A stretch of 64,000 nt of DNA from an uncultured Gemmatimonadales bacterium. Lineage in GTDB: Bacteria > Gemmatimonadota > Gemmatimonadetes > Gemmatimonadales > Gemmatimonadaceae. Each line of letters starts with the position of its first letter. Within the stretch, counting starts at the first letter, position 1. The notes beneath the pieces are model-generated. The model was not told the origin of the DNA. It searched no databases and saw only the letters and a program-made list of their open reading frames with translations. The DNA is taken from NCBI GenBank assembly GCA_963793305.1, contig CAWBZV010000003.1, forward strand, positions 704,001 to 768,000. The letters are read 5' to 3'. Shown here in pieces: positions 1-64,000 of this stretch. The position numbers were made by a program, and so were the translations under genes.

Positions 1-170
1 AAATAAGAGACTGTTGTTCGTGACTGCCGGACCGGTGTTGCCATTCCGATCGGTCGGGCCCGAGCCGGCGATGAGGAGTGCGACGGGACACGGCGTGGGA
101 ACGCCTTCCGGTACGAGGAGGGTTCCGTAGAGGGGGCCGACCGGCGTCGTGAGCGCCAACATAATATTCT

Positions 171-1328
171 GTGGTGTCTTCTACGACGCTGACGGTCAGG
201 CGGTTTCAGGTCGTGCGATATCTCCTGGAGCTTCAGGGGCTTCTTCCCCACGGCCGTACCGACGTGCTCAATGAGATCCGGCGTCTCGAGTGCGTGCAGA
301 TCGATCCGGTCGCCGCGGTCGAGCGCAACCAGCACCTGGTGCTCTCGGCCCGCATTCCCTCCTATCGCCCGTCGTCACTCGACACCTTACTCGCCGAAGG
401 CAAGGTCTTCGAGTATTTCTCGCACGCGGCGTGCGTGATGCCGATCGAGGACTACCCGATCTTCGCGGGTGTCCGGCGTCGGTACACCGAGCGCGTGGCG
501 CGCTACCTGGCGCCACTCGGCGCCGTTCCGAACGACATTCTCTCAGTATTGAGAGACAAGGGACCCCAACCCGCGCGCGCCTTCGAGACCGATCACCGCG
601 TGCGTGGCTGGTGGGACACGAAGGGCCCCAAGACGAAGGCGACCTCGCACGCGCTCGGCTTGCTCCTCTACTCGGGCGAGGTCATGGTCGTGCGCCGCGA
701 GGGGACGACGCGGTTCTTCGACGTACCCGAGCACGCGGTGCCGCCCGCGTTGTACGACGCGGCGCGTCGCATGCCGTCCGAGGAAGCGGACCGGTCGCTA
801 TTCGCGAAGTACTGTCGGGGCATGCGCGTGTTCGACCGCGGCGATCCGCATTTCGGGTGGTGGCGGCCGGCGCCAGCCGAGTTGCGCAAGAACGCCCTCA
901 AGAATGACGCGCTCGTGAAATTGTCGATCGAGGATGTCCCGCGCCCGTACTGGATGCTCGCGTCCGATGTCGAGGCGCTGGAGAAGACCCGCCGCAAGCC
1001 TTCCGCATCCACGGCGCGATTTCTTCCGCCGCTCGACAACTTGATGTGGAGCCGCCGGCGACTCGAGGACCTGTTCGATTTCGAGTACCGCTGGGAGGTC
1101 TACACGCCGGCCTCGCGTCGCCGCTATGGGTACTATGCGATGCCGATTTTGCTGGGGGACCGTATCATTGGCCGGATCGACCCGCAACTCGATCGCGAGC
1201 GGAACGTGCTTGTCGTGCGCGGCCCGCACCTCGAACGGGGCGTCCGCATGACGAAAGCGCTCCGCGCGACTCTTCGTCGGTCGCTGACCAAGTTCGCGCG
1301 CTGGCACGGCGCCGAGCTGGGGCGATGA
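171..1328 (+). CDS. ycaQ: YcaQ/AlkZ-like winged-helix DNA crosslink repair glycosylase (HTH_42 family)
   Basis: 385-aa ORF with QxD motif (VQIDPVAAVERNQHLVL) and C-terminal LPPLDNLMW...FEYRWEVYTP...RRYGYYAMPIL...GRID typical of the family. Confidence 0.85.
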   Translation: MVSSTTLTVRRFQVVRYLLELQGLLPHGRTDVLNEIRRLECVQIDPVAAVERNQHLVLSARIPSYRPSSLDTLLAEGKVFEYFSHAACVMPIEDYPIFAGVRRRYTERVARYLAPLGAVPNDILSVLRDKGPQPARAFETDHRVRGWWDTKGPKTKATSHALGLLLYSGEVMVVRREGTTRFFDVPEHAVPPALYDAARRMPSEEADRSLFAKYCRGMRVFDRGDPHFGWWRPAPAELRKNALKNDALVKLSIEDVPRPYWMLASDVEALEKTRRKPSASTARFLPPLDNLMWSRRRLEDLFDFEYRWEVYTPASRRRYGYYAMPILLGDRIIGRIDPQLDRERNVLVVRGPHLERGVRMTKALRATLRRSLTKFARWHGAELGR

Positions 1329-1843
1329 GCGCGAGAGCGACGCGCGTGCTGGGGGCCGTCGTGGGTGCGGCCGTGATCGCTTGCGCGTCGGGTCCGTATA
1401 TGTCGCAGCGCGATGCGGTGGCGGCGGCGGGGTTGTACGTCGAGGGTCCGGGCGCGATCCCGCCCGAGACTCAGGCTCGCGTGCTCGGGGATCCGGACGC
1501 GCTCCAGCTCTACGACGACATGCTCATGGGGCGCCGGCAGTGGATCTGTTGCGCGGATTCAAGCATGATGCTCCGTTGGCTCGCGTTGGCCGAGGACCCC
1601 CGGTTCCTGCCGACGTTCTTGCACTACGCGAACCCCGACCTGCCGGTGGGCCGAGGCAACAACGTCTTCGGGTATGCCTGCGTCGGGCTGGTGCGGCTCG
1701 CCGCGATCCCTGCCGCGCGGCAGCGCCTCATCGAGCTCTTGCAACCGACCACGCGGCCGGAGTTTCGCAAGAACCTCGTGCGGGTCCTCGAGTTCCGTAA
1801 CACGCCGGAGACTCGGGAGATCCTACAGTCTGCGGCGCCGTGA
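1325..1843 (+). CDS. Hypothetical lipoprotein
   Basis: ATG at 1325 overlaps the upstream stop (ATGA); signal peptide with lipobox-like VIAC. Confidence 0.6.
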   Translation: MSARATRVLGAVVGAAVIACASGPYMSQRDAVAAAGLYVEGPGAIPPETQARVLGDPDALQLYDDMLMGRRQWICCADSSMMLRWLALAEDPRFLPTFLHYANPDLPVGRGNNVFGYACVGLVRLAAIPAARQRLIELLQPTTRPEFRKNLVRVLEFRNTPETREILQSAAP

Positions 1844-1914
1844 AGAGCCAACGCCCCGAATCGGGAGGCTGTATGAGATTGCAGGACCCTATTACACATG
1901 GAGTTACCAGTCTC

Positions 1915-2271
1915 ATGCGCATAATGCGCCTTGCCGTAGCACTCGCGATCGCCGCCGTCACCCCGGTGATCGCTCACGCCCAACAGGATGGCGGTGGTGG
2001 CGGCCGCGGTGGTGGCGGTGGCCGGATGATGGCCGCGCTGTTTAACGGGATCACGCTGACCGACGCGCAGCAGAAGCAGGTCGACTCGATCCGCACTGCG
2101 TATCGGCCACAGATGCAGTCCGCCGGCCAGGATCGCGGCGCGCGTCGCGACTTGATGCAGAAGGAGACCGCGGATTTTCGGACGGTGCTCACGTCCGATC
2201 AGCAGGGCACGTTCGACAAGAACCTGGCCGACGTGCGCTCGCGGATGGGCGGTGGCGGTCCGCCTCAGTAA
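1915..2271 (+). CDS. Secreted Spy/CpxP-like (LTxxQ) protein
   Basis: GGAG RBS, signal peptide ending AHA-Q, Gly-rich linker, LTDAQ and LTSDQ motifs. Confidence 0.75.
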   Translation: MRIMRLAVALAIAAVTPVIAHAQQDGGGGGRGGGGGRMMAALFNGITLTDAQQKQVDSIRTAYRPQMQSAGQDRGARRDLMQKETADFRTVLTSDQQGTFDKNLADVRSRMGGGGPPQ

Positions 2272-3860
2272 GCGATCTTGATCCATCCACGCGACAACAG
2301 GGCGGGCGACTTGAGCAGGGATTCTGCCAGGTCGCCCGCTTTGTCGCGGGCGCCGACTTGGGCGTAGATCCGCCACAGGATTTGCTGGTACGCGGGCCCG
2401 AGCCAGGTATTCTCGGGTGGCGGTGCGAGGCGAACCGCGACTTCCCCCTCCCGCATTGCCTCAGCTCCGCGTCCCATATACGCGAGTGCCAGGCCCAGGT
2501 CGGCGTGCAGGGCCGGCGACTCAGGCGCAGCTCGCAACGCTGACTCGAGTATCACCCGCGCGCTATCCGCATATGCCCGAGCGCCACCAACGTCGCCGAG
2601 CAAGGCCAGGCTCTGAGCGAGACCCAACCCCCATGCCGCGCGACTGCCGGCAAAGGCTTTTGGCGTGAGTGTCGAGACGAACCGCCAGGTGGTGGTGTCG
2701 AGCACGCGCAGCGTGCCGAACACCCCGGCCGCATACGCATAGAGCGCCGCCGAGTCGACTTCGCGTGCTCCGGCATGCATGACGGCTCGCGCGGCATCCC
2801 GATCGCCCGCGCAGATCTCGACGAGCGCGCGATCGACGATCGCATCCGCGCTCCCCGGTGCGAGCTTGACGGCCGCATCGAGCTCTTCTCTCGCCTCGGG
2901 ATATCGTCTGAGCCGCAGCAACGTCGTCCCGCGCACCCGCGGCGCCGCGCTCCCGAACGGATCCACGAGCTCGGCCTGCGCCAGCCGATCGAGCGCAATG
3001 TCCCAGCGTCCGACGGCGCGATCCGTCATCGCGGCCGCGACGAGAAGATCGGCATCATTCGGCGCGTACCGCAGGGCGGTCTCGTACTCCCGCTGCGCGG
3101 CCGCGTTGTCGCGCAGGATGACCGCGTCATATCGCGCCATTGCCCCGTGCGCGGCACCGAGCGTCGGTGCGAGCGCCAGCGCGCGGGTGGCGGCATTGTG
3201 CGCGGTGCGGGCAACGGCGGAGTCCGGGTCGACGCGCTCCCACCGGATCGTGGCGGCGTTACTGAGCCGCGCCCAGGCGAGGGCGAACGACGGGTCGAGC
3301 GCCACGGCGCGCGTGTACTGGCCGCGAAGGAACGCGTCGTACGCGCTTAAGTTTGCGGTCGGCCGCGTCTCGTTCGTCGTTGTCCGGAGGCCGATCGCGC
3401 CGGTGACCCGGGTCGCTATCGATGACTGCACCGCGAACACGTCGGCGAGCGGCGCGCTGTAGGGCGCGGACCAGGCTTCGCCGGCGCTGGCCACGTCGTA
3501 CAGCTCGGGATTGATCTCGACGCGCCCGTGGGCTCGCGTGACGGTACCGCGGAGGATGTAGCGCACGTGGAGCGTGTGCCCGATGGCCTCCGGCGTCTCC
3601 GACGTGTGCCGATAGCGCGCGGCGGTGCCCGGCGCGATGACTTCGACGCCGGGCACGGTGGCCAGCGCCGAATGGAGTCCGTCGGTGATTCCCTCGGCGA
3701 AATACGCATCGTCCGAGTCGCCCGCGTTCTCGAACGGCAGCACGACGAGCCGTGCCGGCGGCGCTGGCCGTCCGCGCGACGTCGCGGCCAGCCCGAATGC
3801 CGTGACGGCAATGAGGGCGGCGGCAGTCGCCAGTGCGACCAGAGGGTCTCGGGCGTTCAT
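2265..3860 (-). CDS. TolB-N/FlgO-like domain plus TPR repeat protein
   Basis: N-terminal TM segment, VVLPFEN...YFAEGITD motif, helical TPR-like repeats; start codon uncertain. Confidence 0.75.
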   Translation of the reverse strand: MNARDPLVALATAAALIAVTAFGLAATSRGRPAPPARLVVLPFENAGDSDDAYFAEGITDGLHSALATVPGVEVIAPGTAARYRHTSETPEAIGHTLHVRYILRGTVTRAHGRVEINPELYDVASAGEAWSAPYSAPLADVFAVQSSIATRVTGAIGLRTTTNETRPTANLSAYDAFLRGQYTRAVALDPSFALAWARLSNAATIRWERVDPDSAVARTAHNAATRALALAPTLGAAHGAMARYDAVILRDNAAAQREYETALRYAPNDADLLVAAAMTDRAVGRWDIALDRLAQAELVDPFGSAAPRVRGTTLLRLRRYPEAREELDAAVKLAPGSADAIVDRALVEICAGDRDAARAVMHAGAREVDSAALYAYAAGVFGTLRVLDTTTWRFVSTLTPKAFAGSRAAWGLGLAQSLALLGDVGGARAYADSARVILESALRAAPESPALHADLGLALAYMGRGAEAMREGEVAVRLAPPPENTWLGPAYQQILWRIYAQVGARDKAGDLAESLLKSPALLSRGWIKIAY

Positions 3861-4009
3861 CGGTCGGGAGAGTGTGTGGTCTCTCCTGGCGAGCGTCAAG
3901 TAACGCTGCAAAGAAAAACGTATGACGCGGGCTCCCAGCGGCGCTCCCGCGCCGCAGAGAGCCAGGTCGGTTGGACAACGCTCGGCTACGCCTCGCTATC
4001 TTCGTTTCC

Positions 4010-4969
4010 GTGCCGAACGTATGGAGGGCGGTGGGGAGGAGCGCCGAGGGCAGTTCGCATCGGCGGGCGAAGCTCCCGAATCAGGATGCGCTCCGACTGT
4101 GGAATCCACACGGCGACGGGCAATCGGTGATCGTCGCCGTCGCCGACGGCCACGGGAGCGCCACGCATTTTCGCAGCGCGACGGGTTCGCGGTTCGCGGT
4201 GGAGGTGGCCGAGCGGGTGTTGCGCGATCTCGATGGCGCGTTGCGCGCGGGCGGCGCGCTGGACGCTGAGCGCGAGCAGTGGATTCGGAAGGAGATCGTC
4301 TCGCGCTGGCGTGCGTGCTGTATCGCGGACGCCGAGGCGAACCCGTTCACGTCGGCCGAGGAGGTACGTCTGAGCGGAGCGGGCGCGCGCGACCAGATCT
4401 TCGATCGCGCGCTGGCCTACGGCTCGACGCTGCTCGCGGGGTTAGCCACCGACGGGCGCCTCGTACTGCTGCAGATCGGCGACGGCGACATCCTCGCGGT
4501 CGATGCGGCGGGATCCCAGTTCCGTCCTTTCCCCCGCGACGCTCGTCACGTCGCGAACCTCACGACGTCACTCTGTCTCCCGGACGCGGTCGACAACGTC
4601 CGCGTGGCGTCGCTCTCGCCGAACACGATCTCCCTCCTTCTCTTCGCGACCGACGGCTACGCCAACTCCTTCGCCTCAAGCGAGGCTTTCGAGCGCGTCG
4701 TCGGCCCGCAGATTCTCTCACAGGTGCGCGAGCGGGGGGTCTCCTGGGTCTCTCAGGTTCTTCCGAGCTCCCTCAAAGCCGCGGCCGAGCGTGGCAGCGG
4801 CGACGACGTGACGCTCGCGATTCTCACATGCGAGGACGCCCCAGCCGGAGCCATTGCCCCGGGGCAAGGTCGCAGCGATGCACCGGTGACGCTCAGCGGG
4901 CTCGTGGTCATGCTGGGCGTGCTGCTCGTGGTCGGGTTGTGTCTCTGGCGAGTACTGCTGCCCCGTTGA
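4010..4969 (+). CDS. PP2C-family protein phosphatase with C-terminal membrane anchor
   Basis: NQDA, VADGHGS, QIGDG, ATDG and GDDVT motifs; hydrophobic C-terminus; GTG start inferred. Confidence 0.85.
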   Translation: MPNVWRAVGRSAEGSSHRRAKLPNQDALRLWNPHGDGQSVIVAVADGHGSATHFRSATGSRFAVEVAERVLRDLDGALRAGGALDAEREQWIRKEIVSRWRACCIADAEANPFTSAEEVRLSGAGARDQIFDRALAYGSTLLAGLATDGRLVLLQIGDGDILAVDAAGSQFRPFPRDARHVANLTTSLCLPDAVDNVRVASLSPNTISLLLFATDGYANSFASSEAFERVVGPQILSQVRERGVSWVSQVLPSSLKAAAERGSGDDVTLAILTCEDAPAGAIAPGQGRSDAPVTLSGLVVMLGVLLVVGLCLWRVLLPR

Positions 4970-4971
4970 CG

Positions 4972-5027
4972 GGAAAGACGAAACCCCGGGGAATCCTCCC
5001 CCGGGGTCACGCGGCAGCCCAGGAAGC
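4972..5027 (-). ncRNA. Putative small RNA 2, antisense to a tRNA variant with anticodon loop CCAGGAA/CUAGGAA
   Basis: Predicted RNA GCUUCCUGGGCUGCCGCGUGACCCCGGGGGAGGAUUCCCCGGGGUUUCGUCUUUCC; paralogue of sRNA 1 with its own promoter and terminator hairpin. Confidence 0.65.
4983..5007 (-). terminator. Intrinsic terminator hairpin of sRNA 2
   Basis: 9-bp stem accccgggg/ccccggggt followed on the minus strand by TTCGTCTTT. Confidence 0.7.
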
Positions 5028-5034
5028 GACTGAC

Positions 5035-5062
5035 AATCTAGGTCATGCTCCGGCGCAATCAA
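5035..5062 (-). promoter_or_regulatory. Sigma70-like promoter of sRNA 2
   Basis: Minus strand TTGATT-N16-TAGATT; the -10 box ends 7 nt before the antisense sequence begins. Confidence 0.6.
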
Positions 5063-5083
5063 CGTGCAACATTCCACGTCCAC

Positions 5084-5139
5084 AAAATGCGAAACCCCGG
5101 GGAATCTTCCCCCCGGGGTGACGCGGCAGCCTCGCAAGC
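5084..5139 (-). ncRNA. Putative small RNA 1, exact antisense to the adjacent tRNA anticodon arm
   Basis: Predicted RNA GCUUGCGAGGCUGCCGCGUCACCCCGGGGGGAAGAUUCCCCGGGGUUUCGCAUUUU; first 20 nt are perfectly complementary to the tRNA (5247-5266), next 7 nt to its 5' acceptor strand. Confidence 0.75.
5094..5119 (-). terminator. Intrinsic terminator hairpin of sRNA 1
   Basis: 9-bp stem accccgggg/ccccggggt followed on the minus strand by TTCGCATTTT. Confidence 0.7.
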
Positions 5140-5145
5140 AACTAT

Positions 5146-5174
5146 AATTTAGGCCGCTCTCACAGCGTGGTCAA
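5146..5174 (-). promoter_or_regulatory. Sigma70-like promoter of sRNA 1
   Basis: Minus strand TTGACC-N17-TAAATT; predicted start near 5139 coincides with the first antisense base. Confidence 0.7.
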
Positions 5175-5201
5175 CGTGTAATCACGCACGGCGAACTAGC
5201 G

Positions 5202-5287
5202 TGCCGAGGACGGGATTTGAACCCGCACGGCCCTTTCGAGCCAGCAGCTTGCGAGGCTGCCGCGTCTACCAGTTCCGCCACCCCGGC
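5202..5287 (-). tRNA. Class II tRNA with Leu-type body and CGC (Ala) anticodon; CCA not encoded
   Basis: Cloverleaf GCCGGGG-TG-GCG GAACTGGTAGA CGC-G-GCAGC CTCGCAA GCTGC-T-GGCTC GAAA GGGCC-GT-GCGGG TTCAAAT CCCGT-CCTCGGC-A; anticodon at 5251-5253. Confidence 0.92.
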
Positions 5288-5368
5288 ACCTCGCGTGCTG
5301 GGCGAACACTGGGAATACTGCGACACAGTAGCCAAGAAAAGCGCACCACGACTAGTCAGCGGGCGAAG

Positions 5369-5397
5369 AGTATAGCGAGTCTCCGCCACGCCGTCAT
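5369..5397 (-). promoter_or_regulatory. Putative sigma70 promoter of the tRNA
   Basis: Minus strand ATGACG-N17-TATACT about 80 nt upstream of the tRNA. Confidence 0.5.
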
Positions 5398-5452
5398 CGT
5401 TGAGTTGCGAACCGTATCGTTAAGCACTGAGCGATCTACAACGAGTCGAGCG

Positions 5453-7462
5453 TCAGCGCAATCCTTGGCCTGCGCTTGTCGTTCCAAGCTGCTGCTCGCC
5501 CCAAATGTAATGCCCGAACCAGTCCAGGTTCTCCTGCATGACCGATCGTTGCTGCTTGGGTTTGTCGATTGGGTGCCCGAACCCGGGATACACGACCATG
5601 CGCACCGGCACGCCCTTATCGCGAAGCGCCTGATAGAGCTCGAACCCATTCGGGATGGGCACGCGCTTGTCGCTCCCCCCATGCTGTATCAGCGTAGGAG
5701 TCTTCGCGGTCTTGATGTACGTGATGGGCGACGTCTTCTTGTAGATCTCCGGATCATCCCACGGCGTCGCGTGGAGATACTGTCGCGTAAAGGGATGGAT
5801 GTCGGTATTGACATAGTAGGTCATCCAGTCGGAGATGCCCGCCCCGACCGAGACCGCCCGGAACCGATCGCTGAACGTGGTGATGAACGCCGAGATGTAC
5901 CCACCTTCGCTCCACCCCATGGATGCCACTCGGCTCCGATCGACGAACCCTCGAGCGATGAGATAGTCGACGCCAGAGATGACGTCGGCATAGTCCCCGA
6001 CGCCCAAGTTGCGCACATTGAGCGCCCGGAACTTCTCGCCGTATCCGGCCGAGCCGCGATAGTTCGGCCTCAGGATAACGGCGCCTTTGGAGGCAAAGAG
6101 CTCGACGGGATAGTATCGATCCGCGCCGAGCGTGGTGCGATCGACGCCGGTCGGCCCGCCGTGGATGACGACGAGCAGAGGGTATTTCTTGGTGGAGTCG
6201 AACCCAGGCGGCGTGATGAGCACGCCTTCGACGGCCGCGCCGTCGGTGGATTTCCACTGCACGAGCTGCCGTCGGGCCGACTTGAACGCCGACAGCTGGT
6301 CCCCCATGGTTGTAATCGCTTTCGGCGCGAACGGTTTGATGTCGGAGACGCCGATCTCCGGATACGCATTATCCCCGGCCGCGACGAACGCGCACGGTGC
6401 TCGCGTGCCGCGCGAGCGAGAACTGGCCGGCGATGCGCTTGGGATCGGAGAGCGTCTCGACGGTGCCAGACTTGGGATCGACGCGAGAGAGCACCTGGTA
6501 GGTACGCTCAAGCGGTGAGAAGTAGATGCCGTCCTTGTCCCAAGCGAACGGCGACGCATTCTCGTCGAACGACGTGGTGATCGCACGCGGCGTACCACCG
6601 TTCGCACTCACCACCGCGATGACCGTGTTCGTGTAGTAGAAGTACGGACTCCCATTGGCGGTCGAGAACGCGATCTCGTTCCCGTCCGGCGACCACACGG
6701 GGTTCGTATTGGGGCCGCCGGCCTCGACGATCTTCTTGACGCTCTTGTCGGCGACGGTGACGACGTAGATGGCGGCGGTGTTGGACGAGCCGAGGTCGGG
6801 ATCGCGCTGTGCGGAGAACGCGATGCGGGAGCCGTCGGGCGACCACGCGTATGAGCCGACGGTGAACTGGTCGCCCTCGGTCAGCCGCCGCGGCTCGCCG
6901 CCGGCCGCGTCGACGAGCCACAGGTGGCTCATCGAGTAGTCGCCGCCGATGACCTGGATGTCGCCGTAGGTACTATCGCGATCTTTGCGCGCTTTGGATT
7001 TCGGGTCGCGACTCACGAACGCGATGCTGCGTCCATCGGGCGACCACTCGAGCTCCGAGACGCCGGTCTCGACGCGCGTCAGCTCTCGCGCTTCGCCGCC
7101 GTTCGGCGCGATGACGTAGATCTGCGTCGAGTCCTCGAGCTTCCCGCCGGGCAGCGCGACGGGCCGCGTGGAGAGGAACGCGATCCATTGCCCGTCGGGC
7201 GACCATTTCGCGTCGAAGCTCGACCCTTTGCCGCTGGTGAGCTGCACGCGCTGTGTGCCGGCGGCGTCCGCCAGCCACAGCTCGCGCTCGAACGCATTGG
7301 CCTCCCAGTTCGTGTGGGAGACTTCGTACGCGACCCACTTTCCGTCGGGCGAGATGCGCGGCGCATTCGCGCTTTTCATCTCCAGGGACTGGTCGATCGT
7401 GGGAGCCTGAGCGTGGCGGGGAGTGCCGCACCGAGCACGAGTACAATCGCGAGTTTTCGCAT
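5453..7462 (-). CDS. S9 family peptidase (PD40 propeller plus prolyl oligopeptidase domain), two frameshifts
   Basis: Signal peptide MRKLAIVLVLG from 7462; WSPDG repeats (ORF 6369-7379); HGGP, GWSEGG, HGGSDKRVP and GFGH catalytic motifs (ORF 5453-6607); shifts near 7415 and 6390. Confidence 0.85.
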
Positions 7463-7569
7463 GGGAAGAATGTAATCACAACCAGGCCAACTCGTTGCTA
7501 TGTGGGCGATTACAGTGGGAAACATGCGACGCCTGGCCGATACGCATCCGTCATCTCAAATTGGAGGCC

Positions 7570-9929
7570 GTGAACGGCTCGATCTCCGACACCAACCGTA
7601 GCGCTGACGCGCTGTGGGCCGCTGTCGCGCGGCTCGTGGGGGCCGAGTACGACTTGGCGGGCGAGTTGAGCGCGACGACGGATGGGCGGAGGACGGCCTA
7701 CATCGCGACGCGTCGCACGCCGGAGCGCGAGCTGGTGCTGCTGGTCGTCGAGCGCGGGCCTGAGCCGGATGCCTACGAGCTGTCGTTGCACGAGGTGCTC
7801 GACGAGAGCGTGCCCGCGCGCGATCTCTATTGCCGGCACTGCGGGAACCGTCTCGAGACGTGGGCGGCCGCGTGTCCGGTGTGCCACCAGAACACGGCGC
7901 TCGCCACCGCGATCCCTCGCGGCCAGGTCTCTGACCTGAGCCTCCGCTCGGCCGTCGCCTCGGCCCTGGGCGCCGACAGTACGCCACTGGGCCAACTGCC
8001 GACTGCGTCGGGCAGCATCGCGGTGTTCGCGCGGGCGGCCCGCACCGGCGAGATCGTCGCGTTGACGCTGGAGCGGATCGGCGGGTCGACGGGGCCAACG
8101 CGCGCGGTGCCGATCGTTCGCCTACAGCGTCACAACACGCCAACGTCTACGGTCTGTCGCGGCAACGTCCGCACCGGTGGCCGAGGCAGCATCGACGGCG
8201 CCGAGCGCGCCCAAGCGGCCGTCGTCGCCGCACAGCGGCGAGATCGGGCCGTTGCCCGAGCGAGACCGCTCGCTCGTAACGACGTCGCCATCGTCCGGCG
8301 AGCCCGGCGTGCTCTCGCTCATGTGCCCGCGCTGCGGCTCGCGGTTCGAAGCCGGCGCGCGATTCTGCCCGGTCGATGGGGCCGAGCTGCGCGCGATCCC
8401 GCTGCAGGATGATCTGGTCGGCCGCGTGGTCGGCGGCAAGTTCCGCGTCGAGAAGCTGCTCGGCCAAGGCGGGATGGGTCGCGTGTACCTGGCGGAACAC
8501 GTCCGGATCGGTCGCCGTTGCGCGCTCAAGGTGTTGGCCCCGAACCTCGTCGGCGATCCCAGCTCGATTCGCCGATTCGACGGGGAAGCGCGGAACGCGA
8601 GCCGGATCGTGCATCCCAGCGTCGCGGTCGTCTACGATTTCGAGGAGACGCCGGACGGCCTCGTGTATCTCGTGCTGGAGTACGTCGACGGCGAGACGCT
8701 CGGCGCGATCCTGGGTCGTTCGGAGAACCAGCGACTCGAACGTCACGCGCTCGATGCAGATCGCGCGCGAAGTCGCCGACGCGTTGCAAGCCGCGCACGA
8801 TCTCGGGATCGTGCACCGCGACCTGAAGCCCGACAACATCATGCTGACACAGCAGGACCGCGTGAAAGTCGTGGATTTCGGGATCGCGAAGGCGATGGAG
8901 ACGGCCGGCCCGGGTCAGCACGGAGTGACGCGCACGGGGTTCGTCGTGGGCACGCCGCGCTACATGAGCCCCGAGCAGCTCGCCGGCACGAACGTCGACG
9001 CGCGCTCCGACATTTACGCGTTGGGCTGTGTGCTCTACGAGATGGTGACGGGCCGCGCCGCGTACGACGCGCCGATCACGACTGAGCGCACGATGCGTTC
9101 CCAGCCGCGGTTCCGCGAAGACGCCCCACGCGCACTCGACGCGATCATCACGAAGGCAATGTCGCGCGCCGCCGAGGGGCGTTTCCAGACGGCGCGCGAG
9201 ATGCGGGATGCATTGGACGCGCTGCTCGCTCGCGGCCGCGCCACTTCGCGCCGCGCGCTATTCACGCGGATCGGGATCGCCGTCGCCGCGGTCGCGGGCG
9301 TCGCCGCCGGGGCTGTCGCGGTCGTGAGTCGGTCGCATCCACAGTCGCCGGCCCCATCGTCGCAGTCGTCGCCGCCCGCTGCGACCGTCGTCGCCTCTAC
9401 GGCGCCGAGTGTCTCGCCACCGCCGACGCCGGTACCTTCAGCGCCGACAACGCCGGCCGCGAACACCAAGCCCGCGCAGTCGCCGCCGGTGCAGCCCAAG
9501 CCCAAGGTGCCGCAACCGACGGTACCGCAGCCGACGGTCAAGGCTCGCACGCCGACTCCGGCGTCGCCGCCTCCCGAGTCGGCCGTCACGTCAGACTACC
9601 TCGGCCGCCCACTCCAGTATTTGGTTCACGTCAAGCGAGTGATTCGTGAGGAGTGGGTCCAAGCGCTCGAGGGCGCTCAGCCGAGGGGCCCTGAGCACGC
9701 CGAGTTCGCGCTGGTGATGGACGAGACGGGGCGGGTCGTTCAGGTGAAGCCGATCTCGGTGTCGGGCCAGGCGGCCTACGACGACCCGCTCGAGTCGTCA
9801 CTGCAACGGATCGTCACATTCGGCCCGCCGCCACCGCGCGTGGGCCGCGAGGTCCACGTTGAGTTCCACGGGTTCGGTCTGACGGTTAAGGCCGGGAACC
9901 TCGAGACGCCTACAGTGCCGGCTCGCTGA
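7570..9929 (+). CDS. Hanks-type Ser/Thr kinase with N-terminal zinc ribbons, TM segment, Pro-rich linker and TonB-C-like tail; frameshifted
   Basis: GGAGG RBS then GTG 7570; CxxC pairs; [20 protein letters not shown] and GTPRYMSPE spread over three overlapping frames (shifts near 8150 and 8735). Confidence 0.8.
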
Positions 9930-12177
9930 ACTCGTCGGCGTCGTTGGGCTTGAGTGGCACGGGCGCGGCGCCGGGTTTCGTCACAGTGTAGAGCCCAACA
10001 TGCTTCCGCTTCTGTCCTTTCACGGTCTCGGTCGTGACGGTGACGAGCACGAGCCGCTGGCCATCCCTCGACGCCGCGTAATCGACGAGCCCAGGTAGTG
10101 CATCGCTGCCGAGTACGACACTCGGCGCCCCACCACCGGGCGCGACGCGCATGAGCCGCCATCCGGAGCCTTTCCCGGCGGAGTCTGAGAGGTACAGCAA
10201 CGACCCGTCTTTGAGCACGACGGGATGCGCCTGCGCTTCTGGCCCATTGGTTAGAGCGACTTCGTCGACCGAGTGCACGCGCACGACGTGCTTGTCGTCG
10301 CCACGTTCGCCGAGTGCGATGACGGATGCTCCGCCGGAGTCGTAGGTCGCCCAGCGGAGCGACAGCCGATCGCGTCCGAGAGGTTTCGGGAGCTGGGCGG
10401 CGCTCGAGTCGGGGTAAAGGGAGACGAGCTGCATTTTGCGGCCGACGCGCCCCATGCTGACGGCTATGGTGTTGCCATCGGGCGACCAGGTCGGATGCTC
10501 GAACCCATCGCCCAGTGCGGTGAGCGGATGCGCGTGTCCACCGTCGGCGTCGGCGACGTAGAGCGTCCATTTCTCCCCGCGCGTTCCGCCGTCGGAGACG
10601 TACGCGATGCGCAGATGATCGGGCGACCACGCGCCATCGCGGGTATTCTGGTTCGTATCGGCGAGAGCGAGGGGTTTCGGGTTCTCGAGCGCGAACGTCA
10701 CGAGCGCGGATCGTTTCTCGCCGAGTTGTTTGGTGGCGAGCACTTCGCCGGTGACGTAGACGAGCATGGAGTCGCGGACGCCGCCGGGTCCCATGGCGGT
10801 GACGGTCGCGTGCCCAACGCGATGGGGCGCGAACGTGCCGCTCGTGTCGACGGTCAGTACTGCGTCGTTCGACGAGGCCCACCGGTTCGTGATCGGCCGT
10901 CCCAGCGATGCCTGCTGCGCGTCGTGATACAACGTCGTGTTACTCCAGGTGCCGCCGAGGGCCAACGCGATTTTCGGGTCGTGCTTGTCCATCGCGAACG
11001 TGCCATCGACGACATCAATGGTCCACACGGTCGCGGGGAGCGTGGGATACTTGAACTCGAGCTTCGTGTGTCCGGCTTTCCGCCCGACAATGCGTCCGAT
11101 CTTGGCGTCGTAGCTCGCGATGTTGGTATCGGTGACGCTCCACGTGGCGGCCAGTCCAACCACCGGCGATGAGTCAGCCGCAACAGGTTCCGCCGTGACT
11201 TTTATGAACGCGCCGGCAGCGACTTCGATGGGAGTCGCGGCGTCCGGCTCCGCGCGCACGCGCTCGACGTGCTTGTACACGCGCACGGGCAGATGCTTCG
11301 ACATGCCGTAGCCGTCCGCGATGACCTCGGCCAGCCCTGCGCCTTGCGCCCGAACGATGCCGAGCACGGGGTTGAGCACTCGAACAATGTCGCGATTTCC
11401 GGTGCGCCAGTTGAGCCCACGCACGAGCCGGCGGTGTCCTTGCGTCGGCACGTCGACGATGACGGTATCCTCGGCCCCTTCTTCGAGCAGCACGGAGTCG
11501 CGCGTGATTTCGATGGCGACGGGCACGACTTCGATCGGCGCCGAGGCCAATGTCCCGTCGGCCGAGCGGACGCCGAGTACGGCGTCACCGGGTGTGAGTC
11601 CAACGACGTCGCCGGCGACGGAGTCGAACATGGCGGTGGTGCCGAACACGGACCAGTTGGCGCTGGCGAGGACTTCGGTCGAGCCGTCGTCATAAAGCGC
11701 GGTGACGGCCGGCCGCGTGCGCTCCGATGGCAGCAGCAGGATGGGCGTCGGCGCGATCTGGAGCAGGCGCGGGTGCCGCACGGCCTGCACGGGTGTCGGC
11801 GCGACGGCGACGGCGCCGACGGGTGCGACGGTGACGATAACGTCGCGCAGCAGGTCGTTGACCTGGACGGTGAGTTGGGTTTCGCCGGCTTTGAGGCCGG
11901 TGACGAGTCCATGGCCGTCGACTGTAGCGATACTCGAGTCCGCGACGGTGTATTTCGCGCTGTACTTGTCGCCCTCGATGGTGGAGCCTTTGTCGTCGTA
12001 CGCGGTGGTGTATATCGACCCGGTCGCCCCGACGTCGACGCGGAGGGCGAGCGGTGTGACGACGAGTCGTGACGTCGCGACGGTCGCGGCTTGCGGCGCG
12101 TTTTGCGCGGCGAGGGGGACGACGCAGGCTGCCGGTGCAGCCAGCGCGAGGGCGAGCAGTATGTTCTGGTAACGCAC
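9910..12177 (-). CDS. Secreted protein with Ig-like (Big_2) repeats and C-terminal TolB-like propeller
   Basis: Signal peptide; repeated W/Y-xxx-D-xxIATVD..G motifs; WSPD repeats; start inferred at GTG 12177. Confidence 0.75.
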
Positions 12178-12298
12178 GGTGGGAGTCTTGGCCGAGGTCC
12201 AGGTGGCAATGCCAATGTAGGACCGCTCACTCAAGCGGCAAGCCGAGTCCCTGTCGTTCTAACGCAACAGCAGCCGGATTTTTCTCTATTATTTGCCC

Positions 12299-13009
12299 AT
12301 GGCCAAAGACGATGGGACTCAAGCGCTTACGGAAGCGCAGCATGCCCGCTTCGCGCGTGGTTTTCTGGACCGGTATCTGGTGCCAGCCTTCGGCTCGCTC
12401 ACGAAGTCCGAGCTCGACCTCCTGGTGTTCTCGCTCCTCCACGAGGTGGGTTATTTGCGTCCCACCGACTCCCAATACGACATCGCCCGCCGCCTGCGGG
12501 TGACACCAACTCGCGTCCGCTCGCTCACGATGCAGATGGAGTTGCGCGACACGTCCCAGACCGAGGACTCACTGGTGACGCGGATCGTCGAGTGTCTCTC
12601 GACGGCGCGTTTCGTCAAGGACGGCGCGATGATCTCGTTCGGCGTCGAGGACCCACTCTTGTCCGCTGATATAGCGGCGCGCCTCAAGGAGCTGGGTGCG
12701 ATCACGGATTCGTCGTTCAACCGCGAGATCATCAAGGTCCCGCGCAACGCTTTCGCGGACCTCGTCAGCACTCTGTTGCCGCCCGACCGTCGCGAGATGG
12801 TCCGCAAGGCTCTGATCCAAGCCGGCGTGCCCGATGGCAGCTGGAGGGGCGTGCTTCGCGGCGCTCTCGCGAAGGCGGCCGAGAAGATCGCCGGTGCCGC
12901 GGGCGAGGAGGCGACGAAGGAGATTCAGGATCTGGCGGGTCCGGCGATCAAGGATCTGTTCGCGTCGGTCGCCAAGCAGATCACGGTACGGTGGAAAGTG
13001 CTGCTGTAG
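12299..13009 (+). CDS. Hypothetical protein with probable HTH (PAFGSLTKSELDLL...DIARRLRVTPTRVR)
   Basis: Long ORF with host-like codon use; HTH-like segment. Confidence 0.65.
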   Translation: MAKDDGTQALTEAQHARFARGFLDRYLVPAFGSLTKSELDLLVFSLLHEVGYLRPTDSQYDIARRLRVTPTRVRSLTMQMELRDTSQTEDSLVTRIVECLSTARFVKDGAMISFGVEDPLLSADIAARLKELGAITDSSFNREIIKVPRNAFADLVSTLLPPDRREMVRKALIQAGVPDGSWRGVLRGALAKAAEKIAGAAGEEATKEIQDLAGPAIKDLFASVAKQITVRWKVLL

Positions 13010-13023
13010 AGCTATTGTATTGC

Positions 13024-13050
13024 CAATGTACCCCCAATGTGGATACATTG
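13024..13050. promoter_or_regulatory. Inverted-repeat operator upstream of the TA operon
   Basis: CAATGTA-N13-TACATTG about 30 nt before the antitoxin ATG. Confidence 0.55.
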
Positions 13051-13082
13051 TATGTGCAATCGGTCTACTTCCAGGAGCTCTC

Positions 13083-13427
13083 ATGTCCAAGCCAACCCGT
13101 TCGGCTCGTAAGCGTTCGTCGCCGTCGCGCCCAACCGTGCGTAAGACAGGGACGATCCGCGCGCGCGTCGACCCTGCGCTCAAGAAGCGGGCCGAGGCCA
13201 CATTCGCCGAGGTCGGGCTCTCGGCGAGCGCTGCGATCACATTGTTCTATTCGCAGGTCGTTCGGCACGGCGGTCTGCCATTCGCCGTACGCGCGACGCC
13301 GATCCATGCTGGTGGCGGCAGCGCCTGGAATGTGTTGCGATCGCAGGCCGGCACGGTTCGGGCGCCGAGCGACTGGGCGAGCGAGCACGATCACTACATT
13401 CACGGCACGACGAAGCGGGGCGCCTGA
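13083..13427 (+). CDS. RelB/DinJ-type RHH antitoxin with extended C-terminus
   Basis: AGGAG RBS; IRARVDPALKKRAEATFAEVGLSASAAITLFYSQV...GLPF. Confidence 0.85.
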   Translation: MSKPTRSARKRSSPSRPTVRKTGTIRARVDPALKKRAEATFAEVGLSASAAITLFYSQVVRHGGLPFAVRATPIHAGGGSAWNVLRSQAGTVRAPSDWASEHDHYIHGTTKRGA

Positions 13428-13493
13428 CCAACGTCTTTGCCATGATCCCGTCGCGCCGCGCCACCGGCCGGAACGTCTCCGCCGGCCGACCGT

Positions 13494-13898
13494 ATGCTCT
13501 TGGACACGTTCTACGTTCAGGCGATCCTGAACGCCGACGACGCCTACCACGCACGCGCGGTCGCGCTGGCGCCGCGCATCGAGGCCGCGGCCGAGGTCAT
13601 CGTTACTGAAGCAGTCTTGATCGAGGTGGGCAATGCCTTGAGCGACAGGGATCGGTCCGCGGCCGTGGCGTTCATTCGAGGGTGCTACGACACGCCGAAC
13701 ATCACGGTGGTACCCCTGACCGCCGAGCTTCTGGCCCGCGCGCTGGCGCTTTACGATGGTCGGCCTGACAAGGCCTGGGGGCTCACCGACTGTATTTCGT
13801 TTGTGGTGATGGCCGATTTGCACGTGGCCGCCGCGGCGACCGGCGATCGGCACTTTGCTCAGGCTGGGTTTGCGCCGTTGCTCGACCCACCGCAGTAA
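13494..13898 (+). CDS. vapC: VapC/PIN domain toxin
   Basis: LLDT, VLIEV, GLTDCISF and ATGDRHF acidic PIN motifs. Confidence 0.9.
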   Translation: MLLDTFYVQAILNADDAYHARAVALAPRIEAAAEVIVTEAVLIEVGNALSDRDRSAAVAFIRGCYDTPNITVVPLTAELLARALALYDGRPDKAWGLTDCISFVVMADLHVAAAATGDRHFAQAGFAPLLDPPQ

Positions 13899-14158
13899 CT
13901 CGCATACCGCAGCGGGTATTTGGCGGGCGGCCCGGATCCAGAACGACGCTCAGCGCCGAAAGTCCCTGGGGCACCGCGGTTCTCACCGGGCAATTTCGCT
14001 CGGTACTGATTGCAAACCGGTAACATCGTAGTCACGCGCGTCGCGGTTGTTGCCTGGTCGATCACGATCGGGCATACGGTGGTGCGAGATGCTCGCACCC
14101 GCAAATGGGCGCTTGCGGTAGGGTGTGTGATCCCTCTTTCACACCCTCCGAGGCTTCT

Positions 14159-14278
14159 ATGCGCCGACTCGCCCCGCTGGCTCTTCTTGCGCTGCTCGCT
14201 TTGTCCGCGTGCGTATCCCCAACGTCACCATCACGCGATTGCGGCGGTTCACAGGCCGGATCGGATACACACTGCTAG
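14159..14278 (+). CDS. 39-aa lipopeptide (not in ORF track)
   Basis: GAGG RBS; MRRLAPLALLALLALSACVSPTSPSRDCGGSQAGSDTHC with lipobox LSAC; stop lies 2 nt from the stop of the convergent TPR gene. Confidence 0.7.
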   Translation: MRRLAPLALLALLALSACVSPTSPSRDCGGSQAGSDTHC

Positions 14279-14280
14279 CA

Positions 14281-15468
14281 TTAACCGCGCGCGGGAACGC
14301 GTTCGCGGATTACTTCGAGAGCCGGTCGACATCGGGGCGGCAGCGGTAACGCTTCTGGCGGTGTCGACCGGCTCACGTCCTCTCCATCGAGCGCGCGTTG
14401 GGCGAGCCGTTCGAATTCGTTGAGCTCATATAGCAGCGCCGTATCCCGAAGCGTCTGATATACCGCGCGTGCGTCGCCTGGGCGCCCGTTCGCGGTCAGT
14501 CCTTCGGCGAGCGTGACGAAGAACTCGCAGCGGCGATATGGCGAGAGGGTCGTCGCTTCTAAGTCGCCTCGTAGGTGATCGAACTCATCCCACTGCCGCC
14601 GATCCGCCGCGACTTGCAGGAGGTTGATCGTCGCGGAACATCGCAAGTCGACTTGTGGGCTTTCCTGACGCACGCAGGTCAGCACGTCACGCGCGATCTC
14701 GAGGAGTCCGAGCTCGCGCAGCGTCCATCCGAGGTCGGAGAGCACTCGGATCTGCGGGATGCGGTCTCGGTGAATCGCGAGTGATTCGCCGAGGTCGAGT
14801 AGCGCATGTTCGAGATCGCCTTCGCGGTTGGCGAGCGTCCCGCGATCGTGCAGCGCAAGTGCGAGCGGATATCGGAGATCCTGTTCTCGCGCGTCTTCAA
14901 TCACCCGGCTCAACTGGCTACGCGCGGCTGGATACTTGTCCTGCGCGATCGCGACTTTGGCGAGGCCGATGCGCGCCAACAGCTCTTCAACGCGATCCCC
15001 GATCTCCTGGGCGACTGCGCCCGCGGCGCGATAGGCTTTGGTCGCTTCTCGGTAGCGGCCGAGCGATCGGAGGCACAGCCCGACGCGAACAAGGGCGGCG
15101 GGCGCGAGCTTGAGTGCTTGCTCCCGGCGACCGAGCTCGGCGGCGAGCTGATAAACGTCAGCCGCCAACTCCCATGCGCCGTCATCTTCGAGCGTCCTGC
15201 CATACTCCATGAGCGCCGGCCCAGCCGGGCTCGGTGGATCCGCATCGATCACGCGCAGCAGCTCGCCGAGCGCGCGCAATGTCGCGCCATGCGGTAGGGT
15301 ATCGACCACCACGCGCGCCATATCAATATCCGACGCGTCGGGCGCGACCTTCGAATCGACGCGCACCGCGATCGCCTGCAGTATCGCGAGCCCCGCAGTT
15401 CGCGGCACGCGCTCCCGCTCTGCCCATTCCGACGATTGGAGCTGCTCGCGAAACCGGCTAAGGAGCAT
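14281..15468 (-). CDS. TPR repeat protein
   Basis: 395-aa helical repeats (ALVRVGLCLRSLGRYREA, ALHDRGTLANREGDLEHA, VLSDLGWTLRELGLLEIA). Confidence 0.75.
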   Translation of the reverse strand: MLLSRFREQLQSSEWAERERVPRTAGLAILQAIAVRVDSKVAPDASDIDMARVVVDTLPHGATLRALGELLRVIDADPPSPAGPALMEYGRTLEDDGAWELAADVYQLAAELGRREQALKLAPAALVRVGLCLRSLGRYREATKAYRAAGAVAQEIGDRVEELLARIGLAKVAIAQDKYPAARSQLSRVIEDAREQDLRYPLALALHDRGTLANREGDLEHALLDLGESLAIHRDRIPQIRVLSDLGWTLRELGLLEIARDVLTCVRQESPQVDLRCSATINLLQVAADRRQWDEFDHLRGDLEATTLSPYRRCEFFVTLAEGLTANGRPGDARAVYQTLRDTALLYELNEFERLAQRALDGEDVSRSTPPEALPLPPRCRPALEVIRERVPARG

Positions 15469-15814
15469 CGCTGGGTGCAGTCCAGGCCGAGGGTGATCCC
15501 GCCGTCAGAAACGGATATGCGTCAGAAAATATCTGAGTGCGCGAGCGGGGACAGATGATATTGTGACTGGTTTGACCCAGCCATGGCAACTTCTGCACAA
15601 CAATTGTGCACGGATCTGTTTACGACGGTCTGCAGCATTTAAGTAGTGGCTAAATACGTGTCAATGCGGTGGTTATGTGTAGGGGATTCCCCTATGCGCG
15701 TGTCGTAAACGTTTAATCAGTGCAGTCTCAATCGTGTGCCAGCAAGCACAACCATGGGATTGCGCCCACGCTTTGGTGTTGGCAACCGTAGCTCCTTTCC
15801 ACAGGTTAGAGACA

Positions 15815-17008
15815 ATGATCCGAGACGACAGCGACGTATCCGGCCTGCTGCAACTCTCGCGCGCTCTCGCGAGAGGTGACGCCATCGTGGTCGTCGGCCC
15901 GGAGCTCTCCCGACTCGCCGGCGCCCCCGCTCCTATCGATCTTGCAAGCTCCTTGCGCCGGGATCTCAACCCCTCGACGCCGGCGACGCCGCTCGCCGCC
16001 GTCGCGCAAGCATTCCGCGATCAGTTCGGCGACTACGCGCTGTACGCCCGTCTGCGCGCCGCACTCGATGCGGGCGCACAGCAGTCGACGCGTGCGCATC
16101 GCCTGCTCTGCGAGCTCCCGTTCCTCGTGCATATCACGACGAACTCGGATTCGCTCGTCGAGGACACGCTTCGCTCGCTGCAATACCCGGTGCATCTCGT
16201 CGCCGACTCCGGCGCGGTCAAGGATTGGAGCGAGACGCGCGAGGTGCAGGTGGTCAAGATCCACGGCGACATGTCGCGCCCGGACACGATCGCGCTGGCC
16301 GAACGCAATGTCGCCCACGTCCTACGCCGCGGGTCGCCGCTTCGCGAGAAGCTCGCCGATCTCGTGCGCTACCGCACGGTGGTCTACGTCGGATTCGGGA
16401 TCAACGACCCCGAGCTCGCCCCACTATTGGCGGCACGCGAGCAGGACGACCCGAAGCCCACGCGCCCGGCATTTGCGCTCACGTTCGACACCCACCCGGA
16501 TCTGTTGGCCGAGTGGCGCCGGCGCACGATTCGTCCGATCGCGATCGACCCGCGTGGTGAGGGGCGTGAGGAGGTGCTCGCGAAGACGCTCGAGCACCTA
16601 ACGTCGCTCGTGCAGCAACGCGCGACTGGCTGCGACATTCTGATCGTCGACGACGAGCCGACGCTTCGCACCGCGTTCAAGATGATGCTCGAGCGCGGTA
16701 TGCAGGGCGTCACCGTCGAGGCGGCGGAGAACGGCGTCGCCGCATTGCTGCGCATGCCGGGCTTGCGGCCGAAGTTGCTGCTCGTCGATCTCATCATGCC
16801 GGAGATGGACGGCTGGCGTCTCATCGACGCGGTTCGTGCGGATCCGAACTACTCAGGGGTGCAGTTCATCGTGCTGACGGGCATGGAGAACCTCGAGTGG
16901 ATGCAGCGCGCGGAGGCGATGGGGATTCCGTACGTGATGAAGCCGTTTGAGCGCGATGAGTTTTTGAAGATCGTGGCGGATCAGCTGATGCCCAGAGGAA
17001 CGCACTAA
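15815..17008 (+). CDS. SIR2-like domain fused to a C-terminal response-regulator receiver
   Basis: VVVGPELS, ITTNSD, VKIHGD and YVGFGINDP (SIR2_2-like); ILIVDDE, LVDLIMPEMDG and MKPF (REC). Confidence 0.8.
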   Translation: MIRDDSDVSGLLQLSRALARGDAIVVVGPELSRLAGAPAPIDLASSLRRDLNPSTPATPLAAVAQAFRDQFGDYALYARLRAALDAGAQQSTRAHRLLCELPFLVHITTNSDSLVEDTLRSLQYPVHLVADSGAVKDWSETREVQVVKIHGDMSRPDTIALAERNVAHVLRRGSPLREKLADLVRYRTVVYVGFGINDPELAPLLAAREQDDPKPTRPAFALTFDTHPDLLAEWRRRTIRPIAIDPRGEGREEVLAKTLEHLTSLVQQRATGCDILIVDDEPTLRTAFKMMLERGMQGVTVEAAENGVAALLRMPGLRPKLLLVDLIMPEMDGWRLIDAVRADPNYSGVQFIVLTGMENLEWMQRAEAMGIPYVMKPFERDEFLKIVADQLMPRGTH

Positions 17009-17073
17009 GCGGACGTGGCGCGGGCGGGTTCAGATTATCCCTGCAGCCCTCACACGTTTTGAGCCGCGCTCTT

Positions 17074-17127
17074 GTTATCAAAACGAAAGCGTCGAACTTT
17101 TGATAACGAATGCCGCTATCAAAAGTT
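17074..17127. repeat. Three TATCAAAA boxes in alternating orientation (nested inverted repeats)
   Basis: GTTATCAAAA (17074-83) / TTTTGATAAC (17098-107) and AACTTTTGATA (17095-105) / TATCAAAAGTT (17117-27). Confidence 0.7.
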
Positions 17128-17688
17128 GCCGCGCGCCCAACGACGAGCGATCGCGCGGTCGCTGAATCCGCCAGCAGGCAGGCCCGAACAACTTCGCCGC
17201 GTTCATTCTGGCGCCGTTACCCCCGAACCCACCGCCTGAGTACCTGTGTGAGGTCGCGATATATTGCGTTCCCCATCTTCGCACGTCCCGCCTCAACTTC
17301 CAATTTGCGTCGTTCTTGTGTGACCCGACCTGACGCGCGACCACTTGCCGCCGTACGGCACCGGTGACGCGATGGCCAATGGGTTCCACGCACGTAAGCC
17401 GAGCTTCCCGGAATGCGGGATGTCACGCGCTCGCCATGACGTCGGCCGCCAACAGCCGCAATTATGGACACAAACAGGCACGTTTCTGACATTTTGCCGC
17501 ACCCAACATGCGGTGAGTAATAGGCGGGAGATTTCAGCCTGCGTGTCCCAAGATTCGTAGCCCTGGCGGGCAGACCCACAGTGATGCGACATTAGCGTCT
17601 GGACGGCACATCCTTCTGGGAATGCTGTAGTCGCGCATCGACCCAGGCCACGTCGTGGACCTGTTCACGGCTCGGACTTTCCACTTTA

Positions 17689-20600
17689 GTGCGACCCTCC
17701 GGTTCTGGTCTAGTCCTGTCGGCGACGGATCTTTCGAATTTCTTGAGCTGTCGGCGCCGCACTGCGCTCGAAATGGCCGAGGCTCTCGGGCAACGCCGCC
17801 GTCCGTACAAGAACGACCCCCTTCTCGAGCTGCTCTTCAAACGCGGTCTGGAACACGAAAAGTCGTATGTCACATCGCTCCAGGCGTCAGGCCGCCAGAT
17901 TGTTGATCTGAGCGGCTCGGGAGGCCACGATGAAGCTGTGGACCGCACCCTTGAGGCCATGAGGTCGGGTGCCGATGTGATCGTCCAAGGTGCGCTACGG
18001 AATGCACAATGGTTCGGCCGGCCGGATGTGCTGCAGCGAGTGCAAACCGCCAGCGCGCTTGGAACGTGGTCCTACGAGGTTACCGACACGAAGCTCGCCC
18101 GCGAGACCCGGGCGGGCACGATCCTCCAGCTCGGCCTCTATTCCGAGTTACTCGCCTCCGCACAAGGAAAGTGCCCAGAGCACTTTCACGTCATCACGCC
18201 GGCCACCGTCCCGACGCCCCCATACCGCGTCGATGACTATTCCGCGTACGTTCGGCTGATCCGTACCCAGTTGGAAGAGACGGTCGTTCGCGACTCCGGC
18301 ACGGTGGCAACCGAGAACTACCCTGAGCCGGTCGAGCACTGCGAGATATGCCCGTGGTGTCAAGAATGCGATGCAAAGCGTCACCGCGACGACCACCTCT
18401 CCCTCGTGGCGGGAATCTCGAGGCCCCAGCGCCGGGAGCTCAATGCAAACGGCGTCGCAACGCTCACGGCCCTCGCGCAACTGGCGGTGCCGTTGCCGTT
18501 CAAGCCAAAGCGTGGGGCGGCTGAAACCTTCGTTCGCGTTCACGACCAAGCGAGAGTGCAACTTGAGTCGCGCGGCAAGACTTCTCCAACGTACGAGCTG
18601 CGTGACTTCGAGGACGCCGAAGGCCTGCTGCGATTGCCGGAGCCATCACCCGGGGATCTGTTCCTCGACCTCGAAGGTGATCCCTTCGCCGTTGAAGGCG
18701 GGCGTGAGTACTTGTTCGGCGTCGTGAGCCGCACGGGCGATTGGGGTCCAAGTTACCGCGGGTTTTGGGCAGTCAGTGACGACGAAGAACGCCAAGCGTT
18801 CGAGTCGGTGATCGATCTCATCGTGGCCACGTGTCAAACGCACCCGACGATGCACGTCTATCACTATGCTCCATACGAGCCCTCTGCCTTCAAGCGACTT
18901 ATGGGTCGCTACGCGACGCGGGAATCCGAGCTGGATCGCCTGTTGCGCGCCGAGCGATTTGTTGACCTCTACGCGGTCGTTCGCCAAGGTCTGATCGTGG
19001 GAGTCGAGCAATATTCGATTAAGAACTTGGAGTCGCTATACGGCTTCGCCCGAGCCATTCCGCTCAGAGATGCCAATCGATCCCTCCGCGTAGTGGAACA
19101 CGCCCTCGAGCTCAACGCCCCGGGTGATGTTCCCGAAGAGGTGCGCGCGACCGTCGAAGGCTACAACAAGGATGACTGCCTCTCGACGCTTCATTTGCGC
19201 GATTGGCTCGAGGAAGTGCGAGGCAACGCTATAGCGGCCGGCGCTGACCTACCGCGGCCAACGTCTGGCGCGGCGGAGGCATCGGATAGGGTCGATGAAC
19301 GCGCCCAACGCGTCGACGCGCTGCGCGCCAAGTTGCTAAGCGGCGTTACGTCTACAGCGGTCGAACCCGAACAGCGAGCGCGCTGGTTGCTCGCGTACCT
19401 GCTCGACTGGCACCGACGCGAAGATAAGGCCACGTGGTGGGAATACTTCCGGCTGCGCGATCTCACCGACGACGAACTGACGGAAGAACCCGAGGCGATC
19501 GCCGGAATGGAGTTCGCCGCGCGGGTGAGGTCGGTTACGCACGGGAAAACCGGCAAGCCAACCGGATCGGTTGTCGACCGCTACCGGTTCCCTATCCAGG
19601 AAATGGAAGTTGGCTCACGGGATGAGCTGAAGCTGACCGGTGGGACGGCATTCGGGCGGGTCATAGACGTTCGATCGCGCTGCCCGAACGATCGATATCC
19701 AGAAGGGCGCCACTCAAGCCGGCATTCATCCTGCCGCGGTCTTCGCGCACACGTACGTGCGTACTGACGTGCTAGAGGATGCGATCTATTCTATAGGCGA
19801 GAGGGTTGTCGCGGACGGCGGACTCGCCGTCGGCCCGAAGGACTCAGATCGGGCGGCCAGAGACCTTCTTCTCGCGCATGCTCCGCGCCTTGCCTCCGGA
19901 GCCTTCAGATCCGAAGAACCAGAAGTCGAATTCGCAATTCGGACCATTGGGGACCTCGACGACACGGTGCTCGCGATTCAGGGTCCACCGGGCTCGGGAA
20001 AGACGTATTGTGCGGCCAGGATGATCCTCGAGCTCGTGTCGAAAAGCAAGAAGGTCGGCGTTACAGCAACAAGCCACAAAGTGATTCGCAATCTTCTTGA
20101 TGCTGTTGGGCGGGAGGCCGGGAAGATCGGATCTTCCGTGCGCCTCGCGCATAAGTGCGACGACGATGGCATCGGGGCAGGCGCATTAGCCATACCACTA
20201 GTCGCCGACAACGAGAAGGCGCTTCGACTCTTGAAGGCAAATGAGGCCGACGTCATGGGTGGCACCACTTGGCTTTGGGCGCGGGATGAGTTCGTGAACG
20301 CTGTTGACGTTCTATTCGTCGATGAGGCTGGGCAAATCGCGCTCGCAAACGTCCTAGCGGTCACAAGGGCTGCAAAGAGCGTCGTTCTCCTGGGCGATCC
20401 ACAGCAGCTCGAACAGCCGCACAAGGGGAGTCACCCGGAAGGTGTCAGCGTATCTGCGCTTGAGCACATCATCGGCGACAATCTTACCATTGCGCCGGAT
20501 CGCGGCGTCTTCCTTCCGATCACATGGCGACTCGCACCCAACATATGCTCATTCACATCGGAGCTGTTCTACGAAGGTCGACTGCGGGCAAAGCCAGACC

Positions 20601-21163
20601 TCGATCGTCAACGCTTGCGCGGCACCGGCGAATTTGACGGCAGCGGGCTGTGGCTCGTGGAGGTGGAGCATGACGCAAACCGCAACTTCGCGCCGGAGGA
20701 GGTGGATGTAGTCGCGGAGCTCGTCACTCGACTGACAGCTTCCGGCACGCAATGGACCAATCAGGCAGGCGAGTCGCGGCAGATGACCGGTCAGGACATT
20801 CTTGTGGTCTCGCCCTACAACGCCCAGGTCAGTCGATTGGCGGAACGGCTAACCACCGCAGGTGTGCGTGTCGGCACAGTAGACAAATTCCAAGGTCAAG
20901 AGGCGCCGGTGGTGATCTACTCGATGGCTACTTCTCGCCCCGAAGACGCGCCGCGTGGAATGGAGTTCCTCTACAGCTTGAATCGTCTCAACGTTGCGAC
21001 ATCTCGTGCACGTTGCGCCGCAATTCTTGTGGCGAGTCCCAAGTTGTTCGAACCCGAGTGCCGCACTCCGAGGCAGATTCGGCTGGCAAACGCGTTGTGT
21101 CGGTTTCGGGAATTGGCGCAGCTGCGAACATTCGCGAGAGTCGAACTCGGCGGCCAACCATGA
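17689..21163 (+). CDS. TM0106-family RecB-like nuclease fused to an SF1 (DNA2/NAM7-like) helicase; one frameshift near 19680
   Basis: LSATDL, GRPD, DTKLAR, FLDLEGDP, YHYAPYE and YNKDD in ORF 17689-19767; QGPPGSGKT, VDEAGQ, GTVDKFQGQE and NRLNVATSRA in ORF 19757-21163. Confidence 0.85.
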
Positions 21164-21547
21164 CAACCCGAATCTCTGGCAGTCCTTCCTTCCTCCTATA
21201 TAGTAGCGAACGCATTGACGGCGTTCTGCAGACGAACAACGGCAACAGCCCGAGCAGCTTCGCCTCGGCAGTGGCCTCATTCAGGATCCAACAATCAGCT
21301 CCTCGGTGAATCGGCTCTTCCGCATCTGAGCTTCCAGGTCGCGCATCGGCGATCAGTGTGATCATAAACTGGCTCACATTGGGGGAACGTCGGTTCCGCA
21401 CTGAGCCGAAACGAGGTCTCCTTGCTGAGTCACCCGGCCATAGGTAAATACAGTCGCCACAATGTTTTGCACGCCAATGCCGCGAACGATTCGGCGGCGG
21501 ATAGTATTTACATTTCGGGCGTCTCACTTCGCGACGCTGTCAGGGGC

Positions 21548-22198
21548 ATGTTGCAGATTCCATTTCGGACTCCAAGTCAGGTGACTGAAAAGCCGTACAG
21601 CCTCAGCTTCACCGCCGCCTCACTTAGGCCAGAACTGGCGCGCGTTGTGGCCGAGCATTTCCTCAACCTGGGTGACTGGGAGGCGGTCAGAAGGGAGATT
21701 CTCGCTGTCAACGCGCTCCAGACGCGCACTCCGGCTAGCGGCGTCCGGCTTGAACGTGAGCTTCGGCAGCGCCTGATGACACTCACACCCGAACAGCTTC
21801 GACTTCTCTCCAACGGCTCGACCGATGAACGGGCTGCCATGTCGTGGCTCGCAATGCTCAAGTACAACGCGTTCGTCTTCGAATTCGCCGCCGAGTCCCT
21901 GAGGGAGAAGCTCGCAGCGCGAGATGCGACCCTCAGACCGTCCGACTACGAAACATTCATTGATTCAACGGCTATCGCTCATCCCGAACTCCCCGGACTC
22001 AAGGAATCGTCGAGAAAGAAGGTTCGCGCGGTGCTTCGGCGCATGCTGACCGAAGCTGGATTGCTTGTCCCTGGCGATGCCCTGGGCACACTTCAACGCG
22101 CGGTTCCAAGCCCGTCAACGCTCGCTGTCATCCTGAACGATAGCCCTGCATGGCTGGCTGGCTTCCTGTTCCCCGATGCGGACATCGCCCGTCTGTGA
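21548..22198 (+). CDS. brxA: BREX BrxA (DUF1819)
   Basis: YSLSFTAASLR, NALQ, RELRQRL and RMLTEAGLL; first gene of the BREX operon; start could be 21581. Confidence 0.85.
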   Translation: MLQIPFRTPSQVTEKPYSLSFTAASLRPELARVVAEHFLNLGDWEAVRREILAVNALQTRTPASGVRLERELRQRLMTLTPEQLRLLSNGSTDERAAMSWLAMLKYNAFVFEFAAESLREKLAARDATLRPSDYETFIDSTAIAHPELPGLKESSRKKVRAVLRRMLTEAGLLVPGDALGTLQRAVPSPSTLAVILNDSPAWLAGFLFPDADIARL

Positions 22199-22815
22199 GC
22201 GCTCAGGATCTTCACGCCCTCGCAGAGCGCCTCTACAAGATCCTCAGCAGCCCGGACTTCCTGGCGATGAAGGGCCTCGGTAATGAGGTCCCGATCTTCA
22301 TCCAAGCGTACGATCCGGCGCAGGAAGTCGGTGTGCGTCAGATGGCTGATGGCCTGACGGGTCGCATGCGGAGCAGGGGCTTGGTGGTAAAGACGCTGGA
22401 CCTCTTCACGCTAGTTCTTGAAGAGCTCGAAGCGCACGATCTCCTGAACGACATCATGGAGAGCGAAGCGAGCTGGGAGAAGGTCGAGCTGTTCGAGACG
22501 CTCAGGAACTACTCTGATCCAAAAAAGCATCTGATTCCTCGTCTGATGCGTGCGATCGGCGACGACACGCAGATCACGCTCCTCACTGGCGTCGGACGCG
22601 TCTACCCGTTCCTGCGTACGCATACGATCCTCGAATCATTGCAGCCCGCGATGCTGCCGCACCCGGTTGTGATGTTCTTTCCTGGCGAATACACCCAAGA
22701 GGTGGGTGGTGGCTCGCACCTCAGACTCTTCGGCAGACACCCAAGCCCGCGCATTCACAATCCGTACTATCGGGCGCTGAACCTCGATAACTACCGTCTA
22801 GCGGACACACGATGA
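22195..22815 (+). CDS. brxB: BREX BrxB (DUF1788)
   Basis: GLGNEVPIFI, TGVGRVYPFLRTH, MFFPGEY, YYRALN; GTGA overlap. Confidence 0.92.
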   Translation: MSAQDLHALAERLYKILSSPDFLAMKGLGNEVPIFIQAYDPAQEVGVRQMADGLTGRMRSRGLVVKTLDLFTLVLEELEAHDLLNDIMESEASWEKVELFETLRNYSDPKKHLIPRLMRAIGDDTQITLLTGVGRVYPFLRTHTILESLQPAMLPHPVVMFFPGEYTQEVGGGSHLRLFGRHPSPRIHNPYYRALNLDNYRLADTR

Positions 22816-25800
22816 AAATCAAGGACCTCTTCCTGAAGCCGGTCGAACGCCCGATCGACGGCGTGATCAAGGCGGACGACGACCGCAATCTCCAGACAGA
22901 ACTTGAGGAGTACGTCATCACGCGAGACGTGGCAAGGGGTCTCAGCAAGCTCACCGAGCGCTACCTCGATGACCGCACGGCAAACGGCGTGTGGATCTCC
23001 GGCTTCTTTGGCTCCGGGAAGTCACACTTGCTCAAGATGCTGTCGCTCGTTCTCGACGGCCGCCCACTTGCGAACGGAACGCGAGGGGCGGACATCCTCC
23101 TTCCTGAAGATTGAGGACGAGATCGTCCAGGCTGCTTTGCGCAAGGCCGCAGGAGTGCCATCTCGCAGCATTCTTTTCAACATTGACCAAAAGTTCGACG
23201 GCATTGGCGGCGACCACTCGGCGCCCATTCTCGAAGTGTTCGTGAAGGTCATGAACGAGATGCAGGGCTACTACGGCAACCAGGGCTACATCGCGCAGTT
23301 CGAGCACGATCTCGACAAGCGCGGGGAATTTCAACCATTCCGAGTCACGTACGAAAAGGTCAATGGCCGCACATGGGAGGCGGACCGTGAAGCCATTACC
23401 ACGGTGCGTGCTCCGGCATTCGACAAGGCGTACGCTGAACACTTCAGCATTCCCATCACAGACGCGCGCGGGGTGATCAAACGGGTTCGCGAGGACTACA
23501 AGGTCTCCATTGAGAGCTTCGCGCATCGCGTACGTGATTACATTGACAAACAACCGGCGGGGTTCCGCCTCAACTTCTTCATTGATGAGGTGGGCCAGTT
23601 CATTGGCCAGGATTCCAAACGCATGCTCAACCTCCAGACGGTGGCCGAGACGCTCGGCACTGTCTGTGGAGGCCGCGCCTGGGTGTTCGTCACCTCCCAG
23701 GCGGATCTCGAAGGCGTGCTTGGTGATTTCAGGAACCTCCAGGCTCAGGACATTCTCGAAGATCCAGGGGCGCTTCAAGACGCGCATCACTCTGGCGAGC
23801 GCCGACGTCCGCGAGGTTATTCAAAAACGTTTGCTTGCCAAGAAGGAGACCGAACCCGCGGAGCTGACGGTGATTTGGGACAGGGAGAAAGACAACCTTC
23901 AGACGCTATTCCGATTCGGCGATCAGTCTCGATCGTACAATGGCTGGCGCGGAAGCGATGAGTTCTGCGGTCTGTACCCGTTCCATCCGTACCAGTTCGA
24001 GCTGTTTCAGGAAGCCATCGCGCAGCTCTCGAAGCATGGTGCCTTTACCGGCCGACACCAGTCAGTCGGTGAGCGATCCATGCTTGCGGTATTTCAGGAA
24101 GTCGCGAAGTCGGTCCGCGACGATCAGGTAGGCCGGCTCGCGACGTTCGACCACATGTATGATGGAATCGCCGCGTCGTTGCGCGGCGACATGCAGACGT
24201 CGATCAAGTTGGCCGAGCGGCAACTCGGCGAACTGCAGCTCCGCATCCTCAAGTCGCTCTTCTTGCTCAAGTGGGTACGCGAGTTCAAGGCGACGCCGCG
24301 CAATGTCGCCATCCTCCTCATCGACCGTCCCGACCTCGACATACGAGCCCACGAGCTGGCGGTGAAGGAAGCACTCGCCCTACTGGAAAGCCAGTCCTAC
24401 TTCCAGCGGAATGGCGATGAATACGAATTCCTGACCGATGCGGAAAAGGACATCGAAGTCGAGATCAAGAATACCGAAGTTGACGATTCAGCCGTCGCCA
24501 AGCTGTTGGTCGATACGCTGTTCAGCGACGTGTTGCGCGACCAGAAGGTCCGCTACGACGCCAACCAGCAGGACTACTCGTATGCACGGAAGCTCGACGA
24601 CGCAATCATGGGACGTGATGCGGAAATCGGCCTGAACGTCGTCACGACAGAGCATCCCAACTACGGACAGTTGGCGACGCTCGCCGCGCAGAACATGGGT
24701 CGTCCGGAGCTACTTGCCGTGTTGCCCGCGGACACGCGGCTGACCGACCTCGCTAGGTTGTACCTGAAGGCGGACAAGTACATCCGGCAGAACTCGGGCG
24801 GCAATGACGCGAATCGGCGGACGATTCTCGAACAGCGCGGTCAACAGAACGCCGCGCGCCGCGCCGAGATGATCACGCTGGCGAACGACTTCCTGAGTCG
24901 CGCGACGCTCTTTGTCAATGGCGCCCGATCGGAGACCGCAGGCCACGGTGAGCCCCGGGCCCGATTCGGCAAGGCGCTTCAGGAACTGATCGCCTTTGCC
25001 TATCCGAGCCTCAAGATGTTGAAGGGGAGCTACGACGAGCGGGCGCTCTCGAAGACACTCCTCGACCCGGACGATCTGATCGAAGGCACCGAGCGTCCGC
25101 TCACCGAAGCGGAGGCCGAGATTCTCACGTATGTTCGGCGCAATCAGGACGACGGGCAGCGCACATCCATAGAAGAGATGGTGCGGGAGTTCGGGCGCAG
25201 GCCGTACGGTTGGTACCCGATGGCAGTTCTCACGGTGGTGGCTCGGCTGTTCCGGATGGGCAAAGTTGAGTTGCGCGGTCCCGACCTCCTCGACGCGCAG
25301 GGCGCACTGGACAAGCTGCGCAGCTCACGGCAGCACGGAAGTGTTCGAGTGCGGCTTCAGGAACTGATCGCGCCGGGACAGGTAAGTGCGCTCAAGAACT
25401 TCCACCACGATTTCTTCGATAGTGCCAATGATGGCACCGACGCACGCTCGGTCGCGCAGCGAACCTCCGATGCGTTCCGAGCGAGGGCGCGAGTGGTCCT
25501 GGTACTGCTTGATCAGGCGTCACGCTATGCATTCCTCGCTCCGCTGCGCCCCGTGGCGACACGCCTCGAGCAGCTCGCAGGGCGAGATCACACGTGGCTT
25601 CTCAAGAACGTGACGGAGTTCTCGAACGAGCTACTCGATGCAAAGGAGAACCTGCTCGGCCCCATCGAGGCGTTCATGCATGGCCAGCAACGGGTGGCGT
25701 ACGATGAGGCAATCGCATTCCTGCGCGAAGAGGGCGCGAACCTTCCGGAGCTCCCGGCCGTCGACGTACAGCCACTTCGGGATCTCGAGGCGTCACTCGC

Positions 25801-26317
25801 CCCATATCGCGGAAATCTCGTACCGAATGCGAAGTCTGCTGTCGGCCGGTTGCGCAGCATGCTTGCCGACCTGTTGACCGCGGAGCGTGATCGTGGCGTG
25901 GGCGTGGTGGACGAGCACGAGTCTCGACTGAAGGCCGACGTTGAGTTCACCGAGCTAACAGAGCCTGCTCGGAGCAAGGTGCTCGCGTCCTCGGTGGCCG
26001 CGCGCACCGATCTCCGGGCGGCGCGCTTTGTCTCAGGCGTGCGGGATCGGCTCAACCGGTACACAGATCGCGAGTATCCGGCGCAGCTCACGCTGCTGGC
26101 ACGTCTCGCCGCGCAGGAGGCCGCGTCACGTCAGATGGATGACGGTGAAGAAGTGTCACCACCGCCGGCGCCAATTCAGTACACCCCGGCCGCTTCTCTC
26201 CGTCCGGCATGCTCGTTCTCCTACGTTGCCAACGCCGAGCAGTTAAACCAATGGCTCGCAGCTCTGCGCGTGCTGGCACAGGTTGAATTGGCAAAAGGCA
26301 ACCGTATCAGCCTCTGA
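22812..26317 (+). CDS. brxC: BREX BrxC P-loop ATPase; frameshifts near 23100 and 23755
   Basis: ELEEYVIT, WISGFFGSGKSH, IDEVGQ, VTSQ, KIQGRF, YPFHPYQ, PYGW. Confidence 0.92.
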
Positions 26318-26330
26318 TCGAGACGCATTC

Positions 26331-29300
26331 TTGAATACTTCTGCTCTCAAGTCATTCGCTCCAGCCGTCCGCCGCGAACTGATCGAGGCGGTTGGACGGA
26401 AGCTCGACGTTGTCCTCGCGACGCAGACGCCCGACTATCGGACGACGTTCGCGGCGCAAGTCGCCACGCTTCGCAAGTTGGAGCGTGCGGATCGGACTGG
26501 GCTTGTCGAAAAGGTGGCGTACACCTGGTTCAACCGCCTCACGGCGCTCCGCTACCTAGACGCGCGAGGGTGGCATCCATTCCGGGCGCGCGTGTTGACG
26601 TTGTCCGATGAGGGTTCTACGCAGCCCGAGCTACTTAAGTTGGCCCGTGACGGCGCGCTGCCGGATGAGCTCAAGCGACATACCGATTCAGCCAGGCTTG
26701 ATGGCCTTCTTGACGGCAAACTCCCGTCATCCAACCCGCAGGGTGAAGTCTACCGCCATCTCGTGTTAGCAAGCTGTCGGTTCTATCACACGCTGCTTCC
26801 CGATGTGTTCGAGCGTCTGGACGACGCGACCGAGTTGCTGCTGCCGGACGATTTGCTCACCGAGCAGTCGGTGGTGCAGGGGTTCCGCACGGAGATTACC
26901 GACGAGGACTGCGCCGACGTCGAGATCATCGGCTGGCTCTACCAGTTCTACCTCGCTGAGCGCAAAGACGAGATCATGGCGCGCAAGAGCTCTGTGCCAA
27001 CTGAGGACATTCCCGCGGTAACGCAGCTCTTCACACCGCACTGGATCGTCCGCTACCTCGTCGAAAACTCCCTTGGCCGGCTCTGGCTACTGAATCACCC
27101 GGACTCGCGGCTGCGCGAGCACATGCCCTACTACATCGAGAGTGAACCCGAGACCGACTTCCTCAAGATCACGAAGCCTGAGGACATTCGCGTGTGCGAT
27201 CCCGCCGTCGGCAGCGGGCACATGCTCACCTACGCCTTCGACCTGCTCACCCTCATTTACGAGGAGGAAGGTTACGCTCCCACCGAGGTTCCCGCCCTCA
27301 TCCTGCGCCACAATCTCTTTGGCATAGACATCGATGCTCGGGCGGCGCAGCTCGCCGAGCTAGCCCTCGTCTTCAAGGCCCGAGAAAAGTCCCGTCGCTT
27401 CTTCCAGCCAGACCATCTTGTCCGGCCCAACATCGTTGAACTGCGCGACGTGCGCTTCGCGGACAATGAGCTGCGAGAGTACATCCGCGCGCTAGATCTG
27501 GGGGCTCTCTTCGATGCGTCACTGATCGAACTGCTTCACCAATTCGAGGAGGCGAGGAATTTCGGCTCGCTCATCCAGCCGTGCCTCGACGAACGTGCCA
27601 TCGCCTTCGCCCGCCGAGCCATCGAGGCGAAGGACCTCGGCGGCCAGCTTTTCCTGAGCGAAACGCACCTCAAAGTCCTGCGCGTGCTCGAACAAGCCCA
27701 GGCGCTCACCCAGCGGTATTATGTCGTCGTGGTCAATCCGCCGTATATGGGCGGCAAAGGAATGAATCCGCGTGTAAAGCAGTTCTTACAAGAACATTTT
27801 GCCGACTTCAAGGCCGACATGTTCGCCGGTTTTATTGTGCGCTCGCTTGGTTTGGCTGTTCCGAGCGGTCAGCTCGGATTCATGACACCGTTCGTTTGGA
27901 TGTTCATTTCTACCTATGAAAAACTCAGGCAGCATATTCTGGGAAAGGCGACCATCACTTCTCTTGTACAGCTTGAATACTCCGGCTTTGACGGTGCAAC
28001 TGTTCCAATTTGCACCTTCACATTGGAAAATCGGCGTCGCGCGACCGGCACTGGATATTATGTTCGATTGACGAGCTTTCGCGGAACAGACAACCAAGGG
28101 CCAAAGACGATCGAAGCAGTGAAGAATCGCAGTTGTGGCTGGTTCTACGAGGCCAATTCAGATGACTTCATGGCGATCCCAGGTAGCCCGATTGCCTACT
28201 GGGCCAGCAAAGCCGTCTTTCGGTCTTTCAAGAGTGCGACGCGGTCGGTCGCCAACTTTGTCGAATCAGAAGGAAAGAACGTCACCACCGACAATGCGCG
28301 TTTCACTCGTTGCTGGTGGGAGATTGATGTCGGTGAATTAGGTGAATCACCCAAACGATGGTTTCCGTTTGCCACAGGTGGAGGTTTTCGAAAGTGGTTC
28401 GGAAACATGACGGACGTTGTAGATTGGTCTCCCAAGGCTCTACAGCACTACAGGCAATCGCTTGCCGGCCGTTTAATTCGCGAGGAATTTTGGTTTCTTC
28501 GCGGTATTACGTGGAGCAAAATTACGTCAAGTAGAGCGAGCTTTAGGATTCTACCGCGCGAGCAGACATACCAAGAAGTAGCCATTCTTGTTCGCCCCCG
28601 AGAATGAAAGACTGCTTATACCTCTGCTCGGATTTCTAAACTCTGTCGTATCTGAAAGGTTGCTGCAGATTCTTGCACCTACACTCAACTATCAGTTGGA
28701 CGATATCTGCAGGCTGCCTTGGCATGATCCCTCAGATCAACACCATTGCAACAAACTCGTTGAAGCACTGCTGAGCGATTCTCGCGCCGACTGGGACAGC
28801 TTTGAGACCTCGTGGAACTTCCGCGATCTGCCGTTGCTGCGGCCGGGGTTGAAGGGCGCGACACTTGAGGCGGGGTGGCGGAGTTGGGAGGCGCAGAGCA
28901 CCGCCGCCATCCGCCGCATGCAGGAGTTGGAGACAGAGAACAACCGGCTCTTTATCGCCGCCTACGGTCTCGACGGCGAGTTGCAGCCCGAAGTGCCCGA
29001 GGCGCAAATCACCCTCGCTCGCGCTGATGTGCGCCGCGACGTAGCTGCCTTCCTCTCGTACGCCGTCGGCTGCATGATGGGCCGCTATTCCCCCGACCAC
29101 CCCGGCCTCATCCTCGCGAACGCCGGCGACACACTGCGCGAGTTTCTGGCAAAGGTGAACCGGCCGCAGGATCAGCTCGCGTTCGCCCCCGACGAGGACG
29201 GCATCATCCCTGTACTCGATGGCGAGTGGTTCGAGGACGACATTGTCGCTCGCACCCGCGATTTCCTTCGCGCCACCTTCGGAGAAGCAACCCTACGGGA

Positions 29301-29778
29301 GAATCTCCGCTTCATAGAAGACTCTCTCGGGAAGGACCTACGGAAGTATTTCCTCACCGACTTCTACAAGGACCATCTCCAGACCTACAAAAAACGCCCC
29401 ATTTACTGGCTGGTGCAAAGCCCCAAGAAGGGGTTCGGTGCACTCGTCTATCTCCACCGCTACACGCGAGACACTCTGAACATCGTCCTCAATCGCTATC
29501 TACGAGAGTACGTCGTACGGCTGAGGAGTCGCGATGCACAATTGGCGCAGTCGCTCGCTGGCGAGTCACTGACCGCTCCCGAGCGCAGCACCACTCGCAA
29601 GGAATCAGATAGAATGGCGAAGGTTCTCCATGAGTGTGAAGAATGGGAGCGCGAGTCGCTCCTTCCGCTCGCCCAGCAGCGCATTGAACTGGATCTGGAT
29701 GATGGAGTGAAAGTGAACTACCTCAAGCTCGCTGACGTCCTGGCTCCGATCCCGGGCCTCGCGGCTGTCGAGGAATGA
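26331..29778 (+). CDS. pglX: BREX PglX adenine DNA methyltransferase; frameshift near 28590
   Basis: AYTWFNR, IGWLYQFY, TQLFTPHWIV, DPAVGSGH, NPPY, KKRPIYW, DLDDGVKVNY. Confidence 0.95.
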
Positions 29779-29791
29779 GAGTCGATCCGAG

Positions 29792-32311
29792 GTGAAACGC
29801 ATCTACGATGGATTGGCGCGTGCGTTCGACCGCAACCGGCTCGTTTTCTGGTATGACGGCGCCGGTGAGTGGAACGACACGTTCAAGGGCTACGCCCAGG
29901 AGGGCGTCGTCAAGCTGCGCGTCGCCAATGACGAGTTCGCGACCAAAGTCCGAGTCGTTCGGCAGCTGGACACGCGCTTTCTATTGTATGTGCCGGGTCC
30001 AAGGCCGAACGACGCCGACAACTGGCTGCTCGATTTGCTGCTCCAAGGGCATGAGTTCCACGCCGATAAGGCTGCTCTCGGCGCTGAGGAAGCCGGCCTT
30101 CCGCAGGAGTTCTGGCACCTCGCCGCCGACCACTCGGCGTTCTTCAACAGCACTAAACGCATCACTTTGTTGCGGGAGATTGTCACCGCAGAGGATCAAG
30201 TACGCGACATCCGCCTCAAGATGATGTCCGTGCTCGCCGGGACGCAGCCCGAGCTGGATACGCTGGTGCGCCATTTTCTCGCGCAACGCATCGACGGCGA
30301 GCCGGCTGATCCTGTTAGGGAGACACTTGCAGGAGCGGCTCTTGCGGAGCCGTTCTGGCGCGCTGTGGCTCAGCGCTTCGGATACGATGCGGCGTTGCCT
30401 TCGATCCGGGATTTTGCCGTCACACTGTTCCGCGCCGCGAATCCGCTGGACAGGAAGGTCACGCTCCTCCCGCATGCGACTGTATTCCTTCGAAACTGGA
30501 AGGACAGTCTTACCCACAAGGCAGCATACGAGCACTGGGCCAACGCGCTGGAGGAAGACCTTCAGATCGGCGTCGCACTCGCCGCCCTCGACGAACGCAC
30601 GTCGCTTGGTGAAAACGATACCTTCGAGTTGTTTGAGCGGTTCACGCTACACAAGGTGGTCGACGCCTTTCAGCAGGATAGCCCTTCGGGAGAACTCCGC
30701 TCCGTCATTCAGCAGCGACGGGGTTCTTTCTGGCGTGAGAAGCACGCGGATGGCTACGACGCGCTGGAGCACGCGGTTGCGCTGCGCGAGCTGATCGACG
30801 CGGCCGACCTGGAGCTGGAGTCAATGGAGATTGCCGCGCGTCGGTATGCAACGACGTGGTGGCAGATCGACATGGAGTATCGGCGTTGCACGTACCACCT
30901 GCGGCGGTACAGCCAGGCACAGGTCATGGAACCCGTGCGTGAATGGATCGAGAAGCACTACGTCAACAACTTTCTGCTTCCCGTCGCTGAGCGATGGGGC
31001 GACCAGGTGGCGCGTCTCGATCGCTGGGGATGCGAAGGTATTCCTGCGCAACGGCGATTCTTCGAAACGTATGTGCAGCCCTTCCTGTCAAAAGGGCAAA
31101 AGATCTTCGTCATCATTTCCGACGCCTTCCGCTACGAGGCCGCTGCGAATTTTGCCCGGCGGTTGGGGGAGACGAATCGGTGGTCCGCCGAGATTGAGCC
31201 CATGTTGAGCGCACTGCCTTCCTATACCCAGCTTGGCATGGCGTCTCTGCTTCCGGGCAGGGAGTGTTCGATCGACGCCGTTACAGGGAGCGCGAGCGTC
31301 GACGGTCGAAGCGCCGCCGGCACGCCGAATCGAAACGAGATCCTGTCGCTCGCCTGCAAGGGTCGCGGCACCGCCATACAGGCCGAAGACTTTCTTATCA
31401 TGAACGCGAGGACAGAAGGTCGCGACCTCATGCGCGACAACGACGTCGTGTACATCTATCACAACAAGATCGACCACATCGGAGACAAGACGACCACCGA
31501 GGTGCAAACGACCGAGGCAGTTGCGCAGGCGTTTGAGGAGCTCGAATCGATCATCAAGAAGGTCGCGAACATCAATGGCACGAACATGCTGCTGACGGCG
31601 GACCACGGATTTCTCTTCCAGCAAACGGCCATCGAGGATGGAGACATGGCCTATCTCCCACAGGCGACAAAGTGGGGTAGCCAAGGCCGTCGCTACGCGC
31701 TGGGCTGGGGCATTGCTCCATCTGCGGGCGTCAAGCAATTCAGCGCTGCCGCGCTCGGCGTGGGTGGTGATTGGACCGCGGCCTTTCCCTTGGCTCTCGG
31801 ACGATTTCTCGTGCGGGGTTCAGGCAACCGCTATGTACATGGCGGCATTAGCCTCCAAGAGGTGATCGTGCCGGTGGTAAAGATCCGCAAGACGCGCACG
31901 GATGATGTTGTTCAGGTGGATGTCGATATCCTGCGGGTGCCGGCAAAGATCACGACAGGTCAGCTCGCGGTTGCGGTTTACCAAGAGCAAGCCGTGGCTG
32001 ACAAGGTCCGGCCTCGCACACTTCGCATTGGCGTGTTCGCCAAAGATGGCGCCCAGTTGTCAGAGTTGAAGACCATTACCTTCGACTCCAAGGAGACGGA
32101 AGCGCGAATGCGTGAAACGTCCGTGGTGCTCGTCCTTTCGGGGACGGCAGACGCGCAGAACAATCGCACGGTCGAGCTTCGACTCGAAGAAACCGTTCAG
32201 GGCACGACCCACTGGGTCACGTACAAAATGCACGATGTCAAGATTCAGAGAGCCTTTATGAGTGACTTCGATGACGTTCTGATTCGACGCCCGCCGAGGA
32301 GACTGAGGTAG
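29792..32311 (+). CDS. pglZ: BREX PglZ alkaline-phosphatase-like protein
   Basis: VFWYD, IISDAFRYE, PSYTQLGMASLLP, TADHGF, YVHGGISLQE; the true stop may be near 32283. Confidence 0.93.
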   Translation: MKRIYDGLARAFDRNRLVFWYDGAGEWNDTFKGYAQEGVVKLRVANDEFATKVRVVRQLDTRFLLYVPGPRPNDADNWLLDLLLQGHEFHADKAALGAEEAGLPQEFWHLAADHSAFFNSTKRITLLREIVTAEDQVRDIRLKMMSVLAGTQPELDTLVRHFLAQRIDGEPADPVRETLAGAALAEPFWRAVAQRFGYDAALPSIRDFAVTLFRAANPLDRKVTLLPHATVFLRNWKDSLTHKAAYEHWANALEEDLQIGVALAALDERTSLGENDTFELFERFTLHKVVDAFQQDSPSGELRSVIQQRRGSFWREKHADGYDALEHAVALRELIDAADLELESMEIAARRYATTWWQIDMEYRRCTYHLRRYSQAQVMEPVREWIEKHYVNNFLLPVAERWGDQVARLDRWGCEGIPAQRRFFETYVQPFLSKGQKIFVIISDAFRYEAAANFARRLGETNRWSAEIEPMLSALPSYTQLGMASLLPGRECSIDAVTGSASVDGRSAAGTPNRNEILSLACKGRGTAIQAEDFLIMNARTEGRDLMRDNDVVYIYHNKIDHIGDKTTTEVQTTEAVAQAFEELESIIKKVANINGTNMLLTADHGFLFQQTAIEDGDMAYLPQATKWGSQGRRYALGWGIAPSAGVKQFSAAALGVGGDWTAAFPLALGRFLVRGSGNRYVHGGISLQEVIVPVVKIRKTRTDDVVQVDVDILRVPAKITTGQLAVAVYQEQAVADKVRPRTLRIGVFAKDGAQLSELKTITFDSKETEARMRETSVVLVLSGTADAQNNRTVELRLEETVQGTTHWVTYKMHDVKIQRAFMSDFDDVLIRRPPRRLR

Positions 32312-34417
32312 CCCCGCCAGCGCAGCATGCGCCGACTGCGCTCGATCGGAAAATTCTCGAGAACTTCACTGGGCTCGTCGTGCGAAAGGATTTGACACAG
32401 GGCCTGAAGCAGAACGCTGTCGTTCCGACATATGTGCTCGAGTACTTGCTCGGCCAGCACTGTGCGACTGACGACACCGGCAGTCATAGATCGCTGGCCT
32501 GCAGTCCGTCCAGCGCATTCTCGCCAAACACTACGTCCACCGAAATCAGGCGGAGCTGGTCAAGTCCACTATCAAGGAAAGGGGCCGGCACAAGGTTATC
32601 GACAAGCTGACTGTTGAGCTGAACGACAAGGGTGGATTTTACGAGGCAGAATTCACCAACCTCGGGCTCAAGAAAGTGCCGGTCGCGGATGACTTCGTGC
32701 GTACGGTTCCGAAGCTGCTGGTTGGCGGCATCTGGTGCATCACCGATGTCACCTACGAAGTGGTGGAAGACTCGAAGGGAAGTCCGTGGCAGATCGAGAC
32801 GCTCAAGCCCATCCAAGTCGCCAACGCCAACGTCGAGGAGTATCTCGCCGCGCGGGCGAAGTTCACAACGGAAGAGTGGATGGATGTGCTCATGCAGAGC
32901 ATGGGCTTCAATCCGGAGTTCTTTGGGCGCCGAGCAAAACTGCTCACTTTGATTCGCCTTATCCCGTATTGCGAGCGCAACTACAACCTTCTCGAACTCG
33001 GCCCCAAGGGCACCGGCAAATCGCACATTTACGCCGAGTTTTCACCGCACGGGATGCTCATATCCGGATCCGAGGTCACGGCGCCCAAGCTCTTTGTGAA
33101 CAACAACGCGAGCGGCAAGATCGGCTTGGTTGGATACTGGGACTGCGTCTGCTTCGATGAGTTCGCCGGCAAGGACAAGAGAGGTCGACAAGACGCTGGT
33201 CGACATCATGAAGAACTACATGGCCAACCGCACGCTTCTCGCGCGGCATCGAGCAACTCACGGCCGAGGCGTCAATGGTCTTCATGGGCAACACGCAGAA
33301 GTCGGTTGCGTACATGCTCAAGCACTCGCACTTCTTCGAACCGTTGCCGGACAAGTACATCGATTCCGCATTTCTCGATCGCATTCACGCCTACAATCCC
33401 GGATGGGAAGTTGCGCCGATTCGCCATGAGCTGTTCACGCATGGCTACGGCTTTGTCGTCGACTACATCGCGGAGGTGCTGAAGCATTTGCGAACTGAGG
33501 ACTTCACTGGCACGTATAAGAAGCATTTTGAGATCACTTCGGAAGTCTCGACGCGGGACCAGACCGGGTTTGAGAAGACGTTCTCGGGGTTGATGAAGAT
33601 CCTGTATCCGGACGGGAAGGCAACGCCGGCGGAGATCGAGGAACTCTTGTCCTTCGCGATGGAGGCTCGTCGCCGCGTACGCGAACACATTCTGCGAATC
33701 GACGACACCTTCAAGCGAAACGAGTTCGCCTATCGACCGGTGGGTGGGGGTGCGACCGTTCGCGTCGTGACGCCGGAGGAGCTGCAGTATCCGGCATTCG
33801 CTGCTCCGCCAGTTCCCGAAGCCGAGGACGAGCCCCTGGCCGCTGGCGTCGAACGCGTGGATGTAGCGGCAGCGCCTGCCGAAAGTGCCGGGACGGCAGT
33901 CCTTCCGATCGCCGCTGTTGAAGGACCAACCCATACAGGCCCAACGCACGTGGTGGTCCCGGAAAACGCCAAGGGATGGAGCTATCGGCGGCTATTTGCG
34001 GGGTACCTGGCGGGTGCGACGAAGATCACGATCAGGGATCCCTATGTTCGCCAGTTCTTCCAGGTGCGGAATCTTGTGGACTTCCTGCACCTGGTCTACG
34101 AAATGGCTCCGGAGGGTGATGAGGTGGCGGTGCACCTGACTACGTACGCCGATTCAGAAACCGCCGAGAGGCAGGAGGAGTTTTTGAACCAGGTGGTGAA
34201 GAACTTCGTCGGGTCCAAGGTGGCGTTCACATGGGACATTGATTCGAGTCCAAACTTCCATGCGCGGAGTATCGTGACCGATACGGGCTGGAAGATCAGC
34301 CTGGACCGAGGACTCGATCTCTTTCAGCGGTTTGATGGTGGGCCGCTGTCGCTTGAGCAGGGAAGTCAGGAGGCTCGCCTAACTCGTGGTGCGGAAATCA
34401 GCTATGTGAGGACGTAG
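32271..34417 (+). CDS. brxL: BREX BrxL with C-terminal MIT_C/PLD-like domain; about three frameshifts
   Basis: VVRKDL, VPTYVLEYLLG, ELGPKGTGKSH, FDEFAG, DSAFLDRIH; tail IRDPYVR...FHARSIVTDTGWKISLDRGLD; start approximate. Confidence 0.9.
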
Positions 34418-34795
34418 AGGAACACACGCGTCTCAGCTGCGGCGTACGACTTGGACGCCGCTCGACGACTGGAATTTGGCTCAGTATCCACGCATTGGAT
34501 GCGGAACGTTGAGACGAGCGCATAAGCGTGCTAAGGAAGTGGGGCGAGGCACCGCCAAGGCCGCAGCTACCGCCTGCGATGCCAGGAGACGAGGTCGAGT
34601 GGTTGCAGGAGGCGGGCCCGCGCGCATGGCGCTCGACCCGGCGCAGTCGTCACGAACTCCAGTCCAAGGCTACCCAAAGTCCGCGAACGCCGAATGTGTC
34701 TTAGCTACCGCCGTGAGTCCAGAGGGCCGCGCGATGCGCTCGATCGATCTTTTTCCGAGGGAGTGGGCCAGCTGGTCTCGGGTGTCACATCTGTA

Positions 34796-35158
34796 ATGCC
34801 TCAATGCTACCTCATCACACCGCCTGACCGGCAAAGCTCGGACTTGACCATCCAGTACCTCATTCGGCCAGTAGTGGCGCAGCATTTGTTCGAGGTCGAG
34901 GAGGCGGATCCGCGTTTCATCTCGATGCGTATGCTGCGGCTCCCACTCTGCATCGCGTACCTCCCGCGCGGCAATGCGAACGTCTATCACCAAATCCAGC
35001 TCCGCGAACAGATGAATCGTCCGCTGATCCCGATCATCCGCACGAGATTCTCGATGCCACGCGAAGTCACTCGTCAGCCGATTCTCGTGATCGACGACGA
35101 TTTGACGGCTGCTCGCCACGCGCTCGCCGAACGCCTGCCTCGCATTCTCGGTCACTAG
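34796..35158 (+). CDS. Small protein resembling a nucleoside-deoxyribosyltransferase/TIR-like domain
   Basis: CIAYLPRGNANVYHQIQLREQMNRPLIPI resembles the IADL...NPNVxYELG...KPxI motif. Confidence 0.45.
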   Translation: MPQCYLITPPDRQSSDLTIQYLIRPVVAQHLFEVEEADPRFISMRMLRLPLCIAYLPRGNANVYHQIQLREQMNRPLIPIIRTRFSMPREVTRQPILVIDDDLTAARHALAERLPRILGH

Positions 35159-36264
35159 CGCATCATAGGTGCCGGAACGAGGGCTCCACGGCGCACCAGC
35201 GTCACGACGAGCGGGGTCACTTCGGGATCCCCTCCGGCCGAGAACGCAATCGGCCCGGTGATACCCTGATAGGGATGCTGGGCCGTCAGACCCGCGAGGT
35301 ACGTCCGCACACCCGCGCGCGCGCGCGCACCATCGGCAAGCGCCTGTATCAGCAGGTTGGTCGCGTCATACGCCATCGTCCCGTCTTGCGCCGGCGAAAC
35401 ACCCCACCGCGCACGGAATTTGGCAACGAACGCCTGCACGTTTGGCCGCGGATCCGCGTCGGTAAATGGGACGCCAATGTACGCCCCTTCTGCGACTGCT
35501 GCATTCGCGACGATACCCGTCCATGCATCACCGCCGACGAACGCGGCGCCGAGGTTCTGTCGCTTGGCCTCTTCGAGCAGTTCGAGCCCCGCGCGCTCGA
35601 GGCTCACCGAGAACACGACTTCGGTCTTGAGTTGCTTCAAGTACGCGACGTAAGGCTCGAACGTCTTGGGGTTTTGGTCGACCGGCTCCGATGCGACCAC
35701 GGTGCCGCCGAACCCATCGCGGAACGCCCTACCCAGCCCACGCCCGTAGGCGTCGTTCTCATATAGTATCGCCGCCCGCCCACCGGGCCTGAGTCCCGCC
35801 GCAAACCTCCCGATCGCGCGCCCGCTCAGCGAGTCTGATGGCACGAGCCGGAACACCCACGGCGAAATGCCACTGAGCTCAGGCGCGGTCGCTGCCGAGG
35901 ACACGGCGACGAGGTGGCCATCATAAAGTCGTGCCGCCGCCAGGAGCGCCGGCGAGTTCACGTGTCCGATGACCGCGAGTACGCTCGGGTCATTCACCAG
36001 GGACTCAGCGACGACGGCGCCGAGCGCACCGGAGCGATGGTCGTCGACATAGCGGATGCGGATGGGTCGACTGTCGACGCCGCCCTTGGCGTTCACCTCT
36101 TCGACCGCGAGGTCGATGCCGTCCTTGGTGAGCGCCATCGACGGCTCGCTCCAGGGTCCGGCGGCGCCGAGAACTAGGGGCTTGGCGCTCACCGAGCAGT
36201 CGGTCAGGAACGCCGTCAGCGCGGTTGACAGAGCGACGGAGACACGTCTCGCGACTTTACTCAC
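35155..36264 (-). CDS. Branched-chain amino acid ABC transporter substrate-binding protein (LivK-like)
   Basis: GIDLAVEEVNAKGG, VIGHVNS, YENDAYGRGL, AYDA, YQGITGPIAF. Confidence 0.88.
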   Translation of the reverse strand: MSKVARRVSVALSTALTAFLTDCSVSAKPLVLGAAGPWSEPSMALTKDGIDLAVEEVNAKGGVDSRPIRIRYVDDHRSGALGAVVAESLVNDPSVLAVIGHVNSPALLAAARLYDGHLVAVSSAATAPELSGISPWVFRLVPSDSLSGRAIGRFAAGLRPGGRAAILYENDAYGRGLGRAFRDGFGGTVVASEPVDQNPKTFEPYVAYLKQLKTEVVFSVSLERAGLELLEEAKRQNLGAAFVGGDAWTGIVANAAVAEGAYIGVPFTDADPRPNVQAFVAKFRARWGVSPAQDGTMAYDATNLLIQALADGARARAGVRTYLAGLTAQHPYQGITGPIAFSAGGDPEVTPLVVTLVRRGALVPAPMMR

Positions 36265-36303
36265 GCTAGTAAGCGACGAGCGGAAGGGCCGCGGGTCACT
36301 CGT

Positions 36304-37599
36304 TTAGCGTAGCAGCTCGAGCGCCGCGACGTAGGTCAACTTCGCAGGAATCGCATTGCCAATCATCTCCGCCAGTGCCGCTCGGCCAACGTCTTCAAAG
36401 CGAAAGAAGTCCGGAATGAACTGCAGTCGGGCCGCCTCGTGCGGTGTAATCGTTCGACGCGCGAGCGGGTGTACATAGCGACCCTGCCCCATCGAGCCGA
36501 ATCCAGTCGTGATCGTCTGAGCCGGCTCGTCCCATCTCAGACGACCATAGACCGACCGATACGTGTGGTCCTTCTCTCGGTGGCACTTCGGACGCTGGCT
36601 GTTCGGAAGGTCGTGCAAATCTCGTTCGAAGAGGTAGTCGATTCTTCGCCTATTCTCGGCGGACGGAGTCGGCGCGCCATCGAAGACCGATTCCGACCGC
36701 TTGCTAAGAAGGTCTCCGCACGCCCACCTGAAGTCTCGGACGCGGACCCGATAGGGCTCCAGCATCTCCTCGAGTCTTATTTCGTGCCGCATCGAGGCTA
36801 CGAGAAAATGACGCTGCCGTCGTTGAGCCACTCCGAAGTCGGAGGCATCCAACAGCGCACCATCGAGCCGATAGCCCAGTCCCTCGAGTGCACTCCAGGT
36901 CTTCGCGTACACGTCGTTGACGTCGTGGAGAATGCCTCGAACGTTCTCGATAATGATGTGGTCTGGGCGCGTGAGCTCCGCGAAGCGCGCCATCTTGATA
37001 AAAAGCGCGTTTCGAGAATCGCGGCGCCGCGTGTGATTGTTCAGATCGGAGTGCCCCTGGCACGGCGGGCCGCCAATCAGCACGTGAATACGACCGACTC
37101 TTTCGACGAGCTCCGATTCCGCTGCAGTGGGTCGTTGTCCGACGACACCGTTGACGTACGTCTCGACCAATGTCGGAAGGACGTCGGCAGTCGGAAAGTT
37201 GTCCAGGTAGACGCCCGCGGCGACGGGATTGGAGTCGACCGCGAAGACTGGCTGTGGCCGAGCGCCAACCGCTCGGGCGGCTTCGACGACGCCGAGAGTC
37301 ATGAGACCGCAGCCACTGAAGAGATCCGCAATACGGACTATCTCTTCGCCTTGGTGAGACGGGGCCGAAGTCGTGCGAAGCCAGCGGCGATCGAATTCCC
37401 GAGACAGATCGGTATTGGGTCGACCACCCACGGGCAGTCGTGACTCCACGGTACCGCCGCGGCGCCTCCTCACCGATCGCACGATTTCGTTCGTGCGGGA
37501 GTCGATCCAGAACGACTCGACTGCTGACTGAGGGGTGGGCTTTCGATCGGCTGCGACCGAAAACAACTCCCCTTGATTCGCGTGCGAAACGACCGTCAT
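36304..37599 (-). CDS. dcm: DNA (cytosine-5)-methyltransferase
   Basis: DLFSGCG, GGPPCQ, ENV, QRRQR, TPHEAARLQ, GNAIP; ATG overlaps the vsr stop. Confidence 0.93.
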   Translation of the reverse strand: MTVVSHANQGELFSVAADRKPTPQSAVESFWIDSRTNEIVRSVRRRRGGTVESRLPVGGRPNTDLSREFDRRWLRTTSAPSHQGEEIVRIADLFSGCGLMTLGVVEAARAVGARPQPVFAVDSNPVAAGVYLDNFPTADVLPTLVETYVNGVVGQRPTAAESELVERVGRIHVLIGGPPCQGHSDLNNHTRRRDSRNALFIKMARFAELTRPDHIIIENVRGILHDVNDVYAKTWSALEGLGYRLDGALLDASDFGVAQRRQRHFLVASMRHEIRLEEMLEPYRVRVRDFRWACGDLLSKRSESVFDGAPTPSAENRRRIDYLFERDLHDLPNSQRPKCHREKDHTYRSVYGRLRWDEPAQTITTGFGSMGQGRYVHPLARRTITPHEAARLQFIPDFFRFEDVGRAALAEMIGNAIPAKLTYVAALELLR

Positions 37600-38033
37600 C
37601 CCAGGTGCTTCCTGGAGCCGACATTCCAAAACCGCTCCAGTCGGCCGCGGAGTTGCCGCCGATTCGCCAACTGACACTCCCACACGACGAGCACACGGTA
37701 TCCGGCCGACCGAAGCTCAGCTATTTTGCGCTGATCGCGCCGAACGTTTTCCAGAAGCTTTTGTTTCCAGAATGCCTTATTATTGCTGGGCACGCTTCCT
37801 CGACCACATATGGCGTGATGATGCCAAAAACAACCGTGTACGAACACCGCCTTACGGAGTTTTTGATTGGCGATGTCTGGCTGTCCCGGCAGGGATTTGA
37901 CGTTCACGCGGTAACGAGCCCCGAAACACGAGAGCTGCCGTCGGACCTGGAGTTCGGGCGTCGTGCCGCGCTGCCGGATGCGCTTCATCAGCGCTGACCG
38001 GTCAGGCGTTGTTAGAAGTTTTTCTCTGGCCAT
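37596..38033 (-). CDS. vsr: Very short patch repair endonuclease
   Basis: RSALMKRI, TTPE, LPGQPDI, FVHGCFWH, RRD, VVWEC. Confidence 0.93.
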   Translation of the reverse strand: MAREKLLTTPDRSALMKRIRQRGTTPELQVRRQLSCFGARYRVNVKSLPGQPDIANQKLRKAVFVHGCFWHHHAICGRGSVPSNNKAFWKQKLLENVRRDQRKIAELRSAGYRVLVVWECQLANRRQLRGRLERFWNVGSRKHLG

Positions 38034-38159
38034 CACGCCGGAACGACGTTTATTCGAAGAGAATATAGTGCGGCGCCGATTGGCGGCAATGGTGGCCAAT
38101 TGGCGAACGGGTAAATATTGATCGAAGAGGTACCGAGCGGGCGAGCTGAATCGAGACGC

Positions 38160-39404
38160 ATGGACGCTCTGAACAAACTGAAATCGGCCACGACTGTTGC
38201 CGGCATCTTCCAAGCGCTCCTCCCGGGTGAAAGCGAGGCCGTTCGGAGGCTGCGGTCGGACGCCTTGGATTTGAGCGGCGACGTGGTGACGCGTGGCGCT
38301 CTGATCATCGGTAATCCCGGCACGGGCAAGTCAACACTCGCCCGTGCGATCGCGCTCGGACGATACGCAAGCATACTCCGATCGCCGCGCGTGTCCGAGG
38401 TGCTGAAGTCGATGTCGCTCGATGGGCCAGCTCGGCTGTCGACCAGGAATATGGATTGGTACCGAGAGCTCTCACTGACGGGCCTCGTTGAAAATCTGGC
38501 CGCCAGCCAACTCTTCGGAATCGCCAAGGGCACAGCGACGGGTGTCACGCCGAAGGATGGGTTATTTCGACAAGCCATGCACGGGGGGCCACTTTCCGAG
38601 GGCCAGTCGGCCACGGCGGCAGCGACAATAACCGGAGGGGTGGTATTTCTCAATGAGATCGGCGACCTGCCCGCACCGCTCCAGCCGATGCTCCTGACAG
38701 TGCTCACGGGAGCCCAGGTGTATCCGGTGGGGTCGGAGGGTCATGCCGATCGCGGGTTCAGCTTTCACGGTCTGACCATCGCCGCCACTTGGCGTGACAT
38801 CGACTCCATTCGGCCCGACCTTCTCGCTCGGTTGTCGGATCACGTCATCCGCGTTCCTTCGCTCGCCGATCGACTCGATGATCTTCCGGAAATCGTCCGG
38901 GGCGTGATCGATGAAACGCGTCGTATCATCGCTGAGCGCGTGAAGCGGCTGACCGATCTGCCCTATTCGGATATCGATAAACACCGATTCGCTAGCCAGG
39001 AACCGGCGTACAACATTTCATCGTCCGATCTCGACAGACTCGGTCGGGTCGACTGGACCACGCACGGCGATATTCGTGGACTCGGTCAAATTCTTCACGC
39101 CGTAATGCAGCGAGGCCGCTCGGTGGCCGACGCGATCGCCGAGCACGAGAGCATCAGAAGACAAGAGGCGGGGCCGCGAACGGCGGAAATTCTGCTCGAA
39201 GAAATCCAGAGTGAGGCCCGGCCCGACCGGTCGCTCGTTTCGGCAGTTAGCGCCGCCGAGCAGCGGCTTCGGTGTGATGTAGCCGGTCTATTGCTCCAGG
39301 ACGATGGTCGATTCGAAGCCCTCGCCGAGGCTCTCGGGCTGAACCACGCCGCACTCAAGAAGCAGCTTTCGGATCTTCAACGCGACAGGAAGCGGCGCTC
39401 CTAG
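38160..39404 (+). CDS. Sigma54-interacting-type AAA+ transcriptional regulator with degenerate motifs
   Basis: GNPGTGKS, SQLFGIAKGTATG (for ELFGHxKGAFTGA), FLNEIGDL..LQPMLL, IAAT, DLLARL, GDIRGL, C-terminal HTH-like ALAEALGL. Confidence 0.75.
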   Translation: MDALNKLKSATTVAGIFQALLPGESEAVRRLRSDALDLSGDVVTRGALIIGNPGTGKSTLARAIALGRYASILRSPRVSEVLKSMSLDGPARLSTRNMDWYRELSLTGLVENLAASQLFGIAKGTATGVTPKDGLFRQAMHGGPLSEGQSATAAATITGGVVFLNEIGDLPAPLQPMLLTVLTGAQVYPVGSEGHADRGFSFHGLTIAATWRDIDSIRPDLLARLSDHVIRVPSLADRLDDLPEIVRGVIDETRRIIAERVKRLTDLPYSDIDKHRFASQEPAYNISSSDLDRLGRVDWTTHGDIRGLGQILHAVMQRGRSVADAIAEHESIRRQEAGPRTAEILLEEIQSEARPDRSLVSAVSAAEQRLRCDVAGLLLQDDGRFEALAEALGLNHAALKKQLSDLQRDRKRRS

Positions 39405-39502
39405 GCTCGAAACAATGTTCGGCGATTGGCGTGCTGCCTCGCCAAGTGGCGACGCCTTTACGCGCCAATCTCGTAAATAGCTGACTGGTAAGCGTTTACG
39501 AT

Positions 39503-39517
39503 TGGCACTATTACTGC
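39503..39517 (+). promoter_or_regulatory. Putative sigma54 -24/-12 promoter
   Basis: TGGCACTATTACTGC, exact GG-N10-GC spacing, upstream of the 39711 operon. Confidence 0.5.
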
Positions 39518-39710
39518 CACTGTGCCTCAGCGGGTAGGGACACGCCACGATCGGCTGCATCACGCCGATCGAACCGGGTCACTGCTAACGCGGGGCTCGG
39601 CCGGTAGCCGCTAGATCTAGACACTCGGATCTCCGACTAACGCTCGCGACTTCAAAACCCGATCGAGCGGCTGCCGAGTCGCTCGTGAAAGAAAATCCAT
39701 CGAGACGCGA

Positions 39711-40949
39711 ATGAACCCGCTCAACAAGAACATGCACGACTGGTACTTCCTCCGCGACGGCTTTGATAGTCTGCGTTTGGACCCCGAGCGTCACAGCGCA
39801 TTTCTCTTCGGCAAACTCGATCGCAATCGGCGCAATGCGCTCGTCAACGGCGTCGAGGAGGCCTGCTATGGGATGCGTGGCTACAAAGCGGTCATGTACG
39901 GCGACTACGGCCGCGGCAAGACCCATCAATGCAACAACATTATCTACGAGATTCACCGCCGTGAACTGCCTGTGCACCCTGTGTACGTGAAGTGCATCGA
40001 GTACGGCTCGAAAGAGGCGTTCGCAAGCTTGTTTTCGCAAATGGTCCTCGGTCTCGGAGTCGCTAACGTTCGGCGCGTCGCTCAGGAGTACGAGCATCGC
40101 GTGGCGAATGGCGGGACGGACACGCCATTGCCCATTGATGACGTCATTGGCAAAGGCGACGTCGCTCACGTCTTCAAGTCGCTGTCGCTCCAGAATGAGC
40201 TAATGGTAATGCTCGCGCTCAAATGGCTCGGCGGTGAGAAGTTGGACAAGGCGAACATCGAAAAACTCGGCGCCGCGTTGACGCCGCAGCTCACCGTGAG
40301 CCGCGATTTCGCAGCCGTGATGAAGGGGCTGGCCCACATGTTCCGCGAGGTAGACCGCCGCGTCATTCTCTTTTTCGTAGATGAAGCCGAATTGCTCAAA
40401 GGCGTCACCAATCCTGAGGCGAACCAGAAGTGGACGTCATCACTCCGAGCGCTGACGGAGATCACGCCAGTGGGCTACATCTTCTTCGTCGGGGCCAACA
40501 ACGAAGATGACATCCCTCAAGTGCTGGTGTGGGACGAGGTGCGCACCCGAATCGGTGCGGCGAATTACCGCGATCTGCCGAACCCCGGCGATGCGGCAAT
40601 GCGTCAATGGATCTTGGAATTTCTTCAGACTTTCGTCGCGAAGGGACCGGTACCCGAGCCGCAGCTCAATGCGCTCCCGGCAGATGCACAATCGACCGGT
40701 ATCGCTCCGGAGCTCAGTAGCATCGTAGGGAACGACGACGAAGCGCTTCGGGCCTTCCCGTTCACTCCGGACGCGTTGAACGAGTTCGTCAATCACTCTG
40801 TCACCGACCTCTTTGGCAACAAGCCTCGCGAGATCCTGGACCGCATTGATCGTGCGGCCGCTCGGGCGATGCGCTTCGGCCGGCATCGCATCGAGGTCTC
40901 CGACGTGATGTCCGTCCGGGGGGAGACCACGGATGAGGAGGACGAATGA
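39711..40949 (+). CDS. P-loop ATPase (AAA-like)
   Basis: Walker A GDYGRGKT, Walker B FFVDEAE, C-terminal FPFT...PREIL. Confidence 0.8.
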   Translation: MNPLNKNMHDWYFLRDGFDSLRLDPERHSAFLFGKLDRNRRNALVNGVEEACYGMRGYKAVMYGDYGRGKTHQCNNIIYEIHRRELPVHPVYVKCIEYGSKEAFASLFSQMVLGLGVANVRRVAQEYEHRVANGGTDTPLPIDDVIGKGDVAHVFKSLSLQNELMVMLALKWLGGEKLDKANIEKLGAALTPQLTVSRDFAAVMKGLAHMFREVDRRVILFFVDEAELLKGVTNPEANQKWTSSLRALTEITPVGYIFFVGANNEDDIPQVLVWDEVRTRIGAANYRDLPNPGDAAMRQWILEFLQTFVAKGPVPEPQLNALPADAQSTGIAPELSSIVGNDDEALRAFPFTPDALNEFVNHSVTDLFGNKPREILDRIDRAAARAMRFGRHRIEVSDVMSVRGETTDEEDE

Positions 40950-42328
40950 CACACACGTACGATTTGGAGCCGCGCATCAACGGCGAAGTCCGTCTTGGCA
41001 GCTTGCGTGGTGACAACCTCATCTACGCAGGGCGATTGGCCGAGCGGAACAACAATTCAAAGATCATTCTCGACGCGTCCGACAATTTCATCGTTCTGGA
41101 AGTCGGAAAAAGAGGATCGGGGAAATCCTACGGCATGGCGTCGATGCTCGAGGCGTTCGCCACAAACGGTGAATCACTTATCGGGACGCATCGCGCCCCG
41201 CGTGGCGTATTGCTGCTGGACCCCCTCGATATCCATTGGACGGCGATCGAACCATTGTGTGCCAATGGACCGGAAGGATTGGTGCGGCAGCACGGCATCT
41301 TGCGCAAATGGAGTGATTTGGCCGTCGAGCCGATCAATGTTCAAGTTTTCGTTCCGGCGGGGTTCGCTCGCGACATGGACCCGCCGGCGTTTCGGTCCTA
41401 CGAGCTGCCGGTCGCGGCGCTCGACGCTGCCGATTGGGCGCACCTTTTGAGTTGTGACTTGGTGAACGAGCCGAGAGGCCAGCTCATCGATGAGGTACAT
41501 CGAAAGGTCACCGAGCTCGGTTGGCGAAACGGTGTCCAATGGATGCCGGCGAAACCAGACTACACGATCGACGACCTCATCGAGTGTGCCGAGAACGATG
41601 CCGATGTTCAACGCTTGTACCAGGCGGGAACCGTGCGCAGCATCGTGCAACCGCTACGTGCGTACGTTCGGATGCCGTTATTCGGGTCAACATTGGGAAC
41701 TCCGCTGACTACACTGGTTCAGCCGGGTGTGCTTTCGATCATGTCCCTGGGGCGAGTTCCGGCAGCACTCCGAACGGTTTTGACGACGGTCCTCGTGAGG
41801 AAGCTGCGTGCCGACCGGATGCAGGCGAGCCAGATTCAGCGGCGTCTCACCCTGTTCCGGACCGACAATGCCACCCGAGCCGAGCTCGAAGCGGAATTGC
41901 TTCGTCACGTCCCGCGTCTGGTGCTGGCCATAGATGAGGCGCAGATCCTGATGCCCGCGCGTGGATCCGGCGCGGCTCGGAAGGAGCTCGATGCATTCGT
42001 GCTCGAGGGTCGAAACTATGGCCTGTCCCTCTGGATGGCCACGCAACGTCCCAAGGGTGCGATCTCTGGTGCCGCGGTGAGTCAAATCGACATGTTCATC
42101 GTCCACCGCCTCAGCGTGCGCGAGGATATCGATGCGGTTTGCGGGATGTTGCAGAATGCCGAGCCGGAAAAAGTCAAATTCAACGGGCGACAGATCGGCC
42201 TGCACGACCTGATTCGTTCTCTCGATATCGGCCAAGCCGTTTTCTCGAGCGCCGTTAACAGTGCGCCTCGTTTGGTGATCGGCAACATTCGGCCCCGAAT
42301 GGTCGCTCACGGAGGAGAGGCGTTCTAA
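40946..42328 (+). CDS. HerA/FtsK-like ATPase
   Basis: GKRGSGKSY, LLLDP, AIDEAQ, EGRNYG, ATQRP; ATGA overlap. Confidence 0.88.
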   Translation: MTHTYDLEPRINGEVRLGSLRGDNLIYAGRLAERNNNSKIILDASDNFIVLEVGKRGSGKSYGMASMLEAFATNGESLIGTHRAPRGVLLLDPLDIHWTAIEPLCANGPEGLVRQHGILRKWSDLAVEPINVQVFVPAGFARDMDPPAFRSYELPVAALDAADWAHLLSCDLVNEPRGQLIDEVHRKVTELGWRNGVQWMPAKPDYTIDDLIECAENDADVQRLYQAGTVRSIVQPLRAYVRMPLFGSTLGTPLTTLVQPGVLSIMSLGRVPAALRTVLTTVLVRKLRADRMQASQIQRRLTLFRTDNATRAELEAELLRHVPRLVLAIDEAQILMPARGSGAARKELDAFVLEGRNYGLSLWMATQRPKGAISGAAVSQIDMFIVHRLSVREDIDAVCGMLQNAEPEKVKFNGRQIGLHDLIRSLDIGQAVFSSAVNSAPRLVIGNIRPRMVAHGGEAF

Positions 42329-43674
42329 TGTCGTCGTTGCGCTGGTCGAAACTCCAAGATTTCTGTCTTCGACTCGGTCTCTTGAAGACGCTTGTCGCCG
42401 TGCTGCCGGAGCAGAGGCGACCCATGAATCGCGATGAGGTCATCCTTCGACTTCGGAAGGCGCTGTACGGCCACTCGGCCGTCGCCGCCAATCGGGGAGC
42501 GCGAGAACACAACCCTTCGGCATCGAGTGAAAGTCTCGCCGACCGTTTGCTGCGCTCGTCGGCATCGGCATCGTGGGGTCAGCCCATTCACGCACGGACC
42601 GTCTATAAGATCGTCGAATGGGGGCTCACGGTCGGTCTCGTCGTGCAAGGCAACAGAATCAGTGAGCGTGGCTTGCTTCTGCGGTCACTGTTGAACCGCG
42701 AGCGCGTGGCCGACTTTCTGCGTGGCGATACGGCGATTTGGAATCCCTTTACCATCGAGCCGATCGAGCGAGGCCTGTTGTTGTATCATCTCAGTGAAGT
42801 GGATGAGCTTCTTTTTCAGTTGGCTATCGACCTCGGTCGGAGTGGATCGGGCGCGGTCTTTGCGGCGGCCGATGCCCACGCGTTGACGGCCAATGCGTTG
42901 CGGAAAGTACTCGAGAGGGCGGGCGCATCTCTGCCCTTGGAGGAGCGAGCGACGTTCAGTACCGTTCGGGAACTCTCCGCGATCATCGACTGGGAAGTCG
43001 CGCAGAATCCCAAGTTGACCAAACCTCGCAGTCGCTTCGCGAAGCCGGTGATGCGGCGGTCCTCCGCCAGGGCCGGTGTCTCGTCTCGGGTCACGACGAA
43101 GAACGCGGATCATCAAGCGATTCCTCGGTTCGAGCAGCTCGTGGATCTGGGTATCCTCACGAAACCCGTATCGCCGGAACTCGACGAGAAGGAGACGGAG
43201 CGGGTGCGCAAAGGTTGGACATTCGAGGTTACCGCGAATGCCGCGCGTCTCGCCGAGGCGTTCGGCCATGACGATCGCTTCCGCGACCCGAGCTGGCGGA
43301 CAACAGCCTTTGCGGCGGTAGTCGGCGCGTCGGGTGTCGCGGGGCCAGCGGCGATGCGCCAGGCCGGGGAGGAGGAAGCGATGAATCTATTCTTCGACGC
43401 ATTCGACTCGATACGCCGCCCCGTCGGCCATACACCGTTCGCCTCAGCAGCCATCCTCACGATGGCACGCGGTCTACAAGCCGGTCTCATCGTAGAGATT
43501 CAGCAACTCCTCGACGTGTTCCTCCGTCTCAAGCGCGAGGGAGGGCTTGGTGGCAAGGTATTCTTCGCGGCTGGTAACGACGTCGAGCGCATGTACCTCA
43601 TCGTCAGACCCGAGGCCCGGGCCAGCTATCAGCAGCGAGGCGAGACGGGCGAAAAAGAGCGGGGGCACGTATGA
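42328..43674 (+). CDS. Hypothetical protein, translationally coupled within the operon
   Basis: 448-aa ORF; TAATG overlap upstream and ATGA overlap downstream. Confidence 0.75.
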   Translation: MSSLRWSKLQDFCLRLGLLKTLVAVLPEQRRPMNRDEVILRLRKALYGHSAVAANRGAREHNPSASSESLADRLLRSSASASWGQPIHARTVYKIVEWGLTVGLVVQGNRISERGLLLRSLLNRERVADFLRGDTAIWNPFTIEPIERGLLLYHLSEVDELLFQLAIDLGRSGSGAVFAAADAHALTANALRKVLERAGASLPLEERATFSTVRELSAIIDWEVAQNPKLTKPRSRFAKPVMRRSSARAGVSSRVTTKNADHQAIPRFEQLVDLGILTKPVSPELDEKETERVRKGWTFEVTANAARLAEAFGHDDRFRDPSWRTTAFAAVVGASGVAGPAAMRQAGEEEAMNLFFDAFDSIRRPVGHTPFASAAILTMARGLQAGLIVEIQQLLDVFLRLKREGGLGGKVFFAAGNDVERMYLIVRPEARASYQQRGETGEKERGHV

Positions 43675-44547
43675 AGCACTGGCTGGGGGAGGCACAGTTC
43701 TACGCTACCTATTACTACGCCAACTGTCCGCAACATTATCTGCGACCAGTTCGGTCATCTTCGCACCCTCGATGAGTTCCACGACGATCGGGTGGTCGGC
43801 TTCACCAAGCCATTCGAGCGTCGGTCGGCTTTTCACTCTTTTATTAGGTTCGTCATCGAGAACATCATCGTTGAGGAATCGGGAAACGTAGATTTGGAAA
43901 TTCGCCAACGCCAGTTCGAAGATTTCAAGAACATTCCCGAGGCCCTCGAGGACCTGGAGCCGACACTCTTACCGATCGAAGCCGAGTTGCGTGCAAATAA
44001 TATCGGGCACGACACTTTCGTGAACTGGCTCGCGGACCAGGGGAAGACGTTCGCCGCCGCGACAGATGATGACGTTTATGAGTACTTCCAGGATCTGCGA
44101 ATATCGGAAGAGTTCGACACGTTGTTGGAGCGATCCGTGGACGAGGTGTTTACGTTGATGTTCCACGACCGCCAGTGCCTGTTGATTTTCAATGAGATCA
44201 TCGCCCGTTGGATCGGAGATCTCGAAGTCGATGACCTGCAGGGCGATGAGCGTGCGCGGTTCGACCAACCCGGCGTGCTGAAGCGGGTAGCCGTCCCGCG
44301 ATGGGCGCGCAACGCGGTCGAGCATCGTGATCGCGGTCTCTGCACCCTCTGTCATCGTGATCTGACGGGGCAAATCAACATCGGAAACACCGCCCACTTG
44401 GATCACATCGTACCGCTCGCGCAGGGGGGTCTGAACGACATCACGAATCTCCAACTCTTGTGCGATGAATGCAATTTGAAGAAGCGAGGAGGTGAGGCGA
44501 TAACGTCATCTCACTACGAGAAGTGGTATCCACCCGATGACGATTGA
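43671..44547 (+). CDS. HNH endonuclease with N-terminal acidic domain; frameshift near 43725
   Basis: ATG 43671 (MKHWLGEAQFY) joins ORF 43792-44547; RDRGLCTLC...HLDHIVPLAQGG.NDITNLQLLCDECN. Confidence 0.85.
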
Positions 44548-44683
44548 TGGTTAACGGTTCACGACCCGTCCCTCCTCGATCTTGTGATCGATGCCGTTCG
44601 ACATCAGCTTCGCGCTGGTGCATTCCTGGCGCGGCAGCGGTGTCCTCGCATCATTCAGTGGCGAGGAATTGCCTCGACTCGAG

Positions 44684-45385
44684 TCACGCACACCTCGTCC
44701 TCACGCCCGCGGGCGTGAGCAGGTGCACCGCAATGACGACGGCGTCCGGCGATTGCTGCGTCCCTGCCGAAGTCAGCGTCAGATGCGACGGATCGACGCA
44801 CGTGAGCCCGGGCAGTCGTGGCGGTGGAAGGCTCGGGTCCGCGGTCGCCGCAGCGAGATGTTGCACCAGGTCGATCTTCACTTTCTGATCGACGTACTGC
44901 GCGATCTGATCGTGCGTGACGGCCAAGAACCCGTTGAACACCGCGTCACCGCCGCCGGAGGCGACCTCGGTCTGCGTCATGCGAATGGCGTTTTCTCGCA
45001 CCGTCGGGATGGACGATAGATCCAACGTCCCTTGCACGCTCGGCGCAAAGAACTGGCTCATCGGATACGTCCCCTGGATGTGCACGGACAAGACGAGCCG
45101 CGAGCCGTCGGTCTTGATCGCCGGCCGACTAAGCGCGATGTCGTGCCCCCAACTGTCGCATTTCGATGCTTCGACGCGGCACGGGTAGAACCGTCCACCA
45201 GTGTCGGTAAAGACGACCTGATTGAGCATGGCCATCATTTCGTCGGCGCGGACCATGACGGTATAGGTCGTATCCCGCGCGCCCTCGGCACTCGCCCGCC
45301 GCGTCCCTTGGCCTCGCGCCGCTAAGGCGCCGATGACAAGGAGGGCAGGGGCGATACGGATCAGTCTGGTTCGAAATTCGGGCAT
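44684..45385 (-). CDS. Hypothetical exported protein
   Basis: GAGG RBS, signal-like N-terminus, host-like codon use. Confidence 0.6.
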   Translation of the reverse strand: MPEFRTRLIRIAPALLVIGALAARGQGTRRASAEGARDTTYTVMVRADEMMAMLNQVVFTDTGGRFYPCRVEASKCDSWGHDIALSRPAIKTDGSRLVLSVHIQGTYPMSQFFAPSVQGTLDLSSIPTVRENAIRMTQTEVASGGGDAVFNGFLAVTHDQIAQYVDQKVKIDLVQHLAAATADPSLPPPRLPGLTCVDPSHLTLTSAGTQQSPDAVVIAVHLLTPAGVRTRCA

Positions 45386-45583
45386 GTCGGTACTACACAC
45401 CTCGCGGCGTTAGGCTCCCGGTCACGCTTCGAATCTATCCGACCGCCGCGCTATCGTCTCCTCCGAATAGGGTCAACTAACGGCAATCGGGACGCGATGA
45501 AATGCCAGGGTCGCATCAGTCGCAGCCGGCGCTTTCTTCCCCGTCAACAGATCGGCGCGATGAGCACCAGACGCCGCGGTGTC

Positions 45584-47002
45584 TTACTCGATCGCCGCCA
45601 GCGACCTCGCGAGCATCGACGGGTCGTGAGACCAGTACACGCGCAACAGTGGTACGATTTGCGTCTCGATGATCGATGCGTACCACGCGTCATCGAGCGT
45701 CTCATCATCGGCGCCGGGAGTGAAGTATCCGTGCCCGATGGCGAACCCCCGGCCAAGCTCGGACGATGCGGCGATGATCGCATTGAGATTCGTCATGCCC
45801 CTCACGATGCGCTCGACGAGCGCCGGAGCGGCGCCGCGACTTTCGAGATACGCCGCGAATCGCTCGTTCCCGAACGCCGGTGCCAACTCGAAGAACGCGA
45901 ACCGCCGGCGCAGCGCATAATCCACGGTCGCGCGCGCGCGGTCCGCGGTGTTCATGAGGCCGATCACGAACACGTTCGGAGGGACGAAGAAGGTCCGACC
46001 CGCGCTTTCAAAGTCGGGATGCGCCAACTGCACGGCGTAGCTCGCGTCACGCTTGTCCGCGTCGATCAGCATCACGAGCTCGCCGAATATCTCGATCGGG
46101 TTGCCCCGGTTGATCTCATCGATGATGAAGGCGTAGCGGTGGCCCTGATCGTACCTCGCCTCCAGGCAGAACCTCACGAACACGCCGTCGATGTGGCCTT
46201 TGAGGCCCAGTCGCGAGCCCCGCACAAACTCTTCGTACGAATATGAGGGGTGGAACTGAACCATCTCGACCCGATGTGCAACGCTCCCGCCCACGATGGC
46301 CTGAGCGAGTCGCCGAGCTGAGAGGGTCTTCCCGACACCGGGTGGCCCTTCCAGCACGATGTTCTTCTTCCGCAGCAACGTGTCGTGCGTCCGCATGAAG
46401 TGTTCGGGTGTCCAGAAAAGATCTGCCATGGCTTGCTCGACAGTATACGTCGACGGCGAGCCTTGCACGCCGGGAAGCAACTTGTCCGCCGCCTGTAGGT
46501 CCGAGTCCTGATCGCCTTGGGATTGGTCGACCTCCCGATCCAACTGGATGGTGCGAGAGAAGTACGCGTAGTGCGGTTCGAACCGCTCGCTGAGCTGGCC
46601 CGACTCGACCAGCGCTCTCAGTGTCCACTCAGGGCTCGAGCCTTCCGCGTTGCGTGCGTAGATGAGAACCGCATGCGTCGGTGGCTCTCCCTCGCCCAGT
46701 ACGTTGGCGACCTTCCCCCTTGCACGGCGAACCTCGGCCTCCGCCCGATCGAGCGTCGGCGTGTTGAGTATCAGGACCCTGATCGGCGTCCGGTGTCGCC
46801 ACTCCTCCAGGCGGTTGTCGAGCGTCCTCCCGACGTCGGTCACCGAGACGGTCGATACGTGGGCAGGGTCAACGTCAATGACCTTAGCGAGCGCCTTCTC
46901 GAACGCGGAGAATTTTCCTTTCGTGTATTTCTGACCCGGCGCGACTGCTTCGTTTATGAGTCGCGAGAGGCGATCGGGGACCGGCTGCTTCGGTGTCGTC
47001 AT
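45584..47002 (-). CDS. mcrB: McrB-like AAA+ GTPase
   Basis: GPPGVGKT, VQFHPSYSYEEF, IIDEINRGN, MNTADR, ALRRRF, IGHGYF. Confidence 0.9.
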   Translation of the reverse strand: MTTPKQPVPDRLSRLINEAVAPGQKYTKGKFSAFEKALAKVIDVDPAHVSTVSVTDVGRTLDNRLEEWRHRTPIRVLILNTPTLDRAEAEVRRARGKVANVLGEGEPPTHAVLIYARNAEGSSPEWTLRALVESGQLSERFEPHYAYFSRTIQLDREVDQSQGDQDSDLQAADKLLPGVQGSPSTYTVEQAMADLFWTPEHFMRTHDTLLRKKNIVLEGPPGVGKTLSARRLAQAIVGGSVAHRVEMVQFHPSYSYEEFVRGSRLGLKGHIDGVFVRFCLEARYDQGHRYAFIIDEINRGNPIEIFGELVMLIDADKRDASYAVQLAHPDFESAGRTFFVPPNVFVIGLMNTADRARATVDYALRRRFAFFELAPAFGNERFAAYLESRGAAPALVERIVRGMTNLNAIIAASSELGRGFAIGHGYFTPGADDETLDDAWYASIIETQIVPLLRVYWSHDPSMLARSLAAIE

Positions 47003-47544
47003 GCCCGCATGTTATCGAGCACCCGAGCGCAGACCCTCATCGTTTTGTAGCGTCCCGCATCGCCCAATACGTAGGTGGGCCGTCTCGTGCGACTCTATAC
47101 ATGCTGCGAAATCAGACCCATTCGCAACGTGAATGAAGACGCACGTAGGGAATAAACGGCTGGCTCAGTCTTATCTAAGCCTGCCGCGGCGGTCTCACCA
47201 ACAGCACACTCGTGGGAGGTGTGCGATGATAGATGGACCGGATGGACGGGTTCCCCGGCGCAAGAGAAGCCCAGACTCGATCTGGGAGCGCTACCTAACG
47301 GGCAAGCTCTCGCTCGAGGACAAAGAAACCCTCCCGGCGCTGATCAAAGAGCTCCATCGGGAGATCGCGCAACACCTTGGCCACAAGGTGGATGCGGACG
47401 ATCCGGCAGACGTTCGAGCCGATGGACATTGACGTGCCGCCGGCGCCGCCGCCGCTCAAGAAGCCGACTCCTATAGTAGACCTCAACGTGCGCCGGAATC
47501 ACATCGCGAGACGTCGCCGGATCGACCCGCGGCAGAACTAGCGA

Positions 47545-48171
47545 TCAGTCGTCTCGACGCAGCTCGCCCAGTTCCTGTCTCAATGACTTGAGCGCCAGCC
47601 GGAGGTGCGTGTGGACCGTCCCGACTTCCACTTCCAGCAATTCAGCGATCGCTCGCTCCGGGAGCTCGCATTTGTAACGGAGTATCAGCGCCCGTCGACG
47701 ACGCTCGGGCAGAGCGGCGACGGCGAGCTCGACGGTTGCGAGCAGCTCCGTCTCGCGTTCCGACGCTCCCGCTATCGGATCTGGCTCGACCCCGGGACTC
47801 GCCGCCGGCGCTCCAGTCTGTTCCGCCGTCGTATGCGCGCGAGTGCGCGTCGCTCGCTGGCGGAGGATGTCATACGCGCGATGGCGAACAGCGGAGTAGA
47901 GGTAGAGCGAGGAGCTCGAGGTGATGTCGAGGGTCTCTCGATGACACCACAAAGTTGTGAACACGCTTTGCACAACGTCCTCGGCGTCTTCCCGACTATC
48001 GACCACAACCGAGGCGTAGTTGACGAGCGCGACGTAGAAGGCGGTGAAGATCGCCTTGAACCCGACGTTATCGCTTCGCCGGAGAACACCAGCGATATCC
48101 TCGACATCCACCGGCGGCGCTGGTGGACGACGCGGACTCCGCGGGAATAAGCGATACGGATCCGATCGCAC
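47545..48171 (-). CDS. ECF RNA polymerase sigma factor
   Basis: GGGGAG RBS then GTG; DAEDVVQSVF (region 2); LPERRR...IAELLEVEVGTVHTHL (region 4). Confidence 0.85.
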   Translation of the reverse strand: MRSDPYRLFPRSPRRPPAPPVDVEDIAGVLRRSDNVGFKAIFTAFYVALVNYASVVVDSREDAEDVVQSVFTTLWCHRETLDITSSSSLYLYSAVRHRAYDILRQRATRTRAHTTAEQTGAPAASPGVEPDPIAGASERETELLATVELAVAALPERRRRALILRYKCELPERAIAELLEVEVGTVHTHLRLALKSLRQELGELRRDD

Positions 48172-48495
48172 GGGATACTCCCCGCTATCGGGAGACAAAA
48201 CGTCTATTGTGCAGCCAGCGGCGAAACTCGCTGGCGAAGGACGCGACAGTCTGGAAGCCATCGTGACGGCTCACCAGTGTATGCGTGACCGTTACGCGAT
48301 ACAAACGGTTCACGAAGAACAGAGAAAATGCACAGATGTGTTTCAGGGCGCAAGTAGCAGATCGGCCGTGTGCGTAAGCAGTGCAACACGCCGCTCGCTG
48401 TGTCACGGCGTTCACCCGACGTCCCGCCTTCTACGTCTTATTGGGCATCCGAGAAGACCCACGAGCACTCACGTCGTCCAGCCAATGGTACCGCC

Positions 48496-49273
48496 ATGAT
48501 CACCGGTATCTCCGATCTCGTCGGCTCGAGAATCCTCTGTATCGATCCAGACAAAGAGACCCGCAAGTTCGTCTGCGAGCAGCTCGGCAAGCTCGGGCTG
48601 TCAGTGCGACTCGCCGAGGATGGCCTTGAAGGCTTGCGGGCAGCGCTGTCGCTGCCGCGGCCGGACCTCATCATCATGGAGTTCGGGCTCCCGAGCTTAT
48701 CCGGGATCGAGGTCATCCAACGCCTGCGCACGCGCGGGAATTGGGTGCGGATCATCCTCATGACCGACAAACCCGAGAATGACGATGCGCATCTCCTCGC
48801 GATCGACAATGCCGTCATCGACATCATGGGGAAGCCGTTCACGGACGACTCTCTCCGCGTGCGCACCATCGCGGCGCTGAGGCGTGCGGCAGTCAAGAAA
48901 TCCGTGTTCCGGTACGCCGACCTGTCGCTCGATCTCGCGACCCGGTACTGCGTGCGGGGGACGCGGCCCATGCAGCTCACGCCGTCGGAGACTGAGCTCC
49001 TCCACTACTTCATCGAGAGGCCGGAGGTGCCGCTGTCGTCGGAGCGGCTCCGCGAGGAGGTGTGGGGAGAGGAGCGCCAGTCATCGAGCGAGCATGCGCT
49101 GCTTCCGCGCATCTCCGAGACTCCGGCAGAAGCTCCACGGGCCGGGGGAGTCGGTCATCCTGCATACGGTGCCGAGTATGGGGTACATGCTGGCGATACC
49201 GTGTGCTGATGATCCGACGCTCGCAGGGCTGGGCGATTTGCCTTGGCCGGGGTCGTTTGATCAGTTCACTTGA
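48496..49273 (+). CDS. OmpR-family response regulator with atypical receiver; frameshift near 49100
   Basis: PDLIIMEFGLP, KPF, LTPSETELL, RLRQKL...LHTVPSMGY. Confidence 0.8.
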
Positions 49274-49797
49274 TCCCAGGCGAACAGATCGCCCTGTTGA
49301 CCGAGTGGTGCCCACGCCATCGCTTCGGCGTTGGCGGCGCGGCCGGATTCAATACCGACGATGTTGTGGTGCTCGACGATAAAAACCTTCCCTTGCCGCA
49401 CGAGGGTTCGAGCAGGTGGTCGTGGGGTCGCGGATTACCCAGCGAATCAGCGTCGATACGACCGATGCGGCGCGTACGCGCCTTGCTCTTTTTGCGTGGG
49501 CTGGGTCACGCCACAAATGTACTCGATCGCTCATCAGGCGACACGTCGGCTGTGACGGACGGCAAACGGGCCGTCGGGGGGATTACGAGCGTCACATCGG
49601 CAAGAGCAAGCCAGCATTTCGTATGCATTGCAACAGGTGCTTGCAAGGTCGAGAGTACTCACAAGGGTGCCAGTACGCGCGAGATAGTGCCCGATTCAGC
49701 GATCTGCGGTCAATACTCGATCACGCCATACTCAGGAGATTGGCGCTCTTCGACTAGGGGATGTAGCGCTTCACACTCACCCTACTCGGAGGTATCG

Positions 49798-49932
49798 ATG
49801 TTCTCTCGCGCGAAGGCCCTCGCCGTGATCGCTCTCGCCGGGGCCATTCTCGAATCCTGTACGTCCGCGAACGCGCCGGCAACTCACGGTGACTGCGGCG
49901 GTGGCGTAACCACGGGCACTGGTCCCTGCTGA
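49798..49932 (+). CDS. 44-aa lipopeptide
   Basis: GGAGG RBS; MFSRAKALAVIALAGAILESCTSANAPATHGDCGGGVTTGTGPC. Confidence 0.65.
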   Translation: MFSRAKALAVIALAGAILESCTSANAPATHGDCGGGVTTGTGPC

Positions 49933-49974
49933 GCGACTGCAAGCCAGCGGCGGTAGAGGCTCCAGCCACAACGG

Positions 49975-50360
49975 TCGCGAGTACCCAGCACGATGAACGC
50001 CTGGCGCACGCCCCGCAGCATCGTCGCGCGAGCGAAGTCGACCTGCGCCCGGTGACCCGGCGGCGTCTCGATCCGCACGATGGGATCCGCGACCGCGGCC
50101 GCCGGAGGAGCGCGACGAGGGGCGCAGCTGACTCACGCTGCCGGTATAGCCCGCCGCACGGATCTCAGCCAGGATGCGCCGTGGTGAGCTCCGGGTACTC
50201 CCCAAGCCGCATCGTAATCAGTGGCACGAACAGGTCGAGCTTCGCTGGCTGCCGCGGCCGCCGCGTGTAGCGTACATCACGCATAGAGATCCCGGTCCAA
50301 CTCCCCGGCCGCATCCATCGCAGTAGAGTGCGGCGCATCAGCCGGGCCGTGTGGCGATCG
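49975..50360 (-). mobile_element. istA: Decayed IS21-family IstA transposase fragment
   Basis: Frame-broken RRTLLRW, RRPRQPAKLDLF..RLGEYPEL, EIRAAGYTGSVSQLR and RIETPPGHRAQVDFA. Confidence 0.8.
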
Positions 50361-51097
50361 CTCGCTTCGACAACCTTGGTCCAACAGTCTCTGAGTCGCA
50401 CGTGTCGCCCCCAAGCGTACACCGGCGTCTCTCAGCATGCGGGGGACTCAACATGGGTAGGGCGCCGGCCGGCCACGAGAGGGAACATCTGCCGGAGATG
50501 CCTCGTCATGACCAAATGTTACGAGGCGACATCAGCGGCCCGTGAGAGTGCGACATACAACCGATGCCAACACCTAGTTCCGACATTGATCGCAATCAGC
50601 AATTGTTCCCGCCCAGCTGTCCTGAATGTGATAGTGAGCAAAGCCGCAGCGCTCCGATCCTCAACGGATGTACCAGGATTTGTACTGCGGAGAGCGTCAA
50701 TCGCCACTGCGACTTTCTACTTCTAATGCATGCCCGGGAAGGAAGACCCTGCCTTCCTGCCTTGGTCGTTTCGGGAATGTGATCCTTGGGTAGCTCGGTC
50801 CATTGGGGTTACGTCGCCGCGAAAAACGATGGCTAAGATGTGACGACAATGCAATGTAGGGACGGTGGACCTATCGCTGACCCTGATTTGGTGGCGCATA
50901 GCTGACGCGGTTTGCCTGGCGCTTACAGACGCTTCGTGCGGAATAGCATGGAGCGTCCGCGGGCGGTTTGAATCGCCGGCTGGTTAGCCCGCCTTTCGAA
51001 TGGCAGATCTGAGTGAGATGCATCTTCTTCCCTCAGTGCTGAAGCACAGTTAGCCAGACAGCTCCACACGCGCGCTCCGCCTGTTGTGTAGCATGCT

Positions 51098-54000
51098 ATG
51101 AGAGCCCACCCTGTGATTGCAGTGTTAACCCTGCAGCTTTCCGACCATTCGCCAAGGCTCGTCATGTTACGTATGTGTCCCACGGCAACCCAGGTCATGT
51201 CTGGACTGCTCGTCATCCTGACTCAAATTACGGCTGCAGCTCAGGAGACAGTACAGATCACCCAGTTGGTCGATCGCGGGCCGATGTTCTACTCGTCGTC
51301 GCACGGGGAGCGCACGGCGGCGGTCGACGCGCGGACTATTGCGACATTGCAGCAGAGCATCTCCTTGGACCTCGATTCAGCGCCATTGCCACTGGCCATC
51401 GCTGCTATTTCACGCGCGGCACATGTGGAGATCAGTTTTCGCAACGAGGATGTACCGGTAAGTCACCGGGTCACACTTTCTGCTAAGAAGATCACGGTAG
51501 CCGCCGCTTTAACGGTTGCACTTTATGATCTGAATCTCGATGTCCGGATATCACAGAGTGGGAGCCTAAGCCTTTCTTCGCATAGCGCACCATCGGCCTC
51601 ACCGCGCAACGGCGAGCAACCCGCCGGAGAGATCGTTGGGGTAGTGACCGACGCCGATACGCATATTCCACTTATTGGTGCCGTCATCCACGTGGAAGGA
51701 ATCAATCGAACCGCGATCACCGGTACCGATGGAAAGTACAGCTTGTCGGGTGTTGCCTCCGGTGTCGCCACAATTGTAGCTCGCCGTCTCGGATATCTAC
51801 CTCTTAAGCACACGGTGACCATCAACGGCGAATCGAGCACGAACGTCGACTTCGCCTTGCACATCTCGCCTGTATCTCTCGACGAAGTTGTCACAACGGT
51901 CACCGGCGACGAAGAGAAGCGAAGTCTTGGGAATAGCATCGGTACTCTCAGGGTGGACTCACTTGTTGACGTCGCACCTGTTACTGATCTGGGCAGCATA
52001 GTTAATGCGCGTGTGCCAGGAGTGCAGGTGTTCTTCAATGGCGGGCTCACCGGGGCGTCGCCCCAGATAAATATTCGCGGTCAGAACAGTATGCAATTGT
52101 CAAATCAACCGTTGCTTTACGTAGATGGCGTACGAGTTAGCAACACTTCTGCTGGTCGCGCGGCCGATAGCACATCCGTGGGGGCGACATCGGGACGCCT
52201 AAACGACATTCTGCCCGAAGACATCCAGTCAATCGAAGTTGTCCGCGGCCCATCTGCCGCCACTCTGTATGGAACCGACGCGGCGAACGGTGTGATCTTG
52301 ATCACCACAAAGCACGGTGCGCCGGGTAGTCGCAAATGGACGCTATTCGGCGAGCAGGGAATGATGTCGGTGGATCGCGACCGGTTCCCCTACTCGTATG
52401 ATGCCTGGGGTACTACCACAGACGGCACAAATACCCCCACGGCCTGTGGGTTGCAGGCGCTTGCTACGAAGGCATGCACCGTAGACAGCATCACTCGATT
52501 CAGCCCTTTGAGGGATGCGGCTACGACTCCAATTGGCACAGGGCAGCACGCCAGTTACGGATTGCAGGTCGCGGGTGGAAATGGGGCGCTTCGTTACTTC
52601 GCCTCAGGTGGGTTGACCTCAGAACTTGGAGCGCTGAAACTGCCCGGACCCGACTTGAGCCTGTTGGCGGCCGAGCGAGGTGCGGTAGGCGTTGGTGATG
52701 CCGAGCGCAGGCCTAACGCACTCCAAAAATATAACGTTCGCGACAACCTTACAGCCGATCTTGGTGCTCGGGCTGACCTGACGTTGTCGACTTCACTGCT
52801 CTCCCAAGACTCTCGGATTCCTTCGTCGCCAGTCGCAGAGGGCACCCTTGGCCCGGGATACCGTGACGCATCCGATGGATGGGCGTTTGGCAATCGACCA
52901 GCTTACATATTCGCACAGCATAACGATGAGAGCATTACGCACATCACAGGCAGCGCGACCACTAACTGGCATACAACGGATTGGCTGACTAATCACGCAA
53001 TTGCAGGGATTGATTTTGACAACGAGTACTACAGCGGCCTGCTGCGAGCAGGGGATAGCCCGCTTGACCCCACTGGTTTTAGAACTAATACAAAAACTGC
53101 CACCACGCTCTATTCGGTCGATCTAGGATCGTCAGCATCTTATAACGTACCGCTATTGACCAGCGCTCAAACGTCAGTTGGGGTTCAGTACAATCGACAA
53201 CTGATCTTAATCAACACACTGTCCGCGAACAGCCTGATTCCTGGATGCACCACGTTTAGCTGTGGGTCACAGCCCGGGGGGCAAGAGGGTACTCAAGAAT
53301 CAGTCGTAGCCGGTGCGTATGCTGAGCAGCAACTCCGTTTGCGACCGACCCTATATTTGACCGGCGCTCTTCGAGCTGATGGCGGCAGCACCTTTGGTCG
53401 CGATTTCAAGGTCGCGCTTTATCCAAAGGCAAGTGCCTCGTGGGTAGTATCCGACGAGGCGATCTGGCCTCGCTCGCCGGTAATCAGCCAGCTTCGTTTC
53501 CGTGGGGCATTTGGAGAATCTGGTGTCGAGCCAAGTACAATTGCTGCATTGGCAACCGAAAGAATCTTTCCGGCAATAGTGGATGGACAGCCAGCCAGCG
53601 CCGCATTGGACCAGTCACCTGGCAACGGAAATCTTCAACCGGAACGGGATCGAGAATGGGAAGGGGGACTCGATGCGGATCTCTTTGGGGCGCGCGTGAC
53701 CCTATCCGCTACTTACTACGACAAAACAAGCTTTGATGACATCGTCAGTGTGACTTTGCCCGCATCTGAGGGCGGAAGTAGCGAAACCGTCAACGCAGGA
53801 TCCGTACGCAATTGGGGATATGAAGGACAGATCAGTATTCGCGCGTTGGCAAGCAAATGGCTTACGTGGGATCTAACGAGCAACGGATCAATCAACCACA
53901 ATCAGCTCGTGAAGCTCGCGCCACAGTTCGCGCCGATTATTAGCCCCGGCGGAGGTTCGAGTATAGTGGCCGGTTACCCACTCTTCTCCGCATTTGATTA

Positions 54001-54580
54001 CCCGATCCTCGGTTATCAAGATAAGAATGGGGATGGCATTATCGAACCAAATGAGCTCACGGTTGGCTCTACTCCGGTCTTCCGGGGGCAAATGTATCCG
54101 AAAGTGCAACTTACGTTGGGGTCGACGTTGGGCCTTTTCAACTCTCGATTCCATGCCAACATCCAATTTGACTATCGCGGTGGGTTCAGGCTTTTCAATC
54201 AAGTCCTAGCACTTCAATGCGCTGTTGGTGTGTGCCAAGCGCTTGAGACTCGTGGCGCATCGCTGGCTGATCAAGCACGCGCATTGGCTTACACAACGAA
54301 AGGTACAACTTGGGGGTACTATGAGGACGCTTCGTTCACTCGTCTGCGGGAAGTGGGTTTGTCTTATGATATGCCCCAGAGGGTCGCCCGTGTCATGCGA
54401 ATGCGAAGCGCGGTAATAACTGTCGCCGCGCGCAACTTGGCACTGTGGACGCGCTACTCCGGCCCGGATCCGGAAGTGGCAAGCAGTCCCGGCCAAAATA
54501 CAAACGTAGGTGCTTACTCTGACCTCGGCGGGTTACCGCCAAGCCAATATTATGTCATTCGCTTGTCGCTTGGGCTGTAA
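51098..54580 (+). CDS. susC: SusC/RagA-family TonB-dependent receptor with N-terminal STN-like and carboxypeptidase-regulatory-like domains
   Basis: LDEVV TonB box, INIRGQNS, PLLYVDGV, DIQSIEVVRGPSAATLYGTDAANGVILITTK, YSGPDPE; start may be 51164 or 51197. Confidence 0.9.
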   Translation: MRAHPVIAVLTLQLSDHSPRLVMLRMCPTATQVMSGLLVILTQITAAAQETVQITQLVDRGPMFYSSSHGERTAAVDARTIATLQQSISLDLDSAPLPLAIAAISRAAHVEISFRNEDVPVSHRVTLSAKKITVAAALTVALYDLNLDVRISQSGSLSLSSHSAPSASPRNGEQPAGEIVGVVTDADTHIPLIGAVIHVEGINRTAITGTDGKYSLSGVASGVATIVARRLGYLPLKHTVTINGESSTNVDFALHISPVSLDEVVTTVTGDEEKRSLGNSIGTLRVDSLVDVAPVTDLGSIVNARVPGVQVFFNGGLTGASPQINIRGQNSMQLSNQPLLYVDGVRVSNTSAGRAADSTSVGATSGRLNDILPEDIQSIEVVRGPSAATLYGTDAANGVILITTKHGAPGSRKWTLFGEQGMMSVDRDRFPYSYDAWGTTTDGTNTPTACGLQALATKACTVDSITRFSPLRDAATTPIGTGQHASYGLQVAGGNGALRYFASGGLTSELGALKLPGPDLSLLAAERGAVGVGDAERRPNALQKYNVRDNLTADLGARADLTLSTSLLSQDSRIPSSPVAEGTLGPGYRDASDGWAFGNRPAYIFAQHNDESITHITGSATTNWHTTDWLTNHAIAGIDFDNEYYSGLLRAGDSPLDPTGFRTNTKTATTLYSVDLGSSASYNVPLLTSAQTSVGVQYNRQLILINTLSANSLIPGCTTFSCGSQPGGQEGTQESVVAGAYAEQQLRLRPTLYLTGALRADGGSTFGRDFKVALYPKASASWVVSDEAIWPRSPVISQLRFRGAFGESGVEPSTIAALATERIFPAIVDGQPASAALDQSPGNGNLQPERDREWEGGLDADLFGARVTLSATYYDKTSFDDIVSVTLPASEGGSSETVNAGSVRNWGYEGQISIRALASKWLTWDLTSNGSINHNQLVKLAPQFAPIISPGGGSSIVAGYPLFSAFDYPILGYQDKNGDGIIEPNELTVGSTPVFRGQMYPKVQLTLGSTLGLFNSRFHANIQFDYRGGFRLFNQVLALQCAVGVCQALETRGASLADQARALAYTTKGTTWGYYEDASFTRLREVGLSYDMPQRVARVMRMRSAVITVAARNLALWTRYSGPDPEVASSPGQNTNVGAYSDLGGLPPSQYYVIRLSLGL

Positions 54581-54581
54581 C

Positions 54582-55964
54582 ATGTGGCCCATAATGGTAT
54601 TCAATCGCGAAGCGCCGGGGTTCGCCAAGATCTTTCGCTGCCTCATCGCGGTGCTTCCGCTGTTCACTGCGTGTAGCGACTTGACGCGTGTTACCGCTCC
54701 CGATGTGGTGCAGGAGGGGTCGCTTAACAATTCCTCGGGTGCCACTCTGCTCCGTAATGGGGCCATTACTAGCTTCAATGGCGCCTATGCTGAACAAGCG
54801 CTGCTCAGCGGAATGCTCTCGGATGAGTTTAGTGACAGATCGGGGGGGCAGTTCAAGTCTGACCAGCGCATTGTTCCGCCGATTGACCCAACCTCCTCGG
54901 TCGACCGATATCCGTATTCGGACTTAAGTGCCGCGCGAATAGCCGCCCTGCACGCGATCTCGACTACTGAGAAGTATGACACGACTGAGGGCTCGCAGGT
55001 GGGCGCGATGTTCGCCTATCTCGCGGCAACTGAGCTGTTCTTTGTTGAGGATCTCTGTTCGGGTGTTCCGGTTGGGTTATTCAGCAACGGTGCGGCTGCA
55101 CCCGGCCCCGTACTGGACCGCCAGGGCCTCATTGTCTTGGCGCTTCAACACCTAGATTCGGCGGCTGCACACGGCACGGCGAGCGATAGCGTAGAGAACT
55201 GGGCACGAGTGCTGCGTGCAAGGGCGCTTCTTGACAGCAACAATGTGCAAGGCGCGACCATTACCGCTGCGCAAGTACCCGATGGGTTTGAGTACGTGGC
55301 TCAATTCGGTGGTTCCGCGGTGCCATATAATATCGTTGCGTACTGGGTATACTCTGCATTGTACGCCTCAGTGTCAGATAATGAAGGCGGAAACGGACTC
55401 GATTTCGTGAGCGCTCACGATCCGCGAGTGCCGACGCAGGACCTAGGGGCCGGGGCAGGCGGCGGAGAGGTATTCGGTTTCGCGTTGTACACGACTCTCG
55501 GTTCGCCCATCGTTGTGGCCGGATCCGTCGAGGCCAGGTTGATTCAGGCGGAAGCGTTATTGCGAGCCGGACAGACGAGCCTATGGATACAAATACTGAA
55601 CAACCTTCGAACGAATTCGACTTTTAGCACCCACCCGGATTCGGCAAACCCGTCGCAGACCGACACGGTCTGGAATGCAGGGACTGGAGGTGTATCCGGT
55701 TTGAGCCCAGTAGTGATTCCGGCATCAGCTGCTGCCCAAGTCGATCTAATGTTCCGTGAGCGTGCGTTTTGGCTCTTTGGGACGGGTCATCGCCAAGGCG
55801 ACTTGCGACGACTCGTTCGTCAGTACGGGCGATCTGTTGGGATCGTCTTTCCCTCCGGGACCTATCAGGGCGGACCCGCGCAATATGGGACGGACGTAAC
55901 CTTCGTGCCGTACTTCGAGGAAAACAACCCCGCCTATCACGGGTGTGAGAATAGAAATCCTTGA
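54582..55964 (+). CDS. susD: SusD/RagB-like lipoprotein
   Basis: Lipobox FTAC-SD; EARLIQAEA, LNNLR, ERAFWLFGTGHRQGDLRR. Confidence 0.85.
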   Translation: MWPIMVFNREAPGFAKIFRCLIAVLPLFTACSDLTRVTAPDVVQEGSLNNSSGATLLRNGAITSFNGAYAEQALLSGMLSDEFSDRSGGQFKSDQRIVPPIDPTSSVDRYPYSDLSAARIAALHAISTTEKYDTTEGSQVGAMFAYLAATELFFVEDLCSGVPVGLFSNGAAAPGPVLDRQGLIVLALQHLDSAAAHGTASDSVENWARVLRARALLDSNNVQGATITAAQVPDGFEYVAQFGGSAVPYNIVAYWVYSALYASVSDNEGGNGLDFVSAHDPRVPTQDLGAGAGGGEVFGFALYTTLGSPIVVAGSVEARLIQAEALLRAGQTSLWIQILNNLRTNSTFSTHPDSANPSQTDTVWNAGTGGVSGLSPVVIPASAAAQVDLMFRERAFWLFGTGHRQGDLRRLVRQYGRSVGIVFPSGTYQGGPAQYGTDVTFVPYFEENNPAYHGCENRNP

Positions 55965-56019
55965 CCCGAGCCATCATCCTGCCGCTGCAGGTTTGAGTGC
56001 GCGTCTCAACAATCGCTTA

Positions 56020-58578
56020 ATGTGCCGACTTGCTGCGCGCGTGTCACGGTCAGTGATCGCCCAAGTCATTACCTACTCCGCGCTCGCAGCTATCGTGGGC
56101 GCCCGAGTATGTACTGCCCAGGTAATAGCACAGAGCAAATGGAGTTATGCGAGTTGGGTTCGACAGCGCGTGACTCCACCAGAGCACCCGGCGCTGACAC
56201 TCCGAGGGGATGCTGTAGCCTACGCATTGAATCGTGCGCTCGAGAAGACGCTGCGACGGTATGGCGGTGCGCAGATCCTCAACGACGTGTGGTTTGCTGC
56301 AGCACCGAAATGGCAGCCAACGAGAATCGTAAGCCAGGGCGACGAGGGTATGCTGTTCAGCGGGCTTCGCTGGTCTCCGGATGGAGAGTCACTGGCGTTT
56401 CTCGCCACGCATGGGTTGCGTAGCGTTCTTGAAGTTTGGAACAGACGCACGCATCGGATTGTCGTCACCAGTGCGTGTGTCATCAGAGCTCGGGCTGCGT
56501 ACCCACCCGAAACTTGGGCACCGATTTGGATCGATAGGCACCATGTCAGTCTGTGGATTCGAGCCGCACGATGTCGACCTGAAGATGGTCACATTTGGTC
56601 GGAAGAGTATCAGGGGATTGCTGACGCCGAAGCAGCCTGGCGACGTTGGGAAAACGGGCGAAGCGCAACATACGACGTGTTGCAGTCTGGCGTAGAACAA
56701 GACCCCGAGAGATTTCCCTTGGCCGAAATCATCGTCCTCGATACTTGGACGGGAAAAATCTCGTGTATTGCGCGCGGAGTGTTTGACCAAGTTCTCCCTT
56801 CGCCTGATCGGCATATGCTCGCAATACTTGTTGCCCGGAAATTCGTGACGCCGTCAGAAAATGTACGATGGCGGCATCTCTGGACGCATTTCCTATCCGA
56901 TGTGCTGCTGCTTCCTGTGTTGCATCCAGCCGACAGCGCAGTGGTGTCAACGAATGGTTCCGCCATGTGGCGCAGTTTGCGGTGGTCGCCAGACGGGGAG
57001 CGTCTTGCTTTCATCGATTACGATCCGAATACAAATGCTCCACCCTGTGCTGTTGCATACAGTTGGAGGCTATCCCGTCGCACTGTCAATTATTGCGGAT
57101 CGATCGGAGATGGGTCAGCTGTACCTAACGACCAATGGGCGCTTGATCACCCGGCTCAGCACAGTATTGCCTGGACAGGCACCGGCGATCTTGCCGTAAG
57201 ATTACAGAGCCGCACGTCCCAGCGGGACCGATCAGATTGGGTGCTTGTACATGACTCCACTCCGGCCATTAACCTGACGGGTTGCCTGCAGTCCGTACCA
57301 GCTGAACTGTATGCGGATAGTGGACGCACCTTCGCTCTTGCCGACGGGCGGCTAATCGTGCTCGAAGTGCTGGCTGGAGGGGGCTCGGTCGCTGGATGTC
57401 GACCGGTCGAGGGAGACGTGCCCGCGAATATGGGCGTTGATACCGTTGTGGCGACCCAGCCTGAGCTCGCGCTGCGCGTTGCTGTCAGAGGGGCGAACGC
57501 CGGGCACTCAGCCTATATCCGGGTTGCGCGAGGGCGACAGACCGTACAACTGTTGGAATTGCCCAAGGCTCTACGACAGGGTTCGGTCGCCGCCGAATCA
57601 TTTGATGTTAAGCAGTTGCGCGCGCTAGTGGCGGTCTTGAATGACAGCGATGGCACTCAACGATTCGCAGTCTGGACCGCCTCCGACGGTTACCATCTGC
57701 TGGCAAAGGTCGCGCAGCATTTGGCTCATGTCCTCGAGCACACCATCGTGTATCGCTCTCAGCGTGGCGAAATACTCGGCGCCCGAGTGACTTTGCCAGT
57801 TGGGTATGATTCAACTAAACGCTACCCTACAATTGTCGAAGTTTATCCTGGCATCCTGATTCCAGCCGTACACGCGACGCGAGTTGTTGTTGCTAGTCCT
57901 TACTCCGTCGAAGGATTTGCTGTTTTAACTCCGAGCATGCCTTACGATTACAGCTTGGATAGCGGGAGTGTAGAGCCTTTCTCAACACTAACAAATGGAG
58001 TGCTGCCGGCGATCGACGAAGCAGTGAATGAGGGACTCATAGACTCCGCACGAGTTGGAATCCTGGGCCACAGTTTCGGCGGCTTCGCCGTGTATGGCCT
58101 TATCGCGCAGACGACACGGTTTCGCGCTGCTGTTGCCCTCAACGGAATGAGTGATTTTATCTCGGCCTACGGGAGCATGTACCCACCGGAGCGATACGCC
58201 GCGAATCCACTGACAGTGTCATATGAAATGAGTTATTTCGAATCGGGTCAAGTGGGTCTCGGCAGTCCTCCGTGGGACGCGGTGGACGCGTATGTTCGCA
58301 ATAGCCCTTTCTTCCATATAGCTACGATTCATACGCCTTTGCTGATCGCTCAAGGAGACATGGATGTGACGCCAATCTCGCAAGGCGAGCAAATGTTCAA
58401 CGCGTTGTTTAGACTTGGCCGACGCGTTGACCTGGTGCGCTATTGGGGCGAGGGTCACAACATCGGTGGTTCATACTTCAACGCTGTTGATTTTGAGAGT
58501 CGCGTTGTTAGTTGGTTTCGAGAGTTCCTGAGTGTACCTGACTCGACGGACAAGCATCGCGTTGATGCAGAACACTAG
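56020..58578 (+). CDS. S9 peptidase, probable lasso peptide isopeptidase
   Basis: WSPDG repeats; catalytic triad GHSFGG / QGDMD / EGHN; adjacent to the lasso genes; start uncertain. Confidence 0.75.
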   Translation: MCRLAARVSRSVIAQVITYSALAAIVGARVCTAQVIAQSKWSYASWVRQRVTPPEHPALTLRGDAVAYALNRALEKTLRRYGGAQILNDVWFAAAPKWQPTRIVSQGDEGMLFSGLRWSPDGESLAFLATHGLRSVLEVWNRRTHRIVVTSACVIRARAAYPPETWAPIWIDRHHVSLWIRAARCRPEDGHIWSEEYQGIADAEAAWRRWENGRSATYDVLQSGVEQDPERFPLAEIIVLDTWTGKISCIARGVFDQVLPSPDRHMLAILVARKFVTPSENVRWRHLWTHFLSDVLLLPVLHPADSAVVSTNGSAMWRSLRWSPDGERLAFIDYDPNTNAPPCAVAYSWRLSRRTVNYCGSIGDGSAVPNDQWALDHPAQHSIAWTGTGDLAVRLQSRTSQRDRSDWVLVHDSTPAINLTGCLQSVPAELYADSGRTFALADGRLIVLEVLAGGGSVAGCRPVEGDVPANMGVDTVVATQPELALRVAVRGANAGHSAYIRVARGRQTVQLLELPKALRQGSVAAESFDVKQLRALVAVLNDSDGTQRFAVWTASDGYHLLAKVAQHLAHVLEHTIVYRSQRGEILGARVTLPVGYDSTKRYPTIVEVYPGILIPAVHATRVVVASPYSVEGFAVLTPSMPYDYSLDSGSVEPFSTLTNGVLPAIDEAVNEGLIDSARVGILGHSFGGFAVYGLIAQTTRFRAAVALNGMSDFISAYGSMYPPERYAANPLTVSYEMSYFESGQVGLGSPPWDAVDAYVRNSPFFHIATIHTPLLIAQGDMDVTPISQGEQMFNALFRLGRRVDLVRYWGEGHNIGGSYFNAVDFESRVVSWFREFLSVPDSTDKHRVDAEH

Positions 58579-58595
58579 GCCCGATACGTAAAGTC

Positions 58596-59537
58596 TCATG
58601 TCCTGACCGTCGGCGGCGACAATGCCGGCGTTTCAGCAAAGCAATCCACTAGCTCAAGTAGGTCATCCCGAACCTGCGACAAACGAGACGGCCGCTGCTC
58701 AGGCGCGCATCGCAGCATCGCCGATAGCAGAGCCCGCAGCCCAAGTGGAACAGGTGGTTCCGTTGGAAGCTCAACGTCTTCGCTGAGACGCCTAAGAACG
58801 AATGGACCAGTAAACAGGTCGGGAGTCTCAGGCCCCTTGACTAGACGCTCCAACGGCGTTTCAGACATCGGCGATCGACCATACAAAAGATGATACATCG
58901 TTGCGCCAAGAGCGAATACATCGGTCGCGCGCAGCTGCTTCCGGCCCGCAAGCTGTTCGGGCGCCATGTACCAAACCGTTCCGCCAAATTGCCCAAACCG
59001 TGTGCGCTCGGCGCCACTCACATCCTCAGTGAGCCTTGCTGCATGGCTGAAGTCGATGAGTGTCGCTTCACTGAATCTCGCTGTGCCAGCAGTCCAAGGA
59101 ATCATGATATTAGTCGGCTTCACATCTCTATGAAGCCAACTCAACTCATGTAGGGCCCCAAGAGCACCGGCAACGGCGGCAGCAACTGTGGCAACAGCGG
59201 ACCACATTGTCGAGTCCGACCGAACCATCTCATCCGCCGAACTGCCGTCGATCCATTCAGTAGCGACATAGCGGTGGGATGCATCAATCCAATCATGTGC
59301 AATGAGTCTACTCGCGTTCGGGTGTTTTAAGGTGGTCAGAATTTGTCCTTCCTTCTCAAGCATCAGCGTGCCGATGGTTGAGCTATATCTTGCCACCTTA
59401 AGTGCACAATGCCGGCTCGACTGGCTATCGACAGCGAGAAAAACGAAAGCGCATCCACCACGCCCGAGACGGCGCTCAATTGTGAAACGAGACGCGATCA
59501 CCTGCCCTTCTTGATAGTCAATGGTATTCTCTCGCAT
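58596..59537 (-). CDS. Stand-alone Hanks-type Ser/Thr kinase
   Basis: LGRGG, ALK, HRDVKPTN, IDFS, GTVWYMAPEQ, DVFALG. Confidence 0.88.
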   Translation of the reverse strand: MRENTIDYQEGQVIASRFTIERRLGRGGCAFVFLAVDSQSSRHCALKVARYSSTIGTLMLEKEGQILTTLKHPNASRLIAHDWIDASHRYVATEWIDGSSADEMVRSDSTMWSAVATVAAAVAGALGALHELSWLHRDVKPTNIMIPWTAGTARFSEATLIDFSHAARLTEDVSGAERTRFGQFGGTVWYMAPEQLAGRKQLRATDVFALGATMYHLLYGRSPMSETPLERLVKGPETPDLFTGPFVLRRLSEDVELPTEPPVPLGLRALLSAMLRCAPEQRPSRLSQVRDDLLELVDCFAETPALSPPTVRT

Positions 59538-59731
59538 AGAGCCGACAGTAAAGAGCGCGATGTGAATTGGGCCAGGTTTGTCTCACGCGGTTAGGGGCCG
59601 GAACGGGCGCATGGAGCGCCAGCTTATCTCATTCCTCCGCTGATCTCATGAATCGGCCACCTGGGATACTCGCCATCGGCGACCCCGAGAGGTAGTCTGC
59701 ATCCTCTTCCTGTTGCAAGTGGAGTTTCGCA

Positions 59732-60025
59732 ATGTCTCGAACGGAACTGCAGCCTCTCCTCTCCGAGCGGTGGAAGCCACGGCCCAGTGTAATTTCGGTG
59801 ACTCGAGATGATGAGACAATAATCCTGGATGCTGAGACGAGTCACTACTATGCATTGACCGGCGTTGGTGGACGTATTTGGGAACTCCTCTGCGATTCAT
59901 GGCCAATCAATGCCATAATCGACCAGATTGCGCAAGAATCGCATGAGCTTAGGACGGTAATTGATCTTGATGTCCGCGCCCTAGTGAGCGAATTGCAGGC
60001 CAGGTTACTGGTGGTCGTTGCATGA
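59732..60025 (+). CDS. Lasso peptide B1 (PqqD/RRE)
   Basis: GGAG RBS; ETIILD...YYALTGVGGRIWELL...DVRALVSEL. Confidence 0.88.
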   Translation: MSRTELQPLLSERWKPRPSVISVTRDDETIILDAETSHYYALTGVGGRIWELLCDSWPINAIIDQIAQESHELRTVIDLDVRALVSELQARLLVVVA

Positions 60026-60423
60026 CTTCGCCGCGATACGCACCGAGCTTCGCTTATTGCGCCATCGCACTCATGGTAGTGCGTACAATGCTGAAGGTGC
60101 GAGGCCTGGGCGCGACGGTGCGCTTCACTCAAAGTGCGTCGCGAATATCGGGCCCCAACTGTGGCGACGGAGTCACATTGACAACTGAGACGGCTACACG
60201 AGTCGCTACTGCGGCAGCGTTCTTCCCGGGGCGGGCGCGCTGTCTCGAGCAGTCGATAGTGTTGCAGTACCTACTTCGTCGGCGTGGAATTGCGGCCGCG
60301 CTGCGATTAGGGATGGAACCACGTCGACCGATTGCACACGCGTGGGTTGAGGTGGGCGGCAATCCGGTAAATGAGGGGCGCGAAACGGTACGCAAGGTTG
60401 TGCCCCTGCCGGAGTTGACGTGA
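60022..60423 (+). CDS. Lasso peptide B2 leader peptidase
   Basis: RCLEQS...LRLG...AHAWVE; ATGA overlap. Confidence 0.92.
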   Translation: MTSPRYAPSFAYCAIALMVVRTMLKVRGLGATVRFTQSASRISGPNCGDGVTLTTETATRVATAAAFFPGRARCLEQSIVLQYLLRRRGIAAALRLGMEPRRPIAHAWVEVGGNPVNEGRETVRKVVPLPELT

Positions 60424-62309
60424 GGCCATTTCTAGTTGGGCGAGCTGCCTCGATCAGAATAGCTTCGATTGTTGACCGCGCAACACGCGATCTTGAAGCT
60501 GCACGGTTGCCGGTGGCCCAGTTGCATCAGCCGCACGACCTGCCCATCGCGGCCATTGTGACTCTTGACAGCAAGGGTATCGCACCGGTGGCCCGTTCGG
60601 GACGGCATGTAGTTATCGGCGAGGCCCGTCTCCACAACCAACGTGAACTAGCTGATCTGATCAACCCATGCGAGCCCCCATGCAGCGATCTCTCAATTGT
60701 TGCGAGAGGTATCGCAACAGGTAGTTGTGATGTGCTTCAGCGCCTGATTGGTGACTTCGCATTCATAGCTTGGAATCGTGAAGCGCGAACGTTATTAGCA
60801 GCACGTGACGCCCTCGGCATTTTCCCGCTCTATTGGCTCGCCGTTGATCGTAGCGTAATCTTCTGCTCGCGTGTACGTCCGATCGTGGACGATCAACGGC
60901 TGAGTGGTGAATACATTGCTGACTTCTTGGCCGCGGGCTGTGGAGTTGCCGGCTATACGAGCCATGAGTCAATCGTAGAGGTTCCCCCCGGAGGGTACGT
61001 ATCGGTCGATGCGGATGGTCGGGTAGCTGTCGGCCGGTATTGGCGCGCCGAGGCATTTACGCGTCGTGCCAAAAGCGACCCTGACGGCGAGGCGGCGGAG
61101 TTTCGAGCCCTGCTTCAGACAGCCGTCAGTAGCCGCCTTACCTCGGATGGGCGAACATGGTCTCACCTGTCGGGCGGGCTCGACTCTTCATCAATAGTCT
61201 GTGTGGCAGAGTCGCTCGCGGCGGACGGCATGGCACCAGTCGGCCTCGGCGGCACGGTGACATTTGTCGATACACTAGCGAGCGCCGATGAGCGAGAGTT
61301 CTCTGATCTTGTTGTAGAGAAATGGCAGGTACGTAACGAGCAAATCGTTGACTATTGGATGTGGCAATGGGACGAGGTCGGTCCTCCAGATTTTGATCAA
61401 CCTCACTTGTTCTACCCATTTTACGCACGTGAACGTCGCATGATGAAGGTGGTCGGCGACAACGGCGGGGTGGCACTGTTATCTGGTCACGGATCTGACC
61501 ACTACCTCACAGGGTCGCCACTACTGTTGGCTGATTTGCTTGCACATGGTCGCATTGGTCAGCTGTTGCATCAGGCGACGTCGTGGGCGGTTGCGAATCG
61601 TAGTTCGTTCTGGAAGTACCTATACCGTCGTGCTATGCTGCCGAACTTCCCGTCCGATCTTCGAGCCCGCTTCTTACCGCGCAGTGGCCGGCCGCCAGAC
61701 TGGATTATGCCAAAGTTCGTGTCGCGACACGAGCTCAGTAATAGAACTGCGATGGCGGAAGAACTCGCCGGTCAGCGCGGAGAAAAGTTCAGCCATAGCG
61801 TTCTCTACTACCTGCGGCAAGTCGGCTCGCAGTTACCCCGAAGTTTCCTAGATGATGAGATCGAAGTCAGATATCCGTTTTTGGATCGCCGGCTCGTCGA
61901 GTTTTGCCTTACGCTCAAGCCTAGTGCGATAGCCCAACCGTTGTATAGCAAAGTCCCCCTCCGTCTCGCCATGCGAGGTGTTCTGCCGGAGCGGATCCGC
62001 ACTCGTGCGGGCAAGGGCACATTGGGCGCTCGATTTCGCTGGTCCCTCGACCGGGAGCGCGAGACAGTAACCGAGCTGGTAACTGATCCCATCCTAGCAG
62101 ACTATGGCGTGGTCGAGCCCATTGAGTTGGGACGGGCGCTGCGCCGAGTCCAGGAAGGGCGATCAACTCGCTATCACTGGTTGATACGATTTTTGGCGCT
62201 AGAGACCTGGCTCCGAGTACGGTCTGGTCGGTGGGCAGGTCGATCTGGACTGACCGATAATTTCGTTGTTGATACGCTGCACAAACATCAATTAGAGAGG
62301 ACAGTATGA
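60420..62309 (+). CDS. Lasso cyclase (asparagine synthetase-like)
   Basis: GDFAF, ARDALG, LSGGLDSSS, SGHGSD, YPFLDRRLVEF, LRLAMRGVLPE. Confidence 0.92.
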   Translation: MRPFLVGRAASIRIASIVDRATRDLEAARLPVAQLHQPHDLPIAAIVTLDSKGIAPVARSGRHVVIGEARLHNQRELADLINPCEPPCSDLSIVARGIATGSCDVLQRLIGDFAFIAWNREARTLLAARDALGIFPLYWLAVDRSVIFCSRVRPIVDDQRLSGEYIADFLAAGCGVAGYTSHESIVEVPPGGYVSVDADGRVAVGRYWRAEAFTRRAKSDPDGEAAEFRALLQTAVSSRLTSDGRTWSHLSGGLDSSSIVCVAESLAADGMAPVGLGGTVTFVDTLASADEREFSDLVVEKWQVRNEQIVDYWMWQWDEVGPPDFDQPHLFYPFYARERRMMKVVGDNGGVALLSGHGSDHYLTGSPLLLADLLAHGRIGQLLHQATSWAVANRSSFWKYLYRRAMLPNFPSDLRARFLPRSGRPPDWIMPKFVSRHELSNRTAMAEELAGQRGEKFSHSVLYYLRQVGSQLPRSFLDDEIEVRYPFLDRRLVEFCLTLKPSAIAQPLYSKVPLRLAMRGVLPERIRTRAGKGTLGARFRWSLDRERETVTELVTDPILADYGVVEPIELGRALRRVQEGRSTRYHWLIRFLALETWLRVRSGRWAGRSGLTDNFVVDTLHKHQLERTV

Positions 62310-62470
62310 ATACGTACTCCTACATTGCTCCGCGTTTGATCGATCGGGGCTCGGCAATTACTCGCACGTTAGGCTCCGGCGGTGATACGGCTGACGGCGG
62401 CCTGAATCACGTCAAGGCGAATTCAACCGTTGGCGCAACGACCTCGAGCGACTCAACCCCGGGGACATGA
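62306..62470 (+). CDS. Lasso precursor 1 (54 aa; not in ORF track)
   Basis: Leader MNTYSYIAPRLIDRGSAITRTL (YxxPxL, Thr at -2); core GSGGDTADGGLNHVKANSTVGATTSSDSTPGT; ATGA overlap with the cyclase. Confidence 0.9.
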   Translation: MNTYSYIAPRLIDRGSAITRTLGSGGDTADGGLNHVKANSTVGATTSSDSTPGT

Positions 62471-62551
62471 TCACGGTAAAGGGAGCCTGAGCGACACACT
62501 TTTCGATGGTGCCGACCAGACCGCTTACATCTCAGTCTCCCTCGCGGACCA

Positions 62552-62583
62552 TCGCAACGGTACGAAACAGCGTACCGTTGCGA
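62552..62583. repeat. Perfect 13-bp hairpin after precursor 1
   Basis: TCGCAACGGTACG-aaacag-CGTACCGTTGCGA. Confidence 0.8.
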
Positions 62584-62714
62584 CTATCCGATGTAACTCA
62601 GCTCAAGTCGCCGCTACGGCTTCGGAGTTCGTGCCAAGATTTAAGTAGTAAGGGTCCAACCTGACCGATAGTTTCGTTTTGAGACGTAGCGCACACTCAA
62701 TTAGAGAGGACAGT

Positions 62715-62882
62715 ATGAAAGCGGCTCACTCTTACGTAGGGCCCCGTCTAATCGATCGGGGTTCGGCTATTACTCGCACGTTGGGCGCGAACGGCGATAC
62801 GGTTGATGGCGGCCTGAATCACATTCGGTTGAACTCAACCGTTAACGCAACGACCTCGGACGACTCAACGTTTGGGACATGA
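62715..62882 (+). CDS. Lasso precursor 2 (55 aa)
   Basis: Leader MKAAHSYVGPRLIDRGSAITRTL; core GANGDTVDGGLNHIRLNSTVNATTSDDSTFGT; GAGAGG RBS. Confidence 0.9.
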   Translation: MKAAHSYVGPRLIDRGSAITRTLGANGDTVDGGLNHIRLNSTVNATTSDDSTFGT

Positions 62883-62948
62883 AGGGTAGGGGGAGCCTAA
62901 GCGACGCATTTCGATGGCGATTCCTGCTTACAACCTCCGCCTCCTCAC

Positions 62949-62994
62949 GGTTGTCGCAACGGTTACGCTACAAGCTCTTGCCGTTGCGATAACC
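62949..62994. repeat. Paralogous 14-bp hairpin after precursor 2
   Basis: GGTTGTCGCAACGG ... CCGTTGCGATAACC with one G:T pair. Confidence 0.75.
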
Positions 62995-63073
62995 AATGCA
63001 ACTCCGATCAAGATCGCAGGTACGGCCGCGACTATGGTCTTGCAGTCCGTGTCCAGAACCTGGTGAGGGTTCG

Positions 63074-63247
63074 ATGGGCTACGCTTATGTAAAACCTCGA
63101 TTAATTGATCGGGGCTATGCCGTTGCGCGAACGCAGGGCGCCGGTGGCGCAACGGTCGATCCTGTGATAACGCCCGGGCGGCAGGAGACTCATGGTGAAC
63201 TGTCAACGGCGGCCGACTCGACCGCAAGTGGCGACCTGCGTTGTTAA
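63074..63247 (+). CDS. Lasso precursor 3 (57 aa)
   Basis: Leader MGYAYVKPRLIDRGYAVARTQ; core GAGGATVDPVITPGRQETHGELSTAADSTASGDLRC; GAGG RBS. Confidence 0.85.
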   Translation: MGYAYVKPRLIDRGYAVARTQGAGGATVDPVITPGRQETHGELSTAADSTASGDLRC

Positions 63248-63829
63248 CCATCAATAACCCTAGTCAAGAGACACGTGATTTGATCGATTCCTCATTCAGC
63301 AAAACGCCGACTCCCTTGCTGTTATCTACGGCAACCCGTACGACCACCACTTCTACGCTGTGAGATCAGGCAGGGTGGTGACACTGTCGATCCCGGTGAA
63401 TCCGGGCGCAACTACGAATCCACTGCCGAAGTCTCCACATTGGTAGATTCAACGCGTGGTACCCAAGGGCGACTTACTGAAATCTGCCCCGTTTCTTGTG
63501 GTCCGGCGGCTAGCAAGTTCGATATCGTGATTTACCCGACAAAGTTGCGGGAATGAAAACCGCTGCCATCTATCAGTTGCTGTCGGCTCCTCGTCCATAC
63601 CCTGGGCGCATTTCGCTTATCGCGCTGCGTATGAAGGCTGGTCTTTCAGTTGCGTAGGCAATTGGATGGGCTTCGTGTGTGAAGGCTCTGCTGTCGGTGG
63701 CGCGCCCGCTAATCTCGCCATGCGACGAGGCGATGGGCCGTGTCAGCGGCGGAGATAATCGCGCACTTGCAGGACAGCGCTGAGCTGCGGGAACGTCGCT
63801 GAGCGGGTTTGTCGATGTTGGCCTCAAAG

Positions 63830-64000
63830 GAGTCGAGCTTCGTCGCGTGCACTGGGCACCCGCGCGGTGGCTCGGCAGAGACCGCGATCGAGTTGGCCAG
63901 TCTCGATCCAGTGTTAGGTCACGCCGCTCACCCCGAGCCGGTCCGCGATGACTGTCTTCGGTCCGCCTTATTCCAGCAGGTGCCTGAATGGCACGAGTCG
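63830..64000 (-). mobile_element. istA: Second decayed IS21 IstA N-terminal fragment
   Basis: Minus-strand translation FRHLLE*GGPKTVIADRLGVSGVT*HWIETGQLDR...TKLD with internal stops. Confidence 0.65.

What the first reader, a model, noticed from the sequence alone, without database searches (positions are those of the whole stretch)
4972..5397. Candidate all-RNA toxin-antitoxin module: a mistranslating tRNA followed by an array of antisense small RNAs
Seen, in minus-strand order: promoter, odd tRNA (5287-5202), promoter TTGACC-17-TAAATT, ~55-nt RNA with terminator, promoter TTGATT-16-TAGATT, second ~55-nt RNA with terminator. Each predicted start falls where tRNA complementarity begins. No protein gene is part of the unit. 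Established: RNA-RNA (type VIII) TA systems such as CreTA exist, as do deliberately mistranslating tRNAs (allo-tRNAs, Streptomyces tRNA-ProA). I know of no described system in which a missense tRNA is held in check by dedicated anti-anticodon sRNAs. Inference: the tRNA is a stable toxin (addiction, abortive infection or regulated mistranslation) and the sRNAs are its antitoxins.
Basis: partly seen in the sequence, partly recalled or inferred. Interest (0 to 1): 0.95.

Follow-up and report, generated by a model that had tools for sequence, protein, structure and literature searches.

The report
Miscoding leucine tRNA with matching antisense RNA
A soil bacterium and its relatives carry extra leucine-type tRNAs whose anticodons read other amino acids' codons, each followed by its own small RNA gene that is complementary to that tRNA's anticodon arm, an arrangement I could not find described and that looks like an all-RNA safety catch on a deliberately mistranslating tRNA.

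Summary
Window 5201-5287(-) is a real class II tRNA with a leucine-type body (A73, Leu D-arm, no G3:U70) and the alanine anticodon CGC. It is followed by two promoter / ~55-nt RNA / terminator units. The first RNA is 20/20 complementary to tRNA positions 22-41.

The genome holds three such units. I collected 63 distinct units from relatives and metagenomes, carrying 13 non-Leu anticodons. The downstream RNA co-varies with the anticodon and its stem, including at orthologous sites (CGC/CTC/CAC). None of 12 genuine tRNA-Leu genes has one. A sigma-70-like promoter ends about 6 nt before the complementarity in 38/54 units (controls 0/54). Mismatches are G.U 31 against A.C 5, which points to RNA-level pairing on the tRNA-sense strand. 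The cloverleaf is kept by compensatory changes. The anticodon changes about 4x faster than the body and mostly targets the commonest codons.

Best reading (about 0.55): the small RNA pairs with its cognate miscoding Leu-tRNA and disables it, like an antitoxin. Toxicity, charging and transcription are untested. The second small RNA is a diverged copy and is rare elsewhere. I found no description in eight literature searches.

The parts
5369..5397 (-). Promoter-like site ATGACG-17-TATACT upstream of the tRNA. It is the candidate promoter of a transcript with a leader of about 75 nt.
   Evidence: 9/12 matches. Function inferred.
5318..5326 (-). Conserved leader box GTGTCGCAG, about 40 nt before the tRNA. 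Role unknown.
   Evidence: Seen in the three paralogues and in most relatives' leaders whatever the anticodon. Absent upstream of genuine tRNA-Leu genes.
5201..5287 (-). Class II tRNA with a leucine-type body (A73, Leu-type D-arm, long variable arm, 7/5 acceptor/T) and anticodon CGC, which reads the Ala codon GCG.
   Evidence: Family cloverleaf covariation.
5146..5174 (-). Promoter TTGACC-17-TAAATT of small RNA 1.
   Evidence: The equivalent site is present in 38/54 units, and its -10 most often ends 6 nt before the duplex.
5085..5139 (-). Small RNA 1 (~55 nt). The 5' 20 nt (5139-5120) are antisense to tRNA positions 22-41. A GC hairpin terminator and a U-run follow.
   Evidence: hairpin z -2.5; predicted 20-bp intermolecular helix, ddG -21.5 kcal/mol.
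5035..5062 (-). Promoter-like TTGATT-16-TAGATT of small RNA 2.
   Evidence: Read. 8/12 matches, below the threshold.
4975..5028 (-). Small RNA 2 (~53 nt), a diverged duplicate of small RNA 1. It matches the tRNA's D-stem and anticodon-stem part but has CCTG where small RNA 1 has GCGA. Its terminator hairpin is at 4982-5008.
   Evidence: ddG -7.1 kcal/mol with the tRNA, and no cognate tRNA in the genome.

Best explanation
The unit is a two-gene RNA module. The first gene is a tRNA that LeuRS should charge with leucine, because LeuRS ignores the anticodon. Its anticodon reads a frequent non-leucine codon, here GCG (alanine), so it would put Leu in place of Ala.

Directly behind it, with its own sigma-70-type promoter and intrinsic terminator, lies a 55-90-nt small RNA. 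The 5' end of that RNA is complementary to the tRNA's anticodon loop, the 5' strand of the anticodon stem and the 3' strand of the D-stem.

I propose that the small RNA nucleates on the anticodon loop and invades the stem, forming a duplex of about 18 bp. This masks the anticodon and unfolds the L-shape, so the tRNA cannot decode and may be cut by a dsRNA nuclease. The small RNA would also lie in the unprocessed tRNA trailer.

The module would then behave like an all-RNA toxin-antitoxin or conditional mistranslation switch: when small-RNA supply falls, the stable tRNA is freed.

Shown: the anatomy, the covariation, RNA-level pairing selection and the integrity of the tRNA. Inferred: leucylation, transcription of the small RNA, inhibition, toxicity and the trigger.
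For: (1) The tRNA is real. Rfam scores it at 55 bits. In 54 family members 98.2% of cloverleaf cells pair, 21/24 pairs show compensatory changes, and 0/500 shuffles reach this. A73, G18G19, U8 and the T-loop are conserved.

(2) Leu identity is plausible. A73 is invariant, the D-arm is as in the genome's genuine tRNA-Leu, and 3:70 is C:G, not the AlaRS determinant. The genome has one LeuRS, and genuine tRNA-Ala(CGC) x2 and all five tRNA-Leu are also present.

(3) The small RNA is specific to its tRNA. 50/56 distinct odd tRNAs from genomes and 13 more from metagenome contigs have their own downstream duplex, against 0/12 genuine tRNA-Leu.

(4) Covariation holds at orthologous sites: CGC/CGC/CTC/CAC with GCG/GCG/GAG/GTG, and CGC/GGC/GGA/GGC. 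With an identical stem GCAAC/GTTGC, six anticodons each have the matching codon in the small RNA.

(5) Pairing is selected at the RNA level: 1069 Watson-Crick, 31 G.U, 5 A.C and 11 transversion mismatches in 63 duplexes.

(6) A promoter ends 0-8 nt (mode 6) before the duplex in 38/54 units, against 0/54 control windows. Terminators are found in 26/54 by strict rule against 1/54 controls, and most of the rest are visible by eye.

(7) Predicted binding is cognate-specific: -21.5, -20.2 and -11.2 kcal/mol on the diagonal, and -0.4 to -1.5 for small RNA 1 with genuine tRNA-Ala.

(8) The anticodons aim at top codons of this genome: GCG is rank 1 (24 of 63 units), and GCC, CGC, GGC, GTC, GAC and GAG are ranks 2-8.

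(9) The behaviour is that of an accessory element. Distribution is patchy (20/401 and 11/401 genomes). An empty site exists in a congener. One copy has lost the tRNA's 3' half but kept the small RNA.
Against: There is no expression evidence. The one RNA run found has a contig that stops at 5394 and does not cover the tRNA or the small RNAs.

Aminoacylation, toxicity, RNA half-lives and duplex formation are all untested.

Three intact-looking odd tRNAs lack any small RNA (L012 CGG, L146 TGG, L160 GCC), so an antidote is not always needed, or they are a different class.

Most targets are Ala and Val codons. Ala/Val to Leu is a fairly conservative swap, which fits tolerated mistranslation as well as a toxin.

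The units sit among housekeeping genes, not in defence islands or mobile elements.

The preference for GC-rich anticodons could partly reflect base composition. Counts across relatives are not independent. The G.U excess could be inflated by strand-biased deamination.
Confidence: 0.55

Rival explanations
1. Regulated, beneficial mistranslation rather than a toxin. The cell uses the Leu-tRNA to diversify its proteome at Ala/Val/Arg codons under some condition, and the small RNA is a rheostat that sets the dose. The anatomy and pairing are the same, but there is no addiction or abortive-infection role.
For: Natural mistranslating tRNAs that are kept by bacteria exist: tRNA-ProX of Streptomyces/Kitasatospora (passages of PMC11415595). 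Most targets are Ala and Val codons. Units lie among housekeeping genes. Some units have C33 instead of U33, and that review says unusual position-33 bases curb decoding in natural mistranslators.
Against: Distribution is patchy, with presence/absence within a genus. There are decayed copies. There are several paralogues per genome, each with a private stem. The anticodon turns over fast. All of these are more typical of selfish or conflict elements than of core physiology.
Confidence: 0.22
2. Cis-acting maturation lock only. The complementary segment works within the tRNA's own read-through precursor: it folds back on the anticodon arm and blocks processing. The internal promoter is unimportant.
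For: Only 37-75 nt separate the tRNA's 3' end from the duplex, and the promoter fills that space, so no terminator fits between them. tRNA transcripts must therefore run into the small-RNA segment.
Against: A -35/-10 pair placed so that transcription starts at the first paired base is conserved in 38/54 units against 0/54 controls. A pure trailer has no need of it.
Confidence: 0.1
3. The pair serves another RNA process. Either the tRNA is a decoy or sponge for the small RNA, or the duplex is tied to RNA repair or quality control (Rtc/Ro60).
For: One syntenic group of units (L002, L004, L006, L177) shares its flanks, and in L004 these are an RtcB ligase gene and a Ro60/TROVE gene. Bacterial Ro60 partners are tRNA-like Y RNAs (earlier finding e1-3747712; otherwise recalled).
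Against: Only that one group has this context. Of the 72 flank proteins scanned from 36 loci, RtcB and Ro60/TROVE appeared only in L004, and the other named flanks are unrelated. The unit lies on the opposite strand to rtcB and rsr. No Y RNA or YrlA hit appears even at E<=1. The small RNA's variable seed has no conserved target other than its own tRNA.
Confidence: 0.07
4. A DNA-level by-product. Replication template switching (quasi-palindrome correction) keeps re-copying the tRNA's anticodon arm onto a downstream inverted copy that has no RNA function.
For: Such conversion could be how both partners change together.
Against: Conversion would erase mismatches irrespective of type, yet G.U outnumbers A.C 31:5. 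It explains neither the positioned promoter nor the terminator. It does not explain why only odd-anticodon tRNAs have the copy (0/12 genuine tRNA-Leu).
Confidence: 0.04

Closest known systems
Allo-tRNAs (Mukai et al. 2017, PMC5389517; review PMC7609411)
   Same: These are bacterial tRNAs whose synthetase ignores the anticodon. They carry very diverse non-cognate anticodons (35 of 64 codons, with GCG and GUC among the commonest), occur in soil bacteria, and were suggested to be linked to toxin-antitoxin systems (passages read).
   Different: Allo-tRNAs have an 8/4 or 9/3 acceptor/T architecture and Ser (or Ala) identity. Here the architecture is 7/5 with A73 and a Leu body. Their proposed link is to neighbouring protein TA genes. 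The words 'antisense' and 'complementary' occur 0 times in PMC5389517.
tRNA-ProX (ProA/ProN/ProT) of Streptomyces and Kitasatospora
   Same: Naturally kept bacterial tRNAs whose body and anticodon disagree, giving encoded mistranslation (passages of PMC11415595).
   Different: They have a Pro body and ANN anticodons. That they often come with a dedicated ProRS paralogue is recalled, not read. Here there is a single LeuRS and a dedicated antisense RNA instead.
nev-tRNAs of nematodes (PMC3333845)
   Same: Class II tRNAs with anticodons that correspond to neither leucine nor serine (listing and start of abstract only). That they have a Leu-type body and are charged with leucine is recalled.
   Different: They are eukaryotic, have few anticodons (Gly and Ile, recalled), and no partner RNA is described in what I saw.
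Type VIII (RNA-RNA) toxin-antitoxin systems such as CreTA and SdsR/RyeA (recalled; only review listings seen)
   Same: Both toxin and antitoxin would be RNAs, and the antitoxin acts by base pairing.
   Different: In CreTA the toxin RNA sequesters a rare tRNA and the antitoxin needs Cascade (recalled). Here the proposed toxin is itself a decoding tRNA, the antitoxin pairs directly with it, and no cas genes are involved.
T-box leader specifier-anticodon pairing and tRNA 3'ETS sponges (recalled)
   Same: An RNA reads a tRNA through its anticodon loop (T-box). A functional small RNA lies in a tRNA trailer (3'ETS-leuZ).
   Different: No T-box family hit appears and no downstream gene is controlled. 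The pairing extends about 18 bp into the stems and would unfold the tRNA. The trailer RNA targets its own tRNA, not other small RNAs.

Membership tests
tRNA (Rfam RF00005) | Cloverleaf with conserved D/T-loop nucleotides, scoring above the gathering threshold | tested here: met
   55.1 bits against a gathering score of 29. In the family alignment 98.2% of cells pair and 21/24 pairs are compensatory.
Bacterial tRNA-Leu (LeuRS substrate) | Discriminator A73 | tested here: met
   A73 is invariant in 54/54 aligned members.
Bacterial tRNA-Leu (LeuRS substrate) | Class II long variable arm, and Leu-type D-arm/D-loop with G18G19 placement (core tertiary structure; A. aeolicus LeuRS abstract, PMC2377443) | tested here: met
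   The D-arm GGYGGAAYTGGTAGACRC is as in the genome's genuine tRNA-Leu. The variable-arm helix shows covariation.
Bacterial tRNA-Leu (LeuRS substrate) | Leucine anticodon (NAG or YAA) | tested here: not met
   The anticodon is CGC here, and 13 non-Leu anticodons occur in the family. From established knowledge (recalled, and the abstract of PMC11028032), LeuRS does not read the anticodon.
Bacterial tRNA-Leu (LeuRS substrate) | Actual charging with leucine | not testable with these tools
   Needs an aminoacylation assay.
tRNA-Ala | G3:U70 pair, the AlaRS determinant | tested here: not met
   Position 3:70 is C:G. Column pair 4/85 of the alignment is CG, GC, UA or UG, never GU.
Allo-tRNA | 12-bp acceptor branch arranged 8/4 or 9/3 | tested here: not met
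   The acceptor stem is 7 bp and the T stem 5 bp, both supported by covariation.
Type VIII (RNA-RNA) toxin-antitoxin | Antitoxin RNA complementary to toxin RNA | tested here: met
   20/20 nt here. Median 18 bp in 63 units, co-varying.
Type VIII (RNA-RNA) toxin-antitoxin | The toxin RNA inhibits growth, is neutralised by the antitoxin, and the antitoxin is less stable | not testable with these tools
T-box riboswitch | T-box leader architecture recognisable by Rfam, controlling a downstream gene | tested here: not met
   No T-box hit at gathering level or at E<=1. A terminator is followed by a second small RNA and a convergent gene.
Bacterial Y RNA / YrlA | Match to the Y RNA models, and encoded beside rsr on the same strand | tested here: not met
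   No hit at E<=1 in 7 loci. Only one syntenic group lies near rsr, and on the opposite strand.

The most novel reading that the evidence does not exclude
This is an all-RNA toxin-antitoxin or abortive-infection module in which the toxin is a decoding tRNA. A leucine-charged tRNA is aimed at the commonest codon of a GC-rich proteome and held inactive by a short-lived small RNA that pairs with its anticodon arm. When transcription is shut off, for example by phage, the stable tRNA is released and corrupts all new protein. Conflict would drive the fast, compensated turnover of anticodon and stem, through escape from antitoxin mimics or insulation between paralogues.
Probability: 0.3. Interest if true: 0.97.

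Novelty: categorically new. Interest (0 to 1): 0.9.

Why it matters
If the reading holds, a tRNA can itself be a regulated weapon or switch. The cell would control a tRNA by a dedicated antisense RNA that reads its anticodon arm. I found neither idea described.

It would add a new class to RNA-only toxin-antitoxin systems. It would explain why bacteria keep identity/anticodon-mismatched tRNAs, a question left open for allo-tRNAs. It would also offer a compact, programmable pair for switching a chosen codon's meaning on and off: change the anticodon and the matching triplet in the small RNA, as nature has done at least 13 times.

Even if it is not a toxin, the 63-member family is a clean natural case of three-way covariation between tRNA strand, tRNA strand and small RNA.

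Tried and rejected
(1): my first collection pattern was off by one base in the anticodon register. Record titles and tRNA similarity only hint at Gemmatimonadota. A protein-atlas look-up of the flanking peptidase was inconclusive.

(2) Expression: one search found one RNA run. Its only contig on the stretch covers 5394-5567, so nothing can be said about transcription of the tRNA or the small RNAs. Contigs of two other metagenome runs cover parts of the stretch and say nothing on function.

(3) Viral contigs: 38 tRNAs carried the D-arm pattern and 0 had a downstream antisense.

(4) Leader-tRNA pairing by duplexfold was uninformative: own -60.7 against cross -56.1 kcal/mol, with genuine tRNA-Leu similar.

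(5) Leader-trailer helix: recurrent short complementarity between leader -70..-57 and the first ~10 nt of the trailer was seen by eye in about 15 units. The score is not above cross-controls (median 16 against 15; 6/54 above the 95th percentile). The whole-precursor fold is not better than shuffles (z -0.4).

(6) The alignment of the filled and empty sites was too diverged to define insertion ends or target duplications.

(7) Y RNA, T-box and other Rfam families: none. A weak BjrC68 hit (23.8 bits against a gathering score of 39) over one small RNA was dismissed as terminator similarity.

(8) Codon reassignment (GCG = Leu) is rejected. Genuine tRNA-Ala(CGC) genes are present, GCG is the commonest codon, and close relatives have other anticodons at the same site.

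(9) Dispersed-repeat or MITE origin of the hairpin is rejected.

(10) Earlier-findings look-ups by place, sequence and a first word set returned nothing.

(11) Literature: eight searches found no paper describing a tRNA controlled by an anti-anticodon small RNA. The library lacks most subscription journals, and I read no supplements.
Full report
**What is in the window.** On the minus strand, ARAGORN finds one tRNA at 5201-5287 and calls it tRNA-Ala(cgc), 87 nt. Rfam's tRNA model matches at 55.1 bits, the only gathering-level RNA family hit in the 64 kb. Read directly, it is a class II tRNA:
- 7-bp acceptor stem GCCGGGG/CCTCGGC;
- discriminator A73;
- D-arm GGCGGAACTGGTAGACGC;
- anticodon stem GCAGC/GCTGC with loop CTCGCAA;
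- a long variable arm closed by GAAA;
- a normal T-arm.

Position 3:70 is C:G, so the AlaRS determinant G3:U70 is missing. The D-arm and A73 are those of the genome's genuine tRNA-Leu genes. The genome also has two ordinary 74-76-nt tRNA-Ala(CGC), all five tRNA-Leu isoacceptors and a single bacterial LeuRS. The gene is therefore an extra, leucine-type tRNA carrying an alanine anticodon.

**The two downstream RNAs.** After the tRNA comes TTGACC-17-TAAATT (5174-5146). One search found 2 promoter-like sites in the 1-kb region against 0.2 expected. Six bases after the -10 begins GCTTGCGAGGCTGCCGCGTC (5139-5120). This is an exact 20-nt reverse complement of tRNA positions 22-41: the D-stem 3' strand, position 26, the anticodon-stem 5' strand, the whole anticodon loop and two bases beyond.

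A strong GC hairpin and a U-run end the RNA at about 5085. The hairpin folds better than all 200 shuffles, and the 5' seed is predicted mostly unpaired.

A second unit follows: TTGATT-16-TAGATT at 5062-5035, an RNA from about 5028, and a terminator at 5008-4982. It is a diverged duplicate. It keeps the complement of the stem and D-stem but reads CCTG where the first has GCGA.

The CCCCGGGG hairpin occurs nowhere else in the 5.7-Mb genome. The flanking genes are a PP2C phosphatase (plus strand, ends 4969) and an S9 peptidase (minus strand, ends 5453). No protein gene lies inside the unit.

**It is a family.** The genome has three such units on one contig. Each has an 87-nt Leu-body tRNA(CGC), and each has a different anticodon stem matched by its own downstream RNA.

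BLAST against 40 relatives was followed by two pattern searches of 401 genomes of the phylum. The first pattern excluded A at the middle anticodon base. It gave 30 matches in 20 genomes, against 1 match for the reversed control pattern. Two of the 30 are chance hits in coding sequence and one is a truncated tRNA. The second pattern required A in the middle. It gave 12 matches in 11 genomes.

Matches come from the three families of the window's order, one other family of the same class (2 of 70 genomes: one of these is a chance hit in coding sequence and the other, L160, has no downstream small RNA) and, with the second pattern, one genome of another class that was not confirmed as a tRNA. With regions fetched, I have 56 distinct odd-anticodon class II tRNAs from genomes.

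**The downstream RNA is specific to its own tRNA.** In 50 of the 56, the tRNA's own downstream 150-200 nt contains an antiparallel duplex that covers the anticodon and scores >=24. The six exceptions are:
- L012 and L146, with Pro anticodons and a different context;
- L160;
- L014, a degenerate tRNA at a site where a relative has an intact unit;
- L148, this genome's paralogue A (see below);
- L432, where the contig ends 71 nt after the tRNA.

The controls are clear. Pairing a tRNA with another unit's flank of different anticodon gives a 99th percentile of 23 and a maximum of 29 (n=964). Own upstream flanks reach at most 21 (0/35 pass). Twelve genuine tRNA-Leu reach at most 17 (0/12 pass).

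A scan of metagenome contigs added 13 units among 57 pattern-bearing tRNAs. A scan of viral contigs gave 0 of 38. In all there are 63 distinct units with 13 anticodons: CGC 24, GGC 8, GCG 6, GAC 6, CAC 6, CTC 3, GTC 3, AGC 2, and GGA, AGG, GGG, GGT and GCC once each.

**Covariation.** Flank comparison by tblastx defines orthologous sites within the genus.
- At one site, four genomes have the same stem GGCCGA and anticodons CGC, CGC, CTC and CAC. Three of the small RNAs read GCG, GAG and GTG at the paired triplet; the fourth, this genome's rearranged paralogue A, carries the GCG complement in its terminator loop instead (see Variants).
- At another site the anticodons are CGC, GGC, GGA and GGC, again matched.
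- Eight units from different sources share the stem GCAAC/GTTGC. They carry CGC, GAC, GTC, GGT, GCC or CTC, and each has the exact complementary triplet in its small RNA.

Among the 25 closest tRNA pairs, the body differs at 8.3% of sites and the anticodon at 33%. This is the reverse of ordinary tRNAs.

That could be how both partners change together here, but it cannot be the whole story, for three reasons.

First, I set duplex limits by a score that treats all mismatches alike. On that basis the 63 duplexes (median 18 bp, range 11-27) hold 1069 Watson-Crick pairs, 31 G.U, 5 A.C and 11 transversion mismatches. The binomial p is 1e-5 against 0.5 and 7e-8 against the composition-based expectation of 0.42. 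The units are related, so these p-values overstate. G.U is tolerated only in RNA and only on the tRNA-sense strand. On the other strand the same sites are A.C.

Second, a sigma-70-like promoter (mostly TTGACT/C-17-TAnnnT) ends 0-8 nt before the first paired base in 38/54 units, most often 6 nt (19 units). Control windows from the same loci give 0/54.

Third, a terminator hairpin with a T-run follows within 110 nt in 26/54 units by a strict rule, against 1/54 controls. Most of the others show an imperfect one by eye. The resulting RNAs are about 56-90 nt, and the two here are the shortest. Many have a middle hairpin that is the mirror image of the tRNA's D-arm. The small RNA therefore looks like an inverted copy of the tRNA's 5' half that has been kept as a gene.

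**The tRNA is kept functional.** In the alignment of 54 members, 98.2% of cloverleaf cells pair. 21 of 24 pairs show changes on both sides, all four measures exceed 500/500 shuffles, and sliding the partners drops pairing to 34-46%. A73 is invariant, as are G18, G19, A14, A21 and the T-loop core. U33 and A37 are kept in at least 90%, while the three bases between them vary. That pattern argues for decoding on the ribosome rather than a non-ribosomal use. A few units have C33.

**Energetics.** Co-folding predicts that the 20-bp intermolecular helix replaces the anticodon and D stems, with a net gain of -21.5 kcal/mol for this tRNA with small RNA 1. The other two paralogues gain -20.2 and -11.2 kcal/mol with their own RNAs. 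Small RNA 1 gains only -0.4 to -1.5 with the genuine tRNA-Ala(CGC), and small RNA 2 gains -7.1 with this tRNA. Small RNA 2 has no cognate tRNA in the genome. A second copy was found only here and possibly at one other of 54 loci. I take it as a recent duplicate that is drifting or retargeted, not as a defining feature.

**Which codons are targeted.** I estimated codon usage from 1389 long ORFs of this genome. By that measure GCG is the commonest codon (56.5 per 1000) and is the target of 24 of 63 units. The other frequent targets are GCC (rank 3), CGC (4), GTC (6), GAC (7), GAG (8) and GGC (2). Rank 5 is a leucine codon. Among the all-GC anticodons, CGC far outnumbers CGG, CCG and CCC (none with a small RNA). 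So this is not composition alone, although usage was computed for one genome and the units are not independent. In the 401-genome sample the targets are Ala 18, Val 11, Arg 5, Glu 2 and Asp 1.

**Genomic behaviour.** The flanks are diverse housekeeping genes, including GMP synthase, MutS, UvrA, TonB and oxidoreductases. They are not mobile-element or known defence genes. The window's own unit has no syntenic partner. In a congener, the same PP2C and S9 genes converge with 21 nt between them, against 483 nt here. The unit is therefore a discrete insertion or loss. One relative has a copy in which the tRNA is cut off after the anticodon loop but the small RNA remains. Some genomes have 3-4 units, sometimes within a few kb of each other.

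**Variants.** In paralogue A of this genome the linear anti-anticodon seed is replaced. Its small RNA is complementary to the variable arm (14 nt) and the D-arm, and the loop of its terminator hairpin reads ATTGCGA, the exact complement of the anticodon loop TCGCAAT. This suggests a loop-loop contact. One congener's unit pairs from the anticodon into the variable arm (L177). Contact with the anticodon is kept in all of these.

**Mechanism.** I commit to the following at about 0.55. The tRNA is charged with leucine and would insert Leu at GCG. The small RNA is made from its own promoter and is also present in the read-through trailer. It nucleates on the anticodon loop, invades the stem and disables the tRNA, possibly marking it for a dsRNA nuclease. 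The module works as an antitoxin-controlled or dose-controlled mistranslation device.

What is shown: the anatomy, covariation, RNA-level selection, tRNA integrity, codon preference and accessory distribution. What is inferred: charging, transcription, inhibition, toxicity and the trigger. The rivals are a beneficial mistranslation rheostat (0.22), a purely cis-acting maturation lock (0.10), a link to Ro60/RtcB or a decoy role (0.07) and a non-functional DNA repeat (0.04).

**Comparison with what is known.** The closest relatives in idea are four.
- Allo-tRNAs have Ser identity, an 8/4 or 9/3 architecture and many anticodons, and lie near protein TA genes (passages of PMC5389517 and PMC7609411).
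- tRNA-ProX of Streptomyces (passages of PMC11415595).
- Nematode nev-tRNAs (abstract of PMC3333845).
- RNA-RNA type VIII TA systems (recalled).

None of the passages I read mentions a partner antisense RNA. Eight full-text searches found no such description. The library omits most subscription journals. I therefore rate the finding as categorically new, with function unproven.

Noticed in passing
L194-L307 (viral contigs), e.g. L205, L206, L248, L287: Phage or viral contigs carry class II tRNAs with the Leu-type D-arm but with Asn (GTT), Pro (TGG), Gly (GCC), Thr, Trp or stop-codon (TTA, CTA, TCA) anticodons. They are usually AT-richer and encode CCA. None has a downstream antisense (0/38). 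They appear to be a separate class of identity/anticodon-mismatched or suppressor tRNAs.
   Followed up: partly
L004:202-3122 (and syntenic L002, L006, L177): One orthologous group of units sits between an RtcB RNA-ligase gene and a Ro60/TROVE (rsr) gene, on the opposite strand. No Y RNA model matches there. Whether this is coincidence is open.
   Followed up: partly
window 5318-5326(-) and the equivalent ~-45 position in most loci: A leader box GTGTCGCAG (GCGTCGCAG in other families) is conserved upstream of the odd tRNAs whatever the anticodon, and is absent upstream of genuine tRNA-Leu. Further upstream, some families share CCAGCGGCA...GTTGCC. Its role (alternative promoter, processing site or protein site) is unexplained.
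   Followed up: partly
G000:C3:451773-452000 (locus L148): In paralogue A, the loop of the small RNA's terminator hairpin (ATTGCGA) is the exact complement of the tRNA's anticodon loop. The linear seed instead matches the variable arm and D-arm. This looks like a loop-loop variant of the same idea.
   Followed up: partly
L012 and L146: Two Leu-body tRNAs with Pro anticodons (CGG, TGG) have no small RNA. Each is preceded by a terminator hairpin and followed by a small Lys/Arg/Pro-rich ORF, possibly the edge of an integrated element.
   Followed up: no
L142:470-640: A decayed unit. The tRNA stops after the anticodon loop, but the promoter and the antisense small RNA are still present.
   Followed up: no
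L430: Two complete units (CGC and GAC) lie within one 3-kb locus. Other genomes have units 5-9 kb apart (G067, G003).
   Followed up: no
Alignment A1, loop columns 34-35 (L004, L177, L181, L182) and L430: Several units have C instead of the near-universal U at position 33 of the anticodon loop. This may weaken decoding.
   Followed up: no
G000:C3:412684, C3:616291, C12:141242, C12:205543, C14:171327, C5:831649: ARAGORN reports long odd 'tRNAs' here that lie in coding-like sequence and lack tRNA features. They are probable false positives.
   Followed up: no
G000:C11:60848-60941: The genome has a tRNA-Sec gene, so it probably uses selenocysteine.
   Followed up: no

Follow-up and report, generated by a model that had tools for sequence, protein, structure and literature searches.

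In type I toxin-antitoxin (TA) loci of the hok/sok or tisB/istR type, a short antisense RNA is separately promoted, the toxin transcript is masked by its leader and by 5'-3' pairing, and several paralogues occur. The sRNA SdsR targets mRNA, and polymorphic toxin systems carry orphan immunity genes. In type VIII systems both partners are RNAs, and the toxin CreT works by way of the tRNA pool (PMC12737573 and PMC11951105, in excerpt). Extra antidotes lacking a toxin of their own are described as anti-addiction modules (PMC12548467, in excerpt). Toxicity in E. coli is described for natural missense tRNAs that belong to other families (PMC5389517 and PMC10404621, in excerpt). The allo-tRNAs of Acidobacteria are soil-bacterial missense tRNAs with many anticodons and are reported to lie near toxin-antitoxin genes (PMC5389517), and the tRNA-ProX of Streptomyces and Kitasatospora, in which one body carries several foreign anticodons, is toxic if constitutively expressed (PMC10404621). 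The word 'antisense' occurs in neither main text, and 'toxin' does not occur in that of PMC10404621. A full-text search, with subscription journals largely outside its scope, gave no published report of a mistranslating tRNA combined with an antisense RNA among the matches listed, as excerpted.

The window, a 64,000-nt stretch of the source genome (G000, C3:704001-768000), contains a 483-bp cassette (4970-5452, minus strand) composed of a promoter, a leader, a Leu-body tRNA gene and two antisense units. It occupies the gap between a PP2C-family gene (3971-4969, plus strand) and an S9 peptidase gene (ending at 5453, minus strand). In a genome of the same genus (G005), the ends of the two flanking genes are separated by about 21 nt and the cassette is absent, which corresponds to an empty site. 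All elements of the cassette lie on the minus strand. A sigma-70-type promoter for the tRNA (ATGACG-17-TATACT, 5369-5397), whose activity is predicted, was located by a consensus scan and sets the predicted 5' end of a leader of approximately 75 nt (5288-5362) with predicted pairing to the tRNA D-arm and trailer. The 87-nt tRNA gene (5201-5287) has a CGC anticodon at 5253-5251 and was called Ala(CGC) by ARAGORN. The first antisense unit, sRNA1, has a predicted promoter (TTGACC-17-TAAATT, 5146-5174), a pairing segment (5120-5139) complementary at 20/20 positions to tRNA nt 22-41, corresponding to the 3' side of the D-stem plus the anticodon stem and loop, and a terminator hairpin with a U-rich tail (5085-5119). 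For the second unit, sRNA2, the predicted promoter (TTGATT-17-TAGATT, 5035-5062) comprises a -35 box TTGATT (5062-5057), a 17-nt spacer and a -10 box TAGATT (5040-5035), and fell below the threshold of the cassette-wide consensus scan. The sRNA2 pairing segment (5009-5027) addresses the stem of the resident tRNA and spells the loop CCAGGAA; the anti-loop (5019-5025) and anti-anticodon (5021-5023) imply AGG (Pro) together with C33 or U33. Its terminator (4972-5008) consists of a 12-pair stem (5008-4982) and a U-rich tail. sRNA1 and sRNA2 are, by sequence, two intact putative promoter-antisense-terminator units behind the tRNA, and the extent (4972-5062) and letters of sRNA2 in the original prediction were correct.

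Within the window, Rfam matched the tRNA alone, with no RtT or CRISPR match, and the single tRNA found by ARAGORN was the CGC gene, in agreement with the stated absence of an AGG tRNA there. Open reading frames of at least 40 aa, the minimum length listed, cross the cassette. Pfam analysis of 57 flanking ORFs from the family loci (of 107 candidates) gave no integrase, transposase or synthetase, and no cas family was found among these or among the neighbouring ORFs of the window. Two genes near the cassette, the S9 peptidase gene (5453-7379) and a Ser/Thr kinase gene (8177-9929), each appeared to be split over two frames by a frameshift or an assembly error.

The two units share the promoter context CACGTTGA. 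As had been claimed, sRNA2 retains the scaffold, promoter context and terminator of sRNA1: only 3/31 terminator and 3/12 promoter-box positions were changed, against 16/37 (43%) in the linkers. Within the pairing segment, three of the seven loop positions (tRNA positions 33, 34 and 36) and none of the 12 flanking positions were changed, which is the predicted clustering opposite the anticodon loop. The difference between linkers and flanking pairing positions gave a Fisher p of 0.0046, and the probability of all three changes falling by chance within the 7-nt loop of the 19 positions was 0.036, computed post hoc. The letters of sRNA2 come from one assembly alone; none of the four read runs examined spans 5010-5071, and the only RNA run examined covers 5394-5567. 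A contig from run X5 (depth 4.4) that extends from the PP2C gene reaches a terminator and a target whose loop is of the CGC type but whose stem differs, which hints weakly that strains differ in what they carry at the sRNA2 slot.

A total of 102 Leu-like tRNA genes with non-Leu anticodon calls were collected from related genomes. Twelve from a different context were set aside (eight from AGG pattern scans and four Gemmatimonadota-genome genes with CGG or UGG), leaving 90 distinct Leu-body genes, duplicates removed, with 14 non-Leu anticodons: CGC (28), GGC (16), GUC (8), GCG (8), GGU (7), AGC (5), GAC (4), CUC (3), CAC (3), GCC (3), AGG (2), GGA (1), UGC (1) and GUG (1). The postulated family of Leu-body tRNAs with variable anticodons was thereby confirmed; since the related genomes are not independent, its figures are descriptive counts. 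An antisense match to the gene's own arm (at least 12/14 pairs, 25-110 nt downstream) was present for 80/90 genes, or 80/102 with the set-aside genes included. Among the ten exceptions, several units aim at the variable arm, one cognate unit is third in line, and three genes have no unit downstream. At least 13/14 pairs to the own arm were reached by 50 of the first 60 genes, compared to 2.8% of non-cognate combinations. All three anticodon bases were paired in 52/52 arm-directed units, in 51 of them by Watson-Crick pairs, a result that the 12-of-14 cut partly forces. At canonical Leu loci, the antisense unit was found in 0/12 cases. On a loop-masked tree of 60 genes, the 14 anticodons required 26 changes, with 23/57 inner branches weak.

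Three Leu-body tRNAs with the CGC anticodon are encoded in G000 itself, and behind each lies an antisense unit of its own; one of these units aims at the variable arm and D-loop. Each cognate sRNA bound its own tRNA best, and little cross-talk was predicted among paralogues in one genome. A scan of G000 for stand-alone anti-arm units returned only the three known arm-directed ones with terminators. Three loci with GGU tRNAs (L125:768-852, L143 and L152) have an antisense that spells GGC and pairs via G:U wobble, which suggests a route by which an anticodon could switch without losing protection. At L141 (G717:C89), two family tRNAs (CGC and CAC) stand in tandem, neither with a downstream unit; the CAC tRNA is preceded by the unit that matches it. 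The UGC tRNA at L018, whose variable arm is shortened and for which no antisense unit could be recognised, appears to belong to a decayed cassette.

The distribution of the family was assessed with a pattern combining a Leu-type D-loop with a non-A35 anticodon, a few of whose matches lacked a tRNA call. It matched 40/401 genomes of the taxonomic family (including one unpublished genome, G592, which bears on no other result), 12/27 of a sister family and 10/17 of one genus. In a sample of the phylum, 10/93, 12/166 and 4/5 genomes of the three families of the order matched; outside the order, matches were seen in 1/2 genomes of one other family and 0/134 in the rest. Cassettes hold stable chromosomal sites across species of a genus (the MutS/TonB, radical SAM and Ro60 sites). 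BLAST matches to phages and plasmids were confined to the tRNA part, and the sole viral match to a CGC/GGC pattern was not a family member. Four cassettes lie beside Ro60/TROVE genes (L004, L006 and L035 by Pfam, L002 by eye), one of them also beside RtcB, and others beside MutS, UvrA, RuvB, Ada, Top1B, MazG or a radical SAM gene. A link of the cassettes to DNA or RNA repair is possible, the neighbour survey having no control.

To assign an amino acid identity, bacterial LeuRS identity rules were applied. The window tRNA has A73, a long variable arm, A14-A15 and U48 and no G3:U70, and shares with the family a canonical 7/5 branch (7-bp acceptor, 5-bp T-stem). Among the first 60 family genes, A73 was present in 58, A14-A15 in 60, U48 in 58 and a variable region of 15-17 nt in 57, and G3:U70, the tRNA-Ala identity pair, in none. 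A73 and a long arm are features of human tRNA-Leu, and LeuRS does not recognise the anticodon (PMC11028032, in excerpt) or uses it 'to a lesser extent' (PMC11415595, in excerpt). Because LeuRS relies little or not at all on the anticodon and the Leu identity elements are present, leucine would be misincorporated, in the case of the window tRNA at GCG Ala codons, as predicted from its sequence. In a crude ORF set of G000, GCG is used more often than any other codon (62 per 1000); GCG and GCC, the codons of the two commonest family anticodons, rank first and third, and CCU, the codon of AGG, is rare (3.6 per 1000). All five ordinary Leu tRNAs and ordinary Ala and Pro tRNAs were found in G000 by ARAGORN. 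Further G000 calls comprise a cluster of extra tRNAs at C11:2875-60941 (Ala CGC, Arg CCU, Val CAC, Arg GCG and SeC) and an Ile(UAU) gene at C5:432842.

Folding of the window precursor predicted an acceptor-stem pair probability of 0.01, compared to approximately 1.0 in the mature form; the precursor is thus predicted not to form the cloverleaf. Pairing between leader and D-arm, relative to shuffles, had a median z of -2.7 in 60 family members and -0.7 in 17 canonical Leu tRNAs. The masking of the tRNA by its leader has a parallel in type I toxin mRNAs, whose activation is delayed.

Taken together, the locus is read with moderate confidence as an RNA-only poison-antidote cassette, with sRNA2 as a spare antidote against an AGG/C33 allele of the same cassette. 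The anatomy, the complementarity, the covariation across the family, the natural AGG siblings and the recurring extra units are observed, and from them we infer transcription, Leu charging, toxicity, neutralisation and present selection on sRNA2. The poison would be a tRNA charged with leucine by LeuRS, whose anticodon reads a codon of another amino acid (here GCG, Ala) and which would be made as a precursor masked by its own leader. A separately promoted antisense of 55-60 nt would enter at the anticodon loop, unzip the arm and block or destroy the tRNA. An AGG/C33 allele of the resident cassette would escape sRNA1 through three loop mismatches, and sRNA2, as a duplicated antidote, would be kept as protection for cases in which recombination or transfer brings in such an allele. 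This role would be the same for an acquired sRNA2 as for one retained from an earlier AGG state. Speculatively, the match between antisense and tRNA could also be maintained by template switching from one inverted repeat to the other during replication.

The AGG target was then sought directly. No AGG tRNA was present among the ARAGORN calls of G000 (92% complete, 26 contigs), and the 19-nt sRNA2 target had no other match there with fewer than three mismatches. The exact stem of sRNA2 with an AGG loop was absent from G000, the metagenome scan, the viral scans and the genome samples. C33 was allowed in the metagenome scan, the first viral scan, the bare 18-mer viral scan and the genome-sample scans; the all-species GTDB scan and the second of two viral tRNA-context patterns required U33, and a C33 target (CCAGGAA) would escape them. 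The U33-AGG pattern gave three GTDB matches. One is a true cassette (L041, the same as L010) with loop CUAGGAA and an antisense that fits it; of the other two, one is a gene adjacent to IS1595 and one is due to chance. The metagenome scan gave 42 matches, all examined by ARAGORN, of which L059 is a full cassette with a loop of exactly CCAGGAA and a matching sRNA that has the same anti-loop as sRNA2. Relative to the G000 cassette C3:636248, the anticodon stem of L059 is identical, CUCGCAA is replaced by CCAGGAA, and the antisense is changed to match. As L059 is the counterpart of this CGC cassette, the loop swap that separates sRNA1 from sRNA2 has occurred naturally. On the loop-masked tree the two AGG genes stand apart, each beside CGC genes: L010 groups with L097 (support 100/99), and L059 falls inside the C3:636248 clade (98/79). 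Judging by this tree, both AGG members arose separately beside CGC members. C33 is common in the family (24/90 genes), which makes the literal CCAGGAA loop plausible, and a G in the sRNA opposite position 33 faces C33 in 13/15 cases. Viral contigs gave no match to two tRNA-context patterns and 14 matches to the bare 18-mer, none within a tRNA; a short anti-AGG pattern occurred at chance-level counts in five same-genus genomes. Of the sibling tRNA postulated in the original prediction, natural AGG relatives were found in L010/L041 and L059, each with a cognate unit; the exact stem with an AGG loop was absent from the material searched. AGG-loop variants exist, and the changes in sRNA2 are loop-focused, contrary to what would have refuted the original prediction.

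AGG-loop Leu-like tRNAs without an antisense were also seen at the 3' end of IS1595/ISXO2 transposase genes (L042, L046, L055, L070, L072 and L085), with Pfam PF12762 in 6/6 tested and a broken anticodon stem in some. Similar IS-adjacent genes were L050, L057, L075, L076, L078, L081, L083 and L084. The IS-adjacent AGG genes may constitute a second family, carried by IS elements. At L015, L115, L129 and L201, Leu-body tRNAs that lack an antisense have Pro anticodons (CGG, UGG); their neighbours are IrrE/HTH, IstB or Fic genes.

Extra units aimed at non-resident arms were found at 4/90 loci (the window, L059, L109 and L209). This is a minimum, since some known units escaped the detector, which read no more than 700 nt. 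The second unit of L059, which mirrors the layout of the window, targets its own stem with a GGC anticodon; this orphan rests on a metagenome contig, with no host genome to search. Of the three units of L109, the last is cognate and the other two are directed at arms with different stems (GUC and GCC); the second unit of L209 aims at a different CGC arm. The orphan targets of L109 (second unit) and L209 fold as anticodon arms, with 5/5 and 4/5 stem pairs by eye, and no tRNA matching them was present in G612 or G083 (88% and 98% complete). G000, G612 and G083 therefore each hold extra antidote-like units whose target is missing within these completeness limits (92, 88 and 98%). The proposal that the locus collects orphan immunity RNAs is supported to the extent that extra units recur at three other loci; 'array' overstates the case, since most loci have one unit and the maximum is three. 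Weighing against the spare-antidote reading are the rarity of AGG (2/90 genes) and of the codon it reads, the small number of loci with orphans (4/90), the missing exact target, the 17/19 pairs that sRNA2 still makes with the resident tRNA and the lack of an integrase or transposase among the flanking ORFs.

The main rival holds that the resident tRNA once carried AGG, that its antidote was duplicated, that one copy and the tRNA then changed to CGC, and that sRNA2 is a leftover without a present role. A switch between CGC and AGG breaks two or three loop pairs and for that reason needs a duplicated antidote first; anticodons do switch often, as the 26 changes among 60 genes indicate. The stem-pairing part of sRNA2 is identical to the resident arm, as is that of the L059 orphan, and the searches found no exact AGG target. 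The scenario accounts for sRNA2 nearly as well as current immunity does, and is judged unlikely. What stands against it is that, although the linkers have diverged by 43%, sRNA2 has kept its promoter, its terminator stem and its flanking pairing positions; only these intact parts argue for continued selection on sRNA2. Had sRNA2 been drifting alone, 0/12 flanking changes would be only marginally unlikely (approximately 0.05, a rough estimate); the flanks of sRNA1 and sRNA2 could also stay alike through copying from one inverted repeat to the other. The orphan stems of L109 and L209 differ from their residents, so these units are not simple relics of an earlier anticodon.

Pairing energies bear on a second rival, in which sRNA2 is a weaker second inhibitor that backs up or tunes control of the resident CGC tRNA, and spells AGG only incidentally. 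The duplex of sRNA1 with the resident arm was calculated at -48.4 kcal/mol; for sRNA2, the values were -44.0 with its perfect target, -32.2 with the resident tRNA, -24.1 with tRNA-Leu(CAG) and -20.0 with tRNA-Leu(UAG), against a background from unrelated tRNAs of up to -28.0 kcal/mol (for sRNA1). The resident, with 17/19 pairs, is hence the best anticodon-arm partner of sRNA2 among those compared, and the second unit of L023 does match its resident tRNA, at the conserved D-loop. Net binding to the folded resident tRNA was, however, -8.1 kcal/mol for sRNA2, near background, compared to -21.6 for sRNA1; the mismatches fall on the sole single-stranded entry point, and the changed letters reproduce a natural loop and anti-loop (L059). 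A role of sRNA2 as backup is therefore distinctly improbable.

A host function was also considered, in which the cassette, rather than being a selfish addiction module, is a switch by which the host mistranslates or stops growing in a regulated way under stress or phage infection, sRNA2 still being anti-AGG. The stable chromosomal sites and the several DNA or RNA repair genes among the neighbours (surveyed with no control) are in line with it, as is the raised carbenicillin tolerance reported for tRNA-ProX mistranslation (PMC10404621, in excerpt). The 14 anticodons, fast stem turnover, patchy presence (40/401 genomes) and empty G005 site fit an arms race better, leaving the switch a low probability; it is compatible with the spare-antidote reading, not exclusive of it. 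It is very improbable that sRNA2 is no orphan and that its AGG tRNA lies in an unassembled part of G000: the genome is 92% complete in 26 contigs with three family cassettes, but each of these has its own adjacent antidote, and orphans occur also in the 98%-complete G083. The alternative offered in the original prediction, that sRNA2 regulates a normal tRNA-Leu (CAG or UAG) by imperfect pairing, is scarcely credible: seven loop pairs are possible with G:U wobble in a shifted register, but the arm duplexes (-24.1 and -20.0 kcal/mol) lie within the unrelated-tRNA background and far from -44.0, with net binding of +0.9 (CAG) and -4.7 kcal/mol (UAG).

If the spare-antidote reading is true, there is a class of toxin-antitoxin systems in which a functional tRNA acts as the toxin by corrupting the genetic code; selfish conflict can then drive anticodon diversification, and orphan immunity can be built from RNA alone. 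For Gemmatimonadales as a whole, the chances appear about even that a polymorphic, protein-free toxin-immunity system operates, in which a code-corrupting Leu-tRNA diversifies its anticodon and stem to escape antidotes and orphan antidote RNAs are stockpiled. Some 'extra' tRNA-Ala, -Asp, -Arg, -Thr, -Val and -Pro calls in the order are probably Leu missense tRNAs. As the cassette is below 500 bp and should need only the host LeuRS, the scheme is directly testable in E. coli, and the cassettes offer natural, switchable pairs of tRNA and anti-tRNA.

In comparison with described missense tRNAs, allo-tRNAs have 8/4 or 9/3 acceptor branches and Ser/Ala identity, whereas the cassette family is 7/5 with Leu identity; the 7-bp acceptor and 5-bp T-stem of the window tRNA and the family exclude membership. 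The tRNA-ProX system joins a Pro body to a dedicated ProRSx, and was ruled out by the Leu body and the lack of a synthetase among the 57 flanking ORFs. RtT-type trailer repeats were rejected, there being no Rfam RtT match and no unit at any of the 12 canonical Leu loci. The cassette resembles type I TA loci in its separately promoted short antisense, its leader-masked target and its paralogues with little predicted cross-talk. It differs in that the reading involves no toxin peptide, the target is a tRNA anticodon loop and not a ribosome-binding region, and the units stand in tandem on the same strand. The antisense covaries with the tRNA anticodon arm; the ORFs crossing the cassette were listed from 40 aa upwards, with shorter ones outside the listing.

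Type VIII systems (CreTA; SdsR-RyeA) are similar in that both partners are RNAs. In the cassette, the antitoxin-like RNA is encoded beside its partner, is cognate-specific and covaries with it; its neutralising effect is predicted, as is, from sequence features, growth inhibition by the tRNA. CreT sequesters a rare tRNA and CreA represses via Cascade, whereas the predicted toxin here is a mistranslating tRNA; membership in CreTA, with its CRISPR-Cas nesting and crRNA-like antitoxin, was rejected for want of cas genes among the neighbouring ORFs of the window and the 57 flanking ORFs, and of a CRISPR Rfam match in the window. Unlike CreTA and SdsR-RyeA, the cassette has an antidote that pairs with the anticodon arm, a specificity that diversifies, and no adjacent Cas or dedicated protein gene. 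With orphan immunity genes and anti-addiction modules it shares toxin-less extra antidotes stacked behind a resident pair; those antidotes are proteins, whereas the cassette's antidotes are RNAs encoded in units of some 110 bp, of which a locus has no more than three, with predicted protection. As to a target in other strains, the loop addressed by sRNA2 is natural in L059, on another stem. The supplements of PMC5389517 could hold related loci; on the best reading, the proposed family of tRNA toxins with antisense antidotes is undescribed in the literature covered.

What the first reader, a model, noticed from the sequence alone, without database searches (positions are those of the whole stretch)
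5202..5287. Leucine-body tRNA with alanine anticodon CGC, predicting Leu insertion at GCG codons
Seen: an intact cloverleaf with a long variable arm (GGCUC-GAAA-GGGCC), Leu-like 5' end and D arm (GCCGGGGUGGCGGAACUGGUAGACGCG), discriminator A73, C3:G70 and loop CU-CGC-AA. Established: AlaRS needs G3:U70, canonical tRNA-Ala has a short variable loop, and E. coli-type LeuRS does not read the anticodon. Inference: it is leucylated and decodes GCG, which is very frequent in genes here. The anticodon is unlikely to be a sequencing error because the separate copy at 5120-5139 has the same CTCGCAA loop.
Basis: partly seen in the sequence, partly recalled or inferred. Interest (0 to 1): 0.9.

Follow-up and report, generated by a model that had tools for sequence, protein, structure and literature searches.

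The report
Mismatched tRNA plus own antisense RNA
An uncultured bacterium carries a well-formed tRNA built like a leucine tRNA but reading the alanine codon GCG, and next to it a tiny RNA gene that exactly complements that tRNA's codon-reading arm; the same pair, with many different anticodons, recurs in related bacteria and may be a switchable way to misread the genetic code.

Summary
Window 5287->5202 (minus strand) is an intact class II tRNA with a leucine-type D arm, A73, C3:G70 and loop CU-CGC-AA. It is not a sequencing error or a pseudogene. The genome holds three diverged paralogues, all CGC, besides normal tRNA-Ala and a full tRNA-Leu set.

Relatives, probably Gemmatimonadota, carry 57 distinct Leu-bodied tRNAs with 14 non-Leu anticodons. 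Their cloverleaf is kept by compensatory changes.

The "second copy" at 5120-5139 is on the opposite strand. It is the 5' end of a small RNA gene with its own promoter and terminator. That RNA is perfectly antisense to the tRNA's anticodon loop, the 5' strand of its anticodon stem and the 3' strand of its D stem.

This tRNA-plus-antisense pairing occurs in 53 of 57 odd tRNAs and 0 of 38 genuine tRNA-Leu, and it co-varies base by base, anticodon included. No protein gene travels with it.

My best reading is a leucine-inserting missense tRNA for GCG, the commonest codon here, held in check by a dedicated antisense RNA. Charging, decoding and expression are all untested.

I found no description of this pairing in the literature I searched.

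The parts
5202..5287 (-). Class II, leucine-type tRNA with anticodon CGC (A73 at 5202; ARAGORN adds one base, 5201)
   Evidence: ARAGORN; Rfam RF00005 at 55.1 bits; family cloverleaf 98.7% paired, 18 of 24 pairs with compensatory changes
5251..5253 (-). Anticodon C34-G35-C36, which reads GCG
   Evidence: Sequence; unchanged in contigs of runs X1, X2 and X3
5369..5397 (-). Candidate promoter of the tRNA (ATGACG-17-TATACT), about 75 nt upstream of the tRNA
   Evidence: Consensus scan: 2 sites found against 0.0 expected. Function not shown
5318..5326 (-). Upstream motif GTGTCGCAG, shared by many modules; role unknown
   Evidence: G[TC]GTCG lies within 70 nt upstream in 28 of 55 odd tRNAs against 3 of 38 genuine tRNA-Leu
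5146..5174 (-). Promoter of small RNA 1 (TTGACC-17-TAAATT). The -10 box ends 6 nt before the antisense segment
   Evidence: TTG of the -35 box and TA...T of the -10 box are invariant or nearly so across 32 modules. The motif is present in 44 of 55 odd loci against 1 of 38 genuine tRNA-Leu loci
5120..5139 (-). 5' antisense segment of small RNA 1 (GCUUGCGAGGCUGCCGCGUC). It is perfectly complementary to raw tRNA bases 22-41: the 3' strand of the D stem, base 26, the 5' strand of the anticodon stem, the whole anticodon loop and 2 nt beyond
   Evidence: Inverted repeat I2, 20 nt, 100%; the tRNA is its only perfect target in the genome; predicted cofold gain -20.9 kcal/mol
5083..5119 (-). GC hairpin (ACCCCGGGGGG-AAGAUU-CCCCGGGGU) plus U-rich tail: terminator of small RNA 1 and probably of read-through from the tRNA
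   Evidence: Sequence; fold; a T-run follows the seed within 90 nt in 49 of 55 modules. The strict terminator scan did not call it
5035..5062 (-). Promoter-like site of small RNA 2 (TTGATT-16-TAGATT)
   Evidence: Read from the sequence and by alignment with unit 1. It scores 8 of 12 consensus matches, below the threshold of the scan
5008..5027 (-). 5' segment of small RNA 2 (GCUUCCUGGGCUGCCGCGUG). It equals small RNA 1 except for 4 bases opposite tRNA positions 33-36. It would fit a loop C-C-AGG-AA, and no such tRNA is in the assembly
   Evidence: Direct repeat D1; (no cognate sequence elsewhere in the genome)
4972..5008 (-). Terminator hairpin and tail of small RNA 2
   Evidence: Terminator-like site, 12 pairs, tail TCGTCTTTCC

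Best explanation
The locus is an RNA-only module of two gene types. Gene 1 is a class II tRNA whose body cannot be told apart from this lineage's tRNA-Leu but whose anticodon is CGC. Genes 2 and 3 are roughly 50-nt RNAs, each with its own sigma-70-type promoter and a hairpin terminator. The first 20 nt of small RNA 1 are the exact complement of the tRNA's anticodon loop and the neighbouring 5' strand. Inferred mechanism: the single-stranded 5' end of the small RNA first pairs with the exposed anticodon loop. The duplex then spreads into the anticodon stem and D stem and unfolds the tRNA, so that it cannot decode or is degraded. When the small RNA is scarce, the free tRNA is charged by the cell's only LeuRS, which in bacteria does not read the anticodon. 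It then inserts leucine at GCG, the most frequent codon. The pair would thus work as a masked, conditional missense tRNA, with toxin/antitoxin-like logic. Shown here: both genes, their signals, the complementarity and its co-variation, the family, and the patchy distribution. Inferred: expression, pairing in the cell, leucylation, decoding and any phenotype.
For: tRNA is real and under selection:
- 33 family members keep the cloverleaf in 98.7% of cells, and 18 of 24 pairs show double changes (0 of 500 shuffles reach this).
- A73 and the D-arm and T-arm residues are invariant.
- No alignment column that is at least 80% conserved differs between 57 odd tRNAs and 38 genuine tRNA-Leu.
- G3:U70 occurs in 0 of 33.
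- The genome has one LeuRS.

Antisense partner:
- Alignment score of 20 or more in 53 of 57 odd tRNAs against 0 of 38 genuine tRNA-Leu.
- A tRNA's own seed is the best or tied-best match in 31 of 33 modules.
- 15 of the 20 intermolecular pairs show double changes. The anticodon columns are paired in 31 of 32 modules, with 11, 6 and 3 double changes.
- A promoter motif lies between tRNA and seed in 44 of 55 odd loci against 1 of 38 genuine loci, and its -10 box mostly ends 5-8 nt before the seed.
- Predicted pairing gain is -20.9 kcal/mol for the cognate pair and 0 to -6.8 for non-cognate pairs.

Evolution:
- At one orthologous locus in four genomes of the genus the anticodon is CGC, CGC, CUC and CAC. 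In the three congeners the small RNA seed complements that tRNA's anticodon arm. In the window's own genome (paralogue p1) the seed instead complements the variable arm.
- The syntenic PP2C/S9 gap in G005 is 88 bp instead of 562 bp and holds no module.
- No conserved protein neighbour in 33 loci.
- GCG is the top codon at 63.9 per 1000. The family's anticodons read 8 of the 11 most used codons.
Against: - There are no expression data. The one RNA run laid (X20) gave only short pieces of 88-95% likeness over the tRNA's 5' half and upstream, which could be other Leu tRNAs or DNA.
- Charging is untested. Overall identity does not separate Leu from this genome's tRNA-Ser(GGA), both at 76.2%.
- 12 of 57 family members have C33 instead of the near-universal U33, against 0 of 38 genuine tRNA-Leu. 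That would weaken decoding and could point to a role outside translation.
- Complementarity between neighbouring inverted copies could be kept partly by DNA-level gene conversion rather than by selection on RNA pairing.
- Paralogue p1 of this genome lacks the anti-anticodon segment. Its small RNA complements the variable arm instead.
- Four of 57 odd tRNAs have no anti-anticodon partner: L014, L029, L069 and p1.
- Three CGC copies per genome, kept over a whole order, are hard to reconcile with a purely harmful product.
Confidence: 0.45

Rival explanations
1. The tRNA-shaped RNA is made but does not take part in normal decoding. The pair is a regulatory RNA duo with another job. For example, an uncharged A-site ligand for frequent codons could stall ribosomes or trigger the stringent response. 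Alternatively it could be a tRNA used outside the ribosome, with the small RNA as its switch.
For: C33 replaces U33 in 12 of 57 members against 0 of 38 genuine tRNA-Leu. The anticodon changes freely between orthologues. Mukai et al. proposed 'regulatory noncoding RNA' roles for some mismatched allo-tRNAs and found most allo-tRNA(UAU) inactive in translation (PMC5389517, passages seen).
Against: All elements needed for charging and ribosome use are conserved exactly as in genuine tRNA-Leu: A73, 7/5 acceptor/T arms, the T loop, G18G19 and A37. Within the p2 orthologue group the anticodon is kept (CGC) while the stems change. The anticodons are biased towards the most used codons.
Confidence: 0.27
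2. The tRNA is charged with an amino acid other than leucine. Serine is one candidate, via the long variable arm. For members with Val, Thr, Pro or Arg anticodons the anticodon-matched amino acid is another. The consequence would then be a different missense, or none.
For: 76.2% identity to this genome's tRNA-Ser(GGA), with a very similar variable arm and T arm. SerRS recognises the long arm (established knowledge, recalled). Several synthetases read positions 35/36, which vary in this family.
Against: A73 and the D arm are of the tRNA-Leu type, not the G73 and GCCGAGUGG D arm of this genome's tRNA-Ser. For the window's tRNA the anticodon-matched enzyme is AlaRS, which needs G3:U70, absent in 0 of 33.
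Confidence: 0.12
3. The inverted copy is a DNA-level feature, or a decaying by-product of an inverted duplication, with no RNA function. It could be a recombination site or a remnant of a mobile-element attachment site.
For: The small RNA region looks like an inverted partial copy of the tRNA's 5' half. In many modules the segment after the seed still resembles the reverse complement of the D arm. Modules are present or absent between congeners.
Against: A conserved promoter and terminator frame the antisense segment. There are compensatory changes at 15 of 20 positions across 32 diverged modules. No integrase, transposase or other shared protein gene was found in 33 loci, nor Pfam families of that kind in the window's neighbours. 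Integrase attachment sites duplicate the tRNA 3' part as a direct repeat, not the 5' half inverted.
Confidence: 0.06

Closest known systems
nev-tRNAs of nematodes (class II tRNAs with Gly CCC or Ile UAU anticodons, leucylated in vitro; PMC4300185, abstract seen in the listing)
   Same: A leucine-type long-arm body carries a non-leucine anticodon, beside a normal tRNA set. The predicted outcome is leucine at another amino acid's codon.
   Different: Eukaryotic and restricted to nematodes. No dedicated antisense RNA is described. Here the host is bacterial, with at least 14 different anticodons and a co-evolving small RNA partner.
tRNAProX / tRNAProA of Streptomyces and relatives (PMC10404621, passages seen; review PMC11415595, passages seen)
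   Same: Natural bacterial tRNAs whose identity elements and anticodon disagree, with an Ala anticodon among them. The review notes that natural mistranslators often have a non-U33. Here 12 of 57 members have C33.
   Different: Proline identity with class I bodies, and some come with a dedicated ProRS paralogue. Here the body is leucine-type, there is one LeuRS, and the partner is an antisense RNA. The word 'antisense' occurs 0 times in PMC10404621.
allo-tRNAs of Acidobacteria and others (Mukai et al. 2017, PMC5389517; passages seen)
   Same: Long-arm bacterial tRNAs with many non-cognate anticodons, patchy in distribution, with a suggested link to toxin-antitoxin loci and to regulatory roles.
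   Different: allo-tRNAs are defined by 8/4 or 9/3 acceptor/T arms and a tRNA-Sec-like D arm. This family has the canonical 7/5 arrangement and a tRNA-Leu D arm. The paper's text holds no occurrence of 'antisense' or 'complementary'.
RNA-only toxin-antitoxin pairs such as CreTA (PMC8501985, abstract seen in the listing) and antisense-RNA antitoxins of type I systems (recalled)
   Same: Two adjacent small RNA genes, one potentially harmful to translation and the other a specific RNA antidote. Distribution is patchy and addiction-like.
   Different: CreT is an mRNA-like RNA that sequesters a rare tRNA, and CreA works through Cascade at the DNA level. Type I antitoxins pair with a toxin mRNA. Here the presumed harmful RNA is itself a tRNA and the antidote pairs directly with it. 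Toxicity is untested.
   Same: The same two-gene logic in another phylum, according to that note.
   Different: That tRNA is described as unusually shaped and allo-tRNA-like. I did not see its sequence or test it, so it is a lead and not evidence.

Membership tests
Bacterial tRNA-Leu (class II) | Long variable arm forming a stem-loop | tested here: met
   GGCUC-GAAA-GGGCC. The four variable-arm pairs are 100% paired in 33 family members.
Bacterial tRNA-Leu (class II) | Discriminator A73 and a Leu-type D arm (G10-C25, A14, A15, G18G19, GGYGGAAYUGGUAGACRC) | tested here: met
   These residues are invariant in 33 of 33. No column that is at least 80% conserved differs from 38 genuine tRNA-Leu of the same genomes. 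That A73 and D-arm architecture are LeuRS determinants is recalled knowledge.
Bacterial tRNA-Leu (class II) | Leucine anticodon (NAG or YAA) | tested here: not met
   The anticodon is CGC. The genome has separate tRNA-Leu genes with GAG, UAG, CAG, UAA and CAA.
Bacterial tRNA-Leu (class II) | Charged by LeuRS | not testable with these tools
   One bacterial-type LeuRS gene is present (859.8 bits).
tRNA-Ala | G3:U70 wobble pair (AlaRS identity) | tested here: not met
   C3:G70 in the window. The 3:70 pair is CG in 21, GC in 8 and UA in 4 of the family, and GU in 0 of 33.
tRNA-Ala | Class I body with a short variable loop | tested here: not met
   86 nt with a 16-nt arm. It is 59-62% identical to the genome's four 73-76-nt tRNA-Ala genes.
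allo-tRNA (Mukai 2017) | 8/4 or 9/3 acceptor/T-stem configuration | tested here: not met
   A 7-bp acceptor stem and a 5-bp T stem are supported by co-variation (helices 1 and 5).
T-box riboswitch (tRNA-sensing leader) | Specifier loop, T-box antiterminator and a regulated downstream gene | tested here: not met
   No Rfam match other than tRNA at gathering score, and no T-box match at E up to 10 in 4900-5500. Nothing lies downstream except a second unit and the end of a convergent gene.
tRNA-gene attachment site of an integrative element | Direct repeat of the tRNA 3' part, plus an integrase nearby | tested here: not met
   The repeat is inverted and covers the 5' half. The neighbours are a PP2C phosphatase and an S9 peptidase. 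No shared protein gene was found in 33 loci.
RNA antitoxin / toxin pair (type I, III, VIII logic) | Adjacent genes, with a specific RNA antidote complementary to or binding the harmful product | tested here: met
   Adjacency and specific complementarity are shown.
RNA antitoxin / toxin pair (type I, III, VIII logic) | Toxicity of one partner, neutralised by a more labile partner | not testable with these tools
   No expression, stability or growth data are available.

The most novel reading that the evidence does not exclude
A toxin-antitoxin-like or abortive-infection-like system made only of RNA, in which the toxin is a tRNA. A leucine-charged tRNA aimed at one of the host's most used codons is held inactive by a short-lived antisense RNA. 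It is released when transcription fails, for example during phage attack or stress, and floods the proteome with missense errors. The codon target is re-aimed by single anticodon changes that the antisense gene follows, as seen for CGC, CUC and CAC at one locus in sister species.
Probability: 0.25. Interest if true: 0.95.

Novelty: categorically new. Interest (0 to 1): 0.88.

Why it matters
If the tRNA decodes, this is a natural, widespread bacterial device for switchable, codon-specific misreading of the genetic code. Its control element is of a new kind: an RNA that masks a tRNA's anticodon.

- It would extend natural mistranslation beyond the proline-type tRNAs of Streptomyces.
- It would give a first example of a small RNA whose dedicated target is a tRNA.
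- It would offer a ready-made, programmable tRNA/anti-tRNA pair for synthetic biology.
- It makes a long-standing question directly testable: are mismatched tRNAs in genomes used, and how do cells survive them? The antisense partner predicts exactly which perturbation should unmask the phenotype.

Even if the tRNA does not decode, a co-evolving tRNA/antisense pair is new RNA biology. It is conserved across an order, with 22 of 151 sampled genomes of the phylum carrying it.

Tried and rejected
- **Sequencing or assembly error in the anticodon.** Rejected. There are three paralogues, 26 distinct CGC members, and independent contigs.
- **Pseudogene.** Rejected on compensatory changes.
- **A further antisense copy of the D arm in the 5' leader.** I suspected this by eye, but scores do not differ: odd tRNAs median 14, genuine tRNA-Leu 13, shuffled 12.
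- **Sigma-54 or ECF promoter for the tRNA.** Spacings are inconsistent between modules when read from the sequences, so I make no claim.
- **Conserved protein partner.** The only cluster spanning 8 of 33 loci consists of spurious ORFs running across the tRNA gene itself.
- **Synteny of the window's module with relatives' modules.** None of the other module loci has PP2C or S9 homologues.
- **Expression.** RNA run X20 gave only three partial, low-likeness pieces, so there is no evidence either way. The small word shares in soil and wetland runs were not used for any habitat claim.
- **Wider distribution.** It cannot say whether the module occurs in other phyla. The viral scan gave 1 tRNA-like hit in 19, without an antisense partner.
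- **Score threshold of the module model.** Three matches at 82-83 bits were ordinary tRNA-Leu, so I dropped them from the count.
- **Rows dropped from alignments.** L014, L029 and L069 (no partner) were dropped from A1-A3, and L151 (p1) from A2 and A3.
- **Literature.** Searches and passage look-ups found no description of a tRNA with a dedicated antisense RNA gene, nor of Leu-bodied mismatched tRNAs in Gemmatimonadota. The library is open-access only, so this is not proof of absence.

Full report
**The object**

ARAGORN finds one tRNA in the window, at 5201-5287 on the minus strand, with anticodon cgc. Rfam's tRNA model matches 5202-5287 at 55.1 bits against a gathering score of 29.

Read on the minus strand, it has these parts:
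- a 7-bp acceptor stem with C3:G70 and a G5-U68 wobble;
- the D arm GUGGCGGAACUGGUAGACGCG;
- the anticodon stem GCAGC/GCUGC and the loop C-U-CGC-A-A;
- a 16-nt variable arm, GGCUC-GAAA-GGGCC;
- a standard T arm and A73.

**Not an error, not a pseudogene**

A whole-genome ARAGORN run finds three 87-nt genes of this kind on contig C3, at 451773, 636248 and 709201. The last is the window's tRNA. They are 77-79% identical to each other once the anticodon is removed, and all three have CGC.

The same genome also has:
- ordinary 73-76-nt tRNA-Ala genes (CGC twice, GGC, UGC);
- all five tRNA-Leu types;
- one LeuRS.

A Logan contig of run X1 covers 4950-5420 with a single difference, outside the tRNA. 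X1 may be the source sample, so it is not independent. Contigs of X2 and X3 differ at two positions of the anticodon arm but keep CGC.

**A family with many anticodons**

I collected members from three sources:
- a DNA search of 61 related genomes;
- regions fetched from them;
- a model search of 151 genomes of the phylum.

Together they give 57 distinct tRNAs with the leucine-type body and a non-leucine anticodon:

| Anticodon | Amino acid of codon read | Count |
|---|---|---|
| CGC | Ala | 26 |
| GGC | Ala | 6 |
| CAC | Val | 6 |
| CUC | Glu | 4 |
| GUC | Asp | 3 |
| GAC | Val | 3 |
| GCG | Arg | 2 |
| GGA, AGG, CGG, UGC, AGC, GCC, GGU | Ser, Pro, Pro, Ala, Ala, Gly, Thr | 1 each |

Nine of the CGC members came from a CGC-specific pattern scan, so the CGC share is inflated.

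In an alignment of 33 members:
- the cloverleaf is paired in 98.7% of cells;
- 18 of 24 pairs show changes on both sides;
- 0 of 500 shuffles reach that;
- A73, A14, A15, G18, G19 and the T loop are invariant.

No column that is at least 80% conserved differs between the 57 odd tRNAs and 38 genuine tRNA-Leu from the same genomes. G3:U70 occurs in none of the 33.

Two things distinguish the odd tRNAs from genuine tRNA-Leu. A37 is present in 56 of 57. C33 replaces U33 in 12 of 57, against 0 of 38.

The named MAG records that carry the closest modules are labelled Gemmatimonadota, Gemmatimonadales or Gemmatimonadaceae: 8 of the 9 tRNA-bearing hits. From that I infer the phylum of the unnamed host genome.

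**The antisense partner**

On the tRNA's strand the order is as follows:
- the tRNA, 5287->5202;
- a promoter, TTGACC-17-TAAATT, at 5174->5146;
- six bases of spacer;
- GCUUGCGAGGCUGCCGCGUC at 5139->5120;
- a 10-bp GC hairpin with a U-rich tail, down to about 5083.

This is the layout of a ~50-nt RNA. Its free 5' end complements raw tRNA bases 22-41, and a terminator hairpin follows (fold). The tRNA is its only perfect target in the genome.

A second, tandem unit lies at 5062->4972. It is the same except for four bases opposite tRNA positions 33-36. It would fit a loop C-C-AGG-A-A, and no such tRNA is in the assembly.

**The pairing holds across the family and is specific**

I aligned the reverse complement of each tRNA's anticodon arm against the 220 nt downstream of it.

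| Group | Scores of 20 or more |
|---|---|
| Odd tRNAs | 53 of 57 |
| Genuine tRNA-Leu | 0 of 38 (maximum 19) |

The same test on upstream sequence gave one value above 18 among 36 odd tRNAs.

- Each tRNA's own downstream seed is its best or tied-best match among all seeds in 31 of 33 cases.
- On a MAFFT alignment of 32 whole modules, 15 of the 20 intermolecular pairs have changes on both sides.
- tRNA positions 26-38 are paired in at least 30 of 32 modules.
- The three anticodon columns are paired in 31 of 32, with 11, 6 and 3 double changes.
- Sliding the partner by 1-3 columns drops pairing from 93.6% to about 40%.
- The TTG of the -35 box and the TA...T of the -10 box are invariant or nearly so.
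- The promoter motif lies between tRNA and seed in 44 of 55 odd loci against 1 of 38 genuine tRNA-Leu loci. Its -10 box mostly ends 5-8 nt before the seed, which places the transcription start at the seed.
- Predicted heterodimer gains are -20.9 kcal/mol for the window's pair and -9.5 for paralogue p2's pair. Non-cognate combinations give 0 to -6.8. These are secondary-structure energies only.

**Exceptions**

- Paralogue p1 of this genome has no anti-anticodon seed. Its small RNA carries 14 nt complementary to the tRNA's variable arm.
- L014 (CGG), L029 (UGC) and L069 (a Gammaproteobacteria-labelled MAG) have no partner.

**Distribution and dynamics**

I built a covariance model that encodes the D, variable and T stems plus 13 intermolecular pairs. 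In the window's own genome it scores:

| Target | Bits |
|---|---|
| p2 | 137.5 |
| Window module | 136.8 |
| p1 | 87.6 |
| Ordinary tRNA-Leu | 46-70 |

In 151 genomes sampled across the phylum, 25 have a match at E of 1e-14 or better. The three weakest, at 82-83 bits, proved to be ordinary tRNA-Leu. All 27 other loci I examined hold an odd tRNA with its partner. That leaves 22 of 151 genomes:

| Family | Genomes with the module |
|---|---|
| f1 | 4 of 31, plus the window's genome |
| f2 | 14 of 71 |
| f3 | 2 of 2 |
| f5 | 1 of 1 |
| Eight other families | 0 of 45 |

The search used stricter filters above 40 genomes, so these are lower bounds.

Further observations:
- Genomes carry up to five modules (G136).
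- Two modules can sit 660 bp apart (L206).
- No protein family is shared by the flanks of 33 loci.
- The window's neighbours are a PP2C phosphatase and an S9 peptidase.
- In congener G005 those two genes are 88 bp apart instead of 562 bp, with no module between them.
- At another locus with conserved flanks in four congeners the anticodon is CGC, CGC, CUC and CAC. In the three congeners (L158, L159, L160) the seed complements each tRNA's own anticodon arm. In the window's genome (p1) the seed is the anti-variable-arm one noted above. One of the congeners, L158, has a second small RNA unit complementary to the D arm.

**Reading**

Established knowledge, recalled and not tested here:
- bacterial LeuRS ignores the anticodon and relies on A73 and D-arm architecture;
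- AlaRS needs G3:U70;
- antisense RNAs often start pairing at U-turn loops that resemble anticodon loops.

On that basis the most economical reading is a leucine-accepting tRNA aimed at GCG. GCG is the most used codon in this genome, at 63.9 per 1000 in 1,688 long ORFs. A dedicated antisense RNA would normally mask or destroy this tRNA.

Several features suit toxin/antitoxin-like or conditional-mistranslation logic:
- the partner has its own consensus-like promoter;
- the module is gained and lost between close relatives;
- the anticodons are biased towards the most used codons, reading 8 of the top 11;
- the anticodon switches readily.

Nothing here shows expression, pairing in vivo, charging or decoding. 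The C33 variants and the long-term retention of several copies are equally compatible with a role outside decoding. I therefore give the mistranslation-switch reading 0.45 and list three rivals.

**Comparison with what is known**

The closest known systems are:
- nematode nev-tRNAs (PMC4300185, abstract only);
- Streptomyces tRNAProX (PMC10404621, and review PMC11415595; passages);
- allo-tRNAs (PMC5389517; passages);
- RNA-only CreTA pairs (PMC8501985, abstract).

None of these combines a tRNA with a dedicated antisense RNA gene. Five full-text searches found no such description. The library is open-access only.

An earlier, unchecked note of this scan (e1-5264216) reports a similar tRNA-plus-anti-anticodon pair in Thermoleophilia. 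If that is correct, the principle reaches beyond this phylum.

Noticed in passing
window 5453-7379 (minus strand): The S9 peptidase next to the module is read as two overlapping ORFs. One (5453-6607) holds the Peptidase_S9 catalytic domain. The other (6369-7379) holds the PD40/DPPIV beta-propeller. This could be a frameshift, an assembly error or a split gene.
   Followed up: no
window 8376-9929 (plus strand): An ORF combines a Ser/Thr protein kinase domain with a C-terminal TonB_2 domain. This is an unusual pairing.
   Followed up: no
window 5318-5326 and the upstream regions of L045, L054, L064, L082, L196, L204, L219 and others: A conserved leader lies upstream of many odd tRNAs (GCCAGCGGCA...GTTG.GA...GCGTCGCAGCA.CCAG...GTGCCAGA). 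In the window's genus it reads GTGTCGCAGCAYCCAGT. G[TC]GTCG is found in 28 of 55 odd tRNAs against 3 of 38 genuine tRNA-Leu. It could be a special promoter or a regulator site. It is not a detectable antisense copy of the D arm.
   Followed up: partly
L158 (G001:C90), downstream of the first small RNA: A second small RNA unit with its own TTGACG...TATAGT promoter. Its 5' end (GTGTCTACCAGTTCCACCA) is the reverse complement of the tRNA's D arm rather than its anticodon arm. Tandem partner RNAs with different targets on the same tRNA therefore recur.
   Followed up: partly
L206 (G113:C7), tRNAs at 900-987 and 1563-1650: Two complete modules (Ala CGC with C33, and Val GAC) lie in tandem about 660 bp apart, with near-identical upstream regions.
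   Followed up: no
L069 (Gammaproteobacteria-labelled MAG, JAPPDJ010000098.1): A Leu-type long-arm tRNA with anticodon CGC and a much longer variable arm, outside Gemmatimonadota and without an antisense partner. ARAGORN's boundaries look shifted by a few bases.
   Followed up: no
L232 (IMGVR_UViG_2512564078_000001): A viral or proviral contig with a class II tRNA-like sequence that has loop CUCGCAA but a poorly paired acceptor stem and no antisense partner. It may be a tRNA fragment at a prophage end.
   Followed up: no
G000 contigs C3:412684, C3:616291, C5:831649, C12:141242, C12:205543, C14:171327: ARAGORN calls six further 79-100-nt 'tRNAs' with odd anticodons. They lack the GG/TTC motifs, and none was among the matches of the module model. 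They are probably false positives in GC-rich coding sequence.
   Followed up: partly
G000 C5:432842 and C11:60848: The genome encodes a tRNA-Ile with anticodon UAU and a tRNA-Sec.
   Followed up: no
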